Of a DNA stretch of 64,000 nt, positions 1 to 64,000 are shown one piece after another. Positions within the stretch are counted from its first letter, which is position 1. Each line of letters opens with the position of its first letter. Both the position numbers and the translations under genes were made by a program. The stretch is from the IMG/VR virus record IMGVR_UViG_3300025732_000002, positions 1,209 to 65,208 of that record, one strand, 5' to 3'. Under the pieces are notes generated by a model. It saw only the letters and a program-made list of their open reading frames with translations, searched no databases and was not told the DNA's origin. Source of the stretch: a virus. Its lineage: Duplodnaviria > Caudoviricetes.

Positions 1-1
1 G

Positions 2-97
2 ATAGACAAGATAGTCGCCCATATCGACAGTCGGTTCGACAAGCTGAACGACAAGATTGACTTGTTTATTCGGGAGCAAAGAAGTGCCCTCAGTTAG
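2..97 (+). CDS. 3' end of a hypothetical protein (truncated by window)
   Basis: Open frame IDKIVAHIDSRFDKLNDKID...* ending in TAG at 95-97, overlapping the next start. Confidence 0.55.
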   Translation: MDKIVAHIDSRFDKLNDKIDLFIREQRSALS

Positions 98-533
98 CCG
101 TAAGCAGCACAACTTCATGGAGGCCGTGGCGCATAGCCCGGCTTTTGCGAAGAAGGTCGGGGTTCCTCAATCTGTTGGCAAAGAGTTTTCTGAAGCTGAC
201 AAAGGTAAAAAGTTTCGTTCCGGCGGCAACGCTGGTATCAATCTGCCGAAGACTCACCATGGGAAATCGGCTCTTTTCTCAAAAGGTGGTGATATGAAAG
301 AATCTAAGGCAATGATGAAAAAAGAAGTTGGCTTTATGAAAGCCAAGGGCGCTCCCAAGTCTATGGTCAAGCACGAGATGGCCGAGATGAAGGGCATGAA
401 AAAGGGTGGCTCTGTTAAGCCTTCTGCCATGGGCAAGGTCAAGACTGCAGCCCCCAGCCGCGACGGCGTTGCCATCAAGGGCAAGACCAAGGGCACGATG
501 ATCAAGATGTCCAAGGGCGGCAAAGCCTGCTAA
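84..533 (+). CDS. Small basic K/M-rich protein with [FM]xxGG motifs (putative head-internal protein)
   Basis: Likely GTG start at 84; FRSGG, FSKGG, MKKGG, MSKGG; RDGVAIKGKTKG. Confidence 0.75.
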   Translation: MPSVSRKQHNFMEAVAHSPAFAKKVGVPQSVGKEFSEADKGKKFRSGGNAGINLPKTHHGKSALFSKGGDMKESKAMMKKEVGFMKAKGAPKSMVKHEMAEMKGMKKGGSVKPSAMGKVKTAAPSRDGVAIKGKTKGTMIKMSKGGKAC

Positions 534-548
534 TTCAAGGAGGCCATC

Positions 549-896
549 ATGGCTGAAGGAAACATGGTTCCAGACAGGGCTCTTGGGGGAGGCATCCCGT
601 CCCTTCCCGCCCGGGCTAAAAGATCTGCTGGCGCAGGTCGTGGCTTTGTAAATCCCCAACGCACGGATCAGTCTGATGAGGACTACGTTACGCCCAAGCA
701 GCGTTACGACATGGAGCGTGACATCATGGATGCTCGAGAAGCTGCTGCTGCCGAGAAGGCGTACAACAAAGCTACCGGCATGAAAAAGGGTGGCTCTGTT
801 TCTTCTGCTTCTAAGCGCGCTGACGGTATTGCCATAAAGGGCAAAACCCGTGGCACGATCATCGCCATGTGCGGTGGTGGGATGTACAAGAAATGA
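549..896 (+). CDS. Small basic protein with MKKGG...SASKRADGIAIKGKTRG module
   Basis: AGGAGG RBS; module shared with 1407-1721. Confidence 0.8.
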   Translation: MAEGNMVPDRALGGGIPSLPARAKRSAGAGRGFVNPQRTDQSDEDYVTPKQRYDMERDIMDAREAAAAEKAYNKATGMKKGGSVSSASKRADGIAIKGKTRGTIIAMCGGGMYKK

Positions 897-1177
897 TGGC
901 CAGTCGCGGCATGGGCGCCATAATGCCCAGCAAGATGCCCAGCGGTAAGCGCAAGGCTCGCCGCGACGACACGGATTTTACCCAGTACGCCGAGGGCGGA
1001 AAGGTAAAGTCAAAGGTTAATGAGGCCGGCAACTACACCAAGCCTGGTATGCGCAAGTCGCTGTTTGAGTCCATCAAGTCTCGAGCTGTGCAGGGTACTG
1101 GTGCTGGTCAGTGGTCGGCGCGCAAAGCGCAGTTGTTGGCAAAGCAGTACAAGGCAAAAGGCGGGGGCTACAAGTGA
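893..1177 (+). CDS. Small basic hypothetical protein (YAEGG motif)
   Basis: ATGA overlap with upstream stop; GQWSARKAQLLAKQYKAKGGGY. Confidence 0.75.
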   Translation: MMASRGMGAIMPSKMPSGKRKARRDDTDFTQYAEGGKVKSKVNEAGNYTKPGMRKSLFESIKSRAVQGTGAGQWSARKAQLLAKQYKAKGGGYK

Positions 1178-1407
1178 AAAGTCCGCAGCAGTCGCTCAAA
1201 GACTGGGGAGCCCAGAAATGGCGCACCAAGTCTGGAAAGCCGTCGTCAAAGACGGGTGAGCGATACTTGCCAGAGGCGGCTATCAAGTCCTTGACCTCTG
1301 CAGAGTATGCTGCCACAACCCGTGCAAAGCGGGCCGGCAAAAAAGCAGGCAAGCAGTTTGTGGCTCAACCCAAAGGTATTGCTCAGAAGACCGCGAGGTA
1401 CAGATAA
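1174..1407 (+). CDS. Small basic hypothetical protein
   Basis: GTGA overlap; QKWRTKSGKPS..TGERYLP. Confidence 0.7.
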   Translation: MKSPQQSLKDWGAQKWRTKSGKPSSKTGERYLPEAAIKSLTSAEYAATTRAKRAGKKAGKQFVAQPKGIAQKTARYR

Positions 1408-1721
1408 TGGGCGTTTTTAATGATCTTGCAAATACCGCCAACGCTGCCGTAAACACGGTAGGCAACATCATTCAGGATCCTGGCGCGGCCATCAACACGG
1501 CAGGAAATGCGCTGGGTAATGCGTTGAATGATCCAGACGGAACTCTCAAAGGGGTTGCGCGTTACATTGGTGATAACCCTGAGAGAGCGGCTATGACGGC
1601 GGCCATGATGATGATGAAAAAAGGCGGCAAGGTACGCTCTTCAAAGCCCAAGCAGTCTTCTGCATCCAAGCGTGGCGATGGCATTGCGCAGCGAGGCAAG
1701 ACTCGCGGAAAGATGGTCTAA
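1407..1721 (+). CDS. Hypothetical protein with C-terminal MKKGG/SASKRGDGIAQRGKTRG module
   Basis: TAATG coupling; shared module. Confidence 0.75.
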   Translation: MGVFNDLANTANAAVNTVGNIIQDPGAAINTAGNALGNALNDPDGTLKGVARYIGDNPERAAMTAAMMMMKKGGKVRSSKPKQSSASKRGDGIAQRGKTRGKMV

Positions 1722-2645
1722 ATGGCAACCACCTCCGGTTTATCCGCATTTAACCTTGACCTCAACGAACTGATTGAGGATGCATTTGAGCGCTGCGGCT
1801 CAGAGATGCGTACGGGCTACAACTTCCGTACAGCTCGCCGCTCGCTGAACATGCTCACGATTGAGTGGGCAAACCGGGGTATTAACCTGTGGACCATCGA
1901 GCAGCAGCAGATTGTCCTCAATACCAATCAGTACCAATACCTGATCCCGAACGACACAATCGACGTTCTGGACATGGTGACCCGTATTAACAACGGCACC
2001 TCCGGCCAGTCAGACGTGACCATTTCGCGCATATCTGAGCCCACATGGACGGCCATCCCCAACAAGTACGCCCAAGGCCGCCCGGTCCAGGCTTGGATTA
2101 ACCGCCAGACGGGGCAAGTAAACGCCACGTCGGCCACCTTGAACGGCAATATCCAAGCGGCTGATACCACGATCACGGTCAATAACGCATCAGCTTTGAC
2201 TACGTCCGGGTTCATCAATATCGACAACGAGACGATTGCCTACCAAAACATTGTGGGCAACCAGCTGCAGAACTGTTTCCGCGGGCAGAACGGCACAACC
2301 GCCGCTTCTCACTCAAACAACGCCGCAATTAAGGCTAACAACCTGTCGTCGATCAACGTCTATCCGGCCCCGTCCGCCCCTGGCGACCAGTACACGCTGG
2401 TCTACTACCGGATGCGCCGTATGCAGGACGCTGGCAGTGGCGTAAACGTGCAGGACATCCCGTTCCGTCTAATCCCCTGTATGGTGGCCGGCTTGGCTTT
2501 TTACCTGTCCCAGAAGCTGCCGGAAGCGTTGCCACGGATGCCGATGCTCAAGCAGGAATATGAGGAGCAGTGGATGCTCGCCTCGACCGAGGACCGCGAC
2601 AAGGCGCCGGACCGTTACGTGCCGAGGAACATGTTCTATGCCTAA
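1722..2645 (+). CDS. Putative head-tail adaptor / tail tubular protein
   Basis: 307 aa; ARRSLN..EWANRG.NLW; position in structural module (function inferred). Confidence 0.6.
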   Translation: MATTSGLSAFNLDLNELIEDAFERCGSEMRTGYNFRTARRSLNMLTIEWANRGINLWTIEQQQIVLNTNQYQYLIPNDTIDVLDMVTRINNGTSGQSDVTISRISEPTWTAIPNKYAQGRPVQAWINRQTGQVNATSATLNGNIQAADTTITVNNASALTTSGFINIDNETIAYQNIVGNQLQNCFRGQNGTTAASHSNNAAIKANNLSSINVYPAPSAPGDQYTLVYYRMRRMQDAGSGVNVQDIPFRLIPCMVAGLAFYLSQKLPEALPRMPMLKQEYEEQWMLASTEDRDKAPDRYVPRNMFYA

Positions 2646-3066
2646 TCGGTTTGCGTCAGCCAAATACGCAATTGCAGAGTGTGACCGCTGTGCCCAGCGG
2701 TACATGCTGAAAGAGCTGCGTAAGCTGACAATCAAGACCCGCCAGGTCAGTATCAAGGTTTGCCCGGAGTGCTGGGAAGAAGACCAGCCGCAGCTGCAGA
2801 TTGGTATGTACCCGGTCAATGACCCGCAGGCTGTGCGGGAGCCGCGCCCGGATTTGAGCTATTACCTGTCCGGTTCTAGCGGTTTGCAGACCAATGACAC
2901 TGGCGGAACGGGCACCGACGGGTTTGGTACGCCGGAGGCCGGCAGCCGGATCATCCAATGGGGTTGGAATCCGGTGGGTGGCTCGAGGGCAAATGATGAT
3001 GGATTAACCCCCAATTATTTGGCATTGACCATACAATTGGGTACAGTAACGGTAGCAACGACGTAA
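2638..3066 (+). CDS. Zn-ribbon hypothetical protein
   Basis: CDRC...CPEC; overlaps upstream stop. Confidence 0.7.
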   Translation: MPNRFASAKYAIAECDRCAQRYMLKELRKLTIKTRQVSIKVCPECWEEDQPQLQIGMYPVNDPQAVREPRPDLSYYLSGSSGLQTNDTGGTGTDGFGTPEAGSRIIQWGWNPVGGSRANDDGLTPNYLALTIQLGTVTVATT

Positions 3067-3076
3067 GGAGTCGGAC

Positions 3077-3247
3077 ATGGACAAAAAAGAGGTCAAGGCA
3101 ATTGCCGACAAAGAGGTAAAAGCCCATGAAAAACGCATGCACGCCAAGGGCATGAAAAAGGGCGGCGTTACTTCCATGGACATGAAAAAATATGGTCGCA
3201 ACATGGCTCGTGCCATGAACCAGCGCGGCTCTTCCCGCGGAGGTTGA
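3077..3247 (+). CDS. 56-aa basic protein with MKKGG motif (absent from ORF track)
   Basis: AAGGAG RBS; MDKKEVKAIADKEVKAHEKRMHAKGMKKGGV... Confidence 0.7.
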   Translation: MDKKEVKAIADKEVKAHEKRMHAKGMKKGGVTSMDMKKYGRNMARAMNQRGSSRGG

Positions 3248-3248
3248 T

Positions 3249-3581
3249 ATGGCCAAGAATGATTTTGCACCGGTGATGAAGGCCGAGAAGTATCCTTTGG
3301 GTCACGCCAAGGAGAACAAGGACGCCAGCGCGTACACCGGCTTTAAGTATCCTCCTGGTGGTGGCAACGACATTGGCGTGTACAAGCAGCCGATGGAGAA
3401 CATGCACAAGGCAGCGCCTGACGTTGTGTCCAAGCGCGGCAACGGCGTCAACGAGAACAACATGTCTGTTGGCGGCGTGAGCAAAGGCAACTACGGTGCT
3501 GATAACAAGCATGGCGAGAAAACCATGCGTGGTTACGGCGCGGCCACCAAAGGCATTAAGACTCGCGGTCCGATGGCTTGA
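3249..3581 (+). CDS. Small basic hypothetical protein
   Basis: GGAGG RBS; C-terminal RGYGAATKG. Confidence 0.75.
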   Translation: MAKNDFAPVMKAEKYPLGHAKENKDASAYTGFKYPPGGGNDIGVYKQPMENMHKAAPDVVSKRGNGVNENNMSVGGVSKGNYGADNKHGEKTMRGYGAATKGIKTRGPMA

Positions 3582-3582
3582 C

Positions 3583-4560
3583 ATGAACTACAGCGAACTC
3601 GTTTCTGCTATTCAGGCGTATACGGAAAACGCGTTTCCCGATACGTATCTGTCCAATGGGACGGTGATTGGGCCCAATGCTCAGATCAACCGTTTCATTG
3701 AGCAGGCCGAGCAGCGCATCTACAACACAGTTCAGTTTCCGTCTCTGCGCAAAAACATGACCGGTCACTTGACTGCGTCAAATCCTTACTTGTCTGCGCC
3801 CGACGATTATCTTTCCACGTACTCACTGGCCGTCATTGTTAACGGCGAGTACAAGTACCTTCTCAACAAAGACGTTAACTTCATTCGACAGTCTTATCCA
3901 AATCCGAGCTTGGATGTTGGAGCACCTGAGTACTATGCGTTATTTGGCCCCACTGTATCTGGTAGCACTATTACTAACGAGCTGTCCTTTATTGTTGGAC
4001 CAACGCCTGATCAAAACTACGACGTTGAGCTGCACTTCTACTACTACCCCCAATCTATTGTGCAGTCCTCTATTAACGCGCTAGGCGTTATTGTTGGCGG
4101 ATCTGGTTACACGAATGGTAAGTACTACGGCGTGCCGCTCACGGGCGGTACTGGCCAAGGCGCGGTGGCAGACATTGTTGTCACGGGCGGTGCAGTGGAT
4201 GAGATCTTCATCAAGAACGCCGGATGCTTGTATACGGTTGCTGACAATCTTTCCGCGGATGCAACGTACCTTGGCGGCACTGCAACGGTAGATTTCTCTG
4301 TACCCATCACGCAGGTCAACAATGCTCAAGGCACGTCTTGGATTGGCGATAACTTTGACACCGTGCTGCTGTACGGCTGTCTGGTTGAGGCCTACACCTT
4401 TATGAAGGGTGAGGCGGACCTGATTGCTCTGTACGACGGCAAGTACAAGGAAGCCATGGCCATGGCCTCTCGTCTGGGTGACGGCCTCGAGCGCAGCGAT
4501 GCTTACCGCAGTGGTCAGTATCGTCAGGCACCGTTGCCACAGAATAGCGGAGTCCGTTAA
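3583..4560 (+). CDS. Putative head-closure / tail adaptor protein
   Basis: MNYSELVSAIQAY..FIEQAEQRI; LLYGCLVEAYTFMKGE; synteny. Confidence 0.6.
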   Translation: MNYSELVSAIQAYTENAFPDTYLSNGTVIGPNAQINRFIEQAEQRIYNTVQFPSLRKNMTGHLTASNPYLSAPDDYLSTYSLAVIVNGEYKYLLNKDVNFIRQSYPNPSLDVGAPEYYALFGPTVSGSTITNELSFIVGPTPDQNYDVELHFYYYPQSIVQSSINALGVIVGGSGYTNGKYYGVPLTGGTGQGAVADIVVTGGAVDEIFIKNAGCLYTVADNLSADATYLGGTATVDFSVPITQVNNAQGTSWIGDNFDTVLLYGCLVEAYTFMKGEADLIALYDGKYKEAMAMASRLGDGLERSDAYRSGQYRQAPLPQNSGVR

Positions 4561-4994
4561 TGGCTTTTACTGGCAACTACGTCTGCAACGTGTTTAAGAC
4601 TGGCGTGCTGGATGGCACGTACGACTTTGGTTCTGACACGTTCAAGATTGCCTTGTATACCAATGCAGCAACGTTAAACGCAGACACGACTGCTTATACG
4701 ACTGATGGTGAAGCTTCTGGTGGAAACTATGTTGCCGGCGGTGCTACGCTGGTAGTTAACCAAGTGCCTACGGTTGGCGCGCAGAATGGCCCCAATGCAG
4801 TGGCCTACATTTCATTTGCAAATGCAACGTGGACTGGATCAATCACCGCCAGAGGCGCTTTGATCTACAAGTCTGGTGGTGGAAATCCTGCTGTTTGTGT
4901 GCTGGATTTTGGGTCCACAAAAACGTCTAACAGTTCTTTTGTTGTTGAATTTCCCGCGCCTACTAACACGTCGGCAATCATTCGCTTGGTCTAA
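4560..4994 (+). CDS. Virion structural protein, paralog of 5212-5667
   Basis: DTFKIALYT..L.A.TTAYTT.GE. Confidence 0.7.
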   Translation: MAFTGNYVCNVFKTGVLDGTYDFGSDTFKIALYTNAATLNADTTAYTTDGEASGGNYVAGGATLVVNQVPTVGAQNGPNAVAYISFANATWTGSITARGALIYKSGGGNPAVCVLDFGSTKTSNSSFVVEFPAPTNTSAIIRLV

Positions 4995-5004
4995 AGGAGA
5001 AGAC

Positions 5005-5199
5005 ATGGCACTGGTACAAACCACCAAAGGTTACATGGACGAGAACCTGCTTGAAAAGCGTGAGGGTTCCGTCGATAATGAGAACGAGTTCACACGCTGG
5101 ATTGAGTTCTGGCTGGACGGCGAGTTGGTGCACCGCTCGGTGCATGTGGAATTGAAGAAAAACGTGCTGGCCGACGGAATGGCCGCAATGCTCGGTTGA
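5005..5199 (+). CDS. Small hypothetical protein
   Basis: AAGGAG RBS; WIEFWLDGELVHRSVHV. Confidence 0.7.
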   Translation: MALVQTTKGYMDENLLEKREGSVDNENEFTRWIEFWLDGELVHRSVHVELKKNVLADGMAAMLG

Positions 5200-5211
5200 A
5201 AGGACTGAAAA

Positions 5212-5667
5212 ATGGCAAATACCCAGGCAATGTGCACTTCGTTCAAGACGGAGCTGCTAACAGCAACGCACAACTTTGGCACCGCTCCCACCCGTGGATC
5301 CGGTACGGCTGACACCTTTTACGGTGCTCTGTACCTGACTTCTGCCACTTTGGGCGCAGGCACCACGGCTTACACCACCTCTGGTGAAGTGTCCGGTCCC
5401 GGCTACTCTGCCGGTGGTATTGCGGTCACCAACGCTACGCCCCCGACCTCTTCGGGCACCACCGCTTACTGGACCCCGTCCGCAAGCCTGGTGTACACCG
5501 GCGTTACCTTGACCACGGCTTTTGACACTGTTCTGATCTATAACCAGACCCAGAGCAACAAGGCTGTTTCGGTTCACACCTTCGGTTCGCAAACGATTAC
5601 GGCTGGCACCTTCACCTTGACGATGCCTGCCAACACGAATACGACCGCGCTTATCCGTCTGGCGTAA
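5212..5667 (+). CDS. Virion structural protein
   Basis: DTFYGALY..L.A.TTAYTTSGE; paralog of 4560-4994. Confidence 0.7.
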   Translation: MANTQAMCTSFKTELLTATHNFGTAPTRGSGTADTFYGALYLTSATLGAGTTAYTTSGEVSGPGYSAGGIAVTNATPPTSSGTTAYWTPSASLVYTGVTLTTAFDTVLIYNQTQSNKAVSVHTFGSQTITAGTFTLTMPANTNTTALIRLA

Positions 5668-5692
5668 GCCGTCCCCGGTTTAGGGGAGGGCC

Positions 5693-7450
5693 ATGCTGGG
5701 TATAGCCCCATTTGCAGCAGCGCCGTTCGCATCTCTTGCGGGCGGCGATAAAACTGTTGCGCTCACAGGAATTGCAGCTTCTGGGGCTGTAGGCAGTATT
5801 ACGTCTGTAGCAGCCGACGTTGAGCCTTCCGGCGTCTACGCAGACGCCTTTGTCGGGGGAGTTGCTCCCGAGCTGTCTATCGATCTCTCTGGCGTTGAAG
5901 CCACGGGCGAGGTCGGAGACGTTTCATACTCTCAAGAAATTTCAGGCGTCGAGGCTACCGGCGAGGTTGGCAACGTTGCCATTGAACCCGCCTATGAGCT
6001 GACGGGTGTTGAGGCAACCGGCGCTGTTACCCAGACGTTCCCTGAGACTGAAGTTGCCATTACCGGGGTTGAGGCCGTTGGTGAGGTTGGGGGTGTTGAG
6101 GCCACGCAAGTACTCGACGGAGTTGAAGCCACAGGCGAGGTAGGCGACCTGGCGTTGGGCGACCGTGAGATCGAAATCTCCGGCGTTGAGGCTACGGTTG
6201 AGCAAGGCGAGATGATCGCCACCCAAGTTCTGGACGGCGTGGAGCTGACCGGCGAGGTTGGCGACCTTGGCATCGGTGACCGAGAGATTGAGCTGACCGG
6301 TGTTGAGGCCACGGGTGAAGTTGGGGACATCTCCTACGCGCAGGGTCTTCAGCCAGACGTGGTTTTTGGGCAGGTTGGTGCGGTCCTGTCTGAGATCGAG
6401 GTGGCCATCAATGGCAACGTTGCCATTGGCGCCGTCGGAGACTTGATCCCGGGCTTCCAAATTGACGGTGTTTTTGCCACAGGTGAGGCTGGCAGTGTTG
6501 CCTTGGGCGACCGTGAGATTGCTATCACGGGCGTTGTCTCTACGGGCGCCGTCGGTACGGTTGTCTACTCTCGCAGCGAGGCAATTACTGGCAACGAGGC
6601 TACTGGGTCCGTTGGCACGGTTGAGTTCTCCTACGTTGCAGATGGCCAGGTTGCGTATGGCCAGGTCGGCATTCTGGGCGTTATCCATACCGTAGCCTTG
6701 ATAGAAGGCTGGGGCGCGTACGGTTGGGGTGTTGAGCCGTGGGGCGGTTCTCCTGGCGCAAGTCAGATTGATACAGCAGTTGGCAACGTTGTTGGCGGCC
6801 AGCTGCTTGGCCCGGGCGTGTCCGCCACGGGCGGTGTTGGTAGTGTTACACCGGGTGTTATTCCGTTCCCCGAGGGTGATGTTGCTTACGGGTTTGTGGG
6901 CACGGTTGGAAACATCCACGAGGTAGCCCTTTACACCGGCGACGATATTGGCTGGGGTAACGTAACTTGGGGCGGTGACACCAGCAGTTCTGGTTACTAT
7001 GACGTGGCTTGGGGTGGTGCTCAGAACCACAACCCGGCTGTTGCGTATACGGCAGTTGGGACTATGGTTCCTGTGCCAGAGATACCGCTGGTTGGGGTCG
7101 AGGCAACTGGTCAAGTTGGAACGGTTAGTCCGTCCCATACGCTTGATCCGCTGACTGGTGTTGAAGCCACAGGGCAGGTGGGTACAGTTACTGCAAACAT
7201 TACTGTTGGCCTAACCGGAGTACAAGCCACGGGTGAAGTTGGAACGATGGGAGTTATCCACATCAACGACTTGACCGGGGTGCAGGCGGTGGGTATAGTG
7301 GGCAATGTCTGCGTCGGCAATTGGACGATAATTGACACCACCCAGAATGCAAGCTGGGCAGTGATTCAGTCCGCACAAGCGTCCAGTTGGCAGGCTATCC
7401 AAAACAGCCAAGATGCCGAGTGGGATCTTGTTGTGACAGAGAAGTGTTGA
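5693..7450 (+). CDS. Acidic repeat structural protein (GVEATGEVG repeats)
   Basis: About 20 GV[EQ]A[TV]G[EQ]VG-like repeats; GGAGG RBS. Confidence 0.75.
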   Translation: MLGIAPFAAAPFASLAGGDKTVALTGIAASGAVGSITSVAADVEPSGVYADAFVGGVAPELSIDLSGVEATGEVGDVSYSQEISGVEATGEVGNVAIEPAYELTGVEATGAVTQTFPETEVAITGVEAVGEVGGVEATQVLDGVEATGEVGDLALGDREIEISGVEATVEQGEMIATQVLDGVELTGEVGDLGIGDREIELTGVEATGEVGDISYAQGLQPDVVFGQVGAVLSEIEVAINGNVAIGAVGDLIPGFQIDGVFATGEAGSVALGDREIAITGVVSTGAVGTVVYSRSEAITGNEATGSVGTVEFSYVADGQVAYGQVGILGVIHTVALIEGWGAYGWGVEPWGGSPGASQIDTAVGNVVGGQLLGPGVSATGGVGSVTPGVIPFPEGDVAYGFVGTVGNIHEVALYTGDDIGWGNVTWGGDTSSSGYYDVAWGGAQNHNPAVAYTAVGTMVPVPEIPLVGVEATGQVGTVSPSHTLDPLTGVEATGQVGTVTANITVGLTGVQATGEVGTMGVIHINDLTGVQAVGIVGNVCVGNWTIIDTTQNASWAVIQSAQASSWQAIQNSQDAEWDLVVTEKC

Positions 7451-7459
7451 GGATAAACG

Positions 7460-9061
7460 ATGGCTTTAGTTCTAAAAGACCGGGTCCAAGAAACGACCAC
7501 GACAACGGGTACAAGCGACTTTACCCTTGGCGGAGCTGTCCTCTCCTACCAGGCTTTTTCTGCCATTGGCAACACCAACACCACCTACTACACTGCGTTT
7601 GACCCCAATGCTGGGGATTGGGAAGTAGGTATTGGTACGTATTCCACGACCGGTCCGACCCTGACCCGTGACACGATTCTGGCTTCCAGCGCAGGCGGCG
7701 CCAAGGTTTCGTTTGGTGCTGGGCAGAAGAACGTATTCTCCACGTACCCAGCTGAGCGCTCGGTTAATCTGAACTCTGCTGGCACGTACATCACCCCGTC
7801 TGCGTTTGACACAGTGACGGCCAACACGGCCACATTGACTGCGGGCACTATCAGCACAACGCCGTCCAACAGCACGGACATTGTTAACAAACAGTATGTT
7901 GACACAACGGCGGCAGCATCTTTGCACTACCACTCCCCGGTCTATGTGGAGTCGCCAAACACGGCGGGCAACCTAAATGCCACGTATAACCAGCCGGGCG
8001 GTCCCGGTGTAGGTGTTGGGGCTACGCTGACCAACGCGGGAACAAAAGCGGCGCTGACTATCGACGGCATCCTGATGACCATCGGTAAGCGGGTCTTGAT
8101 CTACAACCAGACAAACGGTTTCGAGAACGGTGTGTACACGGTTACCACCGTCGGAACGCCTGATCCGGGTGGCACAAACTGGGTGTTGACCAGAGCAACA
8201 GATGCGGATACGTACGCGCCCAGCAGCCCTAACTCTTTGGGGCAGGGCGATGCGTTCTTTGTGACGAACGGAAATACCGGCGCTGGTGAGACGTACGTTT
8301 GCAACACGGTGGGTACGATCACGTTCGGAACCACATCAATTGACTTTGTTCAAATCTCCAGCGCTCAGGTGTACAGCGCGGGCACTGGCCTGAGTCTCAG
8401 CCCGGCTACTACGTTCAATATCGCCAATACCGGCGTGACGGCCACAACGTACGGCGGCGCATCTCAGATCCCAACTATTACGGTCAACGCGCAAGGTCAG
8501 ATTACCAGCGCATCTGATACCACGGTGTCGGTTGACTTGGCCACACAGGTCACGGGCAATTTGCCGGTTACCAACCTTAACAGTGGTACGAGCGCATCGG
8601 CGTCTACTTTCTGGCGCGGTGACGGTACATGGGCTGCGGGTGTTTCTGGTCCTACAGGTCCGACTGGCCCGACGGGTCCCACCGGTCCGGCAGGGGCTCC
8701 TGGCCCCACTGGCCCCACTGGTGCTCCTGGTCCCACTGGCCCAACAGGTCCGACTGGCCCCACGGGCCCAACAGGTCCGACCGGGCCTGCTGGTTCTACT
8801 ATCCGCACGGTAACGGACTTTACTGCCACCGCAGGGCAAACCACATTTACGGTTTCTTATACGGTGGGGTATCTGGACGTGTTCCGCAACGGCGTGAAGC
8901 TGGCATCGGCGGATGTGACGGCAACAAACGGGACAACGTTTACGATCCCTGCATGTACCTCTGGCGATGTTGTCCAGGCGGTTGCATATCAAGCATTGGG
9001 CATAGCAAACACAGTAACCCCCGGCAAGAGCATTGCGCTGGCAATGATCTTTGGCTATTAA
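7460..9061 (+). CDS. Tail fibre protein with collagen-like Gly-Pro-Thr segment
   Basis: [10 protein letters not shown]-terminus; [14 protein letters not shown]; (GPT)n at ~8648-8790. Confidence 0.8.
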
Positions 9062-9073
9062 AGCGAGACACAC

Positions 9074-9466
9074 ATGGCAAACCCAAATATTGTCAACGTA
9101 TCGGCCATTTACGGCACAACGACATACTTCACGCCTAGCGGCACAACTGCTGTTGTGTTGCTGCCAAACGCCGCGTCTTCAGGCAAGGTGTTCAAGATCA
9201 ACCAGATCGTGGCAGCCAACGTCACGGGAACCGCTTGCAACGCAACAGTTGCCATCTATACCAACGGCGCGGTAGCTCAAGGATCAGCCCCGGCAGGCGG
9301 GACGTCGTACCCAGTCCTGTACCAAGTTTCCGTTCCTGGCAATGCGTCGATGGTTTGCGTGGACAAGTCGACGGCCATCTATCTGATGGAGGGGACTTCC
9401 ATAACCGTTACGTCGGCAGTGGGTTCGTCGTTGACGTTTAGCATCTCCTACGAGGACATTTCCTAA
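9074..9466 (+). CDS. Tail-associated hypothetical protein
   Basis: MANPNIVNVSAIYG...ISYEDIS; fibre module position. Confidence 0.7.
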   Translation: MANPNIVNVSAIYGTTTYFTPSGTTAVVLLPNAASSGKVFKINQIVAANVTGTACNATVAIYTNGAVAQGSAPAGGTSYPVLYQVSVPGNASMVCVDKSTAIYLMEGTSITVTSAVGSSLTFSISYEDIS

Positions 9467-12171
9467 TGACGGCATATCTTGGTCGAGTGGTGCGCGCCGT
9501 TCTTCCAACGGTGTCCGCTTCAAGTGCTGGCGGGTTCTGGAACCCCGTCATGGCGCAGTATTACCAGCAGGCGGGAACTTGGCCATCTGGATCTGGCGCG
9601 GACCCGTATTTTCAAAATAACACGTTGCTGCTAAGTGGCGACGGAACCAACGGCGCCCAGAACAACACATTCCTGGACAGCAGCACCAACAACTTTACGG
9701 TTACCCGTAACGGCAACACGACGCAGGGATCGTTCAGCCCATACGTTGGCCCGGGTAACTGGAGCAATTATTTTGATGGTTCTGGTGATTATCTGACTGT
9801 TGCATCTATTGGAACAATTACAGGCGATTTTACGTATGAGTGCTGGATATACCCAACAAGCACCGCAGCATTGTTTCTTCCAGCTCAATTTGGAAGTGAA
9901 ACAACAGGACGTTTTTATGCGGCAATAAACACGTCTCGTACAATTAACCTTGAATATTTTGGCGTTGGTACTATTACGTTGTCCAACGCCACAGTAACAG
10001 CCAATACATGGAACCATTTCGCCATAACGCGATCTGGATCAACCATGTACGGCTTTATTAACGGTGCGTTGGCCGGAAGTACAACTTCTATCACCGGCAC
10101 GATAGGCAATGCCGGATCAACATTTATAGGGGCATCTAGTGCCGGAACTGCACCAATTACTGGTTTTATTTCAAACTTCCGTGTAATTGCAGGAACCGCA
10201 CTTTACACAGCTGCATTTACGCCGCCAACAACCCCGCTTCTCGCGACAACACAAACAAGGCTGCTGACCTGCAACAACAACGGCTTTATTGATCAAGGCG
10301 CCGGAAACTATACTATCACCCGCAACGGTGATACATCGGTCTCCAAGTTCTCCCCGTTTACGCTCTATCAAACGGTTCCGGCAAGCTATTCCGGATACTT
10401 TGATGGTACAGGTGATTATTTGAGCTTGTCAACAGCCACCGCATTTGGTGTTGGAACGGGGGACTTTACTATTGAGTACTGGGCTTTCTACAAAACCTTT
10501 GCAAGCTCACCAATTGGTTTTGATACTCGATCAACCAGCGGAGACATCACGCCGTCTGACTATGTGACAACGGGCGGCAACTTGGTGTTTTACTACAACA
10601 GTGCAAACCTGCTGACATCAACCAACGCGGCCGTGTTAGGCAGGTGGAATCATATTGCGTGGGTTCGCTCTGGAACTACACTGACCTCGTATATTAACGG
10701 GGTAGCGAGCGGCTCAGTTACTTCTTCTGCCAACTTTGGAACAACGCAGCCGCTTAGAATTGCCGGGAACATTACTGCGGCAAACTTTCTTAACGGAAGC
10801 ATATCCAATTTCCGTTTTGTCAAAGGCACGGCAGTCTATACCACAGGCTTTACACCGCCAATTGCGCCTTTGACTGCAATATCAGGGACTTCGTTGCTTA
10901 CCTGTCAATCAACCACGTTTATTGACAACAGCACAAACGCGTTCACCATCACGGCGAACGGCAACGCAACACCCCGACGCGCAAACCCGTTCACCGACAC
11001 GGTAACTGGCCCCACGCCATATTCAACGACCACCTACGGCGGGTCTGCATACTTTGATGGCACGGGGGATTATCTAGTAGGCCCTGCTTCAAATACCAAT
11101 CTATACCCAGGCGCAGGTGATTTTACAATTGAATTTTGGAACTATCTGCCGGCAAACCCAACGACAGGATATTACACGGTGTTTGGCTATGGTTCTGCCA
11201 CGCCAAATTTGTTGTTTTTTTATACAGCAGCAACATCGAAGATAGAAATTTTTAATAACGCAACTGTAAAATTAAATCCATCTTGGCCTGCCGCCGGGCA
11301 ATGGAATCATTTTGCATTGGTTCGTAGTGGCACAACATTGTCTCTTTATATCAATGGGGCTTTTTCTCAATCAACAACAGAGTCATCTAACTTTGTGGGA
11401 ACTTTATACATTGGCGCTGACTTCAATGCCACAAGAAATTTGGTTGGGTATATTGCCAATTTCCGTCTAGTCAAGGGCACGGCAGTCTACACCGGCCCCT
11501 TCGTGCCACCCGCCGCCCCTGTAACCGCAATTACCAATACTCAGTTGTTGGTCAACGCAACCAACGCGGGCATCTTTGACAACACGACGATCAACGACTT
11601 GGAGACGGTTGGAAACGCGCAGGTCAGCACCAGCATCGTCAAGTACGGCACGGGGTCTGTCTATTTGGACGGCACGGGTGACTGGCTTGTTTTGCCAAAG
11701 ACCAGCACGTTCTCGATTCCGGCAGCCAGCAACTTCACGGTTGAGACTTGGCTGTATCTGGCTGTCGCGCAGAACAGTTCTGTTTACAAAATGATTGTCA
11801 GCGATGATGCGTCAACATCGTCAAAGTACGTGTCGCTAACCTCTTCAGGCCTTGAGGTTCAGTTGGGTGGATCGGCTTCAACGGCGGCACTGGCAACGTA
11901 TGCGTTCAGCATCAACACTTGGTACCACCTGGCGGTTGTGCGTAACAGCAACACAATTGCAATCTATGTAAACGGTACCGCACTGACTGTCACGCAAAGC
12001 AGCCAGGCCAACTCGTTTCTTGACCAAGGCTCGTTTATATACGTTGGTCGGTACGGCGGCACAAACACGTACGCGTGGAACGGTTACCTTGATGACCTGC
12101 GCATCACTAAAGGCGTGGCCCGATATACCGCCAACTTCACGCCGCCGGGCGGCGCTTTCCCGACTTTCTGA
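9466..12171 (+). CDS. Concanavalin A / LamG-repeat fibre or adhesion protein
   Basis: Four repeats beginning Y[FL]DG[ST]GD[YW]L, with DFT.E.W and W.H.A..R. Confidence 0.85.
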   Translation: MTAYLGRVVRAVLPTVSASSAGGFWNPVMAQYYQQAGTWPSGSGADPYFQNNTLLLSGDGTNGAQNNTFLDSSTNNFTVTRNGNTTQGSFSPYVGPGNWSNYFDGSGDYLTVASIGTITGDFTYECWIYPTSTAALFLPAQFGSETTGRFYAAINTSRTINLEYFGVGTITLSNATVTANTWNHFAITRSGSTMYGFINGALAGSTTSITGTIGNAGSTFIGASSAGTAPITGFISNFRVIAGTALYTAAFTPPTTPLLATTQTRLLTCNNNGFIDQGAGNYTITRNGDTSVSKFSPFTLYQTVPASYSGYFDGTGDYLSLSTATAFGVGTGDFTIEYWAFYKTFASSPIGFDTRSTSGDITPSDYVTTGGNLVFYYNSANLLTSTNAAVLGRWNHIAWVRSGTTLTSYINGVASGSVTSSANFGTTQPLRIAGNITAANFLNGSISNFRFVKGTAVYTTGFTPPIAPLTAISGTSLLTCQSTTFIDNSTNAFTITANGNATPRRANPFTDTVTGPTPYSTTTYGGSAYFDGTGDYLVGPASNTNLYPGAGDFTIEFWNYLPANPTTGYYTVFGYGSATPNLLFFYTAATSKIEIFNNATVKLNPSWPAAGQWNHFALVRSGTTLSLYINGAFSQSTTESSNFVGTLYIGADFNATRNLVGYIANFRLVKGTAVYTGPFVPPAAPVTAITNTQLLVNATNAGIFDNTTINDLETVGNAQVSTSIVKYGTGSVYLDGTGDWLVLPKTSTFSIPAASNFTVETWLYLAVAQNSSVYKMIVSDDASTSSKYVSLTSSGLEVQLGGSASTAALATYAFSINTWYHLAVVRNSNTIAIYVNGTALTVTQSSQANSFLDQGSFIYVGRYGGTNTYAWNGYLDDLRITKGVARYTANFTPPGGAFPTF

Positions 12172-12179
12172 GGTAGACC

Positions 12180-12401
12180 ATGCTAGTAGCTGAAGTAATT
12201 GACGGAGTTGTGACCAAGGTGGCCGATTGCCGGGAGCTGTGCGAGTGGTATCCCCCAACGGACGAGCAGCTGCGTGACCGCAATTTGGTTCGCGTAAACC
12301 TGTTCCGAGAGTATGATAGCGAGACGCAGCGCCTTGTGCCCTGCGATCCCGTGCTGGAGGGTGACTGGGTGTACATGGTCGCCGTGGAGGACATTGAATG
12401 A
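12180..12401 (+). CDS. Small hypothetical protein
   Basis: GAGG RBS; coupled to next gene. Confidence 0.6.
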
Positions 12402-14236
12402 CAAACGCTACAAACCTGGCAACCACCGGAGCTTTGGTCAACAGTTCAGGCCAGGTTCCTTTGGCGACGGGCGTTGCAGGCAATTTGCCGGTTACCAACC
12501 TTAACAGCGGTACGGGCGCTTCGTCCACTACGTTCTGGCGTGGTGATGGGACTTGGGCTACTGGCGTATCCGGCCCGACCGGACCAACGGGACCTACCGG
12601 CCCCACGGGTCTTGGCTACACCGCCATGACATCGACGTCATCGGTGGCTATTGCCACGGGCTCCAAGACGTTTACAACCGATTTGGCATCTACGGCTACG
12701 GCATTTGCCGTTGGTCAGTACATCCGTATTTTCAGTACGGCATCGGTTTCCAACTACATGGAAGGCAACATCACGGCGTTTAGCAGCACCACGCTGACTG
12801 TGAACGTGACGCTGACTGGCGGTTCCGGTACGTTTGCTTCGTGGGCCATTACTTCTACAGGAGCGCAAGGCGCTACTGGACCTACCGGGCCTACCGGGCC
12901 TACTGGTCCTACGGGTGCCACCGGCCCCACGGGTTCTCCTGGACCTACAGGCCCCACGGGGCCTACCGGCGGCCCTGGTCCCACGGGACCTACCGGCCCC
13001 ACTGGCCCAACAGGACCATCCGGCGCGTCTATTTTAGGCACAACCAATACTTGGACGGGCCTAAATTATTTTCAGTCTAACCTTGGGCCAACCTCTGGAA
13101 GTTTGAGCAACCCTCCGTTGCAGGCCTATTCCACAGGAAATAATTCGGCATTTATGTCGTTCCACAAAGGTGGGTACTATGCCATCAACATGGGTCTGGA
13201 TTCGGACAACGTGTTTAGGATTGGCGGATGGTCAGCCAGTGCAAACCGCCTTCAGATGGATATGTCTGGCAACTTAACCATGGCCGGAGTTGTTACCTCT
13301 AGCGGTAACACCGGTTTCCGTAATGATGTTTACTACGTAAGCACAAGAAACCCAATTTGGTGTTTTGGTAACGCAACTGCGTATGGTCTGAGTTATTTTC
13401 AGGGAAGTTCGGGACTTGCAGGCATAGATACTATTGGGCTTCATCCAAACGGCACTGCAACAGGAAGTGGATCAGTTCTTGCTGTTACGAGTGCTTATAC
13501 CCAGTCTTTGGGCAGTTTGAGAGCACCTCTTTTCTACGACAGCGACAACACCGGATATTACGTAGACCCGGCAAGTGGTTCTAATCTTAACGGTACGCTG
13601 ACAAATAATGGCGGCGCTTCCATGACGGGTGGTTGGAACCGCAATTTATATCTTGCGTCCACATTTCCAGTTATTGTATTTGGTTCCAACGGCACTAAGT
13701 TTTCTGGTATTGGGGTAGATTATTCTGTCGCCGCCTCTGGGTTTTATTTTTGGGTAAACGGGTCTAGTGCAGACATATCAGGTACTGGAACCGTAGCGTT
13801 ATCCATAAATACGGGAAATTATGTACAGGCTTATGGAAGTTTTAGAGCACCCATTTTCTACGACAGTGATAACACCGGGTACTATGTTGATCCAAATAGC
13901 ACCTCATATGTTTACTATCTCCAGTCCGCAACTTCTGTGCGGTCTGATTCTGACGAGCGCGTCAAAGACAACATTGAACCAATCCGCAACGCGCTGGAAA
14001 AGGTTAAGCAACTTGCCGGTTGTACCTACACCCGCACGGACCTGGAAGATAAAACCAAACGCCACATGGGTATGTTGGCGCAAGATGTTTTGCCAATCGT
14101 TCCAGAGGTTGTCGGCGGTAGCGAGGAAACTCGGTACAGTATTGCCTACGGTGAAATGTCGGCGCTGTTGGTTGAGGCCATCAAGGAAATTGATGAGCGG
14201 TTGACTGCGCTGGAAGCAAAAGTAAATAAGGAGTAA
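12398..14236 (+). CDS. Tail fibre with collagen repeats and C-terminal intramolecular chaperone (peptidase S74)
   Basis: (GPT)n; [18 protein letters not shown]; G.LAQDV..PEVV; LLVEAIKE. Confidence 0.85.
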
Positions 14237-14238
14237 AA

Positions 14239-14601
14239 ATGGCTGTCACTTATACATGGGCAGTAACCGGCATGAAGGTCTTAGTCTCTGCTGGACCGCT
14301 ATCAAATTATGTCGTCAACGTGCAGTGGACTAAAACAGGCACTGACGAGAATGGGAACACCGGCACTTTTGCTGGCGCAACACCGTTCCAGCCCGATCCT
14401 GCGCAGCCAGATTTCGTGCCGTTTGACCAACTGACCGAGGCCATTGTGTTGAGCTGGGTCCAACCAGTCGTCACCGGCATGTACGAAGAGCATGTCAACG
14501 CGCAGATTGCCAAACAGATTGCGGACAAAATCGATCCGATAACAGACGTAACGCCGCCGTGGGCTCCGCCGCAACCAACCCCAACACCCCCCGCCCCATG
14601 A
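14239..14601 (+). CDS. Tail-fibre-associated hypothetical protein
   Basis: YTW.V...FVPFDQLTE..VL.WV...PPW; AAGGAG RBS. Confidence 0.7.
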   Translation: MAVTYTWAVTGMKVLVSAGPLSNYVVNVQWTKTGTDENGNTGTFAGATPFQPDPAQPDFVPFDQLTEAIVLSWVQPVVTGMYEEHVNAQIAKQIADKIDPITDVTPPWAPPQPTPTPPAP

Positions 14602-15143
14602 GTCATCTCCCAATCTGGTACATGGGCACTGTCCCTGCCGACATCTGCGACAAGGCGGTGGAGGAGTTTTCTTCCCTGCCAAGCAAAGATGCCACCATGG
14701 GTAGCAACGGGGAGGTCCAAGACCATATCCACCGCAACACTACCGTTTACTTTGCGGACTCCAACCATTGGCTGGAGATCTACCTGAAAAACACCGCCTT
14801 TGAGGGCAACCAGGTCTGCAAGTGGGATTTTTACGTCTCAGACAACGAGAACATCCAGTTTGCCGAGTACGGGCCGGAGCAGCATTACAACTGGCACGTG
14901 GATGTTTTCCCCCTGTCTGGGCTGCCCCTGGACCGCAAGCTGACGGTTGTCTGTCTGCTTAATGATCCTGCCGAATTTGCTGGCGGAGAGTTCCAGATTC
15001 GGCTATATTCCGAGTACACCGCACCGCTGGTCAAGGGGTCAGTGATTGCGTTTCCATCGTTTTTGGAGCATCGTGTGGTGCCGGTTACGTCAGGAGTGCG
15101 TAAATCGGCAACAATGTGGCTGAGAGGCCCCCGTTTTCGATAA
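14598..15143 (+). CDS. 2OG-Fe(II) oxygenase (PKHD / prolyl-hydroxylase-like)
   Basis: YNWHVD (HxD), RKLT, GGEF, HRVVPVTSGVRKS. Confidence 0.9.
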   Translation: MSHLPIWYMGTVPADICDKAVEEFSSLPSKDATMGSNGEVQDHIHRNTTVYFADSNHWLEIYLKNTAFEGNQVCKWDFYVSDNENIQFAEYGPEQHYNWHVDVFPLSGLPLDRKLTVVCLLNDPAEFAGGEFQIRLYSEYTAPLVKGSVIAFPSFLEHRVVPVTSGVRKSATMWLRGPRFR

Positions 15144-15152
15144 GGACACAAC

Positions 15153-16160
15153 ATGTCTACTTACTCTCCTGATCTACGGATCGAGCTGATCGCCAACGGC
15201 GCCCAACCGGGAACCTGGGGCACAACGACCAACAACACGTTGTCGTATGTTATTGATCCTGCCATTACGGGTTTCCAGACTGTGTCCGTTACTAGCGCCA
15301 ATCAGGCGCTTACTTATGTCAGCGGGTCTACGGCAACGGCGTCAGCCAACCAGGCTGTCTACGCTTCGCTGGCATTCACGACTACAACGGCAGCCAGCTT
15401 TGCCGTGTACGCACCGCCCAACCCCAAGCAGTACATAATTTGGAACAACAGTTCTTACACGCTGACCATCTACAACAGCTCGGTCATCGGCAACACGACT
15501 GCTGCTGGAACCGGGGTGGCTATCCCTGCTAGTAAAAAAGTTCAAGTGTTCAGCGACGGCACTAACTTCTACTCGGTTGACGCCGCAAACCTGACTGGAA
15601 CCCTGGCTATTGCCAACGGCGGTACGGGTCAAACAACGCAGCAAACAGCAATCAACGCCTTGGCCGGAGCCACAACCTCCGCTCAGTTCCTGCGCGGTAA
15701 CGGTACAAACGTTGTAATGTCGGCAATTCAAGTTGCGGATGTGCCCACACTAAACCAAAACACCACAGGGTCTGCCGGGTCTGTAGCAAACTCGGTTACG
15801 TTCAATTCTTCTGGTGGAGCATCTGCGGGTTCTTCGTTCAACGGATCGGCGGCTCGTACGGTGGACTACGCTACTGTTGGCGCCCCCTCTGCCACAGGTA
15901 CTGGGGCTTCTGGTACGTGGTCAATCAGCATCAACGGCAACGCAGCAACGGCAACAAGCGCCACATCCGCGACTAACGCGACCAACGCGACCAACGCCAC
16001 AAATGCAACCAACGCCACTAAACTAGCAACGACCAACTTTACCGTTGAGGAGTCCGGTGGTAATTTGATTTTTAAGTACGGGGCGACAACCATTGCCTCA
16101 ATGACTTCCGCTGGCGTATTCACCACGTTGAGCAACGTGATCGCTGGCGGCACACCGTAA
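15153..16160 (+). CDS. Tail fibre-like structural protein
   Basis: GTWGTTTN, IANGGTG, LNQNTTG, (ATN)n. Confidence 0.75.
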   Translation: MSTYSPDLRIELIANGAQPGTWGTTTNNTLSYVIDPAITGFQTVSVTSANQALTYVSGSTATASANQAVYASLAFTTTTAASFAVYAPPNPKQYIIWNNSSYTLTIYNSSVIGNTTAAGTGVAIPASKKVQVFSDGTNFYSVDAANLTGTLAIANGGTGQTTQQTAINALAGATTSAQFLRGNGTNVVMSAIQVADVPTLNQNTTGSAGSVANSVTFNSSGGASAGSSFNGSAARTVDYATVGAPSATGTGASGTWSISINGNAATATSATSATNATNATNATNATNATKLATTNFTVEESGGNLIFKYGATTIASMTSAGVFTTLSNVIAGGTP

Positions 16161-16175
16161 TCAAGGAGATAGAGC

Positions 16176-16952
16176 ATGGCAATCACAGTAAGCGGAACGT
16201 CAATTACGTTCAATGATGCGACCGTACAGACTACTGCGGCTACGTCAACTGCAACCTCGTCAGGTGCTACTTTTCAGGCTTTTTACACAAGCGGCACGTT
16301 TACTGTCCCAACGGGTATTACAAAAATACAGGTTGCGGTATTTGGTGGTGGTGGCGGTGGTGCAGGGGGGTCTGGCGGGTATGCCGGTACTGGAAGCGCA
16401 TATATATCCGGTCTTACTCCTGGGGCAACTATTTCAGTTACTGTTGGTAGTGGCGGTAACGGCGGGGTGACTGGTAGTACTTCTGGGGCAACAGGAGGTA
16501 CGTCTTCTTTTGGTACATATATATCCTGCACTGGAGGTGGCGGGGGCGGCTACATCACCAATGGAGCAGACGGTACTGCTACATTTTCTGGTGTGTCTTT
16601 AATTACAGGAAGAAATATTCTCTACAATAGTTTAATTGGTGGTGGAGCAACCGGTAGCCAGGGTACCTCTAACCCTTGTGCTGGTGGTGTTCCTGGCAAT
16701 GGTGGCGGCGGTGGCGTTGGTGGTGGTGGTGGCGGTGGTGGACAGCCTGGTGGTTACCCGGCAGGCAGTGGTGGTGCTTCATTTGGCCCAGGCTCTACTG
16801 GGTCTAACGGGATCGTTGGCGGTGCTGGTGGGGCTGGTGGGGCTGGCGGTGGAAACGGCGGTGCGTCTAATGGTGGAACAGGGGGCGCAGCTGGTGGTAG
16901 TGGCGGTGGCGGTGGGGGCGGTGGCGGTGGCGGCGTGTTTGTTATGTATTAA
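16176..16952 (+). CDS. Glycine-rich tail-associated protein
   Basis: TSGTFTVPTG.T.I.V..GGGGGG; GGTSSFG. Confidence 0.75.
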   Translation: MAITVSGTSITFNDATVQTTAATSTATSSGATFQAFYTSGTFTVPTGITKIQVAVFGGGGGGAGGSGGYAGTGSAYISGLTPGATISVTVGSGGNGGVTGSTSGATGGTSSFGTYISCTGGGGGGYITNGADGTATFSGVSLITGRNILYNSLIGGGATGSQGTSNPCAGGVPGNGGGGGVGGGGGGGGQPGGYPAGSGGASFGPGSTGSNGIVGGAGGAGGAGGGNGGASNGGTGGAAGGSGGGGGGGGGGGVFVMY

Positions 16953-16961
16953 GGAGAAAAA

Positions 16962-17255
16962 ATGAAAAAAGCATTGATTGACCCAGCAACGCAAGTACAA
17001 GAGATAACGGGTTGGACGTTAAATCCAGACTCATCCGGTCCTAAATATCTTCCCGTACTGGTCACCATACCCAATTCGGCTCGTGTTGCGGAGGTAATCG
17101 ACCAAGCGTTTGAGGTTGCCCCGCCGTTGTTTTGGGTGGATTGTGCGGACGATGTTGTCGCGGATCAGTGGTATTACGATACTGCAACGCAGCAAATTAT
17201 TGTCGTGCCACCTCCTGCTCCCTACCCCGGAACAACCGGGACTCAGACCGTATGA
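16962..17255 (+). CDS. Hypothetical protein
   Basis: AAGGAG RBS; FEVAPPLFWVDCADD. Confidence 0.7.
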   Translation: MKKALIDPATQVQEITGWTLNPDSSGPKYLPVLVTIPNSARVAEVIDQAFEVAPPLFWVDCADDVVADQWYYDTATQQIIVVPPPAPYPGTTGTQTV

Positions 17256-17530
17256 GGCAGATAACCCCGTACCACAATTTTGTGTATGCGGGGGCTGTGT
17301 TTAATGTCTATCACGCAGACAAGGGTGATGGGCTTCCAATGCACCAGCACTCTTTCAACCACGCAAATGTGTGCCAGGCAGGTTCCTGTGTTATCCGCGT
17401 TAAGGGCAAAGAGATCGTGATGAATGCGGAAACCCAGCCGCTTGACCTTCCCGCCAACATCTTGCACGAGATCGAGGCGCTTGAGGACGGCACGGTGTTT
17501 GTGAACATCTTCAAAGAGGGTCTCTACTAA
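17252..17530 (+). CDS. Cupin-domain protein
   Basis: LPMHQHSFNH...HEIEALEDGTVF. Confidence 0.8.
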   Translation: MRQITPYHNFVYAGAVFNVYHADKGDGLPMHQHSFNHANVCQAGSCVIRVKGKEIVMNAETQPLDLPANILHEIEALEDGTVFVNIFKEGLY

Positions 17531-17531
17531 T

Positions 17532-18086
17532 GTGGACCCTGTCACTGCGTTCACGATGGTCTCTGGCGCTATCTCTGGTGTCAGAAAGCTGTGTGCGCTG
17601 GTCAAGGAAGCTCAAGCAGCTGGCAAAGAAGTAGCAGACCTGACGAGCCAAGTCACCCACCATGTAGGAAAGGTACTTGAGCACACGCAGACGTTAAAGA
17701 AGGCGGAGCTAGAGGTCAAGAAGAACCCACCCAAGGACAAGTCCTTGCAGGTTCTGGCGTTTGAGGAGGTGGCTCGCAAGATGGAGCTGAAGCAGCAGTA
17801 TGAGCAGCTTCGCAACATGATCATCTACGAGCTAGGATTGCCAGGTGGGTTCTGGGCTGACTTTGAGCAGACGCTGTTCAGGCTGGAGCAAGAACATGAA
17901 AGGGATTTAGAACTAGCCGAGCAGATGCAAAGGGAGCTGGAATGGCAACGCAGGGTCAAGCTAGATCAAATGCAAGAGGTGGCCCTGGAGGTGGTAATCG
18001 TTCTGGTAATGCTGGCGTATCTGGTCGCTCTAATCTGGTCAGTGATGTTGCACCAGAAGAACCGATTGGGGGTTTGGTTGGTATGA
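17532..18086 (+). CDS. Hypothetical protein with C-terminal TM helix
   Basis: MDPVTAF start; coiled coil; hydrophobic C-terminus. Confidence 0.65.
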   Translation: MDPVTAFTMVSGAISGVRKLCALVKEAQAAGKEVADLTSQVTHHVGKVLEHTQTLKKAELEVKKNPPKDKSLQVLAFEEVARKMELKQQYEQLRNMIIYELGLPGGFWADFEQTLFRLEQEHERDLELAEQMQRELEWQRRVKLDQMQEVALEVVIVLVMLAYLVALIWSVMLHQKNRLGVWLV

Positions 18087-18229
18087 CGATCATGGCGTTT
18101 CTGTTCGCCATCATGTTGCCGGTGATGATGTTTATGTACATCGACATGCACAAGCTCAGGTTGGAGAACGAGCGGATCACGCAGAAAATCGGCAAGTACC
18201 GACAACTGATTGAAAGGTGCGACAGGTGA
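18083..18229 (+). CDS. Small membrane protein
   Basis: MTIMAFLFAIMLPVMMFMY; overlaps both neighbours. Confidence 0.5.
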   Translation: MTIMAFLFAIMLPVMMFMYIDMHKLRLENERITQKIGKYRQLIERCDR

Positions 18230-18840
18230 GCGAGCAGGACAAAACGCTGGGAGTGTTAGATCGCATACTGACGTATGTGGATAGTCCGTTCAAGCTCATC
18301 GCCCTCTTGGTCATGTTCGTCTTTGGGTTCTGCGCTTGGTTTGTTTACAGCAACCAAGAGCTGCTGGTTGGGGCCTACAAAGAAAGCCAGAAGCTACCCA
18401 GCATCAATGAGTCCCGGGCGGACGACGCCGCAGCAATCCTCTTCAAGTACGGTGGTGCACAGACTGTGGCCATCTTCAAGGTAAACCCGTTATTTGGCAC
18501 CCGGGTCTTGTACCGGGCGTATACAAAGGAAGGGCGCGACAAGCGCATGGAGGGCATCGATGTCGGTCTCTTTACCCAGAATCCCAACAATAACGCAGAC
18601 GTTGTCAAACTTATGGCAGGAGAGACGCCATGCAGTGATTACGCAAAGCCACAAAGCGAAGTCGGCCTGTGGTACGTCGAGGCTGGTGTCACCTACGGTT
18701 GTCGTATCTCTGTACCACCCGACGCAACACGTTTCATCGGTCAAATTACCGTCGGGTACAAAGATCGACCTGAGAGCGTAGAGGACGCCCAGTCCATGCT
18801 GCTCATCGCTTCATCAATGTTAACCAAAAAGAGTTACTAA
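18226..18840 (+). CDS. Membrane-anchored hypothetical protein
   Basis: N-terminal TM segment; lysis-region position. Confidence 0.65.
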   Translation: MSEQDKTLGVLDRILTYVDSPFKLIALLVMFVFGFCAWFVYSNQELLVGAYKESQKLPSINESRADDAAAILFKYGGAQTVAIFKVNPLFGTRVLYRAYTKEGRDKRMEGIDVGLFTQNPNNNADVVKLMAGETPCSDYAKPQSEVGLWYVEAGVTYGCRISVPPDATRFIGQITVGYKDRPESVEDAQSMLLIASSMLTKKSY

Positions 18841-19355
18841 TGCTGACACTATTTTCTACCCTGATCTCCTTCCTGATGGGAGGCCTGCCCAAGATTCTGG
18901 ACTTCTTCCAAGACCGCAGCGACAAGAAGCATGAGCTGGAGCTGGCCCAGATGCAGATCGCCCGGGAGCTTGAGATGCGCAAGCTGGGGTTTGAGGCCCA
19001 GGAGCGGGTTGAGAACATACACACCCAGCAGCTTGAGATTGAGACCAAGTCCAACGAAAAGGTCTCCATGATTGCCGCCCAGCAAGCTGAGATGCAGGCC
19101 ATCTACGCCCATGACACGGCTTTAAACGAGGGCACTAGCCAGTGGATGAAAAACTTCCGGGCCAGCGTGCGCCCAGCTATTACCTATGGTTTCTTCTTCC
19201 TGCTGGTTGGTATTGACTGCGCCTTGGTTTACCACGGCCTAAGCACCGGCGTTGGGTTCCAAGACATGGCCGACCAGTTGTGGGATGACGAGACCCAGGC
19301 GCTCTTTGCCAGCATTATTGCGTTCCACTTTGGCGGTCGGGCATTCGGCAAATGA
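18840..19355 (+). CDS. Putative holin-like membrane protein
   Basis: ASVRP.ITY; IIAFHFGGR; directly upstream of lysozyme. Confidence 0.6.
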   Translation: MLTLFSTLISFLMGGLPKILDFFQDRSDKKHELELAQMQIARELEMRKLGFEAQERVENIHTQQLEIETKSNEKVSMIAAQQAEMQAIYAHDTALNEGTSQWMKNFRASVRPAITYGFFFLLVGIDCALVYHGLSTGVGFQDMADQLWDDETQALFASIIAFHFGGRAFGK

Positions 19356-19828
19356 ACGTCAGCCCCAAAGCTGTGGCCATGATCAAGCACCATGAGGGTG
19401 TAAGACAAAAGCCTTACCGTTGCCCAGCCAAGCTCTGGACAATCGGCGTTGGACATGTGTTGTACCCGGAGCAGGGGAAGTTGCCCATTGACCAGCGGGA
19501 TGGGTTTGCCTTGAAGATCGAGGACTTCAGAACGTTTGAAATGGACGAGATCGATGGAATACTTCGCGCAGATCTGGCTCGCTTTGAGCGAGGGGTTCAC
19601 ACCTACATCACTGCTCCTCTTACACAAGGCATGTTTGACGCTCTTGTGTCTTTCAGTTTTAACGTCGGTCTTGGAACACTCCAGCGTTCGACGCTTCGTC
19701 AGAAGCTCAATCGGGGGGACAAAGAAGGCGCAGGACAGGAACTATTGAAGTACTGCATGGCTGGTGGCAAAATACTGAAAGGGTTACAAAAACGTCGACT
19801 CGACGAGCACGCCCTGTTCATGTCGTAG
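19352..19828 (+). CDS. Phage lysozyme / endolysin (GH24)
   Basis: IKHHEG..PYRCPA..WTIGVGH; FDALVSFSFNVG; GLQKRR..E. Confidence 0.92.
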   Translation: MNVSPKAVAMIKHHEGVRQKPYRCPAKLWTIGVGHVLYPEQGKLPIDQRDGFALKIEDFRTFEMDEIDGILRADLARFERGVHTYITAPLTQGMFDALVSFSFNVGLGTLQRSTLRQKLNRGDKEGAGQELLKYCMAGGKILKGLQKRRLDEHALFMS

Positions 19829-19836
19829 GAGTCCAG

Positions 19837-22011
19837 ATGCCCTTACAGAAACTTCAGTTCCGACCGGGTGTCAACCGGGAATCAACCACGTTGGCCAACG
19901 AGGGCGGTTGGTTTGAGTCCGACAAGGTGCGCTTCCGTTCCGGCTACCCCGAGAAGATTGGTGGCTGGGTCAAGGATGCTGGCGTAGTTACCGAGCCCGC
20001 CGTGCCGCCTACCGGTATGTTCTGGGGTATCTGCCGATCCATGTGGAACTGGGTGTCCCTGAACGGGTTCAACCTGCTGAGCCTTGCGACAAACTCAAAA
20101 CTCTATATCCAGAACGGGACTGGCGGGGACATCAACGATGTGACGCCGCTTCGGGCCACCACGGTGGCAGGCCAGGTAACCTTTGCCGCTACGTCTGGCT
20201 CAACCACAATTGTTGTCACTAACTCAGGCTGGGGCGGCAACACGGGTGACTTCGTGACGTTCACCGGGGCGGTATCGCTGGGCGGCAATATCACGGCAGC
20301 CGTCCTCAACAGTGAGTTTCAGGTAACCTATCTTTCTCCCAGCACCTACAGTATTACAGCCAGCGTTGCAGCTAATGCCAGCGACGTTGGAAACGGCGGA
20401 TCGCTTACGATTGCGTACTACCAGATTGCTACGGGCCCCAGTGTGTTTGGCGCCGTTAACGGTTGGGGTGCTGGTACGTGGGGCGGTGTTGTGGCTGCAC
20501 CCGGCACAAACACAGGCTGGGGTGATGAAGCTGCGTCTGGGATCAGTGTTCAGTTGCGCACATGGAGCCAGTCTAATTTTGGCCAAGACCTGATCGCCAA
20601 CCCGCGTGGCGGCCCAATCTACTACTGGGCGTTCAATACTGTTGTGCCCACGCAGTTTAACCGGGCTGTGCCGCTCACCCAGCAGACGGTGACTTTTAGC
20701 ATTGGGGCTTCTGAGGTTACGCTGGCTAGTTATCTGGCTGAGGGCACAGGCGTTTACTTCACGACAAACGGAACGCTTCCGACTGGGGTAACCGCAAACA
20801 CCACGTACTATCTAGTAGAAACCGCTACCCCGCTGGTCTACACACTATCGTCTACCGTGGATTTACTTACGCCGGTTGTTATGAGCGGCACAACTGGCGG
20901 CACTTCGCTGATGTTTGTGGCTGATGCGCCGGTCGTTTGTAACTACGTCATGGTGTCTGACGCTTCTCGCTTTATCTTGGCGTTTGGCGTTAACGACTAC
21001 GGATCGACCGCGCAAGACCCGATGCTAGTGCGCTGGTCCGACCAAGAAAGCCCCAATGTGTGGACGCCGTCCATTACCAACCAAGCGGGTAGCTATCGAC
21101 TGAGCCGGGGGTCGCAAATTATTACGGCCATTCAGACTCGTCAGGAAGTGTTGGTGTTGACCGATGCAGCCATTTATTCCATGCAGTATCTTGGAGCCCC
21201 GTACGTCTGGGGTGTTCAAATCATGGGAGACAACATCTCTATCCTGGGCCCCAACTGCGTTGCTACAGTCAACAACATTACGTACTGGATGGGTGTCGAC
21301 AAGTTCTACATGTACTCCGGTCGAGTGGAAACCCTTCCATGCACCTTGCGTCAGTACGTCTATGACGACATCAATACCACGCAGGGCTTCCAGGCGTTTG
21401 CCGGAACCAATGAGGGTTACAACGAAATCTGGTGGTTTTATTGCTCTGCTTCTTCTTCCACGATAGACAAGTACGTTGTCTACAACTACCTGGAGCGCAC
21501 TTGGTATTACGGCACGCTGGCTCGCAGTTCTTGGCTAGATAGCCCGCTGCGCTCGCAGCCGATGGCCACTCCCTACGCTGGGTCAAACGGCCAGCTGGTG
21601 TACCACGAAACCGGCAACGACGACGGCACGACTAATCCCGCTTCGCCTATCACTGCCTACGTGCAGTCCTCGGACTTTGATATTGGCGACGGCCACAACT
21701 TTGGTTTTGTGTGGCGCATGATCCCCGACATCACGTTTGATGGCTCGAACGTCAACAAACCCCAGGCCAACTTTACTGTGCGCCCACGGCAGTTCCCCGG
21801 CACCAACTACGGCACGTCGGACAACCCGGCGGTCAAGAGCACGCAGAACTACGCGGGCCAGCAGTCCTACAACGTGCAGCAGTTCACCGAGCAGGTTTAT
21901 GTCCGTCTGCGTGGTCGTCAGATGGCGTTTCGCGTGGAGTCCACTGAACTTGGTGTGGCCTGGCAGCTGGGAACCCCGCGTATGGATGTGCGCCCGGATG
22001 GTCGTCGATGA
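19837..22011 (+). CDS. Tail nozzle / stabilisation protein (tubular B-like)
   Basis: 724 aa; VRWSDQE, NEIWWFY; precedes ejection genes. Confidence 0.65.
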   Translation: MPLQKLQFRPGVNRESTTLANEGGWFESDKVRFRSGYPEKIGGWVKDAGVVTEPAVPPTGMFWGICRSMWNWVSLNGFNLLSLATNSKLYIQNGTGGDINDVTPLRATTVAGQVTFAATSGSTTIVVTNSGWGGNTGDFVTFTGAVSLGGNITAAVLNSEFQVTYLSPSTYSITASVAANASDVGNGGSLTIAYYQIATGPSVFGAVNGWGAGTWGGVVAAPGTNTGWGDEAASGISVQLRTWSQSNFGQDLIANPRGGPIYYWAFNTVVPTQFNRAVPLTQQTVTFSIGASEVTLASYLAEGTGVYFTTNGTLPTGVTANTTYYLVETATPLVYTLSSTVDLLTPVVMSGTTGGTSLMFVADAPVVCNYVMVSDASRFILAFGVNDYGSTAQDPMLVRWSDQESPNVWTPSITNQAGSYRLSRGSQIITAIQTRQEVLVLTDAAIYSMQYLGAPYVWGVQIMGDNISILGPNCVATVNNITYWMGVDKFYMYSGRVETLPCTLRQYVYDDINTTQGFQAFAGTNEGYNEIWWFYCSASSSTIDKYVVYNYLERTWYYGTLARSSWLDSPLRSQPMATPYAGSNGQLVYHETGNDDGTTNPASPITAYVQSSDFDIGDGHNFGFVWRMIPDITFDGSNVNKPQANFTVRPRQFPGTNYGTSDNPAVKSTQNYAGQQSYNVQQFTEQVYVRLRGRQMAFRVESTELGVAWQLGTPRMDVRPDGRR

Positions 22012-22682
22012 GCAACTTGTTTGTTTATACCGAGCAAGACCTCAACAGGTTCGTTGCTCCGCGTCTGGCAGCCGCCCCGGTCGAGTACGACCAGCGGTTT
22101 ATGGATCAGTACACCAACATCCTGCGCCTGTACTTCAATCAACTGGACAGCTTTAACAGCCAGCTGCGTACAACCGCATTGTCCCCCATCAATGATGGGT
22201 CGGCCATTTATTTCCCCAACGGGGCGTTTTCATCTTCGGCTTCACAAACGGCAGCCAGCACCACAGCGGCTTACGATATTACGTTTACTGACACCGACGC
22301 GTCTAACTACGTTTCGTTGGTAAGCGGGTATCAAGTAACTACTGCCAAAGCGGGGCGGTATAACTTTCAGTACAGTATTCAGTGCGCCAACCTGGCCAAC
22401 TCCACGGAATCCATCGACGTTTGGTTTCTTTATAACGGCACCAACATACCGCGCTCCAACACCCGGATTGGTATGGCCGCCCGTAAGAACCCAGCAACGC
22501 CGTTCTATGCGGTAGGTACGGTGAACTTGCTTGTTGATATGGCCGCAGGGGACAACGTCAGCTTACAGTGGCACACCACAAATACTGACGCATTTATCCA
22601 GTCAGAGCCCGTGGCGGCTACCCCTACACGCCCGGCAATACCGTCCGTGATCTTCACGGCGACGTTTGTGTCGAAGATCTGA
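22008..22682 (+). CDS. Tail-associated protein with beta-sandwich C-terminus
   Basis: LRLYFNQLD; AG.YNFQYSIQ; PAIPSVI. Confidence 0.65.
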   Translation: MSNLFVYTEQDLNRFVAPRLAAAPVEYDQRFMDQYTNILRLYFNQLDSFNSQLRTTALSPINDGSAIYFPNGAFSSSASQTAASTTAAYDITFTDTDASNYVSLVSGYQVTTAKAGRYNFQYSIQCANLANSTESIDVWFLYNGTNIPRSNTRIGMAARKNPATPFYAVGTVNLLVDMAAGDNVSLQWHTTNTDAFIQSEPVAATPTRPAIPSVIFTATFVSKI

Positions 22683-22718
22683 AAATGGTACGATTTGACA
22701 ACTTTTTAGGAGAACACC

Positions 22719-24077
22719 ATGGCTGGTGGTGGAGTTGGTGAAGCCGCCCTAGCGGCAGAAGCATTAGGCGCAGCAGAGGTTGCCGGAACTGCTGCAGGTG
22801 CTGGTGGTTTTCTTGAAGGCATGGCAGGAGTCTCTGCGCTTGAGGGCGCTGGCGTTGCCGGTCTTGGTCTTGGCACTGGTGCGGGGCTCACTACGGGCGC
22901 TGGTTTGGCCGGTGGCTTGGGGGCTTTATCCCCCGCTTTTCAAACTGCCCTTGCAGAAACTGCTGTAGTCAATCCCGAGATTGCAGCTCAATTTGCGCAA
23001 GCGGCTAATGCGGGCGCTGTTCCTTCTGCCTCTTCCATTCTTGGCGCTGGGCAGATGGGCGATCCAGCCCTGATACAGGCCGCCCAAGGTGCTGGCAACG
23101 TTGCCAGTCAAGGATTGCAGGCTGGTAACTTTGCTCAGCAAATTCCTGCTCAATATCAAACCGCCATGAGTCAGCTCGCGCAGGGCGCCGGGCAATATCC
23201 GGGGACGCAACTGGCATCTCTTGGAAATGCGGGCGTTTCTGATGCTCTGGCCCGTGGTGTTGCTGGTCCTGGTGAAGCGGGATGGGGTATGGATCTTGGG
23301 GCTGCAGAAGTTCCATTTACGCCAGGAGATCCAAGAGCCGCTATTCCGCCAGTAGAGGGTATGCTTGATGCGGCAACCGGGAGAATTCCAGAAACGCCCG
23401 GCATTATGAACCTGCTTTCCAGGGGCTATGATGCTTGGAAAAACTCAGATCCTTTTATAAAGTACGGTAGTGCTGGATTGGCTGCTGCAAAATATCTTGG
23501 CAAGCCAACTGCTGCTTATGCGCCTCCCGGATACTCCGGTCCTTTATCTAAGTTTACGTACAACCCCAATACGTACACCCCTTATACGTACAAACCCTAT
23601 GCTGCTGGCGGTCCGGTGGAAGAAATGTCTCGCGAGAACGCGTTGGGTGCCAACACCGGCTACCCCCAGGCAGACATTCGACAAGGGGCCTACGCTACGC
23701 CCTGGCAGACCCCCGTGTCCCGCAATGTTGTGGCAGGAGCTGATGACGCTAATGTGGACATGATGACGGGCGCCGAGCGCATGGCAGGTGGCGGCATTGC
23801 CAACCTGGGCGGCTACTCTGATGGCGGACGTCTGCTCAAAGGCCCGGGTGACGGTATGTCGGACAACATCCCCGCTACTATCTCTGGCAAACAGCCTGCC
23901 CGCCTAGCTGACGGTGAGTTTGTTGTGCCGGCCGACGTAGTCTCTGGCCTTGGCAACGGCTCCACTGACGCAGGCGCCAAGCACCTGTACAGCATGATGG
24001 ACAAGGTTCGTAAAGCCAGAACAGGAACAAAGAAGCAGGGTAGAGAGATTAACCCTCGTAAATATCTACCTGCTTAA
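22719..24077 (+). CDS. Putative internal virion / ejection protein
   Basis: G/A-rich; GPGDGMSDNIPA..ARLADGEFVVPADVVS; several xxGG motifs. Confidence 0.7.
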   Translation: MAGGGVGEAALAAEALGAAEVAGTAAGAGGFLEGMAGVSALEGAGVAGLGLGTGAGLTTGAGLAGGLGALSPAFQTALAETAVVNPEIAAQFAQAANAGAVPSASSILGAGQMGDPALIQAAQGAGNVASQGLQAGNFAQQIPAQYQTAMSQLAQGAGQYPGTQLASLGNAGVSDALARGVAGPGEAGWGMDLGAAEVPFTPGDPRAAIPPVEGMLDAATGRIPETPGIMNLLSRGYDAWKNSDPFIKYGSAGLAAAKYLGKPTAAYAPPGYSGPLSKFTYNPNTYTPYTYKPYAAGGPVEEMSRENALGANTGYPQADIRQGAYATPWQTPVSRNVVAGADDANVDMMTGAERMAGGGIANLGGYSDGGRLLKGPGDGMSDNIPATISGKQPARLADGEFVVPADVVSGLGNGSTDAGAKHLYSMMDKVRKARTGTKKQGREINPRKYLPA

Positions 24078-24079
24078 AC

Positions 24080-24487
24080 ATGCCGCTTCACCAAGTACTA
24101 CCTATTCATCTGCCGAAGGTGTGGCCAATTGCAGCCCCACTGTTGCAAAAGGCGATTGATATAGATCCTGAAGCAATCACGATTGAACAGGTGGAGTACT
24201 CGGTTCGGACTGGCAAGACATTTTTGCTGGTTTGGGAAGAGCTGGAAGTCGGGATAACGGGTGCTGCGACAGTTGACTTTATTGACTATCCGCGTGAACG
24301 GGTAGCCCATGTGAATTTGATGGGCGGCAAGGGGATAGTCAGGCAGCACATTTTTGAGCATGCCAAAGAATGGATGAAGGCATATGGGGCTACCAAGGCG
24401 CAATGCTGGTGTCGCGATGAGCTAGTCCCGATGTACAAAAAGATGGGTATGGAAGAAACCCATCATGTGATGAGGATCAAATTATGA
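24080..24487 (+). CDS. Putative GNAT-fold acyltransferase
   Basis: 135 aa between internal-protein genes; weak GNAT-like pattern (YKKMG). Confidence 0.5.
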   Translation: MPLHQVLPIHLPKVWPIAAPLLQKAIDIDPEAITIEQVEYSVRTGKTFLLVWEELEVGITGAATVDFIDYPRERVAHVNLMGGKGIVRQHIFEHAKEWMKAYGATKAQCWCRDELVPMYKKMGMEETHHVMRIKL

Positions 24488-26073
24488 GCTATTCACGCCG
24501 ACAACTCTACGCCATGGGCGAGACATTGGGAGATTGCGTCACTCGCAAGGAGGGCGGCCGGATTGTGTATGGTGGTGGCGGAAGTGGCGGCGGAGGTGGG
24601 GCGCCGACTCAAAGCACAACCAACACCTCTAACATTCCTGAATACGCTCGTCCGTATGTAGAGACAATGTTGGGCGCTACCCAGCAGCAGCTGTTTAATA
24701 CCGCCCCCGGACCCGACGGCACCACGCAGATTACTAGCGTTAAGCCGTACCAAGCGTTTGGTTCAGCTTCAGGGGAGGTTGATGCCAGCGGAAATCCGAT
24801 GCTTAGAGGTTTGGGACCGGGAGAGATGACGGCCGCTCGCTCTGCTTACGCTCCGTTTGATCCGTTGCAAAACCAAGCATACCAAGGAGCGGCAAACCTC
24901 CAAGTTCCAGGTCAGTACGGCCAAGCCACGGACGTGGCTGGGGCTGGCATCATGGGCGCTCTTGGAACCGCAGGACAAGCGGGTCAGTACGGCGGTCTTG
25001 GTGCTCAGTACGGTGGCATGGGGGCGCAAGCAGGACAGCGAGCTGGTATGTACGGCGGCATGGGCGCACAAGCGGGGCGTCAAGGCATGGGCTACGGTGG
25101 CATGGGGGCGCAAGCAGGCCTACAAGGCATGCAATACGGGGCCGAAGCTGGACAAGCAGGAGCACAGTACGCACAACAGGCAACTGACCCCTACGCCACG
25201 CAAGCGTATATGTCCCCATACATGCAAAACGTGGTGGGTGTACAGCAACGCGAAGCACAGCGTGCGTCGGATATTCTGGGCGCACAACAGCGTGGTCAAG
25301 CCACGCAAGCCGGGGCTTTTGGTGGCGGTCGTCAAGCCATCATGGAGGCAGAACGCCAGCGCAATTTAGCCACGCAGATGGGCGGTATTCAAGCCACCGG
25401 GCTGCAATCGGCTTTTGATCAAGCGCGTCAGGCCCAACAGTTTGGCGCCAATCTTGGACTACAAGGCAAACAAGCTGCCATGCAAGGCGCTGGTCTCGGT
25501 ATTCAAGGTGCTCAAGCCGGTATGCAAGGCGCCGGTCTAGGTATTCAAGGTGCCCAGACAGGTATTCAGGGACAGCAAGCCGGTATTCAAGGCGCTCAAG
25601 CTGGTATGCAAGGCGCTCAGATTGGGCTGCAAGGTGTTGGCGCTCAGCAGGCGGGTTATGGCCAGGCCATTCAAGGCGCCGGTCAGTTGGGCAATCTGGG
25701 TACGCAACAACTGGCAGCACAGCAAGGAATTCTTGGAACGCAGGCGCAGTATGGCGCGTCACGTCAAGCGTACGATCAAAACGTTCTGAACCAGGCTATC
25801 CAGAACTATGCAATGCAGACGCAGTATCCGCAGCAACAGCTGGCGTTCATGAACGCTCAGTTGCGCGGTCTGCCCATGCAGGCTTCTACGACGCAGTCGT
25901 ATCAGGCGCCGCCGAGCTACTTGTCCCAGGCGGCAGGTCTGGGCGTGACTGGATTGGCGCTCAATAAGCTGGGTGCATTTGGTAAAAAGGGCGGTCTACC
26001 CAAGGACTTCGAGAAGAAGCGCATGGACGACGGCATCGCAGGTCTTGGCCTGTATAACGCAATGAAAAGCTAA
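24484..26073 (+). CDS. Putative ejection protein with G/A/Q heptad repeats
   Basis: AYMSPYMQNVV, AGAFGGGR; GAQAGMQ/GAGLGIQ repeats. Confidence 0.7.
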   Translation: MSYSRRQLYAMGETLGDCVTRKEGGRIVYGGGGSGGGGGAPTQSTTNTSNIPEYARPYVETMLGATQQQLFNTAPGPDGTTQITSVKPYQAFGSASGEVDASGNPMLRGLGPGEMTAARSAYAPFDPLQNQAYQGAANLQVPGQYGQATDVAGAGIMGALGTAGQAGQYGGLGAQYGGMGAQAGQRAGMYGGMGAQAGRQGMGYGGMGAQAGLQGMQYGAEAGQAGAQYAQQATDPYATQAYMSPYMQNVVGVQQREAQRASDILGAQQRGQATQAGAFGGGRQAIMEAERQRNLATQMGGIQATGLQSAFDQARQAQQFGANLGLQGKQAAMQGAGLGIQGAQAGMQGAGLGIQGAQTGIQGQQAGIQGAQAGMQGAQIGLQGVGAQQAGYGQAIQGAGQLGNLGTQQLAAQQGILGTQAQYGASRQAYDQNVLNQAIQNYAMQTQYPQQQLAFMNAQLRGLPMQASTTQSYQAPPSYLSQAAGLGVTGLALNKLGAFGKKGGLPKDFEKKRMDDGIAGLGLYNAMKS

Positions 26074-26082
26074 GGAACTGGC

Positions 26083-28452
26083 ATGAGCATCCAAGCTGGA
26101 CTTAAAGAGCGCGCCTATGCCATTGCCGAGATGGCTCGCACGCCGGATCAGATCAAGGCTGCCCAGCGCAGTCTGAGCCAGGCCGTGCAGAATGGCACGC
26201 TGCCGTCTTACGTTGGCATCCCGCTGATCAGCGAGCTGAACCAGAAGATGGCCAAAGCGGCCATGCCTCCTGCCGCCCCCGCTCCGCAACAGCCGCCCAT
26301 TGCCCAGCAGGTGATGCAGCAGGCTCAGGCTGACCAAGGAGTGGCAACGTTGCCATCCAACCTGCCGCAGGAAGAGATGGCTGGCGGTGGGATTGTTGCC
26401 TTTGCTGGCGGCGGGGGAACGGACCGCGGCATGATTGAGGCCCTGCTTGGCCGGGAAGAGGACGAGTCCGACGAGGAATACGACGAGATGGTCAGCGCCT
26501 TAGCTGGTGCCGGCCGCATGCCTGACATCAGCAGAATCCTGAAGATGGTGGAAGATTCAAACCTGCCGTCGGATGAGGGCATTGAGTCCTTGTCGCCGGT
26601 GGCGTCCAAGACTTTCCTGACCCGTACGCCTGAAGGCGCCGCGGTGGAGAATGTGACCCGTCGCGAGGGTGATGGCACGGTTCAGGTTGAGCGGGACAAG
26701 AAGGCCATCAGCGCCGAAGATGATGCGCTGCTCAAGTACGTGTTGGCCAAGGAAAGTGGCGGCCGTCGCTATGACCGATCGGGCAATCTGCTCACTTCTC
26801 CCAAGGGTGCGCAAGGCGAGATGCAGGTTATGCCCGGCACCCAGCTTGACCCCGGGTTTGGGGTTGAGCCTGCGCGCGACCGTAGCCCTGACGAGATCGC
26901 TCGAGTTGGGCGTGACTACCTGAAAGCCATGCGTCAGCGTTACGGTGATGACAAGTTGGCGGCCATTGCCTACAACATGGGGCCTGGTGCTACTGATAGG
27001 TGGCTGGCGTCTGGTGCCGATCCTGCTCGCCTGCCCGCTGAAACGCGCCAGTATGTTGCCGGCATGGCTGGTGGCGGTGCTGTGCGCTTCCAGAATCGTG
27101 GCGCAGTAAGCTTGGGCGGGATAGGTGATCTTGCCGAAATGTCTGCTGAAGAGATTAGGGATGCTGCTCGCCGTCGCCTGCGTATGGAGCAAGCGCGCGC
27201 GGCATTCTCTGCAATGCCTGAAGCCGTTGCTCCTCCCGCTGCTACGCCATCCGCCGCTACGCCTTCCGCATCTTCTGCAACAAAAGGAATGGGTACGTTT
27301 GGTCGAATTGCAGGGCCGCTTGGACTTGCCACTTTGGGCTTTGACATTGGCAAAAATGTTATGGAACGCAAGCAGGCGGATGAGCTGAAGAAGTACGGCG
27401 CAGAACCTGAGCCGACTGCAGACGAGCTTGAGCGCGCATCACGTCCTGCGTTCATGAAAGACGTGAGCATGAGCCCGAAGGAGCAGCAAGAGCGCGGCAT
27501 CAAGCCTTTGGCTCCTTTGACCTACACGCCTGCTGGAGTTGAGACCTACGGACCTCGCCCGGGATATACGCCGCCGGCCAAGCCCGGGAAAACCGGGGAA
27601 ACTGGCCCAGTTACTTTCTCTGGAATTTCTCCGTTTGATGTGGACGAAGAGAACCAGCGCATTGCTGCCGAGAAAGCCCGTCAAGAAGAAGCTGCTCGAT
27701 ATACCGCTCAAGATATTGAAAGTGGGCCCGGAGCTGCTGGCGTAGGTGGTACTGAGACGGCCGCAGGCGGCAAAGGCGCCGGGACATCCGAAGAAGAACC
27801 AAAGAGCAAACTGGAGCAACTGCTCGAGGCGCGTTTGGGTCGTTTGGATAAGCAGCGCGAAGAGGATAAGTACTTGGCTCTGCTTGCTGCCGGCTTGGGT
27901 ATTGCTGGTGGTACATCGCCATATGCCCTTGCAAACATTGGCCAAGGCGGGCAGGCTGGAGTTTCTTCCCTGCTGCGCTCGGCCGCGACCCGCACCGCAG
28001 AAGAGAATGCCATCATGCAAGGTCAGCTTGGCCTTGAGCGCTACAAGAGCTTGGCTGATATCCGTAGACAGGGCTTGGAATCCCAGAAGTTCCTCAAAGG
28101 CTTGGAGCTTGATCTCAGGAAGCAGGTTGAAGAGGGCAAGATTACCAAGGCTCAAGAGGGGCAGCGTCTGCGCGCGGCAGAGATTGCTCGTCGCATGGAG
28201 CAGGACTATTTGGGTCGGGCTGAAACCACGGCAAAAGGATTGGTGTCCAAGAACCCGCTGCTTTCTATGGATGAGGGCAAGTCAAATGCCTTTGTTCAAG
28301 ATGCTGTTGCCGCTGCCAGAAACAGGCTTAACCTGCATACGGGTTATCGCAACTTGATGCGTCAGGCTTATGATGGGTATGATCCCGGTGAAATAGACGT
28401 GGGTCAGGACATGAATGACCTGCTCGGGAAGTATCTAAAACCCAAAAAGTAA
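26083..28452 (+). CDS. Internal virion protein with lytic transglycosylase (SLT) domain
   Basis: KESGG..SPKGAQGEMQVMP..AYNMGPG..ETRQYV. Confidence 0.85.
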   Translation: MSIQAGLKERAYAIAEMARTPDQIKAAQRSLSQAVQNGTLPSYVGIPLISELNQKMAKAAMPPAAPAPQQPPIAQQVMQQAQADQGVATLPSNLPQEEMAGGGIVAFAGGGGTDRGMIEALLGREEDESDEEYDEMVSALAGAGRMPDISRILKMVEDSNLPSDEGIESLSPVASKTFLTRTPEGAAVENVTRREGDGTVQVERDKKAISAEDDALLKYVLAKESGGRRYDRSGNLLTSPKGAQGEMQVMPGTQLDPGFGVEPARDRSPDEIARVGRDYLKAMRQRYGDDKLAAIAYNMGPGATDRWLASGADPARLPAETRQYVAGMAGGGAVRFQNRGAVSLGGIGDLAEMSAEEIRDAARRRLRMEQARAAFSAMPEAVAPPAATPSAATPSASSATKGMGTFGRIAGPLGLATLGFDIGKNVMERKQADELKKYGAEPEPTADELERASRPAFMKDVSMSPKEQQERGIKPLAPLTYTPAGVETYGPRPGYTPPAKPGKTGETGPVTFSGISPFDVDEENQRIAAEKARQEEAARYTAQDIESGPGAAGVGGTETAAGGKGAGTSEEEPKSKLEQLLEARLGRLDKQREEDKYLALLAAGLGIAGGTSPYALANIGQGGQAGVSSLLRSAATRTAEENAIMQGQLGLERYKSLADIRRQGLESQKFLKGLELDLRKQVEEGKITKAQEGQRLRAAEIARRMEQDYLGRAETTAKGLVSKNPLLSMDEGKSNAFVQDAVAAARNRLNLHTGYRNLMRQAYDGYDPGEIDVGQDMNDLLGKYLKPKK

Positions 28453-28461
28453 GGGTGCCCC

Positions 28462-31400
28462 ATGGCAACAGTTGAGGATCTCTTTGCTGCATTGAAAGCT
28501 GCCGATGCGGCAGGGAACACCGAGGACGCAACCAAGATCGCTCAATACCTGAGTGGTCTTGGATATGGGCCCAAGATAGAAGCCGCTCCGCCCAAGAAAG
28601 AAACTGGCTTCAAGGATTACTTAAAGGACATTCCTAAAGCCGTTGGCCGTGGTGCCACTGGTCTGTTGGAAACGTCTGCAATTGGCGCGTCTGCCCTGTT
28701 GCCGGAAGACTACGAGAAGTCTGTTCGAGCTGGCATTGAGAGCTTGGCCAAACCCACCCGCGAGTACTTGGCTCCTGCTACGCCTGAGATTGGCGAGAGC
28801 GTATCTAGCAAACTGCTTTCTGGTGTTGGATCTACTCTACCATTTTTTGTTGCCGGTCCTTTGGGCCTTGCTGGTCGTGTTGGCGCTGGCGCTCTTGGTG
28901 TTTCCGCTGGTGCCGGTGAAGCGCGTCAGGCCGCAGAACAAGCGGGCGCTACGCCTGAAGAGATTAGTCGGGCTACTGCGTTGGGCGCGCCAACAGGCAT
29001 GCTGGACATTCTTGCCCCCAACATTGGTCCACTCAAGAGTATCTTCACCACTGCCCTTGCCCGCGGTGGGGTGGAAGGTTTGACCGAAGCCGCCCAGAAG
29101 GTGGCCCAGAACTACATTGCCAAAGGCGTCTACGATCCCAAGAAAGACGTGCTTGAAGGATCAGGTGAGGAAGGCGTCTATGGCGCTGGTGTTGGCGCGC
29201 TAACCAGTCTGTTGGTTGATTTGACTCTTGGCCGTCGTGCTAAGGGCGCAGTTACCCCGCCCCCGGAGAGGCCGCCTGCTGCAGCTGCTGCACCAGAAGC
29301 ACCTGCCGCCCTTGGCCTGCCTAGCATAGAGGCCCAGCCGGCCCGCCCCGGGTTCTCTGCGCAACAAGCCCAAGACCTGCGGCAAGAAGCCGAGCAGTTG
29401 GAGCAGATGCGTCAGCAGGCTATTGAGCAGAACCGTCTGGATGACGTGGCCAGGATTGAGGCGGCCATGCTTGCCCAGCAAGAACGTGTTGCCGGCATGT
29501 CAGGGTTTACCCGATCGGATGGCAACGTTGCCATTCGTCAAGCCATGGAAGAGCGGCGACAGGCGGAGGAAGACCAGGTTCGGGCTGAAGCTGTTGCCGC
29601 AGAACGACAGCGCCAAGCGCAGATCAGACAGATTCAGGCAGCCACGTTTGACCCGGATCCTGTGCGAAATGAGCTGATTAAGCGTAGAGAGCTGGAGCGA
29701 TTGGGGGCTGGTCCTGCCGCCCCTGCCGCCCCTGCCGCCCCTGCAGAGCCTGCCGCCCCTGCCCAGCTGGAAGAGCCGGCCGGCCTGTACGGCAAACGTG
29801 AGCCGCTCGAGACTGAGCCGCAAGCCAAGCCCCGTGGCGTGCAGAAGTTTGAATTCACGCCTGAAGAGCAGGCAGAGATCAAGTCCGTCAAGGAAAGTCT
29901 TGCGGCCATCAACAAGGACATTACCGCAGCCAAGGCTCAAAAGACGAGCCTGTTCAAGGCGCTCGAGGGCAAACTGACTTTTCGTCCGGGCTCGATTAAC
30001 CTGGCTGATATCGACGTGGATAAGAAGTCCCTGCGTCGCCTGTACAACAAGGAAGGCAAAGGCGCCCTGCTTGAGGACATGGTTGAGGATGGGGCGCTGG
30101 ACGACTTCCTGCCTCCCGAGAACCGCAAGCTGGTTGGCGGCCAAGAGAATCCAAGGTTTGATTCTCAGGCTGCAATTGATCACATTACCGGCAAGCTGCG
30201 GTCTGGTGATTACACGTCAGAGATTGAGGCTGCAAACTTGGCTGCGCTGGAGCAACAGCGGGATGCGGCCAAGGCTGAGCTGGAGAAACTGGAAACGTTG
30301 CCAGCCATAAATCGTGAGTTGGCTGCAGGTCGTCGCCCTGCCGAGCCAAGTCTGCAGGATCTGATGGAAGAGGCGGCCAACACTGGTTTGGACGTTGAGG
30401 CTATCAAGGAAGATGTTGCTCGCCGCATGCCGGATGCAACTGATGCCCAGTATCGTGGTGCTTTGTACAACGCATTGACGGCGGCAACAAGCAAAGAGCC
30501 GTTATATGAAAAGTATGCCCTGATTAGCGCCAACCCAGAGCAATCCAAAAATGCAAATGCTCACGCCAAAGACTTTGGCGGATCTGTTGTCTACCAAAAT
30601 GGCGACATTGGATTGGTTCAGGCGTACAGTGCAATCAATGGAGACCCTGTTTACATTCCGTTTAAGGGTGAGTATCGGGTTGGGAAAGATATTGAAAGCA
30701 TTCAAACCAACCCTCTTAATCTGACGCCCGAGCAGAAAAAAGAATTGTCGGACGCAAGAAAACAAGTTATTGAAGAAGAATCAAAGCGCAAAGAAACCGT
30801 AGTCAAGTTTGACAAAGATGGTCTTGGTTTTTCAAAGGATATAGATCCACGCATGGTTTCGGTTTTGCGCGGATGGAAAAAGATGTTGAACATTCCAAAT
30901 AATGTTTACATCACAACCATTGAAGACGCTAGAGCAAACAGCAAAAACTTCACGGGTCCGTATCGCCGGATAGGATCTGCAGCGCTTGACCCAAATGCTG
31001 AAGGAACAATGCGTCACCTTGGCAATGGTGAGTACTACATAACATTCACAAAATCTACCAGCGTAGGAAGAATGCTGGAGGTTTTAGCCCATGAGCTTGG
31101 GCACATCCATGAGGTTGTGGTTTTTAACAATGCTTCTCCAGAAATGAAGAAGGCAATTGTTGATGAGTACAACAAGTGGCTGAAATCAAATCAAGGCAAA
31201 ACTGCTCGAGAGCACATTGAAAGCATGCGCGCAAAGCGGTTTGCAAGAAGCGCTGCAGCAAAGACGGATGCATCTTTGATGTCTTCTGAAATGCGGTCCT
31301 ACTGGCGTCGCTTTGATGAGTGGTACGCAGACCAAGTTTCTCGTTGGGCAACCACCCAAGAGAAACCTTTGAGCGTTGTTGAAAAGTTTTTTGCAAAGCT

Positions 31401-34400
31401 TGGAGCGGCACTCAAGCGATTCTTTAACTCTTTGCGCGGTAAAAACTTTTTGCCATCAGAGACGTTTATTGACTACATGGATCGCGTCACATCTTCCGCA
31501 AAGTCTGACGCAGCTCCGATTGCAAGCGTTGGACAGATGGAAATGTTTGCGCTTGAGAAGCCCATTCTTGGCTTTGCAACAAAAGAACCAGCACCTGTTC
31601 GCACCCAGATGGGCAACGATGCCATGGAGATGCTCGAGGGTATTGGCCGCTCTGTTGCCCCGCCTGAGCCTGGCTACATCCAAAAGGTTCGTCAGTCTTG
31701 GGACAACGCGCGCGACAACCCAAAGGCTACCCGAGAGGCTGCGTACGGCGCATTCCGAAAGTTTGCCGATCAGGTTGAGACGTGGTCATTCAGCAGTGAT
31801 GCTGCGCTGAACAACCAGATCCGCCGTGAAGTGATGAACTCCATGGTTGGTAACGAGCAGAAGATTGGAATGCTGCTCAACACCAGCCTGAGCCAGACCG
31901 CTCACTCTGACGCCATTGCCAACCTGTTCTTAATGGAAGGCAACATCAAGTACGACACTGAGTTGCACAAGTGGGTCGGCGTCAAGGATGATCGCAACAT
32001 CTTCAATCTGTCCAAAAAGCTGGACGAGATTGCGGAAAAGCACGGTTTAACAAAAGAGCAGATTGAGCTTATTGCCCATACGGCTTTTGAGGCTCGCCGC
32101 ACACAAGAACTTAATGAGTTCAATGACAACATTGATGCTCAGGTTGAGGCCATGCGGGCAGAGGCTAGGGCTATGCGCGCGGCAGGAAAGCCTGTTGCCG
32201 CAAGCGCTTTGAGTGACAAGGCACAAGCCCTTCTTGCTAAGCGCAAGAATACAAAGAACATGCCGGCGGAAAAAATTCAGACTGGCATGCAGTTCTTCAA
32301 GATGTTCCCAGAGCTTAACGAAGTCTCTGAGATTTGGAACGGCATTCGTAGCAATGCTCTTGATGTAATGGTTGACACCGGCCTTTACACAAGAGAAGAA
32401 GCAGACATGCTTATGGATGCAGCCGGGTACGTTCCGTTTTTCCGCGAGGATCAAATTGAAGAAGGCAAGGGTCCGAAAGAGTTCTTGCGTTCGCTGGCTG
32501 TACAAGCGGACAAAGGATTGAAAGGGTCAGAGAAGCCGGTCAACGACATCTTTGACAACATGGTGCGCTGGACTCAGTACGCCATCAACCGCGGTGTACG
32601 CAACCGCTCCGGCGTGGCGCTTGCCACTACGGCCGAAAAGCTTGGCCTTGCTAACAAAATCCATGACAAGAACAATCCAGACAACATTGGGATTGGGTTT
32701 GATGAGCAAGGCAACCCGATGCTGGAAAAGGTTTCCGGTCGTGGTGTTATCCCGTTCAATACGCCCGCTCAAGCAAGCCAAGCTCGCGCCACCCAAGATT
32801 CTCTGAAGGATTACGGAGTCTTGGCGGTTGAGGTGGAGCAAGATGGGAAAATGGTAAAGAGATATGTACTGTCTCCTCCCATGCCTGCGGACAATCTGGT
32901 CTACGTTTGGCAAGACGGGGAAAGGGTTGGCTATAACATGGCTGACCCGCTGTTTATGTCAGCCTTCCGTGGTCTCGAGTCTGTGGCTATCCCGACGGTC
33001 AAAGTGTTCAGCAAGATGGCTGACGTGCTGCGTCAGTCTGTGGTGCTGTACCCCCTGTTCTCTATCGCTCAGGTTCCGCAGGACTCGTTTGCTGCAATGT
33101 TCACGTCCGGCTTGAAGCCGCAGTACGCCCTGTCCATTCCCTTTCGTGCGGTCAAGGAATTTATCCAGACCCTGCGCGGCAAGAGCAAGGCGCATGAGGA
33201 GCTGAAGAACATTGGTGCCGTTGGCGTGCGTGACTTCACGTCTGCCGTGATCCGTGCTGATGCCGAGATCTTTGCGGGGCTCAAGCAAGAAAAGAGTTTC
33301 TGGGCTGGCGTAAAGCGCAAGCTTGGCAACTTGGCCATGGCCGCTGATAACGCTGTGCGTCAGGCCACGTTCGAGGCGGCAGAGGCTCAGGGCTTGAGCA
33401 AAGCAGAGGCGTATGAGAAGGCGTTCGAGATCTTCAACGTGCGCCGCCGCGGCAACAGCAAGATGCTTGCCTTGGCTGGCCAGGTTATCCCGTTCTTCAA
33501 CGCCTACCTCGCTGCCCAGCATGTGGCCTACCGTACGCTGACCGGTGTTGGCACGTCGCCCACTGAGCGCAAGGCAGCCTTCCAAACGCTGGCTGCCACG
33601 ACCGGCTCGGTGATGGCTCTGTCTGTCCTGTACGCCATGATGAATGGTGACGACGAGGATTACCTGAACAAGCCGACGCCTACGCGTGACCGTCTGCTGA
33701 TGATCCCTGGCTCTGGTGGATTCAGCATCCCACTGCGCGCGGACATCTTTGCGCTACCCAAGGTGGTTGCCGAGCATACGTACATGCTGCTCACGGATAA
33801 CGGCTATGAGGATTCAGCAAAGTTCCGTGCGTCTCTTGCATCACTGTTGGCCAACTCTATCCTGAGCCCGACGCCTGTGCCACAGGCCATCAAGCCGCTG
33901 ACAGAGGCAATCATCAACTACGACTTCTTCCAGCAGAAGCCGTTGGTTGGCTTGTTCCAGCAGAAGAAAGAGCTGGGGCGCCAGTTCGAGGACAGCACGT
34001 CTGAGATTTCCAAGCTGCTGGGCAAGACCGGCGTGGTATCGCCCATCGTGGCAGATCACCTGATCCGCGGTATGTTTGGGTCATTTGGTGGTTTGCTCAT
34101 GTACATGACTAATCCGATCTTGGCTGAGATGTCCGGCACTCCGCGCCCGTCTTTGTCTTTCCAAGATGCATTGGCCACTATCCCCAACGCTAGTGGATTC
34201 GTTTCCAAAGAATATGAATCTGCTCTGCGCAAGGACTTCTATGCCCTGAGAGAGGTGACCGAGCGCGCGGCTTCAACTCTGTCTGACCTGAAGCAACGTA
34301 GCCCGCAAGACATTGCAGACTACCTGTCGGATGAGACGGTCCGTCAGCGAGTTGCCTTGGCTCCGGCCGTTAACCAGATTGCCACGCAACTAACTAACAT

Positions 34401-34551
34401 CCGCAAAGCTGTGACCATGATTAGTCAAGCGTCAGAAGATCGGATGGACGAGGATGAGAAGCAGCGGCAGATCAAGCAGCTGCGAGAGGCTGAGCGGCAG
34501 CTACTCCAAGGGGTAAACCTGAAGAAGCTGCGCGAGATGGCCAATCTGTAA
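28462..34551 (+). CDS. Large polyvalent ejection protein (zincin-like metallopeptidase plus LPD38-like C-terminus)
   Basis: LAHELGH...FDEWYADQV; C-terminal IPFFNA, P.AIKPL.E...NYDFF, SP...DHLIRG.FG. Confidence 0.75.
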   Translation: MATVEDLFAALKAADAAGNTEDATKIAQYLSGLGYGPKIEAAPPKKETGFKDYLKDIPKAVGRGATGLLETSAIGASALLPEDYEKSVRAGIESLAKPTREYLAPATPEIGESVSSKLLSGVGSTLPFFVAGPLGLAGRVGAGALGVSAGAGEARQAAEQAGATPEEISRATALGAPTGMLDILAPNIGPLKSIFTTALARGGVEGLTEAAQKVAQNYIAKGVYDPKKDVLEGSGEEGVYGAGVGALTSLLVDLTLGRRAKGAVTPPPERPPAAAAAPEAPAALGLPSIEAQPARPGFSAQQAQDLRQEAEQLEQMRQQAIEQNRLDDVARIEAAMLAQQERVAGMSGFTRSDGNVAIRQAMEERRQAEEDQVRAEAVAAERQRQAQIRQIQAATFDPDPVRNELIKRRELERLGAGPAAPAAPAAPAEPAAPAQLEEPAGLYGKREPLETEPQAKPRGVQKFEFTPEEQAEIKSVKESLAAINKDITAAKAQKTSLFKALEGKLTFRPGSINLADIDVDKKSLRRLYNKEGKGALLEDMVEDGALDDFLPPENRKLVGGQENPRFDSQAAIDHITGKLRSGDYTSEIEAANLAALEQQRDAAKAELEKLETLPAINRELAAGRRPAEPSLQDLMEEAANTGLDVEAIKEDVARRMPDATDAQYRGALYNALTAATSKEPLYEKYALISANPEQSKNANAHAKDFGGSVVYQNGDIGLVQAYSAINGDPVYIPFKGEYRVGKDIESIQTNPLNLTPEQKKELSDARKQVIEEESKRKETVVKFDKDGLGFSKDIDPRMVSVLRGWKKMLNIPNNVYITTIEDARANSKNFTGPYRRIGSAALDPNAEGTMRHLGNGEYYITFTKSTSVGRMLEVLAHELGHIHEVVVFNNASPEMKKAIVDEYNKWLKSNQGKTAREHIESMRAKRFARSAAAKTDASLMSSEMRSYWRRFDEWYADQVSRWATTQEKPLSVVEKFFAKLGAALKRFFNSLRGKNFLPSETFIDYMDRVTSSAKSDAAPIASVGQMEMFALEKPILGFATKEPAPVRTQMGNDAMEMLEGIGRSVAPPEPGYIQKVRQSWDNARDNPKATREAAYGAFRKFADQVETWSFSSDAALNNQIRREVMNSMVGNEQKIGMLLNTSLSQTAHSDAIANLFLMEGNIKYDTELHKWVGVKDDRNIFNLSKKLDEIAEKHGLTKEQIELIAHTAFEARRTQELNEFNDNIDAQVEAMRAEARAMRAAGKPVAASALSDKAQALLAKRKNTKNMPAEKIQTGMQFFKMFPELNEVSEIWNGIRSNALDVMVDTGLYTREEADMLMDAAGYVPFFREDQIEEGKGPKEFLRSLAVQADKGLKGSEKPVNDIFDNMVRWTQYAINRGVRNRSGVALATTAEKLGLANKIHDKNNPDNIGIGFDEQGNPMLEKVSGRGVIPFNTPAQASQARATQDSLKDYGVLAVEVEQDGKMVKRYVLSPPMPADNLVYVWQDGERVGYNMADPLFMSAFRGLESVAIPTVKVFSKMADVLRQSVVLYPLFSIAQVPQDSFAAMFTSGLKPQYALSIPFRAVKEFIQTLRGKSKAHEELKNIGAVGVRDFTSAVIRADAEIFAGLKQEKSFWAGVKRKLGNLAMAADNAVRQATFEAAEAQGLSKAEAYEKAFEIFNVRRRGNSKMLALAGQVIPFFNAYLAAQHVAYRTLTGVGTSPTERKAAFQTLAATTGSVMALSVLYAMMNGDDEDYLNKPTPTRDRLLMIPGSGGFSIPLRADIFALPKVVAEHTYMLLTDNGYEDSAKFRASLASLLANSILSPTPVPQAIKPLTEAIINYDFFQQKPLVGLFQQKKELGRQFEDSTSEISKLLGKTGVVSPIVADHLIRGMFGSFGGLLMYMTNPILAEMSGTPRPSLSFQDALATIPNASGFVSKEYESALRKDFYALREVTERAASTLSDLKQRSPQDIADYLSDETVRQRVALAPAVNQIATQLTNIRKAVTMISQASEDRMDEDEKQRQIKQLREAERQLLQGVNLKKLREMANL

Positions 34552-34552
34552 C

Positions 34553-34846
34553 CTACGGGTTGCGCTCCTTGGCCAGAGCCTCGATGGTCATGGCCAGGAG
34601 ATCCCACTCTGTCAGCTTGTATCTGGTGAAGAAGCCGCCGTCGCCCAGCCCATGATAGCCCTGTTTGGGGTCTACGTGGTGGGTTGGGCATAGGGGTATG
34701 ACCAGCCAGTCTGACGCCTTCTGAGCGCCGCCTGCTGCCCCGCGGGGGTGGTGCAGGATGGCAGGTGTCTGGCCATATCCAAGGTGCCGGCATAGGATGC
34801 AGCCAAGATCCGCCACGTCGTTCATGTGGCGTTTGATATGGCTCAT
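34553..34846 (-). CDS. Ref-like (recombination enhancement) HNH nuclease
   Basis: LGCILC...LHH...VIPLCPTHH...YH. Confidence 0.75.
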   Translation of the reverse strand: MSHIKRHMNDVADLGCILCRHLGYGQTPAILHHPRGAAGGAQKASDWLVIPLCPTHHVDPKQGYHGLGDGGFFTRYKLTEWDLLAMTIEALAKERNP

Positions 34847-35094
34847 GTGTTCTTCTCCTTGAGTTTGGCTTCAAGGTATTTTGCAAAGTCCTGATACCTT
34901 GTGGCGATGTTATTGCCTTCTTGAGCAAACATCTTGTTGTACAGGTCGTACACATCTTGTTTTGTCAGCCCAACCCATGTGCGCGTCATGCCATTGACCG
35001 CCTTGTCCACGCTGGACTGCATTTGTTTCTGCATCCCGTCAATGAACCCGCGCTCGTACGCTTCTTGGGTATCGTTGTATCCATCTTTGTCCAT
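34843..35094 (-). CDS. Hypothetical protein (WVGLT...EAKLKEKNT module)
   Basis: Coupled ORF; C-terminus shared with 36180-36482. Confidence 0.7.
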   Translation of the reverse strand: MDKDGYNDTQEAYERGFIDGMQKQMQSSVDKAVNGMTRTWVGLTKQDVYDLYNKMFAQEGNNIATRYQDFAKYLEAKLKEKNT

Positions 35095-35097
35095 CTC

Positions 35098-35358
35098 TCA
35101 CTCCTTAATGCCGTGTGCGGCTTCGGTTTTAAACCCCACAACAGCAAGTGCCGCAAGCTCTTTGAAGTCATCTGCATCCATCGTGATTGATACGCTGTGG
35201 TCTTTGCCAATACCAACCGTGCTGGTCATCCAGCCTTCACCGCAATACTCTGTCCTTTTTGCGGCTCGTTGAAAACCGTTACGGCGCACCAACTCAAACA
35301 GCAACTGCTCGTCTGAGAATGTTTCAATGCTTCGTTCCCATCTTGTGTCTTTACTCAT
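35098..35358 (-). CDS. Hypothetical protein (EAAHGIKE end)
   Basis: AGGAG RBS; shared C-terminus. Confidence 0.65.
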   Translation of the reverse strand: MSKDTRWERSIETFSDEQLLFELVRRNGFQRAAKRTEYCGEGWMTSTVGIGKDHSVSITMDADDFKELAALAVVGFKTEAAHGIKE

Positions 35359-35540
35359 ACGTTTTCTCCTGATTCTGCTTTGATTAAATTTGCCGCAACG
35401 TGCCAATAGTTGTGCGCTCCCTTTGCCGCATCGTGCTGGATCATCAGCAGGTTGACGATGCGCTGGCGCTCTGCCATCACTCCGTCATCCCATCCTTGCT
35501 TGTAGCTATTCCAGTCGGGCGAATCAGATTTTTGATTCAT
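35355..35540 (-). CDS. Hypothetical protein
   Basis: Coupled ORF. Confidence 0.6.
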   Translation of the reverse strand: MNQKSDSPDWNSYKQGWDDGVMAERQRIVNLLMIQHDAAKGAHNYWHVAANLIKAESGENV

Positions 35541-35875
35541 ATCTCAAGGCTTTCAATGATGTGGACAAGCTCGTCAATCACAGCGGATGTCTGCTGTCGG
35601 TATTGATTGATTGACAAGCCCAATGGTGACGCTACTGGTGACACCTCATTGGTGGCAGAGCGCATAGGAGCGTCTGCCATCACAGGTTTAAGGCGCATAT
35701 ACAGCGTTTCCACTGTTGCTTTCAACAAGTCAATTGTGGCTTGCATCTCCTCGCACTGGCGCTCAATCTGGCTTTTGTATTCTTGCGTTTCTTCAATTTG
35801 TAGCCCAACATCTCCAATGCCGAGGTTTCGTTTAATTTGTCTGGTTGCTTGATTCATGTTGTGATCTCCACTCAT
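35537..35875 (-). CDS. Hypothetical protein
   Basis: AAGGAG RBS; coupled. Confidence 0.65.
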   Translation of the reverse strand: MSGDHNMNQATRQIKRNLGIGDVGLQIEETQEYKSQIERQCEEMQATIDLLKATVETLYMRLKPVMADAPMRSATNEVSPVASPLGLSINQYRQQTSAVIDELVHIIESLEI

Positions 35876-36183
35876 TTGTTGCTCCTTGATCTAACTGCCT
35901 TCGCCATTTCCATCGCCCACTGTCTGTCAATATCATCAGCGGCAAGGTCTGCTTGTTTGTCCAGAGACTGCGCAATAGCCTCTCGCTCTGCCCTAACAGC
36001 CGCCTCGCGGGATTCGTGCAGTTCACGCATCACCTCAATGACAGCTATCTCATGCTTGAGAATAATTGCTTTAATCATCTCGATGGGCGTTTCAATCATC
36101 GCCAGTGCCGCCGCTTTGTTCTGGTCGGTTTCGTTCTGCGCTTTGATGATTGCCTCTTGATGTAGTTTGCTCAACGATTTCAT
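35872..36183 (-). CDS. Hypothetical protein
   Basis: RBS plus ATGA overlap. Confidence 0.65.
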   Translation of the reverse strand: MKSLSKLHQEAIIKAQNETDQNKAAALAMIETPIEMIKAIILKHEIAVIEVMRELHESREAAVRAEREAIAQSLDKQADLAADDIDRQWAMEMAKAVRSRSNK

Positions 36184-36482
36184 GTGTTCTTCTCCTTGAG
36201 TTTGGCTTCGATGGCAACGTAAACATCCGTCAAAGAATGGCTGTTCCATGTCCGCATACTGTCGCCAATCATGTTCAATTCATCTGCCGTCAGCCCAACC
36301 CACGGCAGTTCGATCACATCGTGCCCTGCTTGCTTGTAGGCTTCGGCTCGCCATCTGGCAGCGCGGTTCTTGTGGTACTCGCAGTCGGAGCAGGGCTTGT
36401 TTGCGCCTTCCCAATCAAACTCATCACAGGCTTTTTCCAAGTAAGCCATCCATTCTTTTCTTGTCAAAGGTCTGTTAGCCAT
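36180..36482 (-). CDS. Hypothetical protein (WVGLT...EAKLKEKNT module)
   Basis: Shared C-terminus. Confidence 0.65.
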   Translation of the reverse strand: MANRPLTRKEWMAYLEKACDEFDWEGANKPCSDCEYHKNRAARWRAEAYKQAGHDVIELPWVGLTADELNMIGDSMRTWNSHSLTDVYVAIEAKLKEKNT

Positions 36483-36669
36483 GGTTCCTCTCCTTTATCT
36501 TGTCCCAGTGTGTGCCGTAGATCTCTTCACATTGAACCCATGTAAACAGTGCCTGCCACATGGACAACTCGTTACCCAGCTCGCAGTGGCGCTTGGCCAA
36601 CCACAGCTGCCCCTCTTCATGGCGCTTAATGTATGACTCTCTGGTGTCGTCGTTGTAGGGGACACTCAT
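36475..36669 (-). CDS. Hypothetical protein
   Basis: Coupled ORF. Confidence 0.55.
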   Translation of the reverse strand: MSVPYNDDTRESYIKRHEEGQLWLAKRHCELGNELSMWQALFTWVQCEEIYGTHWDKIKERNHG

Positions 36670-36944
36670 TTGTTGCCCCTGTTCTTTAGCCCGCCCGGAT
36701 CGCTTGATAGTGAATACGCATCAAACATCTGCCGCATGAAAGCCTGAAGGCGCTCGCGCTCTGCCAGCCTGCCTGCCTCATACCCTTCCTGCCACGACAT
36801 GAAAGACTGCGGGGGGTTGTTGGCCAACACAAGAGCAGCAAACTGTTTTAATGGGCCAACCCAACCTTCGTAGCGGCACAAGGTGTCGCTTTCGGCGTTT
36901 ATGCCCGCTTTGCGGGCCAGTTCAATAAGTTTGTCGTCTGTCAT
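36666..36944 (-). CDS. Hypothetical protein
   Basis: AAGGAG RBS. Confidence 0.65.
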   Translation of the reverse strand: MTDDKLIELARKAGINAESDTLCRYEGWVGPLKQFAALVLANNPPQSFMSWQEGYEAGRLAERERLQAFMRQMFDAYSLSSDPGGLKNRGNK

Positions 36945-36947
36945 CTC

Positions 36948-37454
36948 TCACTCCTTAATGCCGTGTGCGGCTTCGATGGCTCGGGCTAACGCAAACACAG
37001 CAAACCTGTCTTGTGGTCGTAGCGTTTGACAATGCCCAGTTGTTTCGTAGCACTTTTGAATCTCCTCATCCGTCAGTGGCTTGCGCTTAGGCTCCCATCC
37101 AAGTGACGTAGCAATCCGTACCGCCGCAGATTTGTCAATCACACGCTCTGACTGTGGTGGGGTGGTGTAGAGTTTTGTCCCATCTTTTGGAAAGACTACG
37201 CAACGCCAATCAATGTTGCCTGAAATTGTGCTGTCTATTACCGCCACCGGCTCCTGCTCTGGCTGTGCTGGTGGGGCACGAAACTCACAGTGTTCTTGAC
37301 AATAAGTTTCGGTACACCATGCTCCGTGCTTGCACGGCTTGCCATTTGGACACGCCACCGGCTCCTGCTGCTGTGCTGGATTGGCTTCCATCGCTTCATT
37401 CCATCCGGCCTGATAGCCTTCGTCATAGCCGATTGAATATTGTTCGGTTGTCAT
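36948..37454 (-). CDS. Modular hypothetical protein (QEPVA / PLTDEEI / AIEAAHGI)
   Basis: Shared modules. Confidence 0.7.
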   Translation of the reverse strand: MTTEQYSIGYDEGYQAGWNEAMEANPAQQQEPVACPNGKPCKHGAWCTETYCQEHCEFRAPPAQPEQEPVAVIDSTISGNIDWRCVVFPKDGTKLYTTPPQSERVIDKSAAVRIATSLGWEPKRKPLTDEEIQKCYETTGHCQTLRPQDRFAVFALARAIEAAHGIKE

Positions 37455-37633
37455 GCTTCAATCCTTTGCGGCTTCTCGCCAATTACCTTTGCCGTGGCTT
37501 TGAGTTCTTCAAGCCGATCTATTGCGTGCGCCCAGTCGAGCGCGAACAGTTCAAACTGGAACGTGCCTTCTTGCGTGTCGAACTCGACCAAGAACGGCGA
37601 CCATCTCACGCCATCAACGATTACTTCGCTCAT
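37451..37633 (-). CDS. Hypothetical protein
   Basis: Coupled ORF. Confidence 0.6.
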   Translation of the reverse strand: MSEVIVDGVRWSPFLVEFDTQEGTFQFELFALDWAHAIDRLEELKATAKVIGEKPQRIEA

Positions 37634-37929
37634 GCGTCCCCCTTGATGCCGTGGGCGGCTTCGATGGCTCTGGCAAAGTCGTGATAGCGGTTTGCAGCAA
37701 GTCCCCCGCCGTTCAGCATCCAGATTCTGCTGATCTCCGCATCCGTCAGCGGCTTGCGCTGTGCGTCATGCGATGTCTGGTCAAGCATCACGGTTCGCGC
37801 CAATGCTTCGCAAGTCTTGCAAGACTGCTCCGTTTTTATGGCCTCAATCAGTCTTTCAAGTGCCTCTGCTGTGAATGAGTAAATGTTCAGGCTGTTGGTC
37901 GATGCTTTGATGATGTCTGTGCTTTTCAT
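37630..37929 (-). CDS. Modular hypothetical protein
   Basis: RKPLTDAEI...AIEAAHGI. Confidence 0.65.
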   Translation of the reverse strand: MKSTDIIKASTNSLNIYSFTAEALERLIEAIKTEQSCKTCEALARTVMLDQTSHDAQRKPLTDAEISRIWMLNGGGLAANRYHDFARAIEAAHGIKGDA

Positions 37930-38459
37930 TTCTGTTCTCCTATGATGCCGTGTGCAGCTTCGATGGCTCGGGCAAATGTGATGTAGCGGTTTGATGCGTC
38001 CTCATCCAAAGACCATCCAGTCTGCCAATCAAGGTCAGCCGCTTTTACTTCGTCCCAAATCTCCTCATCCGTCAGCGGCTTGCGCTGTGGTGGGGTGGTG
38101 TCAGGTGTATGTGCCATTTCCTCGCTCCCATCAGATTTGATGTCCCATACAGCGCCACATACGCAATTCAGCGTGTGAGCCACCGGCTTCTGCTCTGGCT
38201 TGCGCTGTGGTGGGGCGGTGTCGCCAAACACAAGCGGGCGGCTTTTGATGCCTGGATTCTGGTTTTTGCTATACGCCAGAAACCACGCATCCAAGTCAGG
38301 GTTGTGCTCAAACCACGCCACCGGCTCCTGCTCTGGCTGTGCCAAGGCTTCTCGGATGGCGGTGATGGCTGTCTCCCCCGATTTCGGCAGACTCATGTAA
38401 TTGTGTTCGATGTACTCCAGCGCCTCCAGCGCCAGCTTCAATGCTTCGTCTTTGGTCAC
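37926..38459 (-). CDS. Modular hypothetical protein
   Basis: EALKLALEAL, AQPEQEPVA, PQRKPLTDEEI, AIEAAHGI. Confidence 0.7.
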   Translation of the reverse strand: MTKDEALKLALEALEYIEHNYMSLPKSGETAITAIREALAQPEQEPVAWFEHNPDLDAWFLAYSKNQNPGIKSRPLVFGDTAPPQRKPEQKPVAHTLNCVCGAVWDIKSDGSEEMAHTPDTTPPQRKPLTDEEIWDEVKAADLDWQTGWSLDEDASNRYITFARAIEAAHGIIGEQK

Positions 38460-38656
38460 ATCCGTACCCCCCTTTCCTGCAGCATGGCCTCGGCCTGGTC
38501 AAATGCCGCCCGTGCCGTGTCCTCCGGGGTGGACATGGGTGACGCCCCGAGCAGGGCAAAGGCCGCGTACCAGTCCAGCATGGTGATCTCTTGGATGGAG
38601 ATCGGATCCTGCTTGGGCTTGAGCGCCTCAATTCCCTCGGGCTTTTTTCTTGCCAT
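38456..38656 (-). CDS. Hypothetical protein
   Basis: AAGGAG RBS; ITMLDWYAAFAL. Confidence 0.65.
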   Translation of the reverse strand: MARKKPEGIEALKPKQDPISIQEITMLDWYAAFALLGASPMSTPEDTARAAFDQAEAMLQERGVRM

Positions 38657-38945
38657 TTGCTTTCTCCTTGATTGTTAGTTTGGTGATGCTGTACGTCAGA
38701 GCAAGGCCAAGGTTCTGCCCGTTGATGGACAGGCTGCGCGTGGTCTCGTTGCTGTTGATAACGTCCATTGCATCTGCCAGCCCCTTGTTGTATCCGTTGG
38801 TGTAGGCGTCTCCTCCGTCTAGGATGAGGGAGATGGCATCCCGTACCAAGGCTGACGCCTTTCTCTCCCCGGCCGCGGCCTTCAGCTTCTTGTAGATATC
38901 CTCCGGCAGGTGCACGGAGTAGGGAATCAACCGGCGTGCTTCCAT
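38628..38945 (-). CDS. Ribbon-helix-helix DNA-binding protein
   Basis: YSVHLPEDIYKKLKAAA...SALVRDAI. Confidence 0.6.
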   Translation of the reverse strand: MEARRLIPYSVHLPEDIYKKLKAAAGERKASALVRDAISLILDGGDAYTNGYNKGLADAMDVINSNETTRSLSINGQNLGLALTYSITKLTIKEKANGKKKARGN

Positions 38946-39346
38946 GATTTGAATCCTTCATTGATTGCGTATAACTTCTGGGCCTTGATCTTGTCGTTGC
39001 GCAGCTCTGTGCGGGATTCAATCTCCAGCGTGGTCCTGAGCCAGCCAACAGTGGACAGCTCTTCCGGCTCGAGGATCTGGCCTGTCTGGAACAGGTACTC
39101 TTGGAAGTCTTTGTCCTTGCACAGGATGCCGGCCAGCTTGACCGGGTCCATGCCGATGTCCCTGTCCCGGTTCATGGGTGCCTCGTCCCCGTTGAGCCGG
39201 ACCATGACGACTTGGTAGCGGGCCCCGACGAAGTCGCGCAGGATACGCTCGTCCAGATCATCTGGATGGATGTTCAGGGTGAGGATGTATCCAGTACGGT
39301 CCTGCTTTAGTGCGACCTTGACGGCCTCGAATTGTGGGTGACTCAT
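38927..39346 (-). CDS. Conserved phage hypothetical protein
   Basis: QFEAVKVALKQD..GYILTLNIHPD; GARY.VVMV. Confidence 0.7.
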   Translation of the reverse strand: MSHPQFEAVKVALKQDRTGYILTLNIHPDDLDERILRDFVGARYQVVMVRLNGDEAPMNRDRDIGMDPVKLAGILCKDKDFQEYLFQTGQILEPEELSTVGWLRTTLEIESRTELRNDKIKAQKLYAINEGFKSWKHAG

Positions 39347-39495
39347 TTCTCTCTCCATCCTGCCCATTTGAATAGTTCTAGCCACATGCGGCGCTCAAAG
39401 ACACCGCCCCTCATGGCCAACGGCAGCAGATAGCTTTCTTGCTCCATGAGAAAGTAAGCCTCTGCGTAACGTAAGTGCTTCTCTCTTTCTGCCAT
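39343..39495 (-). CDS. 50-aa hypothetical protein (absent from ORF track)
   Basis: MAEREKHLRYAEAY... fills the gap, with ATGA overlap. Confidence 0.45.
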   Translation of the reverse strand: MAEREKHLRYAEAYFLMEQESYLLPLAMRGGVFERRMWLELFKWAGWREK

Positions 39496-39497
39496 GA

Positions 39498-39791
39498 TCA
39501 GAAGGGCACGTCGCCGTCATCGGCTGGCAGCGCCTGCTGCTGGGGTTTGGCAACGTTGCCATCCGTGGGCTTCTTGTAGTTGTTCCATGCCAGCCGGGTC
39601 CATGCTCCGTATTGCCCGTCCATGTTCCAGCCGGATAGCTTGATGGTGATGTCGTCCTCGTCTGTCTCCTCGAGCAAACCCTTCAAAGCTTGGCGGGTCA
39701 TGACCAGCTCGCCGACCACGTCTGGCTTCTTCTCGTTGTCTTTGTAGCGGTTGGCGGATAGCTTGCCGCTGTTGGGGTACTTGGTTGCCAT
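39498..39791 (-). CDS. Small protein with acidic DDGDVPF tail (SSB-like)
   Basis: NSGKL..N..K...PD..G; SSB-type C-terminal tip; next to SSAP. Confidence 0.55.
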   Translation of the reverse strand: MATKYPNSGKLSANRYKDNEKKPDVVGELVMTRQALKGLLEETDEDDITIKLSGWNMDGQYGAWTRLAWNNYKKPTDGNVAKPQQQALPADDGDVPF

Positions 39792-39792
39792 T

Positions 39793-40482
39793 TCAGTTTC
39801 CTTTCAGTTCGTTCTTGCGCTTGGTGAAGTCGGCCATCAGGGCGGTGTAGTCTTCCGGGGCGTCTGCCTTGAGGCGGTCGAAGATGACTCGGTTGACCTT
39901 GAAGATGTCCATGATGTCCTTCTCTGTGGCTGCTTGGGTAAGCGCCATCCGGGCGGTCTCCATGACAATCCCGATCCATGCCGGCAGGTCTGCATCTGCG
40001 TCTGTTGTAAAAACCATCTGCCATGGGCCGGTCTTGCCCTCTACCTTGGCGGGCGGCTTGGGGGCGGCTTTGGCAACGTTGCCATTCGTTTTGGGCTTGG
40101 GCTGCTCCTCTTCCTCGCCCTCGGGCAGGTCTTCCCCGGCGTAGATGTACAGACCCAGACCGTGGCAGGCGATGGCCTTGACCAGGCAGCGCATCATGTT
40201 CTTGTTGACGGCAAAGGCGTCAGGGTTCTTGATGGCTTGGTTGCGGTGGTCCATGACCGGCAGGTGCATGGTGATGGGCTTGCCAAAGGCGGTGACGGTA
40301 CAGGAAACCATCATGGTCTCGCCGTACATCTGGGGCTCGTGGAAAGACCAGTTGGCCATGGGGTCGTGGCGCATCAGGTGGTCAACGGCCCAGGCCCATG
40401 ACAGGTAGCTCAGGTTTTGCTTCTTCTCGATGTGGTCGCCGACGTTGATGGACGCCAGCTTGATGAAGTTGTTTTCACTCAT
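39793..40482 (-). CDS. Sak / Rad52-like single-strand annealing protein (DUF1071)
   Basis: LSYLSWAWA...LPVMD.RN...MRCLVKAIA.HGLGLYIYAGEDLP. Confidence 0.88.
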   Translation of the reverse strand: MSENNFIKLASINVGDHIEKKQNLSYLSWAWAVDHLMRHDPMANWSFHEPQMYGETMMVSCTVTAFGKPITMHLPVMDHRNQAIKNPDAFAVNKNMMRCLVKAIACHGLGLYIYAGEDLPEGEEEEQPKPKTNGNVAKAAPKPPAKVEGKTGPWQMVFTTDADADLPAWIGIVMETARMALTQAATEKDIMDIFKVNRVIFDRLKADAPEDYTALMADFTKRKNELKGN

Positions 40483-41356
40483 GGTTTTCTTTCGTTGCTA
40501 GGTATTGTTTGTGCTGCTGGCAGAACGGGCTGACCTGGCAGAACTTCTCGCAGCGGGTGCGCTCGCCGGGGCGGTGCTCGATGAAATACCCCTTGGGTGG
40601 CAACGCTGCCTCTGCTGCTTCGCGGGTGACGTGTACGCTCTTGGCTCTGACTCCTCCTTCTTTCTTGACTGCAAATGATTCCGGCTTGGCCCACATGTCT
40701 GCGTCCGTACACTCGGGCAGGTCACCCCCTGTGTCGGCCTCAAAGTAGGCTGTCGCGTGGCGGTGGATCCGCTCGTTGACAAACTCCTCTTGCTCCTCGA
40801 ACGTCCACAGAGGGATGTCGATGGAAACGATAGGGGCTTGAGGGTAGGACTCCTTGGCTGCTGCCTCACGGCCTGACCAGTCACGCACGATGCAGATGAT
40901 CTGCAGGGACTTGACCGGCTTTTGCTTGGCTTTGGCTACCATCCATGCGTAGATGTTCAGCTGCTGGTGCCACTCTTCCTTCTCGTTCTGGGCTGCCCAT
41001 GCGCCGGTGACCTTGTAGTCCTTGATGTGGATACCGCCGTCCTCGTCCACCTCCTGCAGGTCGATGGCGCCGGACAGGTTGTACCCATCATGGGTTAGGT
41101 GGATGCGCTCTTCTACGATGTGGTTCTTGTCCTTGCCGTGCTCGAGGATGCCGTGCACCGCGGAACCGAACAGGGACCAGACCATCTCGCTGGCATCGAC
41201 TTCAATGTCGTCCCAGTGGCGGTGCTTGAGCTGGACAATCTGAGGGCTGTTGAGTAGTTCAGTGGCCGACAGATGGGCTTTGCCTTTGCTGTACGTAGGG
41301 CGCTTGATGACGTTGACGAACGTGGCCGGCAGGTTGTGCTTGTTGGTTAGGATCAT
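40475..41356 (-). CDS. PD-(D/E)XK (Cas4-like) exonuclease
   Basis: GSAVH.ILE; EER; SGAIDL; DYKVT; QLNIY; C-terminal RCEKFC...FC. Confidence 0.8.
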   Translation of the reverse strand: MILTNKHNLPATFVNVIKRPTYSKGKAHLSATELLNSPQIVQLKHRHWDDIEVDASEMVWSLFGSAVHGILEHGKDKNHIVEERIHLTHDGYNLSGAIDLQEVDEDGGIHIKDYKVTGAWAAQNEKEEWHQQLNIYAWMVAKAKQKPVKSLQIICIVRDWSGREAAAKESYPQAPIVSIDIPLWTFEEQEEFVNERIHRHATAYFEADTGGDLPECTDADMWAKPESFAVKKEGGVRAKSVHVTREAAEAALPPKGYFIEHRPGERTRCEKFCQVSPFCQQHKQYLATKENHE

Positions 41357-41667
41357 GACATCTCCTTTGCAACCTTGCGGAAGTACATCCAACCCTTCTT
41401 CCCGAGGATCACGTACTTGGTGCGGATGTTTCCCTTGGCGTGGAACTTGTTGATAAGGCCAATGAATTCGAGGTCATCCATCAGGCGGTGGATCGTTGCC
41501 GGGGAAGCCACTGCGTCCAGCTTCATGGCCTCGGTCACGGTCAGCGGATTGTTCTCGCCTTCCCTGATTCCGATCCGCTCCAGCAGGTGCAGATGGGTAG
41601 CACCCAGACTTGGGTACTTCACATAGAAGTCGTGGCGTGCTTTCATTAGTTTGATCAGTTGTTTCAT
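41353..41667 (-). CDS. Winged-HTH (MarR-like) regulator
   Basis: SPATIHRLMDDLEFIGLI...RTKYVIL.KKG. Confidence 0.7.
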   Translation of the reverse strand: MKQLIKLMKARHDFYVKYPSLGATHLHLLERIGIREGENNPLTVTEAMKLDAVASPATIHRLMDDLEFIGLINKFHAKGNIRTKYVILGKKGWMYFRKVAKEMS

Positions 41668-42761
41668 GCGCTTCTCCTTTCTTCAAAATCAGCCAGCAGT
41701 TTTCCTACTTTGCTGAGATAGACTACCTTTTCAGCTCCTTCCTCGACATCGTTGCCTGGCGCCTCAAAAAACGCAGAGGTCTTGACCTCGAGCCTTGGAG
41801 ATATGACGTTGCAGTGATATCCGTTCCAGTTGAATTCCCTCAGTCCCCTGATGTGCTCCTTGATTGTGGTCTCCTTTCCATTTGTTACCCTGTTGTGCTC
41901 CCTGACGTAGTGGACGATCCGCTTGGTCACCCCGTTTTCTGAAACAACCTTGTCCCGGTTCTTAAAGTAATAGGCTGTGTCCTTGTCGTTGATTCCAAAC
42001 GTCACCCGCTCCCCGTTCTTCTTGACCACTACGTTCCAGCGCAGGTCTCGGTCAACCCACCATTCGTGCATGGCCCGGAACAGGTTTAGGCAGGTGTTCT
42101 CCATATCCTTGACGTTGTGGTCATCGTTCTCCAGATAGGCTGGCGGCGCCCAGCGCTTGTTGCTGTAGTAGGTAGTCTTGCCGTTACCCCTGATCACGTT
42201 ATCTATCTGCCTTAGTTCCTCGCAGGTATGGATCTCTCCGGTCTTTTTATTGACCGTGAGATACATGTGCATCCAAAACAATTCACCATGAAACTCGTAG
42301 GCTGCACCGTAGATGTACGGGGCACCAGGCTTGAAGGCGACGTTCCAAGGCAGACGCTTTTGCTTGATGGCGTACATGATTCTTGGGTAATGTTTGCCTT
42401 CTTCAGCGCTCTCGTTTGGAATAGAGATGCACATGATTGCTGGCAACGGTCTAGTCACGTCGATCAGGATGTCGCTGGTCTTCTTGGTGAACTTAACCTC
42501 CCAAGGGTTGGGCACATGGGCGCCTATCTTTTTCAGGCCAATGATGGAATCCTTTTCCAGCCATGATCCTGCCAAGTTCGGGAGCTTCAAGGAATTGAAC
42601 GTAATCTCCAAGTTGTCTAGCAGTTCGCCAAAGTCTTTGGACTTCTGCTTGTTGTACTTGCGCTTGGGCTTTGGCTCTTGCGGCTTGGCTTCGACAGGCG
42701 GCTGCTTCCTGAAAAACCTGAATAGAAAGTCCTTCAGTTTTTGGAGCATGGCTTTCATCAT
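41664..42761 (-). CDS. Hypothetical protein
   Basis: 365-aa ORF; RIVHYVREH.R...IKEHIRG. Confidence 0.7.
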   Translation of the reverse strand: MMKAMLQKLKDFLFRFFRKQPPVEAKPQEPKPKRKYNKQKSKDFGELLDNLEITFNSLKLPNLAGSWLEKDSIIGLKKIGAHVPNPWEVKFTKKTSDILIDVTRPLPAIMCISIPNESAEEGKHYPRIMYAIKQKRLPWNVAFKPGAPYIYGAAYEFHGELFWMHMYLTVNKKTGEIHTCEELRQIDNVIRGNGKTTYYSNKRWAPPAYLENDDHNVKDMENTCLNLFRAMHEWWVDRDLRWNVVVKKNGERVTFGINDKDTAYYFKNRDKVVSENGVTKRIVHYVREHNRVTNGKETTIKEHIRGLREFNWNGYHCNVISPRLEVKTSAFFEAPGNDVEEGAEKVVYLSKVGKLLADFEERRSA

Positions 42762-42946
42762 GATCTCCAGGGCATACGGCCGGCGGCCTGGTGTTCTAGT
42801 TCATTGACTTTGTTGCGCAGCTTGACGATCTCGTCGTAGAGGTAGTCATACTGCTGGCGCAGGCGACGGTTCTCGTTGCGCTCGTACTCGATGCAGGTGT
42901 GCAGATCGTCCGGGTTGGCGATGCCGCAGTCAGGGCAGCTCTTCAT
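42758..42946 (-). CDS. Small Zn-finger / coiled-coil protein
   Basis: CPDCG......HTC. Confidence 0.55.
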   Translation of the reverse strand: MKSCPDCGIANPDDLHTCIEYERNENRRLRQQYDYLYDEIVKLRNKVNELEHQAAGRMPWRS

Positions 42947-43170
42947 TCCTCTTCTCCTTCAACAATGCTGGTGCGCTTGTACACGGTCATGGATATGTCC
43001 ATGAGCTCATAGAACTCACAGCCCATAGCCTTACCTAGTGTTGTGTACGCAATGCACAGGGCGACGAGGGCAGTCCTTGAACTCTCCTCCTTTTCCTGTA
43101 CTATGTTGACGATGTCTGCAGCCAGATCTCGAGCTCTCTCGAGTTGGACGAACAGCTTCTTTCTATCCAT
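42943..43170 (-). CDS. Hypothetical protein, first gene of leftward operon
   Basis: AAGGAG RBS. Confidence 0.65.
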   Translation of the reverse strand: MDRKKLFVQLERARDLAADIVNIVQEKEESSRTALVALCIAYTTLGKAMGCEFYELMDISMTVYKRTSIVEGEEE

Positions 43171-43247
43171 TGCTTACTCCTTTTTGTTCTGGGGATGAGA
43201 AGCATACCAGATATATTGCATCTGTCAACACCTACCTGTTATATGTT

Positions 43248-43535
43248 ATGAGACGTGCCGCACGCGTGGATGAAAATCAATCGGACATCGTTGCCGCTCT
43301 GAGGGCGATAGGGGCGACGGTGAGGGTAATAAGCCAGGGGGATGGGATACCCGACTTGCTTATAGGGTTTATGGGAAAGACGATTCTGTTGGAGGTGAAG
43401 GATGGGAAGAAGCCGCCGTCTGCGCGCAAGCTGACGCCGGCGGAGCAGAAGTTTTTTGACGAGTGGCGGGGTGGATCGCTGGCGATAGTCAACACTGTTG
43501 ATGAGGCGATTGCTGCGGTTACGGGGATGGGATAA
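43248..43535 (+). CDS. VRR-NUC-like nuclease
   Basis: RVDENQ..IV.ALR..GA; G.PDLL.G; LLEVK; LTP.E..F...W.G. Confidence 0.85.
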   Translation: MRRAARVDENQSDIVAALRAIGATVRVISQGDGIPDLLIGFMGKTILLEVKDGKKPPSARKLTPAEQKFFDEWRGGSLAIVNTVDEAIAAVTGMG

Positions 43536-43816
43536 AGTGGGGGCGCGGTGAGCAGTTGCCGCATTGCTTCTCCTATGAGGGTTAGTGGGGCCTGAGATAT
43601 GGCCCCACCTTTTTAGGACCAACACGCATGGGGCTGAAAGCGGGTTAGCGCCGCGGACTCTCTTCTCAGAGTGTTGTTCAATTGCCCACACTGCTTTATG
43701 TGAGCGGCCCCAGCCGTGTTGGGTGTTAAGCCAGCAGTCGAGGATGCCGACGCAGGTAGTTTTCTGGCTTTCCTGCCTGCCGTAGTTGAAGGCCAAATCG
43801 AGCCCAACTCCCCCAC

Positions 43817-43846
43817 TTGACACGGATTTTCACCCCCAGATACAGT
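43817..43846 (+). promoter_or_regulatory. Sigma70-type promoter
   Basis: TTGACA-N18-TACAGT. Confidence 0.55.
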
Positions 43847-43849
43847 ATG

Positions 43850-44013
43850 GCCGTCGGTGTGGCAACCGGCGATGAAGATAGGTTACAAACCCCGCAGGGT
43901 ACTGTGTGGTCTTGTCGTGTAGTAGGCGAGTCTTTTGGACTTATCTTCAATCGCTTGCTGCTGCTCATGCCAAGAGCCAAGACCACAGAGCATCTTGCGG
44001 GGTTTTTGCTTTT
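43850..44013 (+). ncRNA. Candidate structured leader / antisense-type RNA
   Basis: 28-bp imperfect inverted repeat 43887-43914 / 43978-44005 followed by a T-run; upstream GGCAAC-loop hairpin. Confidence 0.4.
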
Positions 44014-44554
44014 GGCTGCTACAGAGGATCGCAGACCGAAGTTTGCTGCGAATTAAGTGGGACTCAGAACCCAGCCTACGCCCGACTGGACACAGGTAGA
44101 CCGCATTACGCCGCCGTAACTGTGTTGAGAGGCTACGGGGGAACCTTCCCAAGCCGACCCGAAATGAGTGAGGCGAAAGCCTGCGAGGAACCGGGAGAAG
44201 GGGGTGTAGCAAGCACCGTAATCCTCGACTGCAGAACGCTTGCATGTGTCTGCTGGCCCCGTTATGTCCCATCCCGACCGACAGGTTGAATGGCAGGAGG
44301 CAAACCACTAAGGGCAGCAATGCTCTTAGGTGAGTTCTGCCCCTAGCGAACCCTCCCTCCCTCTAGGTTAAATAAATATATTATGAGTAGAGCCGGAAAC
44401 AAAAGTTCTCTGGCAACGTTGCCAACAGGAAACCAAAGAATCCAGCTGTCACTTAGGTGACATTTTTTTGTTGACCAGTGGTGCACATAAGCGTACATTT
44501 CTGCACATGGCAGCAGCAAGACTGTCATTCATCAACCTAAATTGGAGTAAGCAA

Positions 44555-45214
44555 ATGAGCGTGAAAGAAGAGACTGGTGTTATCACCGCCCCCAAGTTTG
44601 GCACCGTGCAGTTCATCATCGAGGGCACTGCCCCGCTGGTGGTGGAGCGGTTCAGCAAGAAGGCGGAGCTGATGGCCAAGATGGCAGAGGGTTCATCTGC
44701 CAAGAACAAGAAAGAGCGTAGTGCACGGGACTATGACAAAGAGGCCGAGGAGGCCCGTTACCGTTCGCCCGAGGGCTGGGAGGGTATGAATGCTGCGGCC
44801 TTCCGCGCGGCCATGATCAGTGCCTGCCGTCTGGTGGGTTTCAAGATGACGCTGGCTAAGCTATCCACCTTTGTTGAGGCTGACGGGTTTGATAAGAACG
44901 ACGGGGTTCCGTTGGTCCAGATCTATGGTGAGAGCCACACGTATACCGCTCACACCCGCAACGCGACCGGCGTGGTGGATGTGCGTTCACGTCCGATGTA
45001 TCGCAAGTGGGCGGCCAAGCTGTCGGTGCGGTATGACATGGACCAGTTCAAGATGACAGATGTATTGAACCTTGTGTCCCGTTGCGGGATGCAGGTAGGG
45101 ATCGGGGCGGGCCGTCCTGACAGCAAGGCTTCGGCTGGCTGTGGGTTTGGTCTGTTCCGTGTGGTGGAGACCGACCGCGAGAAAGAGGTCAAGAAGCAAT
45201 TCAAGATCAATTGA
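44555..45214 (+). CDS. Stand-alone Cas7/RAMP-like RNA-binding protein
   Basis: IEGTAPL strand; AAAFRAAMISA helix; RP.YRKW..L.V.YD; G-rich loop GMQVGIGAGRP......GFGLF.V; GGAG RBS. Confidence 0.75.
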   Translation: MSVKEETGVITAPKFGTVQFIIEGTAPLVVERFSKKAELMAKMAEGSSAKNKKERSARDYDKEAEEARYRSPEGWEGMNAAAFRAAMISACRLVGFKMTLAKLSTFVEADGFDKNDGVPLVQIYGESHTYTAHTRNATGVVDVRSRPMYRKWAAKLSVRYDMDQFKMTDVLNLVSRCGMQVGIGAGRPDSKASAGCGFGLFRVVETDREKEVKKQFKIN

Positions 45215-45221
45215 TTCGCTA

Positions 45222-45666
45222 GGCAGGCATGGCTAGGCGCGGATCGGCGCGGCCAGGATCGTCAGGGCAGGCAGGGCGGGGAACGGCTTGGCTGGGATCG
45301 GCTTGGGCCGGCGCGGTTTGGAATGGCAGGCGAGGCAAGGCACGACGGGGTAAGACCCGGAGAGGCAGGGCAGGCTTGGAGAGGCGGGTATAGGCCAGGC
45401 CGGGAATGGTGTGGTGCGGAATGGCAACGCAGGCTAGGCGAGGCCGGGATAGGAGTGGTATCGCAAGGACTGGCAGGCGAGGAGAGGCTTGGCAAGGACG
45501 AGCAAGGCGTGGTTTGGCAACTCAAGGCAGGCGTGGTGAGTCGAGGTTCGGTCAGCTTTGGATTGGGAAGGCAGGCAAGGTGTGGCGAGGCGAGACCGGG
45601 TACGGCATGGCCGGGTGTGGCAGGCATGGTTAGGCTCGGAGCGGCCGGGATCGGCTAGGCAGGCAA
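45222..45666 (+). repeat. Non-coding GG(Y/A)NN pentamer array of nine GGCA-delimited units (putative guide-RNA array)
   Basis: 80 in-phase pentamers, 70 starting with GG; 4-nt delimiters at 45222, 45266, 45325, 45369, 45428 (CGCA), 45472, 45526, 45570, 45619, 45658. Confidence 0.9.
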
Positions 45667-45686
45667 TTTTTTAACAGGAGAGAAGC

Positions 45687-46145
45687 ATGAGTTTGGAAAT
45701 TGAAAAGACAGTACTGATGGATATTGCCAAGAAAAACGGCGGCATTCTTCAGGTGGATGCGGTGTTGGACGAGGCCAAGGACGAGAACAGTCCTTTGCAC
45801 AGTCACTTTGAGTGGGATGACAGTGCTGCCGCGGAAGCGCACCGCCGCTATCAGGCGCGCGTCCTGATCCAGCGATGCAAGATCACCATCGTGGATTCTG
45901 AACCAACCACCATTCGGGCATTTGTTAGCCTTCAGTCAGACCGAGAAGCTGGCGGCGGCTATCGCATGACGACCAAGGTCATGGACGACGAGGCCCTGCG
46001 GGAGGAGTTCCTGCGGGACATCCGTCTGACCATTGCGCGCTGGAACCAGAAGCTGAACCTGCTGGACTCCATCACCGCGGAGCTGATCTACAAGTTGGAA
46101 GATGCCGTGCAGCCGGCAACGGCACCACTGGAGAAGCGGGCATGA
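45687..46145 (+). CDS. Conserved hypothetical protein, putative accessory factor of the RAMP/array locus
   Basis: AGGAG RBS; SPLHSHFEWDDSAAAEAHRRYQARVLI...RAFVS. Confidence 0.8.
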   Translation: MSLEIEKTVLMDIAKKNGGILQVDAVLDEAKDENSPLHSHFEWDDSAAAEAHRRYQARVLIQRCKITIVDSEPTTIRAFVSLQSDREAGGGYRMTTKVMDDEALREEFLRDIRLTIARWNQKLNLLDSITAELIYKLEDAVQPATAPLEKRA

Positions 46146-46462
46146 AGCGTGCCCTGATCTTGGCGCTCATGGTGGGCTCGGCGCATGCTGAGTTCATGGA
46201 CGGCAACAAGTTACTCTCTGATCTTCAGAGTGGTTATGTTGAGAACAGGATGTACGGCATGGGCTACATCATTGGGATAGCCGACATGGGTCGTGGTTAT
46301 ATCAATTGCATGCCTGAAAACGCAACCGCCGGACAAATTCGAGACATGGTCAAGAACTATCTCGAGAACACGCCGGCTGAGCGGCATCAAACGGGGGACA
46401 TATTGATCAACCGGGTTCTCAAGGCCGTCTGGCCGTGCGCTAGGCGTGGCAATTCAATGTAA
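46142..46462 (+). CDS. Rap1a-like exported immunity-family protein
   Basis: Signal peptide (..AHA/EF); GN.L, GYI.GIAD, C.P....GQ..D.V..YL...P..RH, WPC. Confidence 0.75.
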   Translation: MKRALILALMVGSAHAEFMDGNKLLSDLQSGYVENRMYGMGYIIGIADMGRGYINCMPENATAGQIRDMVKNYLENTPAERHQTGDILINRVLKAVWPCARRGNSM

Positions 46463-46472
46463 GGGGAAACAG

Positions 46473-46832
46473 GTGACAACGATTCAGAAGATGCTCACAG
46501 AGCTTAACTTCCACATGACGCAGGAGAAGATCGGCGCCGAGGTTGGCCTATCTCAGGCAGCCATTTCCCGGCTGATCCATGGCGTTTCCCAAAACACCAC
46601 GTACCAGCAGGGGGCGAAGATCAAGACGCTGTATGACCAGCACTTTCCTGAAGAGGTTCAAGACCGCGTGGAGGCGGCGGCTAAGATCAAGGACTTGAAG
46701 AAGGCTTTGGTCATTGCTCAAGGTAACTTTGAGGAGGCCAAGGCTCACGTCGAGGATCTTCAGAAGCGGCTCAACGGGGTTATGGGGCGGCGCTGCTGGC
46801 TATGCCGGTTCAAGAATTTCTTTAAGGGGTGA
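46473..46832 (+). CDS. Cro/XRE-type HTH protein with coiled coil
   Basis: MTQEKIGAEVGLSQAAISRLIHG. Confidence 0.75.
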   Translation: MTTIQKMLTELNFHMTQEKIGAEVGLSQAAISRLIHGVSQNTTYQQGAKIKTLYDQHFPEEVQDRVEAAAKIKDLKKALVIAQGNFEEAKAHVEDLQKRLNGVMGRRCWLCRFKNFFKG

Positions 46833-47059
46833 TCATGAAGACGGACGAAGACGAAGCATTCGATGATCTCGAGAAGGCGCAGGGCTGGCGCAAGCGGCAG
46901 ATTGCTGAGAAGGTAAACGTTGATATAGATCCATACACGGCCAAGGTCAGGAACGACACAATTGAGGAGGTGGCGCAGGCCATTGAGAAATTCAAAGGCG
47001 CGTTTGGGCAGACCACGGTGGACAGCTTTGCCATCTACATCAGAGGGCTGAAGCGATGA
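46829..47059 (+). CDS. Hypothetical protein
   Basis: Coupled ORF. Confidence 0.6.
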   Translation: MIMKTDEDEAFDDLEKAQGWRKRQIAEKVNVDIDPYTAKVRNDTIEEVAQAIEKFKGAFGQTTVDSFAIYIRGLKR

Positions 47060-47283
47060 CTTTTGACCAGTGGTGGGACACGCTCACTATCAAAGAGCAG
47101 ACCGTGATTGGAAAGAACAATGCCAAGTTTGTGTGGCAGCAGGCATGTGAGACTGTGGCTACCATGATTGAGGATGCTCCGTCTCTGGTGTCGTTTGTAA
47201 AGAATGAGCAAAACGGCTGCTTAATCTGTGGCTTTACCCCAAAGATTGCCAGCGCCTCCATTCGGGCGTTGGCAAAGAGTTAA
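47056..47283 (+). CDS. Hypothetical protein
   Basis: ATGA overlap. Confidence 0.6.
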   Translation: MTFDQWWDTLTIKEQTVIGKNNAKFVWQQACETVATMIEDAPSLVSFVKNEQNGCLICGFTPKIASASIRALAKS

Positions 47284-47316
47284 TAATGCGCAAGACAAAA
47301 ACACAAAGGAGGACAG

Positions 47317-47589
47317 ATGGCAAGGGACATATCGCAGTGGACGGTAAGGCCAAAGGGCGCGGCAAGGCAGCCGTCCAAGAAAGAAATTCGGGAGAAGGCG
47401 GAGCAGGAGTACAGGTACTGGCTGGCAATGTTGCAAGCGCATCAGCACCTGTGGAATGCCAAGTGGGAGTCAGCACCGAACCCGTTCGTGGCGTGGCAAC
47501 AGTACAAGGCGGACCGACCAGTCAGGCAGAAGATTCTGGGCCCGTACCTGAAAGCCAAAGATCTGCACCTGTCAGTAAGGGAGCGATGA
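47317..47589 (+). CDS. Hypothetical protein
   Basis: AGGAGG RBS. Confidence 0.6.
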   Translation: MARDISQWTVRPKGAARQPSKKEIREKAEQEYRYWLAMLQAHQHLWNAKWESAPNPFVAWQQYKADRPVRQKILGPYLKAKDLHLSVRER

Positions 47590-47777
47590 TGGGAGAGCTG
47601 ATTGACTATGCCTACCCCTGCATGATGGCCGAACGGGCCCTGCACGAGGTTCACAAGAGCATGCTGCGTGGCGACTATGAGACTGCTCTCAAGGAGGCAA
47701 ACATTGCCCTCGTCGAGACCAGGATCATGATTAACTCAATCAAAGACATGCGGGAAAACGCTGACAAAAGGCGCTGA
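47586..47777 (+). CDS. Hypothetical protein
   Basis: IDYAYPCMMAE.AL; ATGA overlap. Confidence 0.6.
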   Translation: MMGELIDYAYPCMMAERALHEVHKSMLRGDYETALKEANIALVETRIMINSIKDMRENADKRR

Positions 47778-48153
47778 TCTGTTACACTAAAATGCAGATA
47801 TGTGCACATGAAACCAATGGCAACGTTGCCATTCACCTGCTGAACATGGAGGCAAAATGAATAAAAAAGGTTTACAAATCAATGATACTGTGAGGTGTTA
47901 TCCGCGCACGCTGATGGAAGCGTTTCCGTGCCATGAGCCGTATGCCATTGAGCACTACAAGCGCAAGATAAATCCGTGGCCATGGATTGTGGCGGCCGCA
48001 TGTGGGTGGGCGTTTCTATGCTATCACTTAGTGTGACTGCCGCGGACGAGTGCCGGCACCGGTGGGAGGAGTTCAAGCCCACGATCAAGGGCTGCGTTGC
48101 TTATCGGTGTGACCGATGTAATGAGTTGAGGATAACAATTTTGGAGAAGCGAA

Positions 48154-48327
48154 ATGAAGAAGACCAGAAGCGCGCTGACGGAGGCGCACAAAAAGTTTGA
48201 GGAGATTCTGACCCTGAAGGGGCTGGACTTTTCTTGGGACGGTAAGAAGTACAACACGACCAATATCCAGACCAAGTGGCGTTACTTTGCGCTCGGGTTC
48301 TTGGCCAACAACAAGGGGAAAGCATAA
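48154..48327 (+). CDS. 57-aa hypothetical protein (absent from ORF track)
   Basis: GGAG RBS; TAATG coupling to next gene. Confidence 0.5.
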   Translation: MKKTRSALTEAHKKFEEILTLKGLDFSWDGKKYNTTNIQTKWRYFALGFLANNKGKA

Positions 48328-49133
48328 TGTTTGACGCAACCAAGCCGCTGCCGATATCGGCCATTCGTATTGACGGGGGCACGCAGTCCCGCAGCATGAT
48401 CTTGCAGGACATGGTGGACAACTATGCTGCAGCCATGGCAGATGGCGCAGAGTTCCCGCCTGTCGTTGTATTCTTTGATGGCAAAGAGTACTGGCTGGCA
48501 GATGGATTTCACCGCTACCATGCCACGCGCAAGAACAAGCGCGCCAGCATAGTTGCCAACATAGCCAAGGGCACGGTGCGTGATGCGATTCTGTACTCGT
48601 TCGGGGCCAACGGCACGCACGGCATGCAGATGACCAACGAAGACAAGCGTCGTGTTGTGATGGAGATGCTGAACGACTTTGAGTGGAGTGAGTGGTCTGA
48701 TCGTGAGATTGCACGGGCGTGTCATGTGTCGCACACATTCGTTGCCAAGATGCGCAACGGTGTTGCACCCGATACTGTCAAGGTTCGCAATCAAAGCGGT
48801 GAAGTGTTTGAGCGTAAGCGTGAAGCACCAAAGGTCAAGCCCGCCCCTGTCGTCAAAGAGGAGCCGCAGGTCAACCCGTTTGAGACGGAGCAGGCTGAGA
48901 CAATCAAGTTCCTGATTGGCGAGAATGAGAAGCTGATCGACCAGCTGGCAGTCAAGGGATCAGAAGATCCGAAGGCAGCAGAGGAGTTGATTGCTGAGTT
49001 GCGCGCGCAGATCAAAGTGCTCGAGGTGGAGTTGGCCGCGGTGAAGGTAAGCCGGGACCAGTTCCAAGCGGAGAACAGTCAGCTAAAGCGCCAGGTTGCA
49101 TCGTATCAACGTCAGCTGAAGAAAGCAGCGTAA
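48327..49133 (+). CDS. ParB/Srx-domain protein with HTH and coiled coil
   Basis: FPPVVVF..YWLADGFHRYHA; WSDREIARACHVSHTFVAKMR. Confidence 0.85.
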   Translation: MFDATKPLPISAIRIDGGTQSRSMILQDMVDNYAAAMADGAEFPPVVVFFDGKEYWLADGFHRYHATRKNKRASIVANIAKGTVRDAILYSFGANGTHGMQMTNEDKRRVVMEMLNDFEWSEWSDREIARACHVSHTFVAKMRNGVAPDTVKVRNQSGEVFERKREAPKVKPAPVVKEEPQVNPFETEQAETIKFLIGENEKLIDQLAVKGSEDPKAAEELIAELRAQIKVLEVELAAVKVSRDQFQAENSQLKRQVASYQRQLKKAA

Positions 49134-49176
49134 CCCAAGCCGAAGCCGGGCGGCTAGTCCCGGCAGTGGAGTTCTT

Positions 49177-50664
49177 ATGTCACTGAATCTACGTCAGTAT
49201 CAATCTGACATCATTGCCAATTTGCGTAGTGGGTTTGCAGCAGGCAAGCGTCATCAGGTTCTGTATGCACCAACTGGTGCCGGCAAAACTGAGATGGCCA
49301 TTGCTCTGCTGGAGGCCACAAAGAACAAGGGCAACAAGGCGGCCATGCTGCTGGACCGCATCGTTCTGTGTGACCAGACCAGCCAGCGCCTCGAGAAGTA
49401 CAGCATCGACCACGGCGTCCTGCAGTCAGGGCACTGGCGTTATCGCCCGTACGAGAACATTCAAATCTGCTCGGCCCAGACTATCGAGAAGCGTGGCGCA
49501 TTCCCTGACTTGTCGTTGCTGATCATCGATGAGTGTCACCAGACGCGCGAGCAGACGATTGATTTCATCAAGAACAACCCGGATATCAAAGTCATTGGCC
49601 TGACTGCAACGCCATTCACCAAGGGGCTGGGCAAGGTGTACGACAACGTCGTCTCCTCTATCACCACCAAGCAGCTGGTGGATCAGGGCGTGCTCGTGCC
49701 CTTGCGTGTGTTCATTGCCAAAGAGATCGACATGTCGGGCGCCAAGAAGGTGGCCGGCGAGTGGTCGCAGGCAGAAGCATCCAAGCGTGGCATGAAGATC
49801 ACCGGTGACGTGGTTACTGAGTGGGTGAAGATGACGCACGAAGTGTTCGGCCGCCCGCGCAAGACCATTGTGTTCTGCTCCGGTGTCGAGCACGGCATGG
49901 ACCTGTCGCGCAAGTTCGCAGAGGCTGGCTACAACTTCATCAGCATCAGCTATCGAGATGATGATGAGTTCAAGAAGGAAGTTATCGAGGACTTTGCCAA
50001 GCCGGACACAGAGATTCATGGTCTGATCGCCACAGACATTCTGACCAAAGGGTTTGACGTGCCTGACGTGATGATCGGCGTGTCTGCCAGGCCGTTCAGC
50101 AAATCCCTCTCCTCCCACATTCAGCAGATGGGTCGAGTGATGCGCGCCAACATGGCTGATCCAGAGTCCAAGCCGTTTGCTCTGTGGCTGGACCACTCGG
50201 GCAACTACCTGCGCTTCCGCGAGGATTGGGAAGACGTGTACGAGAACGGCGTGCACGAGCTGGATGATGGCAAAGAGAAGCCCAAGAAAGAACCAACCGA
50301 GAAGGAAAAGAAAGAAGCCAAGTGCCCGCGGTGCGAGGCGTACATGCCCAAGTTTGCAGACACCTGTTCTCACTGCGGTTACGTGCGCGAGAAGAAAAAC
50401 CTGGTGGATAGCGTGCCGGGTGAGATGACAGAGCTGCAGGCCATGAGCCGTGAGAACAAGCAGGCATGGTGGTCGATGTGCCAGTGGAAGGTGCAGCACG
50501 AGGGCTGGTCGCCCGGGCGCGCGGCCCACACATACAAAGACAAGTTCGGCGTATGGCCAAAGGGTTTGGTCGATGTGCCCGCTCCTCCCAACATTGCATT
50601 TGAGAAGGCGGTCAGGGCGTCAGTCATCCGCTACATCAAGGGCCTCAAGAAGAAAGTATCGTGA
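49177..50664 (+). CDS. Superfamily II DNA helicase
   Basis: APTGAGKT, IIDECH, GLTATP, QQMGRVMR, Zn ribbon CPRC..CSHC. Confidence 0.93.
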   Translation: MSLNLRQYQSDIIANLRSGFAAGKRHQVLYAPTGAGKTEMAIALLEATKNKGNKAAMLLDRIVLCDQTSQRLEKYSIDHGVLQSGHWRYRPYENIQICSAQTIEKRGAFPDLSLLIIDECHQTREQTIDFIKNNPDIKVIGLTATPFTKGLGKVYDNVVSSITTKQLVDQGVLVPLRVFIAKEIDMSGAKKVAGEWSQAEASKRGMKITGDVVTEWVKMTHEVFGRPRKTIVFCSGVEHGMDLSRKFAEAGYNFISISYRDDDEFKKEVIEDFAKPDTEIHGLIATDILTKGFDVPDVMIGVSARPFSKSLSSHIQQMGRVMRANMADPESKPFALWLDHSGNYLRFREDWEDVYENGVHELDDGKEKPKKEPTEKEKKEAKCPRCEAYMPKFADTCSHCGYVREKKNLVDSVPGEMTELQAMSRENKQAWWSMCQWKVQHEGWSPGRAAHTYKDKFGVWPKGLVDVPAPPNIAFEKAVRASVIRYIKGLKKKVS

Positions 50665-51506
50665 TGGACTTCCTAAGTTTTTGCCGGGCACATGGAATCA
50701 TGATTAGCTATCCCCCGCCCATCGGCGTGTGGAAACGATTCCCCACAGATGACCACCCAAAGAAGCGCAACGGTGCGGTCAAGTTCATGGGTGACCATGC
50801 GTTTGTGCAGAACCATGCGACAGACACAGAGGTTTCAATCTGGAAGGATGAGGGCGCAACGGAGGGGGCCAAGCGTGACTATCAGGCGCTGGCTACCAAG
50901 GCAGAGCAGGATCGCCTCCGCATGCAGCGCGAAGCAGCGGGCAAAGCCGCCTACATACTCAAGCAATGTGGGATAGGCAAGCACGACTACCTCAAGCGCA
51001 AGGGGTTCGGCGAGGAGGAGGGCAACGTCTGGGTGTACGAGGGCAAGCAGTTCCTCGTGATACCCATGCGGGTGGACGGCAGTCTGGTCGGGTGTCAGAT
51101 CATTGATGCGGACGGGACAAAGAAGTTTCTATTCGGCCAGCGTACATCGGGCGCAGAGTTCTGCTTTGACAACAAGGGCCCCCACATTCTGTGCGAGGGG
51201 TATGCCACGGCCTTGTCGATCCGTGCTGCACTCAAGTCAATGAAGCGGCGGTATACCCTGCATGTTTGTTTCTCGGCCGGCAACATGAAGAAGATCGCCT
51301 CCACAATTCAGGAGCCGGGCCTGATCGTGGCGGACAATGACGCCTCCGCTACCGGGGAACGCACGGCCAAGGAGATTGGCTGGCCGTATTGGTTGAGTGA
51401 TGTGGTGGGGGAGGATGCCAACGACACGCACCAGCGGGTTGGCCTGTTCAAGTTCTCGCAGAGTCTGGTCAAGTCATTGAACCAGCTCGCATCGCGCAAT
51501 GGGTAG
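50661..51506 (+). CDS. TOPRIM primase (TraC-like)
   Basis: H.YL.RKG; LCEGYATALS; FSAGNM; ADND; DAND. Confidence 0.88.
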   Translation: MMDFLSFCRAHGIMISYPPPIGVWKRFPTDDHPKKRNGAVKFMGDHAFVQNHATDTEVSIWKDEGATEGAKRDYQALATKAEQDRLRMQREAAGKAAYILKQCGIGKHDYLKRKGFGEEEGNVWVYEGKQFLVIPMRVDGSLVGCQIIDADGTKKFLFGQRTSGAEFCFDNKGPHILCEGYATALSIRAALKSMKRRYTLHVCFSAGNMKKIASTIQEPGLIVADNDASATGERTAKEIGWPYWLSDVVGEDANDTHQRVGLFKFSQSLVKSLNQLASRNG

Positions 51507-51662
51507 CACGAACATCATTTCGCCTCCACTACTGGAGTCCTTGCGGATGAGGGCCTCGAGCACCTCGAGCCCGATGTTCATGACCTTTTCGCCATGCCCA
51601 TAGCTATCCGCGCGGACAGAAACGTTGCCGTTTTCGTCCTCGTACAGATAGATTGCGAACAT
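51474..51662 (-). CDS. Hypothetical protein
   Basis: Short ORF; start uncertain. Confidence 0.45.
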   Translation of the reverse strand: MFAIYLYEDENGNVSVRADSYGHGEKVMNIGLEVLEALIRKDSSSGGEMMFVLPIARCELVQ

Positions 51663-51864
51663 GGAGCGCCTGAACATAGGCGCATTTTGATACTTTTTTG
51701 TGCAAAGGTGAATACTTTTGTTGCCGTGTGGCAACGGCGCCTCCGCTATTAGAAGGGCGCCTCCTCTACATCATCGGGGTAAGTGATGGGTTTTGGCGGG
51801 GGTTGTTCTACCTGCTCGCCATTGCAGATTGGGAAGGGCCAGGGCCATTGCCCCGGTTCTTCGG

Positions 51865-52041
51865 TCATACCGCCTCCGCTATCGGGTTTGCCTCCACTAC
51901 TCGCGTGGCAGTGGTGCCAATGTCCGCGGGCAAATGGTGGTAGATATCTTGCGCGGCAAGTGACGCCTCCGCTATCGAATCCGCGGCGAGTGTGATTGTC
52001 TTGCGCGTGGTGGCTTCAATGGTGACGGTGAATAGTTGCAT
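51865..52041 (-). CDS. Small hypothetical protein
   Basis: GGAG RBS. Confidence 0.5.
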   Translation of the reverse strand: MQLFTVTIEATTRKTITLAADSIAEASLAAQDIYHHLPADIGTTATRVVEANPIAEAV

Positions 52042-52280
52042 TGCTGGCTCCATCAGTTGGGGATTGAATTACAACCCGGCGTGTGGCCGGGCGTCTGTCA
52101 CTTGTGCGACACTTCGCGGGCCTCTTGTCGGCCCCGTTCGATTAGTCGGCGGGCCTCGGTTCGGTCGTCGATGTGCTCTGCCTCGATCATTGCGCGGAGG
52201 GTCTGGGCCTGGATTTGTCCTCGCTCGAATTTAAACCCGGCTTCAATGTAGGCGTGCTCTGAGTGCTTCATGTTCTCCCC

Positions 52281-52496
52281 TTACGCGTTGCAGCAGCCGC
52301 AGCAGGGGGCATCCTCGCACAATCCTGCTTTGTTGCGGTAGTATTCGCGCCCACCGGCGCGCCAGTAGTTGGAGCGATAGCGGCGCTGTGCTTGAATCAT
52401 GTAACGGCCAACGCTGGCGGCGGTTTCCGGGTCTAGTTCCGGGTCGATATCGCGGGCGAGTTCTTCGGCGTGGTCAATGGTGCGGGTGGTGTTCAT
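52281..52496 (-). CDS. Small protein ending CEDAPCCGCC
   Basis: Cys-cluster C-terminus. Confidence 0.65.
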   Translation of the reverse strand: MNTTRTIDHAEELARDIDPELDPETAASVGRYMIQAQRRYRSNYWRAGGREYYRNKAGLCEDAPCCGCCNA

Positions 52497-52497
52497 G

Positions 52498-52758
52498 TCA
52501 TGCCCCGATTGCTTTGTAAACTGCGGCGCGGGCCCGATCCAGTACGGGCAAGCTGGCATCTCGTTGATCGTCCAACAAATCCACCAGGGCGCGGAGTAGG
52601 TCGGGCGCGGCGGCGATTAGTTGGGCGTCTGAGGGGTTGCGAGTGTCGCTGTAAACCACCTCGCCCACTGCATGCCCTTGCGGGCCGTTGATTAGGTAAA
52701 CCCGGGGGCTGGCGCCATGTTGGATTGTCCAAGGGCCGGGGGTGTGTTCGGTTTTCAT
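52498..52758 (-). CDS. Hypothetical protein (HTPGPW...LIAAAPDLL family)
   Basis: Motif typical of phage early genes. Confidence 0.7.
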   Translation of the reverse strand: MKTEHTPGPWTIQHGASPRVYLINGPQGHAVGEVVYSDTRNPSDAQLIAAAPDLLRALVDLLDDQRDASLPVLDRARAAVYKAIGA

Positions 52759-52769
52759 GGTGTGACCTT

Positions 52770-53516
52770 TCAAGCTGTAAGGATGGGGACAACCCGGCGG
52801 CGCTGGTGTCCGGGGGCGTGGTCGAGAATTACGATATCGCGGGCGGCTTTGCTAGTTCCACCGCAAAGCATACAGTCGGCGCATTGGGTGCGTTTCCCGG
52901 CTTCGGCGGATGCGGGGCAGGTTATTTCACCGGCTTGGTGGTCGGCTTGGTGCGTTACCCGGAAAACCCGGAGCCCGAACAGATTTGCCAGCGCGGCATC
53001 GTCCGGGGTGTCGGCTGATGCCATTACTAGGCGTTTCCAGCGGTCAGAATCAAACCCGCGGCGCTTCCATTGGTGGCTGTAACCCGTGTGGCCCGCGGTG
53101 TACTGGGTGAGCGTTTCCCACAAGCCAACGGGCCCAGCGTAGGGGTCGCCATATGTCCCGAGCCTGAGTTTTAACCCGGCAATAATCGCGGCGGCCTCGT
53201 CCGGTGTGACGCGCGTGTAATTGCCCCGGCGGTAGGCGTTGAATACTTGTAGGGGCCCGCGCCCTATGTTGACGTAGCAGGGCGGTTTCCCGGTTTTGCG
53301 GGCCAGCTTGGGGCGGTGTTCGCATTGTCCGCATATGCTGGCATCGTTGCCGACCTTGGCGGCGGTCACGGGGTCAACATCGGCGCGGAGAATGTATGAC
53401 TGGACTAGGTGTCCGGTTTTGCTGTTCTTGCTTTTGGCCTTGATGCCAACTAGCACAATGACGATTGGCGCTCCATCGATGCGGCTGGGGCCTTCGTAGA
53501 CTATCAATCCCTTCAT
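52770..53516 (-). CDS. Cys-rich conserved phage protein (possibly Fe-S binding)
   Basis: N.KTG; CGQC..CYV; RLG.YGDP; GYSHQW; CPAS..CADCMLC. Confidence 0.7.
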   Translation of the reverse strand: MKGLIVYEGPSRIDGAPIVIVLVGIKAKSKNSKTGHLVQSYILRADVDPVTAAKVGNDASICGQCEHRPKLARKTGKPPCYVNIGRGPLQVFNAYRRGNYTRVTPDEAAAIIAGLKLRLGTYGDPYAGPVGLWETLTQYTAGHTGYSHQWKRRGFDSDRWKRLVMASADTPDDAALANLFGLRVFRVTHQADHQAGEITCPASAEAGKRTQCADCMLCGGTSKAARDIVILDHAPGHQRRRVVPILTA

Positions 53517-53710
53517 GATGCAATCCCTTCGGGTAGGTTGGACTCGTGGCGCTCGGCGATGGTGTAACCCAAGGCGCGGATTTGGCGGAGCGTGTCGAGC
53601 GTGAGGGTTTTCGTGCCGGCGATGCGGGCAAATTGGCGGGCCTGTTCACAAGCTGGGTAGATAACCGGGTTGCCGTAAACCCGGCGGACGGTGACGGTGA
53701 TTGTGTTCAT
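53513..53710 (-). CDS. Hypothetical protein
   Basis: VYG...YPAC..A..FA.IAGTKTLT. Confidence 0.65.
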   Translation of the reverse strand: MNTITVTVRRVYGNPVIYPACEQARQFARIAGTKTLTLDTLRQIRALGYTIAERHESNLPEGIAS

Positions 53711-54018
53711 GCTGTGACCTTTCGGGCGGTAATGCGGACGGTGAATGTCGGTTCTGTGGCTTGCGTGGTGTAGGCGCGCACCAGTTGGGCGGAGGGTTGC
53801 AGTCGGGCGGCGATTGCTTGCCAATCGGTTTTCACCGGGTAAGCCTCGGAAATGGTCGCGCGGTGCTTGGTTCCGTCAACGGCTCGAACCTCGGCGGCGA
53901 TAAGCGCGGCCTTGTAGGTGTCGGCGCGGGCTTGAAGTTCGGCGATTTCGGCCTTGATGGTGGCGAGGGTGTCCACAATGTCGGCGAGTTCTTCGGGGGT
54001 GAATAGTTCGGTTTTCAT
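53707..54018 (-). CDS. Hypothetical protein
   Basis: VD.L..IKAEIAEL; coupled. Confidence 0.65.
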   Translation of the reverse strand: MKTELFTPEELADIVDTLATIKAEIAELQARADTYKAALIAAEVRAVDGTKHRATISEAYPVKTDWQAIAARLQPSAQLVRAYTTQATEPTFTVRITARKVTA

Positions 54019-54094
54019 GGTTTCATGCTCCAAAAGTAAAGGGCAAAGGGAAGGGCAAAAAGTGCGGCGCAAATTAGAACGGCGAGGGCGTCTC

Positions 54095-54307
54095 TCATAG
54101 GGTCACCCGTTCGGCGAGTGCTTCGGATATCTCGCCGGACCGGGCGAGATGGTCAACAAAATCAACGAAGGCGCACCGGGTGTCAGTGCAATAGTCGCGG
54201 CGGGTGTTGTCCTCGCGGGTCCAGTCGCGGGTCGGGTAGCGGCGGCGGTCGGCGGTCGGGTGCGCTGCCCAGAATGCGGCGCGGATTTGCTTCTGTGTGG
54301 TCATCAT
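54095..54307 (-). CDS. Hypothetical protein
   Basis: AAGGA RBS; D.R.AFVDFVD.L.R.G.ISE.LA.R.TL. Confidence 0.65.
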   Translation of the reverse strand: MMTTQKQIRAAFWAAHPTADRRRYPTRDWTREDNTRRDYCTDTRCAFVDFVDHLARSGEISEALAERVTL

Positions 54308-54319
54308 GGCGGGTTGTCC

Positions 54320-54496
54320 TTAGTCAAGGTCGAGGGGTTGCTGGCCGGTGTACTGGTGGCGGGTGTCGGGGAAGTCGTCCGGGTCGATGTAGTCCGGATC
54401 GCGGGGGTTGGTGGTGCGGTTCATGCGGGCGCGGTGGCGGCGGTTCGCGGCTTCGGCGTTGCGCAAGTCCTCTAGGGTGGAGTCGTTGTCGGTCAT
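54320..54496 (-). CDS. Hypothetical protein
   Basis: GGAGG RBS; PRDPDY. Confidence 0.5.
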   Translation of the reverse strand: MTDNDSTLEDLRNAEAANRRHRARMNRTTNPRDPDYIDPDDFPDTRHQYTGQQPLDLD

Positions 54497-54500
54497 GGTG

Positions 54501-54644
54501 TCAAGCCTCCCAAATTGCATACCCGCGCGGCATCCGGGTCATGCCGTGTTGGTGTTTGAATCGTTGCAGGGCGTCCGTCTTGGTTGTGCCGTAGGCGGTC
54601 ATGGCGTAAACCCATCCGGGCAAGTGAATCGCGAATTGCTTCAT
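54501..54644 (-). CDS. Hypothetical protein
   Basis: GGAG RBS. Confidence 0.5.
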   Translation of the reverse strand: MKQFAIHLPGWVYAMTAYGTTKTDALQRFKHQHGMTRMPRGYAIWEA

Positions 54645-54648
54645 GGTG

Positions 54649-54819
54649 TCATTCTCCGAAGATGAAAGCGGCGCCCATGACGCCGAAGGCGAGCAGGGAA
54701 ACCAGCGCAAGGGTTAGGGAAATACTGCCGGCGAGCAGGGCGATGGAAACAGTCAGGGCGCCAGCGGCACCGATGAGGGCGGCGGCGATGCGCAGGGCGG
54801 TGATTACGGGGTCGTTCAT
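54649..54819 (-). CDS. Small two-TM membrane protein
   Basis: AAGGA RBS; almost entirely hydrophobic. Confidence 0.55.
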   Translation of the reverse strand: MNDPVITALRIAAALIGAAGALTVSIALLAGSISLTLALVSLLAFGVMGAAFIFGE

Positions 54820-55070
54820 ATTGCTAGTCCTTTCAAGGGTTGTATGCATTGGGGTAATGCATAGGCGCGATGCTGTCATCATTCCCGGGAGTGCTCAAGC
54901 GTTCGGTGTCGCGTATGTGACTGGCCTGGACGATTTGTGTATTTTTGTTTCCAGAAAATGCCGGGGTTGTGTGTACTTTCGGGGTTGTCAAGGGCTAGGT
55001 GTCGCCCAGGTGACAGTTCCCCATTTGTTCCGGTATGATGGGCCCCGTGTTCAAAGCGAAGCGAGCCAGC

Positions 55071-55817
55071 ATGAATCGTCCATCTAGGAAAGCAATACGA
55101 GAGGCACTAGACCAAGTACCAATAGACCATGTGCTAGGGGTAGCAGGGGAGTTGACCCATAAGCAAAAGACATTCGCCCGTCTCGTGGCATCCGGTAACA
55201 CGGGAGCCGATGCCTACCGCAAAGCCTACAAAGCCACCGGGAAGCCTAAGACCGTGGGAGACAATGCCAGCAAGCTTAAGCGCGATACCCGAATAAAAGC
55301 GGAGATCGAAGCCTTCAAGCTGGCAAACGAGGCGGCTGCATATCATGCGCCCCAACAACTGAGGGCCCTAGTAATCCATTCTCTCGTGCAAGTCGTGACC
55401 GATCCGGACGCAAAACAAGCGACAAAGGTGCAAGCGGCAAAGGTTCTGGGCACAGTCGCGGGCGTGGACGCATTCGTTCACCGGTCAGAACACCGGGTTA
55501 TCAAGACCAGCGAAGATGCTCGAGCCCAGTTGCTCGCGAAGTTGCGGCAGGTCATGAATGCGGATGCCGTGGACGTGTTGTCGCGTGACGCTGAGTCGTT
55601 GCTGGCTGAGATCGTGCCGAGCGAGCCCGACCCCGTGAGCGAACCCGCGGTCGACCCGGGAGCGACCCCCACCCCCCAAAATGCCGATTGGAGTCCCACT
55701 CTGCCATTACATACTATTCCGCACACCCAATCCCTTCAAAATTCCATTGACCCCCCTCCCCCCATCGAAAATCCTGCCGACGATCTGGAGTTAGAACTTA
55801 GAAACACCCCCCGTTAA
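55071..55817 (+). CDS. terS: Terminase small subunit (putative)
   Basis: LT.KQ..FA..V.SG....DAYR.AY...ASKL; upstream of terL. Confidence 0.75.
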   Translation: MNRPSRKAIREALDQVPIDHVLGVAGELTHKQKTFARLVASGNTGADAYRKAYKATGKPKTVGDNASKLKRDTRIKAEIEAFKLANEAAAYHAPQQLRALVIHSLVQVVTDPDAKQATKVQAAKVLGTVAGVDAFVHRSEHRVIKTSEDARAQLLAKLRQVMNADAVDVLSRDAESLLAEIVPSEPDPVSEPAVDPGATPTPQNADWSPTLPLHTIPHTQSLQNSIDPPPPIENPADDLELELRNTPR

Positions 55818-55872
55818 TGAATACTTTGAGATTACCCCCGGGGTATATTTTTAAAACTTTTAGGAGTGATGA

Positions 55873-56175
55873 ATGGCAACGTTGCCATTGGTTGTTAATC
55901 GGGAGATGGCTCGTCGGCCGAGGGTTAGGCGTGAGGATTGTTTGGAGGTTGGCATGAGTCCGGTGCAGAGGGAGGTATTTTTGATTGTGGATGAGTGGTG
56001 GAAGAGGTTTGGTCACAGTCCGACGCTCCGGCAGATAGCGGAGATGAGGGGGAAGAGTGGGGTTGGGAACACGAAGGAGATAGTGGACCGGCTGGTGAAG
56101 TTGGGGGTATTGAAGAGGTTGGAGAGGCGGCGCAGCATTCGGCCGGTGTATATAAATTTTCGGACGATAGAGTGA
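55873..56175 (+). CDS. LexA-type winged-HTH DNA-binding protein without protease domain
   Basis: SP.Q.EV...G.SPT.R.IA...G...V..L...G.L.R....RSI; alternative start 55954. Confidence 0.75.
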   Translation: MATLPLVVNREMARRPRVRREDCLEVGMSPVQREVFLIVDEWWKRFGHSPTLRQIAEMRGKSGVGNTKEIVDRLVKLGVLKRLERRRSIRPVYINFRTIE

Positions 56176-56179
56176 AAAG

Positions 56180-57715
56180 ATGACGGAAAAGTTGCTTGAT
56201 GTTTTGCCGGTGGACATATCGCCTGAGAGGATGAAGGCGTTTGTGGAGTCGTTGCCGCAGGAGCAATTTGGGATGTTGGCGGAGGAGATAGAGGATTGGC
56301 AGAATGCGGTGGTGAGGGAGAAGGCGCAGGGGAGTTTTATGGAGTATGTGAAGCAGATGTGGCCTGGGTTTGTGCATGGGCGGCATCATGCTTTGATGGC
56401 GAAGAAGTTTGAGGCTATAGCGCGGGGGGAGACAAAGCGAGTGATTATTAACATGCCGCCGCGGCATACGAAGTCTGAGTTTGCGTCGTACTTGTTTCCA
56501 AGCTGGTATTTGGGGAAATTTCCGCACAAGAAGATCATTCAGTGTTCGAACACTGGGGAGTTGGCGGTTGGGTTTGGTCGGAAGGTGAGGAACTTAGTGG
56601 GGAGTGAGGCGTACTCGAGGGTATTTCCTGATGTGACGTTGCGGCAGGACAGTAAGGCGGCTGGCCGTTGGAGTACTAATAAGAACGGGGAGTATTTTGC
56701 TATTGGTGTTGGGGGAACTGTGACGGGTAAGGGCGGGGATATTGTGATCATTGACGATCCGCACTCGGAGCAGGAGGCTGCTTTGGCGGCTGGGAACCCG
56801 GAGGTGTATCAGAAGGTGTATGAGTGGTACACGTCTGGGCCGCGGCAGCGTTTACAGCCTGGCGGGTCGATTGTTTTGGTGATGACGAGGTGGGCTGATG
56901 GGGATTTGACGGGTCGAGTGCTGTCTGATTCGCTGAAAAGGAGCACTGGAGAGGACTGGGATGTGATCGAATTGCCTGCGATTTTGCCGTCTGGCAAGCC
57001 TTTGTGGCCGGAATTCTGGTCGCTGAAGGAATTGGAGGCGCTGAAAGAGGAATTGCCGCCGAGTAAGTGGAATGCGCAGTACCAGCAGAGGCCCACGGGT
57101 GAGGAAGGGGCGCTGGTAAAGCGGGATTGGTGGAAGATTTGGGAGGGTGAGAGGGCGCCGCCGTGCGAATTCATCATCCAGAGTTGGGATACGGCGTTCA
57201 CGAAGAACGAGAGGAGCGACTATTCGGCGTGTACGACATGGGGGGTGTTCCATAGGAACGAGGATGAGCGGGATATCAACCTCATATTATTAGATGCGTT
57301 CCAAGAGAGGATGGAATTTCCTGAGTTGAAGGAAAAAGCGCTGGAGTTGTACAGGGAATGGGAGCCTGATACGTGCATTATTGAGGCGAAGGCGGCTGGT
57401 GCGCCGTTGATTTTTGAGTTGAGGCGCATGGGGATAGCGATTCATGACTACACGCCGACGCGGGGGAACGATAAATTTGTTCGTTTGAATTCGGTGACTG
57501 ATTTGTTCAAGTCGGGTAAAGTATGGGCGCCTGATACCAGTTGGGCGAGAGAGGTAATTGAACAGATGGCTGCGTTCCCAAATGCATCGCACGATGACTT
57601 GGTGGACTCGACGACCCAGGCCCTGATCAGGTTCAGGCAGGGGGGATTTTTGCGGCTGGATTCTGACGAGGACGATGATCCTGTCACGTTTAGGCGCAAG
57701 GCTGCTTACTATTAA
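56180..57715 (+). CDS. terL: Terminase large subunit
   Basis: INMPPRHTKS; IIDDP; QSWDTA; HDDLVDS. Confidence 0.95.
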   Translation: MTEKLLDVLPVDISPERMKAFVESLPQEQFGMLAEEIEDWQNAVVREKAQGSFMEYVKQMWPGFVHGRHHALMAKKFEAIARGETKRVIINMPPRHTKSEFASYLFPSWYLGKFPHKKIIQCSNTGELAVGFGRKVRNLVGSEAYSRVFPDVTLRQDSKAAGRWSTNKNGEYFAIGVGGTVTGKGGDIVIIDDPHSEQEAALAAGNPEVYQKVYEWYTSGPRQRLQPGGSIVLVMTRWADGDLTGRVLSDSLKRSTGEDWDVIELPAILPSGKPLWPEFWSLKELEALKEELPPSKWNAQYQQRPTGEEGALVKRDWWKIWEGERAPPCEFIIQSWDTAFTKNERSDYSACTTWGVFHRNEDERDINLILLDAFQERMEFPELKEKALELYREWEPDTCIIEAKAAGAPLIFELRRMGIAIHDYTPTRGNDKFVRLNSVTDLFKSGKVWAPDTSWAREVIEQMAAFPNASHDDLVDSTTQALIRFRQGGFLRLDSDEDDDPVTFRRKAAYY

Positions 57716-57723
57716 GGATTCAT

Positions 57724-60222
57724 ATGGCCACGAACATCGACAAAGCTTTCAATCAAGCGCCGCTTGGGATTGATTCGCTAGATCAAATGGTGGAGGAAGG
57801 CCCTCCAATTGAGATTGAAATCGAAAATCCAGATAGCGTGACGATTGGCGTCGATGGGATGGAAATTGAGATTGAGCCGGCGCGCGAAACAGCAGAAGAT
57901 TTTGACGCAAACCTGGCCGAGTACATGGACGAGAGCGATCTGGTCCGTATTGCCGGCGACCTGATCGGCGACTTTGAAGAAGACTTGGCCTCCCGTAAGG
58001 ACTGGATTCAGACATATGTAGATGGCCTCGAGCTTCTTGGCATGAAGATCGAAGAGCGGTCAGAGCCTTGGGAAGGTGCCTGCGGTGTGTACCACCCGAT
58101 CATGGCCGAAGCGCTGGTGAAGTTTCAGTCCGAGACGATGATGGCCACGTTTCCAGCGGCCGGCCCGGTTAAGACGGAGATTGTGGGCCTCGAGACCCCG
58201 GCCAAGAAAGAGGCTGCTCTGCGCGTAGAGAAGGACATGAACTACCGTCTGACGGACAAGAATAAAGAGTTCCGTCCTGAGCACGAGCGGATGCTGTGGG
58301 GCCTGGGCCTGTCTGGCAACGCTTTCAAGAAGGTGTACTACGACCCGCACATGGAGCGTGAGACATCTATATTTGTGCCGGCAGAAGATCTGGTTGTGCC
58401 TTATGGCGCATCAGACTTGGAGTCGTCACCGCGTATTACGCATGTGATGCGCAAGACAGAGAACGATGTCCGCCGTCTGCAGGTGGCCGGGTTCTGGAGA
58501 GACATTGACCTTGGCGAGCCGGACGTGGTGCTCGATGAGGTGGAAAAGAAGATTGCAGAACGTCTGGGTTTTAGAGCCACGACTGACGACCGCTTCCGTA
58601 TCCTAGAGATGAATGTGGACCTTGACCTCAAGGGCTACGAGCATACGGATGATGAGGGTGAGCCAACGGGCATTGCTCTGCCGTACATTGTGACGATTGA
58701 TAAGAACACGTCGCAGGTTCTGGCTATCCGTCGCAACTGGAGGCCGGAAGATAAGAACTGCCGTAAGCGCGCGCACTTTGTGCACTATGGCTACATCCCG
58801 GGTTTTGGCTTCTATCACTTTGGTTTGATCCACCTGATTGGAGCTTTTGCCAAGTCGGGCACGTCGCTGATCCGCCAACTGGTAGATGCCGGTACGCTGA
58901 GCAATCTGCCGGGTGGTTTCAAGGCCCGCGGCCTGCGCGTCAAAGGTGACGACACGCCCATCTCCCCGGGCGAATTCCGTGACGTGGATGTACCTAGCGG
59001 CACGATCAAAGACAACCTGATGACGCTCCCGTACAAAGAGCCGAGCCAGACGTTGCTGCAGTTGCTGAACCAGATCATCCAAGACGGCCGCCGTTTTGCG
59101 AACACGGCCGACCTGCAAATCAGCGACATGTCATCGCAGGCCCCGGTCGGCACGACGCTGGCCATCCTCGAGCGCACGTTGAAAGTGATGAGTGCTGTCC
59201 AGGCGCGCATTCACTTCTCGTTCAAAGAAGAGTTGGGTTTGATCAGAGACATCATCCGCGACTACACGCCGGATGACTATGACTATGTCCCGGTTGAAGG
59301 TAGCCGCTCGGCCAAAAAGTCTGACTACGATGATGTGGATGTGATTCCGGTCTCTGACCCGAACGCATCGACGATGGCCCAGAAGATTGTGCAGTACCAG
59401 GCTGTGTTGCAGCTGGCTCAGACAGCGCCGCAGATGTACAACATGCCTCTGCTGCACCGTCAGATGTTGGATGTGCTCGGCATCAAGAACGCCAACAAGC
59501 TCATTCCGATGGATGAGGACCAGAAGCCGACGGACCCGGTGACGGAAAACCAGAATGTATTGATGGGCAAACCGGTCAAGGCGTTTGCTTATCAAGATCA
59601 CCAGGCTCACATCATGGTCCACATGTCGGCCATGCAAGACCCGAAGATCATCCAGTTGTTGCAGAACAACCCGATTGCGCCGCAGCTGCAGGCAACCATG
59701 ATGTCTCATATCAATGAGCACCTTGGGTTTGAGTACCGCAAGCAGATCGAGATGCAGTTGGGCATGTCCCTGCCGCCCCAGAAGGACGATGCAGGAGAAG
59801 ACGTGCACATGGACCCCGAGGTCGAAGCTCGTTTGGCACCCATGTTGGCACAGGCTGCTCAGCGTCTGACGCAACAAAACCAAGCGCAGGCCCAGCAGCA
59901 GCAAGCTCAACAGCAAGCACAAGACCCGATCATCCAGATGCAACAGCAGGAGCTGGCCATCAAGCAGGCCGAGCAACAGCGCAAGGCTGCCAAGGATGCG
60001 GCAGATATCAAATTGAAAGAAAACCAGCAACGGATCGAGGCTTCACGCATATTGGCGCAAAACAATATGTCTATGAAGCAGGCTGTGCTGAGGGCGGGTG
60101 TGGACGTGTACAAAGACAACGCTATACGCTCGCATGAGAAGAAAGTGAACGCCCGAGAAATCATGGCAGACGCACTTAAAACCGTGTACCAAAATAAATC
60201 AAAACCGACAAAAGGTGAATGA
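57724..60222 (+). CDS. Portal protein
   Basis: 832 aa after terL; FKKVY; GFY.FGL; LIRQLVDAGTLSN; Q-rich barrel tail. Confidence 0.85.
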   Translation: MATNIDKAFNQAPLGIDSLDQMVEEGPPIEIEIENPDSVTIGVDGMEIEIEPARETAEDFDANLAEYMDESDLVRIAGDLIGDFEEDLASRKDWIQTYVDGLELLGMKIEERSEPWEGACGVYHPIMAEALVKFQSETMMATFPAAGPVKTEIVGLETPAKKEAALRVEKDMNYRLTDKNKEFRPEHERMLWGLGLSGNAFKKVYYDPHMERETSIFVPAEDLVVPYGASDLESSPRITHVMRKTENDVRRLQVAGFWRDIDLGEPDVVLDEVEKKIAERLGFRATTDDRFRILEMNVDLDLKGYEHTDDEGEPTGIALPYIVTIDKNTSQVLAIRRNWRPEDKNCRKRAHFVHYGYIPGFGFYHFGLIHLIGAFAKSGTSLIRQLVDAGTLSNLPGGFKARGLRVKGDDTPISPGEFRDVDVPSGTIKDNLMTLPYKEPSQTLLQLLNQIIQDGRRFANTADLQISDMSSQAPVGTTLAILERTLKVMSAVQARIHFSFKEELGLIRDIIRDYTPDDYDYVPVEGSRSAKKSDYDDVDVIPVSDPNASTMAQKIVQYQAVLQLAQTAPQMYNMPLLHRQMLDVLGIKNANKLIPMDEDQKPTDPVTENQNVLMGKPVKAFAYQDHQAHIMVHMSAMQDPKIIQLLQNNPIAPQLQATMMSHINEHLGFEYRKQIEMQLGMSLPPQKDDAGEDVHMDPEVEARLAPMLAQAAQRLTQQNQAQAQQQQAQQQAQDPIIQMQQQELAIKQAEQQRKAAKDAADIKLKENQQRIEASRILAQNNMSMKQAVLRAGVDVYKDNAIRSHEKKVNAREIMADALKTVYQNKSKPTKGE

Positions 60223-60413
60223 TGGACGCTCTTGAAGTACTCACAAAGCAGACCGACGAAAAGGTTGCGCAGATTAAGGACTACCTGTCAGAAGGGAAGG
60301 CCGAATCGTTTGAGGAGTACAAAAGACTCTGTGGTGAGATTCGTGGTCTGCTCACTGCCAGAGGTTACATACTAGACCTGCAACAAAACTTGGAGAACGC
60401 GGATGACGACTGA
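60219..60413 (+). CDS. Small hypothetical protein
   Basis: EY...CGEIRGL; coupled. Confidence 0.7.
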   Translation: MMDALEVLTKQTDEKVAQIKDYLSEGKAESFEEYKRLCGEIRGLLTARGYILDLQQNLENADDD

Positions 60414-60831
60414 GATCCTTATCGGCTCAAACCCCGATAAACCGGAGATCGTAGGTTCATACAAACTGGAAGCAACAGCAGAGGAAAAGGCAAAACAACT
60501 GCCCCGTCCCTCTGGCTACAGAATTCTTTGTGCCATACCAGAAGTGGAGAAAGAATTTGAGGACAGCTCTATTGGTCTAGTGAAGTCTGAATTAACCATT
60601 GATTACGAAGAGAAGCTGGCAACGGTGCTTTTTGTCGTAGACCTTGGACCAGATTGCTACAAAGACCAGCAGCGTTTTCCCAGCGGACCCTGGTGCAAGA
60701 AAGGTGATTTCGTCATTGTTCGACCCAATGCCGGCACACGCCTTCTGATCCACGGCCGTGAGTTCAGACTCATCAACGATGATTCTGTAGAGAGCGTGGT
60801 CGACGACCCGCGTGGCATCAAACGAGCCTAA
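60403..60831 (+). CDS. GroES-like co-chaperonin
   Basis: P.GYRIL; VV.LGPD.Y; WC..GD.V; G.EFRLINDD.V. Confidence 0.85.
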   Translation: MTTEILIGSNPDKPEIVGSYKLEATAEEKAKQLPRPSGYRILCAIPEVEKEFEDSSIGLVKSELTIDYEEKLATVLFVVDLGPDCYKDQQRFPSGPWCKKGDFVIVRPNAGTRLLIHGREFRLINDDSVESVVDDPRGIKRA

Positions 60832-60846
60832 AAGGAGCCTTCAAAA

Positions 60847-61809
60847 ATGGCACAAATGGAAACCCAAGAATTCAAGTTCCCCGACGAAATTGAAGAGAGC
60901 AAAGCCTCTGCTGAAGAGCAGCAAGAGGAAAAGTTTGAGATTGAAATCGAGGACGACACTCCAGAAGAAGACCGCGGCCGGCAGCCAATGCCCAAGCAGC
61001 TGGTCGAGAACCTGGAGAAAGACGAGCTAGAAGCCTACGACGATGAGGTTAAGTCAAAGCTCAAGCAGATGCGCAAAGTCTGGCACGACGAGCGCCGCGA
61101 GAAAGAGGCGGCCCTGCGCGAACAGCAAGAAGCTTTGGCCTTGGCCAAGAAGCTGATGGAAGAGAACAAACGTATTAAAACTATCCTGACTACGGGAGAA
61201 AAGGAATACGTTGAGTCTATTCAGAACTCTGCGAACCTTGAGCTGGAAATGGCTAAGAGGGCGTTCAAAGAGGCGTACGAATCTGGCGATGCAGATCAAG
61301 TTGCGGATGCGCAACAGAAGATGCAGGAAGCCACGTTGCGGGCAATGCAAGCTAAAAGTTTCAAAATGCCCCCTTTACAGGAGCAAGAAGTTCCTGTACA
61401 AACCGCAACTGTACAGCAGCCACAGGTTCCTCAACCCGATCGACGTGCGTTAGCGTGGCAAGAACGCAATAGCTGGTTTGGTCAAGATGAGGAGATGACG
61501 GCCACTGCGCTGGGGCTTCATGAGAAGCTCCGCCGCAATGGAGTCGTTGTTGGCTCTGACGAGTATTACGACACATTGGACAAAACAATGCGTCGCCGAT
61601 TCCCCGAGAACTTCGGTGTCACGGAAGAGTCGCAGACAGAGGTCCGGCAGCCAGCACGCAAACCTGCGGCAGTTGTGGCCCCAGCGGTTCGTAGTACGGC
61701 TTCGAACAAAGTGAAGCTGAAAACGAGCCAAATGGCCTTGATCAAAAAACTAGGCATATCTCCTGAGCAGTATGTGAAGGAGTTTTTGAAGGAGTCACAA
61801 AATGGCTGA
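60847..61809 (+). CDS. Putative scaffolding protein
   Basis: Acidic coiled coil; W..RN.WFG; KLG.S.EQY; position before capsid. Confidence 0.7.
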   Translation: MAQMETQEFKFPDEIEESKASAEEQQEEKFEIEIEDDTPEEDRGRQPMPKQLVENLEKDELEAYDDEVKSKLKQMRKVWHDERREKEAALREQQEALALAKKLMEENKRIKTILTTGEKEYVESIQNSANLELEMAKRAFKEAYESGDADQVADAQQKMQEATLRAMQAKSFKMPPLQEQEVPVQTATVQQPQVPQPDRRALAWQERNSWFGQDEEMTATALGLHEKLRRNGVVVGSDEYYDTLDKTMRRRFPENFGVTEESQTEVRQPARKPAAVVAPAVRSTASNKVKLKTSQMALIKKLGISPEQYVKEFLKESQNG

Positions 61810-62251
61810 AAAACGACTTTCTCGTGAATTTGACACGCGTGCGGTATCAGAGCGTCCCCAGCAGTGGGCACTCCCTGAGTCTTTGCCTGAGCCTGACAAA
61901 GAGGCCGGCTACTCATACCGTTGGATTCGCGTTTCCACTTTGAACGTGGCAGATCCCCGTAACCTCTCGGCCAAACTACGCGAGGGATGGGAGCCAGTGC
62001 GAATGGAAGAACAACCCAAATTCCAACTGTTAGCTGATCCCAACAGTCGATACAAAGATAGTATTGAGATTGGCGGTTTGTTGCTCTGCAAAACCCCGGT
62101 TGAATTTGTGAAGCAGCGTAATGACTATTACGCCAAGCAGACGCAAGATCAGACGGAAGCTGTGGATAACAATCTGATGCGCCAAAGCGATGCCCGGATG
62201 CCGATCTTCAAAGAGCGGAAATCCTCGGTTAGCTATGGTAAACCTTCTTAA
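61802..62251 (+). CDS. Conserved head-module hypothetical protein
   Basis: YRWIR...REGWEPV...GGLLLCK.P. Confidence 0.75.
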   Translation: MAEKRLSREFDTRAVSERPQQWALPESLPEPDKEAGYSYRWIRVSTLNVADPRNLSAKLREGWEPVRMEEQPKFQLLADPNSRYKDSIEIGGLLLCKTPVEFVKQRNDYYAKQTQDQTEAVDNNLMRQSDARMPIFKERKSSVSYGKPS

Positions 62252-62269
62252 TGTTTTGGAGTTATAAAC

Positions 62270-62869
62270 ATGGCTTATCCCACAGTAGCCGCTCCGTATG
62301 GTTTCAAACCCATTAACCGTCTAGACGGTATGCCCTATGCTGGCGCAACTCGGAAACTTCCGATCGCCAACACTGCCGGCGCCATCTTCTTCGGTGACTT
62401 GGTTTCCATCACGGCTGGCGGAACCGTCGCTCAGTTCGCAGGCACCACCACGGGGTCTCCCGCCGGTGTGTTTATGGGCTGTTCTTACACCAACCCCATC
62501 ACCAAGCAACCCACGTTTGCTCAGTACTGGCCTGCTAACACGTCCATCACGGACGCGCTGGCTATCATCGTTGATGATCCGTACGCAGCTTTCCAGGTTG
62601 TCGTGACCAACAGCGGCAGCGTGGTTAACTACGCTTATGCTGATTCCATCGGCTCCAACGTGTCCATCATCACCGGTACGGGTAACACCACCACCGGCGA
62701 CTCTGGCATGTCCGTTCTGGCTGGTAGCCAAGACACCACCAACACTCTGCCTATCCGTGTGATCGACGTCGTTCCGGCCTCGTCTTACACGACCGGCGGC
62801 AACGTGGTGTTCCCGGAGATCATCGTCAAGATCAATCTCCACCAGTACAACAACACCACTGGCGTCTGA
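62270..62869 (+). CDS. Putative capsid decoration / cement protein
   Basis: APYGFKP; IF.GD.V; GVFMGC.Y; DDP; directly before major capsid. Confidence 0.65.
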   Translation: MAYPTVAAPYGFKPINRLDGMPYAGATRKLPIANTAGAIFFGDLVSITAGGTVAQFAGTTTGSPAGVFMGCSYTNPITKQPTFAQYWPANTSITDALAIIVDDPYAAFQVVVTNSGSVVNYAYADSIGSNVSIITGTGNTTTGDSGMSVLAGSQDTTNTLPIRVIDVVPASSYTTGGNVVFPEIIVKINLHQYNNTTGV

Positions 62870-62885
62870 TAAGGAGTAATACAAA

Positions 62886-63794
62886 ATGGCTATTTCACGC
62901 GCACAATTACTGAAAGAGCTGCTCCCTGGTCTGAACGCCCTGTTCGGTCTGGAGTATGCAAAGTACGGCGAAGAGCACAAAGAGATCTACGAAACCGAGA
63001 CTTCCGAGCGTTCGTTTGAAGAGGAAACCAAACTGTCTGGCTTCTCCGCCGCTCCGGTGAAGAACGAAGGCTCTGCCATTGCTTATGACAATGGCCAGGA
63101 AGCTTGGACCGCCCGTTACACCCACGAAACCATTGCCATGGGTTTCTCGCTGACCGAAGAGGCCATCGAGGACAACCTGTACGACAGCCTGTCTGCTCGC
63201 TACACCAAGGCCCTGGCCCGTTCGATGGCGTACACCAAGCAAGTCAAGGCAGCCGCTGTTCTGAACAATGGCTTTACCAACGGCTACAACGGTGGCGACG
63301 GCGTTCCTCTGTTCTCCAGCGCACACCCGCTGGTGTCTGGTGGTACCAACAGCAACATTCCCAGCACCCCTGCTGACCTGAACGAGACTTCATTAGAAGC
63401 CGCCGTTATCCAGATCAGCCTGTGGACTGACGAACGTAGCCTGTTGATCGCTGCCAAGCCCAAGAAGCTGGTTGTTCCCCCGGCGCTGCAGTTCGTTGCC
63501 ACCCGCCTGCTCGAGACCGAGCTGCGCGTTGGTACCAACGACAACGACATCAACGCCCTGAAGAACAACGGCTCGGTGTCTGAAGGCTACACGATCAACC
63601 ACTTCTTGACCGACCCGAACGCCTGGTTCCTGACCACGGACGTCCCGAACGGCATGAAGCACTTTGTTCGTACGCCCCTGCAGCAGTCGATGGACGGTGA
63701 CTTTGACACCGGCAACGTCCGCTACAAGTCCCGCGAGCGTTACAGCTTCGGCTGGTCTGACCCGCTGGGAATGTACGGTTCGCAAGGCGCCTAA
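62886..63794 (+). CDS. Major capsid protein (Mu gpT-like, HK97 fold)
   Basis: K.EG.AI.YD; DG.PLFS..HP; L.VP..L; RERYSFGWSD. Confidence 0.9.
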   Translation: MAISRAQLLKELLPGLNALFGLEYAKYGEEHKEIYETETSERSFEEETKLSGFSAAPVKNEGSAIAYDNGQEAWTARYTHETIAMGFSLTEEAIEDNLYDSLSARYTKALARSMAYTKQVKAAAVLNNGFTNGYNGGDGVPLFSSAHPLVSGGTNSNIPSTPADLNETSLEAAVIQISLWTDERSLLIAAKPKKLVVPPALQFVATRLLETELRVGTNDNDINALKNNGSVSEGYTINHFLTDPNAWFLTTDVPNGMKHFVRTPLQQSMDGDFDTGNVRYKSRERYSFGWSDPLGMYGSQGA

Positions 63795-63816
63795 TAGGTT
63801 CTTTGCAACGTACGAG

Positions 63817-63844
63817 AAAGGGGCCTTGTGCCCCTTTTTCTTTT
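63817..63844 (+). terminator. Rho-independent terminator after major capsid gene
   Basis: AAAGGGGC-cttgt-GCCCCTTT then TTCTTTT. Confidence 0.8.
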
Positions 63845-63945
63845 CCTGTATATTGCACCCAAGCCCGGGGTTTCCGGTGCATCAAACTGACCCGGCAGAC
63901 GACGTACCGATTGATGCGCTGATCTTGTACGTAAGGACAATTGAA

Positions 63946-64000
63946 ATGGCTCTCTCTACCACCCAAAGCATTTGGCGTTCGGGCGGCGGCGATCAGACTC
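63946..64000 (+). CDS. 5' end of next structural gene (truncated)
   Basis: AAGGA RBS; MALSTTQSIWRSGGGDQT. Confidence 0.55.
   Translation, partial: MALSTTQSIWRSGGGDQT

Follow-up and report, generated by a model that had tools for sequence, protein, structure and literature searches.

A probable VIPR locus with a nine-guide array in a complete freshwater phage genome

The short locus described here, which lies within a 64-kb stretch of phage DNA (the window, analysed over its full length), is best explained as the VIPR system of a complete 65-kb freshwater phage, in which a small Cas7-like protein would be programmed by an array of pentamer guides and would silence integrase genes. The probability of this reading, including the proposed guide mechanism and the silencing of integrases, is put at about 0.87. 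VIPR (Viral Interference Programmable Repeat) was described in 2026 preprints (PMC13142463), and the locus is a further example of this known class and no new kind of system. The characterised VIPR is reported to bind double-stranded DNA, to form an R-loop triplex and to silence from either strand (PMC13142463; 10.64898/2026.04.26.720927); the NN bases of its guides pair with the target while one target base, usually the codon wobble, is skipped (PMC13142463). The preliminary description had called the locus a candidate non-CRISPR RNA-guided system and had guessed at VIPR. The first label is right, and the guess is supported: the class exists, and the RAMP fold, the profile match to the Vipr protein of Escherichia phage SUSP1, the YNNGG array, the phage setting without cas genes, the vap-like gene and the predicted targets under the skip rule all fit it. 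The suggestion that the whole class might be novel falls with the 2026 preprints.

The Vipr protein and its locus

The 219-aa product of the first gene (table 1) carries the motifs FIIEGTAPLVV and GMQVGIGAGRP...GFGLF. A high-confidence structure model gives it a Cas7/Csm3-like RAMP fold, with Csm3 and Cmr4 ranked top among the structural matches, which bears out the earlier reading of this protein as Cas7/RAMP-like. The sequence similarity to SUSP1 Vipr is marginal: a single-sequence comparison gives an E value of 0.01, and a profile built from 74 family members matches just one entry among all PDB sequences, 36pp_D (“SUSP1 Vipr protein”, E 3.2e-7), with partial coverage (profile positions 153–201), the homology extending over about 50–64 residues only. 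In SUSP1 Vipr, D177 and W178 are the residues reported to read the two guanines, and R138 and R179 are further readers of GGY (10.64898/2026.04.26.720927). The comparison of GGY readers by HMMER alignment covers these four residues, with H17, K33 and E71/M72 lying outside the alignment. Both arginines are kept: the thumb residue R138 corresponds to R146 here (72/74 family members) and the G-loop residue R179 to R187 (74/74). The two guanine readers are not kept, D177 being replaced by A185 (E in 55 of the 74 family members and A in 12) and W178 by G186 (G in 74/74), so that the G-loop reads GIGAGRP here and GIGEGRP in the family consensus, versus GVGDWRP in SUSP1. With the Vipr protein as query no relative was found in genome_contigs, and therefore no host is called for the phage.

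Table 1. Features of the VIPR locus (positions within the window); promoter, terminator, guides and targets are predicted
Feature	Positions	Strand	Description
Terminator-like hairpin and T-run	44447–44469	+	putative, from consensus scan; ends the upstream unit; stem 44447–44462, then TTTTTTT
Sigma-70-like promoter candidate	44471–44499	+	TTGACC, 17 nt, TACATT; 9/12 consensus matches; for the vipr-array-vap unit
vipr ORF	44555–45214	+	219 aa, single-domain RAMP (Cas7-like); stop 45212–45214
vrRNA array	45219–45663	+	445 nt in the final parse: 81 YNNGG pentamers (nine guides, M1–M9, and one leading unit) and ten CAGG units
Guide M1	45228–45267	+	8 units; NN: AT TA GC TC GC CA TC AG
Guide M2	45272–45326	+	11 units; predicted target MKAGKEHKVPL motif, P4-type tyrosine integrase genes
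Guide M3	45331–45370	+	8 units
Guide M4	45375–45429	+	11 units; the last, CAACG, probably belongs to the boundary
Guide M5	45434–45473	+	8 units
Guide M6	45478–45527	+	10 units; the final pair, CAACT CAAGG, looks like a variant of the boundary
Guide M7	45532–45571	+	8 units
Guide M8	45576–45620	+	9 units
Guide M9	45625–45659	+	7 units; predicted target Y(D/E)RA(D/E)Y(I/M), tyrosine integrase catalytic-tyrosine motif
Array end	45664–45686	+	CAA, T-run 45667–45672, AGGAGA ribosome-binding site 45676–45681
vap-like accessory gene	45687–46145	+	152 aa; conserved

The virus record has terminal repeats and is rated complete, and the window contains phage genes throughout and no integrase detected by Pfam. 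No Cas family was found among the 74 ORFs of the window by Pfam (70 searched at E ≤ 1e-5 and 4 at E ≤ 1), and neither Tandem Repeats Finder nor a direct-repeat search found a CRISPR-like repeat-spacer array, in agreement with the reported absence of cas1/2/3/5/6/8/10 and of a CRISPR array. Nor was a class 1 CRISPR-Cas operon (Cas5, Cas6, large subunit and adaptation genes) with its array found in the 64-kb window. PADLOC returned no match for the five ORFs of the vipr locus, and Rfam and tRNA scans of the locus found nothing. The T-run, ribosome-binding site and 152-aa ORF described earlier are all present downstream of the array. The 152-aa gene is probably the accessory (vap) partner and possibly DNA-binding; VIPR is reported to comprise seven types, and six accessory families, vap1–6, are described as predicted DNA binders, nucleases or helicases (PMC13142463). 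The promoter candidate is to be read with caution because three promoter-like sites occur in the region against 1.6 ± 1.2 in shuffled sequence. Two metatranscriptome contigs (one each from X19 and X20) cover only positions 45638–45872 and 45821–45971, the array end and the vap-like gene, and may derive from DNA; the runs X15 and X16 are probably DNA.

The arrangement is conserved. Gene, array and accessory gene are kept in all 58 related viral loci, and the preliminary description's expectation that homologues would be flanked by arrays proved correct: a period-5 G-rich tract is present in 58/58 related loci with downstream DNA and starts no more than 40 nt from the vipr match in 57 of them. 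The vap-like gene after the array occurs in 42 distinct versions, and most of 44 distinct related arrays end in GGCAGGCA, after which come T-rich sequence and GGAG. Relatives were also identified in the genomes of cultured cyanophages and mycobacteriophages; the trio of vipr, array and vap is present in Cy-LDV1 and in Donkeykong, where the array lies upstream.

Structure of the guide array

The first pentamer of the tract starts 4 bases after the vipr stop and the first GG (45222) lies 7 nt after it, which matches the 445-nt array placed 7 nt past the stop in the preliminary description. The window contains no second long G-rich tract with a period of 5. The identity of the array at lag 5 is 0.50 compared with 0.31 ± 0.02 in 300 shuffles (about 9 standard deviations), and the values at lags 10 and 15 are 0.48 and 0.50. 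No single global 5-nt phase runs through the tract: the phase slips back by one base at every 4-nt CAGG unit, of which there are ten. Among 4122 units from 41 related arrays, the first pentamer position is a pyrimidine (C or T) in 80%, the two N positions are free and the two guanines are present in 84% and 83%.

The CAGG units are read as boundaries between nine guides of 7–11 pentamers. Each boundary consists of a semi-conserved CAAGG followed by the four-base CAGG, which shifts the pentamer register by one, and adjacent guides are separated by roughly ten constant bases, CAAGG CAGG C (logo of 433 boundary sites). No structured 3′ tail as in SUSP1 was found in the array, whose whole-length fold has a z of −2.05 and a centroid structure that is largely open. 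With this tail missing and only about 10 constant bases between its guides, the locus does not have the SUSP1 (type II) architecture. Alternatively, the CAGG units might not be boundaries at all, the guides being overlapping or staggered or the array RNA carrying one continuous filament, in which case the nine-guide parse would be an artefact. This is unlikely, though it is the strongest of the alternatives considered. It draws on the fact that the later parse, which produced both the final nine guides and the boundary logo, rewarded CAGG, and that the guide ends are predicted from sequence alone. However, CAGG accounts for 385 of the 429 four-base units in the related arrays even when parsed without that reward, and the CAGG-to-CAGG intervals there cluster at 7–13 pentamers, near the 9–16 units of published guides (PMC13142463, where the caller required at least four pentamer units). 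Furthermore, the arrays of the window and of one related locus (L002) differ by whole modules, and whole intervals match predicted targets over their full length, both in M2 (22/22) and in two related arrays (L040 module 4, 18/18; L017 module 2, 24/26).

Predicted targets in integrase genes

Target scans followed the published one-base-skip rule (pattern NNx, two bases read and the third skipped). A target is predicted for two of the nine guides, M2 and M9, and at least these two are predicted to be aimed at integrase genes of rival mobile elements. M2, with 22 read bases, has six exact matches (22/22), one in viral_contigs and five in genome_contigs, against a chance expectation of about 0.07 in the 596-Gb genome collection by our own arithmetic. 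All six are antisense, in codon phase 0 and inside integrase ORFs of 402–476 aa, and their wobble bases vary; further integrases match at 20/22. In the predicted pairing, M2 reads codon positions 1 and 2 of its integrase motif. The pattern of M9 has only 14 read bases, and the 80 exact viral matches listed for it are therefore near the chance level in total, so that only the enrichment of integrases among them counts. In 29 of these 80 matches an antisense phase-0 frame is the longest open one; 40 of the 80 have an antisense phase-0 frame of at least 60 aa, of which 17 are Pfam Phage_integrase. Two further integrases match M9 at 12/14 on YNRAEYL. Exact matches in taxa as distant as the Alpha- and Betaproteobacteria are explained by guides that read conserved peptide motifs. 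No self-target of M2 or M9 at 80% or more was found in the window.

The related arrays point in the same direction. Guides of eight of them match the same integrase genes as the guides of the window. When 314 distinct guides were compared with the six M2-matched integrase loci, allowing up to two mismatches, the one-base skip yielded 26 matches, versus 9 when no base and 5 when two bases were skipped; the matches within the integrase ORFs (21/21 antisense and phase 0) come from nine arrays and lie on three catalytic motifs. A further 28 integrase loci, fetched independently, gave 8 matches of at least 90% with a one-base skip, 0 without a skip and 1 with a two-base skip. Every integrase match is antisense, and the base it skips is the wobble base of the codon. 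In 387 kb flanking the vipr loci, one-mismatch matches showed no excess for the one-base skip (5, compared with 0 without a skip and 4 with a two-base skip).

The uniform strand raises the question of whether the same components might act on the integrase mRNA instead of on double-stranded DNA. The 21 matches in integrase ORFs and the 17 integrase matches of M9 are complementary to the mRNA, the integrase-directed matches represent four independent guide families that are all antisense, and the closest structural relatives of the protein, Csm3 and Cmr4, are RNA-targeting type III Cas7 proteins. Yet four families out of four would be antisense with a probability of about 0.06 under strand neutrality (own arithmetic), and the characterised VIPR, as reported, acts on double-stranded DNA through an R-loop triplex and from either strand (PMC13142463; 10.64898/2026.04.26.720927). 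Action on mRNA is therefore judged improbable, more so than a misreading of the CAGG units. A last alternative is very improbable, namely that the tract is no guide RNA at all but acts at the level of DNA or structure, or encodes a stretch rich in glycine and arginine, and that its neighbour is an orphan RAMP protein with some other function. In favour of it, G-rich repeats can form other structures and the tract accommodates ORFs of 111 and 121 aa. But no reading frame can follow a 5-nt period that undergoes register shifts, for which reason a coding role was rejected, NN is free while GG is fixed across the 4122 units, guide-length intervals fit integrase motifs only under the one-base-skip rule, and the same pairing of gene and array defines the characterised VIPR (PMC13142463; 10.64898/2026.04.26.720927).

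The scans with other guides gave no usable target. M1 has eight exact viral matches (four distinct sequences), which lie in mixed reading frames and are for that reason taken as chance; their number was used to gauge the viral collection at about 1–2e10 bases. A 15/16 match of M1 in a related contig (L056) is ambiguous in frame, and that contig looks frameshifted. M3 has no match above chance in the local sequence sets. No exact match was found in viral_contigs for M4 (either the full 11 units or 10 units), the full 10 units of M6 or M8, and M4 with up to three mismatches had no match in five genomes or records. A single match of M4 without its last unit in metagenome_contigs (sense, phase 0; frame of 226 aa; contig of 1.3 kb with a GC content of 0.40) is at the chance level. 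Apart from one 16/20 match of M6, none of the eight remaining guides has a site of at least 80% in the 22-kb contig that carries an M2 target, and the guides thus do not converge on that element.

Relation to known systems and significance

The closest counterpart is type II VIPR, known from SUSP1 and a Pseudomonas fulva prophage, which shares the small single-RRM RAMP protein with its G-loop and thumb, guides built of YNNGG/GGY-NN pentamers, a phage genome that lacks cas genes, a small adjoining accessory gene and predicted targets read with a one-base skip at the codon wobble. The likeness extends to the choice of target. The natural target of SUSP1 is reported to be a satellite recombinase, and its vrRNA4 is directed at an active-site motif in the recombinase of a competing mobile element (10.64898/2026.10.15.759431); the SUSP1 target is a catalytic-serine recombinase, whereas tyrosine integrases are the predicted targets here. 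The RNAs differ as well. The nine guides of the window stand head to tail with CAAGG-CAGG between them and are 7–11 units long, in contrast to the 9–16 units published for VIPR and to the separate RNAs of about 100 nt in SUSP1, each of which ends in a pseudoknot tail some 60 nt long. Compared with the Cas7 subunits of class 1 systems (Csm3, Cmr4, type VII Cas7 and the domains of Cas7-11), the locus lacks a CRISPR array, other cas genes and a second RRM, and VIPR proceeds in steps of 5 nt with three bases hidden, instead of 6 nt with one base flipped, so that the target is read discontinuously. TIGR-Tas systems likewise carry short-period tandem guide arrays outside CRISPR and beside an effector gene, but with a period of 18 nt and a different effector fold (FpTasA) (10.64898/2026.10.21.760802); no relation between the TIGR-Tas effector and the 219-aa protein was found.

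By analogy with SUSP1, vipr, array and vap would be transcribed rightward as one unit, and Vipr protomers would coat the array RNA, one per YNNGG, gripping GG and the next pyrimidine and exposing NN. The preliminary description had proposed the same division of labour, in which every 5-nt unit is bound by one subunit that grips GGY and leaves NN exposed, and the published VIPR works in this way. The four-base unit is probably either the point where one Vipr filament stops and another begins or a cleavage site. The exposed pairs would bind double-stranded DNA with every third base skipped and block transcription. During infection the phage guides would silence the integrases of satellites or prophages in the host, and with their integrases silenced, these elements would be unable to excise or spread. 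Escape by synonymous mutation would be useless to them, because the guides would read only the amino-acid-determining bases of invariant catalytic motifs.

A wider reading combines a Vipr clade that has tail-less, register-coded arrays with broad-spectrum guides directed against integrases at the level of protein motifs. As a whole it is tentative, possible but clearly less probable than the assignment to VIPR itself. Under this wider reading, a single transcript could nucleate numerous short Vipr filaments with no need of a structured handle, the guides of many phages would converge, always antisense, on three catalytic motifs of tyrosine integrases, and guides would be exchanged whole at the end of the array nearest to vipr. 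If it is true, and if it has not already been described for VIPR, it would represent a new vrRNA architecture and a new general class of targets.

VIPR, reported only in 2026, has been proposed as an ancestor of the CRISPR effectors and as a programmable DNA binder of very small size. To this class the locus adds an environmental phage that is complete and abundant and has an array of nine guides, a boundary signal that is simple and unlike the SUSP1 tail, and testable predicted targets in the form of two 20–32-bp sites in integrase catalytic motifs. The same module is present in cultured phages (Cy-LDV1 and Cheoctovirus mycobacteriophages) and is thereby open to bench study. The published idea that phages immobilise their rivals through the recombinase would be extended, if the predictions hold, from one family of E. 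coli satellites to tyrosine integrases generally.

Locus organization and genomic context

The source record is a 65,208-bp IMG/VR virus (of which the window represents bases 1209-65208) with direct terminal repeats that is rated 100% complete. A Pfam sweep of 70 window ORFs (E ≤ 1e-5) identified terminase, capsid, SU10 adaptor, tail-fibre domains and lysozyme as well as a Sak annealing protein, a PD-(D/E)XK nuclease, a helicase and Toprim, and returned neither Cas families nor an integrase. PADLOC reported nothing for five ORFs of the vipr locus and no CRISPR-like array was found in the window, which upholds the absence of cas genes and CRISPR arrays noted in the preliminary description. A 2029-aa ORF (28462-34551, +) that contains a large polyvalent protein associated domain 38 (PF18857) and adjoins an SLT transglycosylase protein probably encodes a giant virion or ejection protein, and two tail-fibre-like genes, one with an endosialidase chaperone domain, contain 9-nt collagen-like (Gly-X-Y) coding repeats (8624-8817 and 12836-13020).

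All elements initially described for the locus, a 219-aa ORF with RAMP motifs followed by a 445-nt pentamer-phased array, a T-run, a ribosome binding site (RBS) and a 152-aa ORF, are present in that place and order. No other long G-rich tract of period 5 occurs in the window; the guide tract has a lag-5 identity of 0.50 compared with 0.31 ± 0.02 in 300 shuffles and a signal that is repeated at lags 10 and 15. The whole tract is not covered by any single 5-nt phase because, according to a dynamic-programming parse, each of the ten CAGG units moves the pentamer phase by one. In this parse the tetramers delimit nine guides (M1-M9).

Features of the vipr locus and of related loci (window positions unless a phage is named)
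Feature	Position	Strand	Remarks
Terminator-like hairpin upstream of vipr	44447-44462		consensus match only
Promoter-like site upstream of vipr	44471-44499		consensus match only
vipr ORF, 219 aa	44555-45214	+	stop codon 45212-45214; motifs quoted in the preliminary description present
G-rich guide tract, 445 nt	45219-45663	+	81 GG-ending pentamers, ten 4-nt CAGG units
Array end	TTTTTT 45667-45672; AGGAGA 45676-45681	+	CAA between last CAGG and TTTTTT
Accessory gene, 152 aa	45687-46145	+	starts ATG
Stretch common to window and L002	45326-45686		guides M3-M9, array end, RBS
Cy-LDV1 (BK059895.1) vipr	1501-2127		
Cy-LDV1 array	~2146-2335		short
Cy-LDV1 accessory homologue, 193 aa	2352-2933		
Donkeykong (NC_051648.1) module segments	965-1310; 1303-2049; 2064-2519		

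The approximately 1 kb 5' of vipr (43536-44554) displayed no convincing ORF and no Rfam match above noise. It does contain one promoter-like site and several hairpins resembling terminators, and might encode further small RNAs. The accessory gene overlaps at its end with another gene (46142-46462, +), whose 106-aa product has a signal-like N-terminus and matches Rap1a, a type VI secretion immunity protein family (PF18602, E = 4.9e-15; phrog_3870).

The Vipr protein and its class

The Vipr protein has no Pfam family, matches phrog_4652 (unknown function, E = 2.4e-20) and belongs to a large family (5401 clusters at 90% identity; 2177 at 50% identity, E ≤ 1e-3). An AlphaFold2 model based on an alignment of 74 family members reached a pLDDT of 92.3 and a pTM of 0.88, and a Foldseek search against the PDB gave Csm3, Cmr4 and type VII Cas7 as its leading matches (best E = 7.6e-6), in agreement with the RAMP/Cas7-like fold proposed earlier. 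The sole match of the family profile among all PDB sequences was 36pp_D, "SUSP1 Vipr protein" (E = 3.2e-7; E = 0.01 for the single Vipr sequence), from an Escherichia phage with a characterised type II system. Among the residues that grip GGY in SUSP1, two are kept in the alignment to SUSP1 Vipr (R138 as R146 in 72/74 and R179 as R187 in 74/74 members) and two are changed (D177 to A185, with E in 55/74, and W178 to G186, with G in 74/74).

Viral Interference Programmable Repeat (VIPR) loci, according to PMC13142463, occur in phages and combine a small ancestral RAMP (Vipr) with an accessory gene (vap) and guide RNAs (vrRNAs) that consist of 9-16 YNNGG repeats with a tail after them. Their NN pairs read double-stranded DNA with one base skipped, usually the codon wobble position; the same source distinguishes seven types whose array architectures vary, "staggered arrays with overlapping vrRNAs" among them. 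Further reports describe one Vipr protomer per repeat (10.64898/2026.04.26.720927), a requirement of SUSP1 for VIPR to immobilise a satellite, with the excision recombinase silenced at its active-site motif (10.64898/2026.10.15.759431), and 99 VIPR-like clusters recovered via 5-nt entropy periodicity (10.64898/2026.10.21.760802). All four preprints date from 2026 and bear out the suggestion in the preliminary description that the locus may belong to this class. Judged by its sequence, the locus is a genuine member of this published class. Its architecture is not that of SUSP1 (type II) because the SUSP1 system has a structured tail whereas the window array has none (Rfam scan blank, whole-array fold z = -2.05, centroid mostly open).

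Among 50,697 phage records searched by tblastn, 33 contain a Vipr relative. These are Cyanophage Cy-LDV1 (57% identity) together with 27 records of mycobacteriophages and 5 of Gordonia phages. Cy-LDV1, a cultured cyanophage of Cylindrospermopsis raciborskii with the closest Vipr among named relatives, shares the order of the window (gene, array with GGCAGGC boundaries, accessory gene); a putative excisionase lies downstream of its accessory homologue. Cheoctovirus mycobacteriophages also have the module, with the array located 5' of the vipr-like gene (gene 49 in Mycobacterium phage Donkeykong), unlike in the window and Cy-LDV1 where it separates vipr from the accessory gene. The Donkeykong array sits under gene 48, a "hypothetical protein" CDS that is probably a mis-annotation, and the accessory homologue (gene 50; 33% identity, E = 1e-21) is followed by an excisionase gene.

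Array grammar and guide turnover

A scan of viral contigs recovered 59 related loci (Vipr identity 51-100%). Flanking of homologues by such arrays was a check proposed in the preliminary description: 58 out of 58 loci with any downstream DNA carry a G-rich tract of period 5, from about 180 nt to over 1100 nt long, which starts at most 40 nt from the vipr match in 57 of them. A parse of 41 distinct arrays including that of the window, in which no tetramer was favoured, yielded 4122 pentamers (C/T 80%, two free positions, G 84%, G 83%), 429 tetramers (385 of them CAGG), 26 hexamers, 11 heptamers and 5 trimers. CAGG-to-CAGG spacing clusters at 7-13 pentamers, and 433 boundaries of 44 distinct arrays together give the logo GG-C-A-A-GG-CAGG-C, with CAAGG favoured just before CAGG. 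Since it breaks the 5-nt register, CAGG likely marks the guide boundary, where it might act as a filament end or a cleavage site. Most arrays in relatives end in GGCAGGCA, a T-rich stretch and GGAG, followed by a homologue of the 152-aa gene (42 distinct versions, including that of the window). In one 43-kb relative (L056, 2696-3352 and downstream) the vipr and accessory frames look frameshifted with the array kept, which could reflect a decaying locus or an assembly error.

The Vipr protein of the related locus L002 is 100% identical to that of the window and the last 361 nt of the array region are common to both; the guides adjoining vipr differ. Metagenome contigs contain array variants missing 175 or 225 nt and, together with the difference from L002, these skips indicate that guides turn over as whole modules. 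Contigs from two metagenome runs join 45242 to 45418 and 45344 to 45570 (within 45242-45570 of the window array) and several others diverge within it, so phage populations present together differ by entire guides.

Guide matches and a possible role in integrase silencing

Guides were searched on both strands according to the published rule (NN, one wildcard, NN, and so forth). M2 (22 read bases) has one exact match in viral contigs and five in genome contigs (a Rhodospirillaceae MAG, Nitratireductor, two Methylocystis MAGs and an Aquaspirillum MAG), compared with a calculated chance expectation of ~0.07 matches in 596 Gb. All six are antisense, lie in ORFs of 402-476 aa on the peptide RMKAGKEHKVPLS and start at codon phase 0 (skipped base at the wobble position), and the skipped bases vary among them. 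The viral ORF is a P4-type tyrosine integrase by its Arm-DNA-bind_3, Phage_int_M and Phage_integrase domains. Other window guides do not converge on the contig carrying the M2 site.

M9 (14 read bases) matches viral contigs exactly at 80 or more sites, a number close to chance. Of the 80 sites listed, 29 have an antisense phase-0 frame as their longest frame and 40 have an antisense phase-0 frame of at least 60 aa; 17 of the 40 are Phage_integrase (Pfam) with the motif AAY(D/E)RA(D/E)Y(I/M) at the catalytic tyrosine. M4, M6 and M8 have no exact match among viral contigs, and the exact viral matches of M1 and a single metagenome match of M4 are at chance level. The window itself contains no M2 or M9 site at ≥80%, and the one-base skip is not in excess in the flanks of vipr loci.

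The 314 distinct guides of 44 arrays were compared with the six M2-matched loci (37 kb), and at ≤2 mismatches the one-base skip gave 26 matches, reading without a skip 9 and the two-base skip 5. Within the integrase ORFs, 21 out of 21 matches, from nine arrays, run antisense at phase 0. Three motifs account for them, MKAGKEHKVPL, HGFRS(S/T)FRDW and (LAH)xIxNKVEAAYR, the last matched by a 26-base guide with two mismatches (calculated chance ~5e-8). An independent set was drawn from integrase loci of 301 genomes in the class of the Aquaspirillum MAG (62/301 matched, a tally including the unpublished G301) and comprised 28 loci (110 kb) after leaving out a duplicate (L078) and an unpublished locus (L091). 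One-base, zero and two-base skips gave 8, 0 and 1 matches at ≥90%, 63, 24 and 29 at ≥85%, and 167, 68 and 79 at ≥80%; among them were an L040 guide (module 4, 18/18), M2 (20/22, twice) and M9 (12/14 on YNRAEYL, twice). Guides of the related phages L002, L003, L004/L005, L017, L026, L040 and L043 match HGFRSxFRDW and NKVEAAYR of the same integrase family, which argues that integrase targeting, as predicted from these matches, is a theme common to the clade. The guides read conserved peptide motifs, so the matches cannot single out the exact natural target element.

The sequence analysis itself extends to the fold, the homology, a conserved array grammar and target matches in line with the skip rule. 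By extension from the SUSP1 work, one Vipr would bind each pentamer and sequester GG and Y, NN would pair with double-stranded DNA and transcriptional silencing would be the outcome. There is a small chance that this Vipr clade instead acts on RNA, as the integrase-directed guides form four independent families and every one of these is antisense to the mRNA; the published vrRNAs read double-stranded DNA.

The VIPR class is new and important, and a specialist would expect a locus like this one; the head-to-tail CAGG grammar and the convergence on catalytic motifs of tyrosine integrases might be its new parts. With silencing of DNA targets as the preferred reading, M2 and M9, put to use by a phage without an integrase detected in the window, may serve to keep satellites or prophages from expressing their integrases while infection proceeds (probability roughly 0.6).

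What the first reader, a model, noticed from the sequence alone, without database searches (positions are those of the whole stretch)
45270..45657. NN strings decode as codon positions 1-2 of conserved mobile-element protein motifs (wobble-skipping code)
Each unit was written as NN-x-NN-x and translated, choosing among the allowed residues. U2 reverse complement ATx AAx GCx GGx AAx GAx CAx AAx GTx CCx CT = MKAGKEHKVPL, near the MKAGKEHRVPL segment of P4-type tyrosine integrases. U9 reverse complement = YDRAEY[IM], resembling the catalytic-Tyr region YNRAEYL of that family. U7 forward = VDESHLFK, a DExH motif II of SNF2/DarB-like helicases. U4 forward = LDGYHRIVAIK, like the ParB/Srx DGxHR motif. 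U6 (DEFNRKVFNN, SprT-like) and U8 (VDERTIRV) are weaker; U1, U3 and U5 gave nothing clear. Inference: guides read 2 of every 3 target bases and skip the wobble base, resisting synonymous escape, and target integrative elements, satellites or rival phages. Hits in both orientations would imply dsDNA targets. Caveat: residue ambiguity and two orientations leave room for chance matches.
Basis: inference. Interest (0 to 1): 0.95.

Follow-up and report, generated by a model that had tools for sequence, protein, structure and literature searches.

The report
Phage VIPR guide array, wobble-skipping code
This stretch is the guide-RNA array of a phage VIPR system, a CRISPR-like DNA silencer first described in 2026 that reads two of every three target bases; two of its nine guides spell conserved genes of rival mobile elements, so it is a real example of a kind already in print.

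Summary
It is also already published as the VIPR "1-nt skip rule" (bioRxiv 10.64898/2026.04.26.720920, with companion preprints).

**What the locus is**
- Window 45222-45664 holds nine NNGG[C/T/A] units joined by GGC-A-GGC phase slips.
- The upstream gene (44555-45214) is a Vipr/RAMP protein. Its profile hits the PDB entry "SUSP1 Vipr protein", and its fold resembles Cas7/Csm3.

**Units with a target**
- **U2:** the gap-1 pattern (22 fixed bases) gave 6 of 6 exact hits in frame on MKAGKEHKVPL of tyrosine integrases. Allowing up to 2 mismatches gave 7 more in-frame hits, against 0 for the reversed control.
- **U5:** Of these, 118 lie in frame on YDRYVIKL of Sak4-like AAA_24 genes, on the opposite strand sense to U2.

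**Units without a target**
- U4, U6, U7 and U8 gave no hits or hits at chance level.
- U1, U3 and U9 got no collection scan, and the local DNA sets gave chance-level scores.

**Support from relatives**
Guides in sister phages hit the HxxR and catalytic-Tyr motifs of the same integrases.

This scan has found VIPR arrays before on other DNA. Verdict: a new member of a known kind.

The parts
44555..45214 (+). vipr gene, 219 aa: a RAMP/Cas7-like protein that would polymerise on the guide RNA
   Evidence: A profile of 85 homologues hits PDB 36pp_D 'SUSP1 Vipr protein' at E 3.3e-7 over the C-terminal G-rich region. The AF2 model has pLDDT 94.2. Foldseek top hits are Csm3/Cas7-type subunits of type III and VII complexes, E about 1e-5. 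No Pfam, NCBIfam or PADLOC family matches; PHROGs gives phrog_4652.
45222..45664 (+). vrRNA array: nine units of 7-11 NNGG[C/T/A] pentamers joined by GGC-A-GGC junctions. At each junction one pentamer is shortened to AGGC, a 1-nt phase slip. There is no 3' tail between units.
   Evidence: It is the only such period-5 tract in the window. The same kind of array follows the gene in 57 of 59 related viral loci. There is no Rfam family and no tRNA.
45229..45268 (+). U1 (8 NN), target not found
   Evidence: A longer relative of this unit from L010 gave 0 exact viral hits.
45273..45327 (+). U2 (11 NN): guide antisense to the MKAGKEH[K/R]VPL motif of tyrosine integrases
45332..45371 (+). U3 (8 NN), target not found
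45376..45430 (+). U4 (11 NN), target not found
45435..45474 (+). U5 (8 NN): guide with the sense of the YDRYVIKL motif of Sak4-like AAA_24 genes of other phages
   Evidence: The unit family is present in 14 related loci as well as the window.
45479..45528 (+). U6 (10 NN), target not found
45533..45572 (+). U7 (8 NN), target not found
45577..45621 (+). U8 (9 NN), target not found
45626..45660 (+). U9 (7 NN), too short to test by exact scan
45687..46145 (+). Candidate vap (Vipr-accessory) gene, 152 aa, with a conserved PLHxxFEWD..A....R..QAR.LI motif
   Evidence: It follows the array here and in relatives. Homologues sit beside vipr in Mycobacterium phage Donkeykong (gp50), Gordonia phage ODay (gp20) and Cy-LDV1 (g33). 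PHROGs gives phrog_15946; there is no Pfam or PDB relative. The AF2 model is helical with pLDDT 70.7, and Foldseek finds nothing.
44471..44499 (+). Promoter-like site just upstream of vipr (weak)
   Evidence: Consensus scan, 9 of 12 matches. The region holds 3 such sites against 1.6 expected from shuffles.

Best explanation
The tract is the guide-RNA (vrRNA) array of a VIPR system carried by a 65-kb phage.

**Mechanism (from the preprints).** Vipr protomers, encoded by the upstream gene, bind each GGY triplet of the transcript and present the two variable bases. The row of NN dinucleotides pairs with double-stranded DNA while skipping every third target base. Because targets lie in coding sequence with the skipped base on the wobble position, synonymous changes in the target leave the match intact. 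Binding silences transcription.

**Targets in this phage.**
- U2 is aimed at a conserved motif of tyrosine integrases of integrative elements.
- U5 is aimed at a conserved motif of the Sak4-like recombination ATPase of other phages.
- No guide matches the phage itself.

**What is shown here:** the array anatomy, the kinship of the gene with Vipr/RAMP proteins, and the exact in-frame, wobble-phased matches of U2 and U5 on opposite strands.

**What is taken from the preprints and not tested on this locus:** filament formation, dsDNA binding and silencing.

**What is inferred:** that each unit between GGC-A-GGC junctions is one guide, and that silencing an integrase immobilises a competing element.
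For: **Gene.**
- The Vipr profile hits PDB 36pp_D.
- The confident AF2 model has a Cas7/Csm3-like fold.

**Array.**
- Across 299 distinct units from 60 loci, pentamer positions 3 and 4 are G in 90% and 86% of cases.
- Position 5 is C or T in 83%.
- Positions 1-2 are close to even.
- The array follows the gene in 57 of 59 viral relatives.
- It is also present beside homologues in three annotated phages.

**U2.**
- 6 of 6 exact hits lie in frame on MKAGKEHKVPL.
- The one hit I scanned with Pfam, L068, has Arm-DNA-bind_3 + Phage_int_M + Phage_integrase.
- At up to 2 mismatches, 7 hits occurred in 7 of 201 genomes against 0 for the reversed pattern. One of these is the exact hit (L067, G005) found again; the other six are new. 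All 7 lie in frame on RMKA[G/R]KEH[K/R/T/H]VPL.

**U5.**
- 118 of 120 lie in the sense frame of ORFs of 100 aa or more.
- The 120 hits comprise 27 distinct 23-mers, and their variation sits at the skipped positions.
- 3 of 3 ORFs scanned are AAA_24 / phrog_124 'Sak4-like'.

**Whole clade.** I scored 270 NN strings against six integrase loci.
- Gap 1 gave 4 strings at 0.9 match or better. Gaps 0, 2, 3 and 4 gave 0, 0, 1 and 0. Five shuffles gave 0, 0, 0, 1 and 0, and the reversed order gave 1.
- The high gap-1 hits spell (LAHAI)SNKVEAAYR. All 7 variants of another unit family best match (T)[VA]HGFRS[ST]FRD.

**No self-targeting.** No unit scores above shuffles on the phage's own 65-kb genome.

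**Published rule.**
Against: - Seven of the nine units have no identified target. U4, U6 and U8 gave no exact viral hit. U4 gave none in metagenome contigs. The hits of U6 and U7 look like chance.
- U5 gave 0 exact hits in 151 bacterial genomes of the order of G005. Its targets were seen only in viral contigs.
- No RNA evidence exists for this locus. The sequencing runs are kept as contigs, and the two RNA-library contigs cover only part of the downstream gene.
- The match to solved Vipr covers only about 50 C-terminal residues.
- Only 1 of the 6 exact U2 hits and 3 of the 120 U5 hits were scanned against family libraries. The rest are assigned from their printed motif context.
- The label 'P4-type' for this integrase architecture is recalled, not tested.
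Confidence: 0.9

Rival explanations
1. The decodings are chance pattern-matching. Each dinucleotide allows one to four residues, two orientations were tried, and the motifs came from memory, so some resemblance to a conserved motif is bound to appear.
For: - U7's 31 exact hits equal the chance number and fall in unrelated families.
- U6's 8 hits are unrelated.
- U4's 3-mismatch hits equal the control.
- Codon-like strings land in frame anyway: 21 of U7's 31 hits lie in frame 0 of ORFs of 126 aa or more with no shared family.
Against: - U2: 22 of 22 bases match, 6 times, always on the same integrase motif. About 0.07 hits were expected.
- U2 at up to 2 mismatches: 7 hits against 0 for the reversed control.
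- U5: at least 120 hits, 118 in one family and one frame.
- Independent units in sister phages hit two further motifs of the same integrases.
Confidence: 0.04
2. The array is a guide array with a different geometry: either contiguous NN read-out (gap 0) or a symmetric 3-base skip mirroring GGY.
For: A 3-base skip would mirror the way Cascade-type complexes flip bases in both strands. This is a recalled analogy, and the preprint also raises it.
Against: - In the integrase loci, U2 scores 13-15 of 22 at gaps 0, 2 and 3 against 22 of 22 at gap 1.
- Across 270 units, gaps 0, 2, 3 and 4 give 0, 0, 1 and 0 strings at 0.9 match or better, against 4 at gap 1.
- The published in vitro and reporter tests accept only the 1-nt skip.
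Confidence: 0.02
3. The tract is a non-guide element. Candidates are a protein-coding G/A/R-rich ORF (as annotated in Mycobacterium phage Donkeykong gp48), an RNA G-quadruplex, a sponge for a GG-binding protein, or an origin or packaging site.
For: - ORFs of 54-121 aa can be drawn through it.
- GG every 5 nt could form two-tetrad quadruplexes (inference).
- It lies in a replication module.
Against: - A 5-nt period with 1-nt slips cannot keep a reading frame, and no single ORF spans the array.
- None of these readings explains exact, wobble-phased matches of the NN strings to foreign genes.
- None explains the obligatory RAMP neighbour.
Confidence: 0.02

Closest known systems
VIPR (Viral Interference Programmable Repeat) systems. 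Type II exemplars are Escherichia phage SUSP1 and a Pseudomonas fulva prophage (bioRxiv 10.64898/2026.04.26.720920, 10.64898/2026.04.26.720927, 10.64898/2026.10.15.759431).
   Same: - A Vipr RAMP gene beside GGY/NN pentamer RNA genes.
- The 1-nt skip rule with the skipped base on the wobble position.
- Targets on both strands.
- Targets in recombinase genes of integrative elements and in genes of rival phages.
- No self-targeting.
- A small accessory gene next door.

(for the papers; here.)
   Different: - Type II vrRNAs are about 100 nt with 9-16 repeats and a conserved, structured 3' tail. Here 7-11 repeats run straight into the next unit through a single GGC-A-GGC slip, with no tail.
- This fits the 'staggered arrays with overlapping vrRNAs' of the preprint's Fig. 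S18. I saw only the legend. The text says sRNA-seq confirmed the other two architectures, not this one.
- Sequence likeness to SUSP1 Vipr is limited to about 50 residues.
- Which of the seven types this locus belongs to could not be read, because the supplements are closed.
Class 1 CRISPR-Cas backbone (Cas7/Csm3 filaments on crRNA)
   Same: A RAMP fold with a G-rich loop. One protomer binds per fixed number of guide nucleotides, with periodic interruption of pairing (recalled, and stated).
   Different: - No CRISPR repeats or spacers.
- No other cas genes among the ten neighbouring ORFs scanned, and no PADLOC family for the two flanking genes.
- Period 5 with two paired bases, rather than period 6 with five.
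- A gapped target.
- The system is carried by the phage.
TRAP-type RNA recognition: 11 (G/U)AG triplets with 2-3 nt spacers wrapped on a protein ring (recalled)
   Same: A protein reads a conserved triplet at a period of about 5 nt on single-stranded RNA.
   Different: In TRAP the spacers carry no information. Here the spacers are the information. I considered this before the Vipr hit and then dropped it.

Membership tests
VIPR system | A Vipr protein: a minimal RAMP (RRM core, G-loop, thumb) related to the described Viprs | tested here: met
   The profile of 85 homologues hits PDB 36pp_D 'SUSP1 Vipr protein' at E 3.3e-7. The AF2 model (pLDDT 94.2) gives Foldseek hits to Csm3/Cas7-type chains at E 1e-5 to 1e-3. 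Invariant glycines and an arginine cluster at residues 178-199.
VIPR system | vrRNA genes of tandem YNNGG (GGY/NN) pentamers next to vipr | tested here: met
   There are 80 pentamers in nine units at 45229-45660. Clade-wide composition is G 90% and 86% at positions 3 and 4, C+T 83% at position 5, and variable NN. 57 of 59 relatives carry an array.
VIPR system | NN strings match natural targets under the 1-nt skip rule, with the skipped base on the codon wobble position | tested here: met
   Met for U2 and U5. No target was found for the other seven units.
VIPR system | No self-targeting of the carrier | tested here: met
   The best score of every unit on the phage's own 65-kb genome equals that of shuffles, at most 81%. 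There is no gap-1 excess against 62 related loci.
VIPR system | A vap accessory gene of one of the six described families | not testable with these tools
   A conserved 152-aa neighbour exists. The vap families are defined in figures and supplements I could not see. Pfam, PDB and Foldseek give nothing.
VIPR system | vrRNAs are expressed, processed and bound by Vipr, and the RNP silences dsDNA targets | not testable with these tools
   Only contigs of public runs were available. None shows RNA ends.
VIPR type II (SUSP1 / P. fulva clade) | Each vrRNA ends in a conserved, structured 3' tail | tested here: not met
   Units abut through a 4-nt AGGC with no intervening sequence. The locus is therefore not filed as type II.
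CRISPR-Cas | A repeat-spacer array with contiguous spacers, plus adaptation genes | tested here: not met
   No direct repeats other than the pentamers. No cas family among the ten neighbouring ORFs scanned, and no PADLOC family for the two flanking genes.

The most novel reading that the evidence does not exclude
In this tail-less 'staggered' clade, the boundary between guides is set only by a one-base phase slip (GGC-A-GGC). That slip may stop or restart the Vipr filament, so guides may be defined by protein phasing rather than by an RNA handle.

The same junctions may also serve as recombination points that shuffle, delete and exchange whole guides between phages. That would give turnover of specificities without any Cas1/Cas2-like adaptation machinery.

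Observations that fit this reading:
- The window and L001 have identical Vipr and the same seven trailing units, but different leading ones.
- L002-L004 share leading units and differ in trailing ones.
- One metagenome contig joins 45525 to 45619, skipping 93 nt, which is exactly the length of U7 plus U8 with their junctions.

The preprint names staggered arrays but reports no sequencing of them.
Probability: 0.3. Interest if true: 0.5.

Novelty: new member of a known kind. Interest (0 to 1): 0.3.

Why it matters
That independent route is good support for the rule in a distant, freshwater-phage clade with a different array architecture.

The locus adds natural targets for this clade:
- Three conserved motifs of one family of tyrosine integrases. 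This parallels the published silencing of a satellite recombinase by SUSP1.
- A conserved motif of Sak4-like recombination ATPases of rival phages.

It also shows that the same module sits, unannotated or annotated as a hypothetical protein, in isolated actinobacteriophages (Mycobacterium phage Donkeykong, Gordonia phage ODay).

It does not open a new kind of system.

Tried and rejected
**Readings considered before the Vipr hit, then dropped**
- A TRAP-like ring binding site.
- A CsrA-type GGA sponge. Only a minority of pentamers are GGA.
- A rut site on the minus strand.
- G-quadruplexes.
- An origin or pac site.
- A pentapeptide-repeat ORF.

**By-eye impression that NN is more conserved than GGN in related units**
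An unbiased half-unit test gave mismatch rates of 6, 11, 8, 11 and 17% for positions 1-5. Only position 5 is clearly looser, so I make no claim from this.

**Polar, CRISPR-like acquisition**
Rejected, because related arrays share blocks at either end.

**Target searches that led nowhere**
- U4.
- U6.
- U7.
- U8.
- A 12-NN relative of U1 from L010.
- All window units against 12 integrase loci and against the 120 Sak4-bearing loci. Only U2 and U5 respectively scored.
- U5 in 151 bacterial genomes: 0 hits and 0 control hits.

**Six-fold codon switches**
Among 44 column-wise differences between homologous units, 8 are Arg, Leu or Ser codon-family switches when read as reverse complement, against 1 when read forward. 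This is suggestive, but the numbers are small and I do not rely on it.

**Downstream gene**
No Pfam, PADLOC, NCBIfam or PDB relative. The model is of middling confidence and Foldseek finds no match.

**Sequencing runs**
- All 14 listed are kept as contigs.
- Of the four I laid, the two RNA-library runs (X7, X10) each gave one contig over part of 45638-45971 and none over the array. This says nothing about expression.

**Supplements closed**
The preprints' data S3 and S4 and tables (type assignment, target lists) may already contain this clade and its targets.

Full report
**What is there.** Between two plus-strand genes of a phage early/replication module lies a 443-nt tract (window 45222-45664). 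The module also holds an exonuclease, a ParB-like protein, a helicase and a Toprim primase. The tract is made of pentamers NNGG[C/T/A]. Ten times a pentamer is shortened to AGGC, giving GGC-A-GGC junctions that shift the phase by one base and cut the tract into nine units of 8, 11, 8, 11, 8, 10, 8, 9 and 7 pentamers. It is the only such tract in the window. It has no Rfam family and no tRNA, and no single ORF can span it.

**The array belongs to a conserved module.**
- The upstream 219-aa protein (44555-45214) has no Pfam, NCBIfam or PADLOC family. Its family is nonetheless large: 5401 proteins at E 0.001 or better among 5576 candidates in one search, and 2177 cluster representatives in another.
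- Of 59 related viral loci, 57 carry a GG period-5 array directly after the gene. The other two end at the gene.
- The same grammar, including the AGGC junction, occurs beside homologues in three annotated phages. In Cyanophage Cy-LDV1 there are two arrays flanking the downstream gene. In Gordonia phage ODay the array fills the gap between genes 19 and 20. In Mycobacterium phage Donkeykong the array lies upstream and is annotated as the protein gp48.
- Across 299 distinct units, positions 3 and 4 are G in 90% and 86%, position 5 is C or T in 83%, and positions 1-2 are nearly even.
- The units fall into 208 families and are shuffled between phages. L001 has an identical protein and the same seven trailing units as the window, but different leading ones. 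L002-L004 share leading units and differ in trailing ones.

**Identification.**
- A profile of 85 homologues hits one PDB entry, 36pp_D 'SUSP1 Vipr protein', at E 3.3e-7 over the glycine-rich C-terminal part.
- The AF2 model (pLDDT 94.2) resembles Csm3/Cas7-type RAMP subunits.
- A full-text search then found three 2026 preprints on VIPR systems.
- Of 10.64898/2026.04.26.720920 I read the abstract, all of Results, methods sections 20, 26 and 27, and passages of the supplementary legends.
- Of 10.64898/2026.04.26.720927 I read the outline and abstract.
- Of 10.64898/2026.10.15.759431 I read the outline, abstract and section 6.
- These papers report the following. Vipr is a minimal RAMP. vrRNAs are YNNGG repeats. 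The NN dinucleotides pair with dsDNA under a '1-nt skip rule' whose skipped base falls on the codon wobble position. Targets lie on both strands. Binding silences transcription. Natural targets are satellites, prophages and other VIPRs. SUSP1 silences the excision recombinase of its satellite.
- They also name 'staggered arrays' whose vrRNAs overlap by 1 nt (Fig. S18, legend only). The text says sRNA-seq confirmed the other two architectures, not this one.

**Test on this window: U2.**
- The gap-1 pattern (22 fixed bases) gave 5 exact hits in genome contigs and 1 in viral contigs. About 0.07 were expected in the former from uniform composition (my arithmetic).
- All six read, as reverse complement, MKAGKEHKVPL in frame inside ORFs of 402-476 aa (stop to stop), with every gap on codon position 3 and differing wobble bases.
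- The one ORF I scanned, in L068, has Arm-DNA-bind_3, Phage_int_M and Phage_integrase. I recall this architecture as 'P4-type' but did not test the label. Its neighbours are a second integrase, an AAA_25 protein, a ClpP-capsid fusion and a GpZ-like protein.
- In these loci the other gaps reach 13-15 of 22.
- At up to 2 mismatches the pattern found 7 sites in 7 of 201 genomes of the order of G005, and the reversed pattern found 0. One of the 7 is the exact G005/L067 hit found again.

**Test on this window: U5.**
U7, with the same number of fixed bases, returned 30.
- 118 of the 120 hits lie in the sense frame of ORFs of 100 aa or more. The printed contexts share ...KRFDSPEH[ED]PYDRYVIKL....
- The 120 hits comprise 27 distinct 23-mers, with variation at the skipped positions.
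- Three of three ORFs scanned are AAA_24 and phrog_124 'Sak4-like ssDNA annealing protein'.
- U2 is antisense and U5 sense to their target genes, so both DNA strands are addressed.
- Against this: U5 had no exact hit in 151 bacterial genomes of the order of G005.

**The rest of the array.**
- U4: no exact hit in viral or metagenome contigs and none in five genomes at up to 3 mismatches. In 401 genomes there were 4 hits at 3 mismatches against 2 for the control, reading FDRQQRFVAM and the like.
- U6: 0 viral hits and 8 unrelated metagenome hits.
- U8: 0 viral hits.
- U7: 31 hits in unrelated families. Several ORFs of about 200 aa carry VDESQFF, which I recall as a thymidine-kinase motif but did not test. 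Only one hit reads VDESHFFK.
- U9 has too few fixed bases to scan.
- U1, U3 and U9 scored like shuffles on the DNA held.
- No unit matches the phage's own genome or its relatives' loci better than shuffles.

**Support from sister arrays.**
- I scored 270 NN strings against the six integrase loci. Gap 1 gave 4 strings at 0.9 match or better. Other gaps gave 0, 0, 1 and 0. Five shuffles gave 0, 0, 0, 1 and 0, and the reversed order gave 1.
- Besides U2, the high scorers are units of L001, L002 and L016, with relatives in L003, L004 and L039 at 0.89. They spell (LAHAI)SNKVEAAYR, the catalytic-tyrosine region.
- All 7 variants of another unit family best match (T)[VA]HGFRS[ST]FRD at 18-20 of 24 to 20 of 30. 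Other gaps reach 15-19.
- The clade therefore aims several guides at three conserved motifs of one integrase family.

**Verdict.** The thing is a VIPR locus with a tail-less, staggered array. This makes it a new member of a kind published in 2026, and this scan has met such arrays on other DNA several times already. What remains open is how guides are delimited and exchanged at the one-base junctions. One metagenome contig skips exactly U7 plus U8.

Noticed in passing
L061 (Mycobacterium phage Donkeykong, NC_051648.1) 2476-2820: The annotated CDS gp48 ('hypothetical protein', 128 aa) is an NNGGC/AGGC pentamer array lying just upstream of the vipr homologue gp49. The vap-like gp50 follows gp49 with only a 14-nt gap. 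It is likely a guide array mis-called as a gene.
   Followed up: partly
L062 (Gordonia phage ODay, MW534375.1) 3583-3795; L060 (Cy-LDV1, BK059895.1) about 3650-3840 and 4435-4590: The same pentamer grammar with GGCAGGC junctions fills unannotated gaps beside vipr and vap homologues. In ODay the module sits between the tail-assembly chaperone and tape-measure genes. Cy-LDV1 has arrays on both sides of the vap-like gene.
   Followed up: partly
window 45525-45619: One contig of run X1 (probably DNA) joins 45525 to 45619, skipping 93 nt. That is the exact length of U7 plus U8 with their junctions. Other contigs in that run leave the window sequence at 45252 and 45310 into other pentamer units. Whole guides seem to be lost or swapped at junctions within one sample.
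   Followed up: no
window 46142-46462: The gene after the vap-like gene encodes a Rap1a-family protein (Pfam PF18602, E 4.9e-15). This is the family of immunity proteins to type VI secretion effectors, an odd passenger in a phage early operon.
   Followed up: no
L068 1021-3832 and 8663-10606: The viral contig holding the exact U2 target has two adjacent, divergent integrases of the same architecture and a fused ClpP protease-major capsid ORF of 647 aa. I did not test whether it is a satellite or a small prophage.
   Followed up: partly
unit families in L008, L014, L023, L027-L032, L035, L036: Variants of one guide family differ by CT/CG, AA/AG and GA/CT. Read as reverse complement, these are switches between the two codon families of Arg, Leu and Ser. 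The guides appear to track synonymous variants of one protein motif. The numbers are small.
   Followed up: partly
L073-L102: Chance hits of a codon-like gapped pattern (U7) still fall in the coding frame in 21 of 31 cases. In-frame placement alone is therefore weak evidence for a VIPR target. Convergence on one protein family is what counts.
   Followed up: yes
window 44468-45214: The longest ORF for vipr starts at a TTG at 44468. The ATG at 44555 matches the N-termini of homologues.
   Followed up: partly
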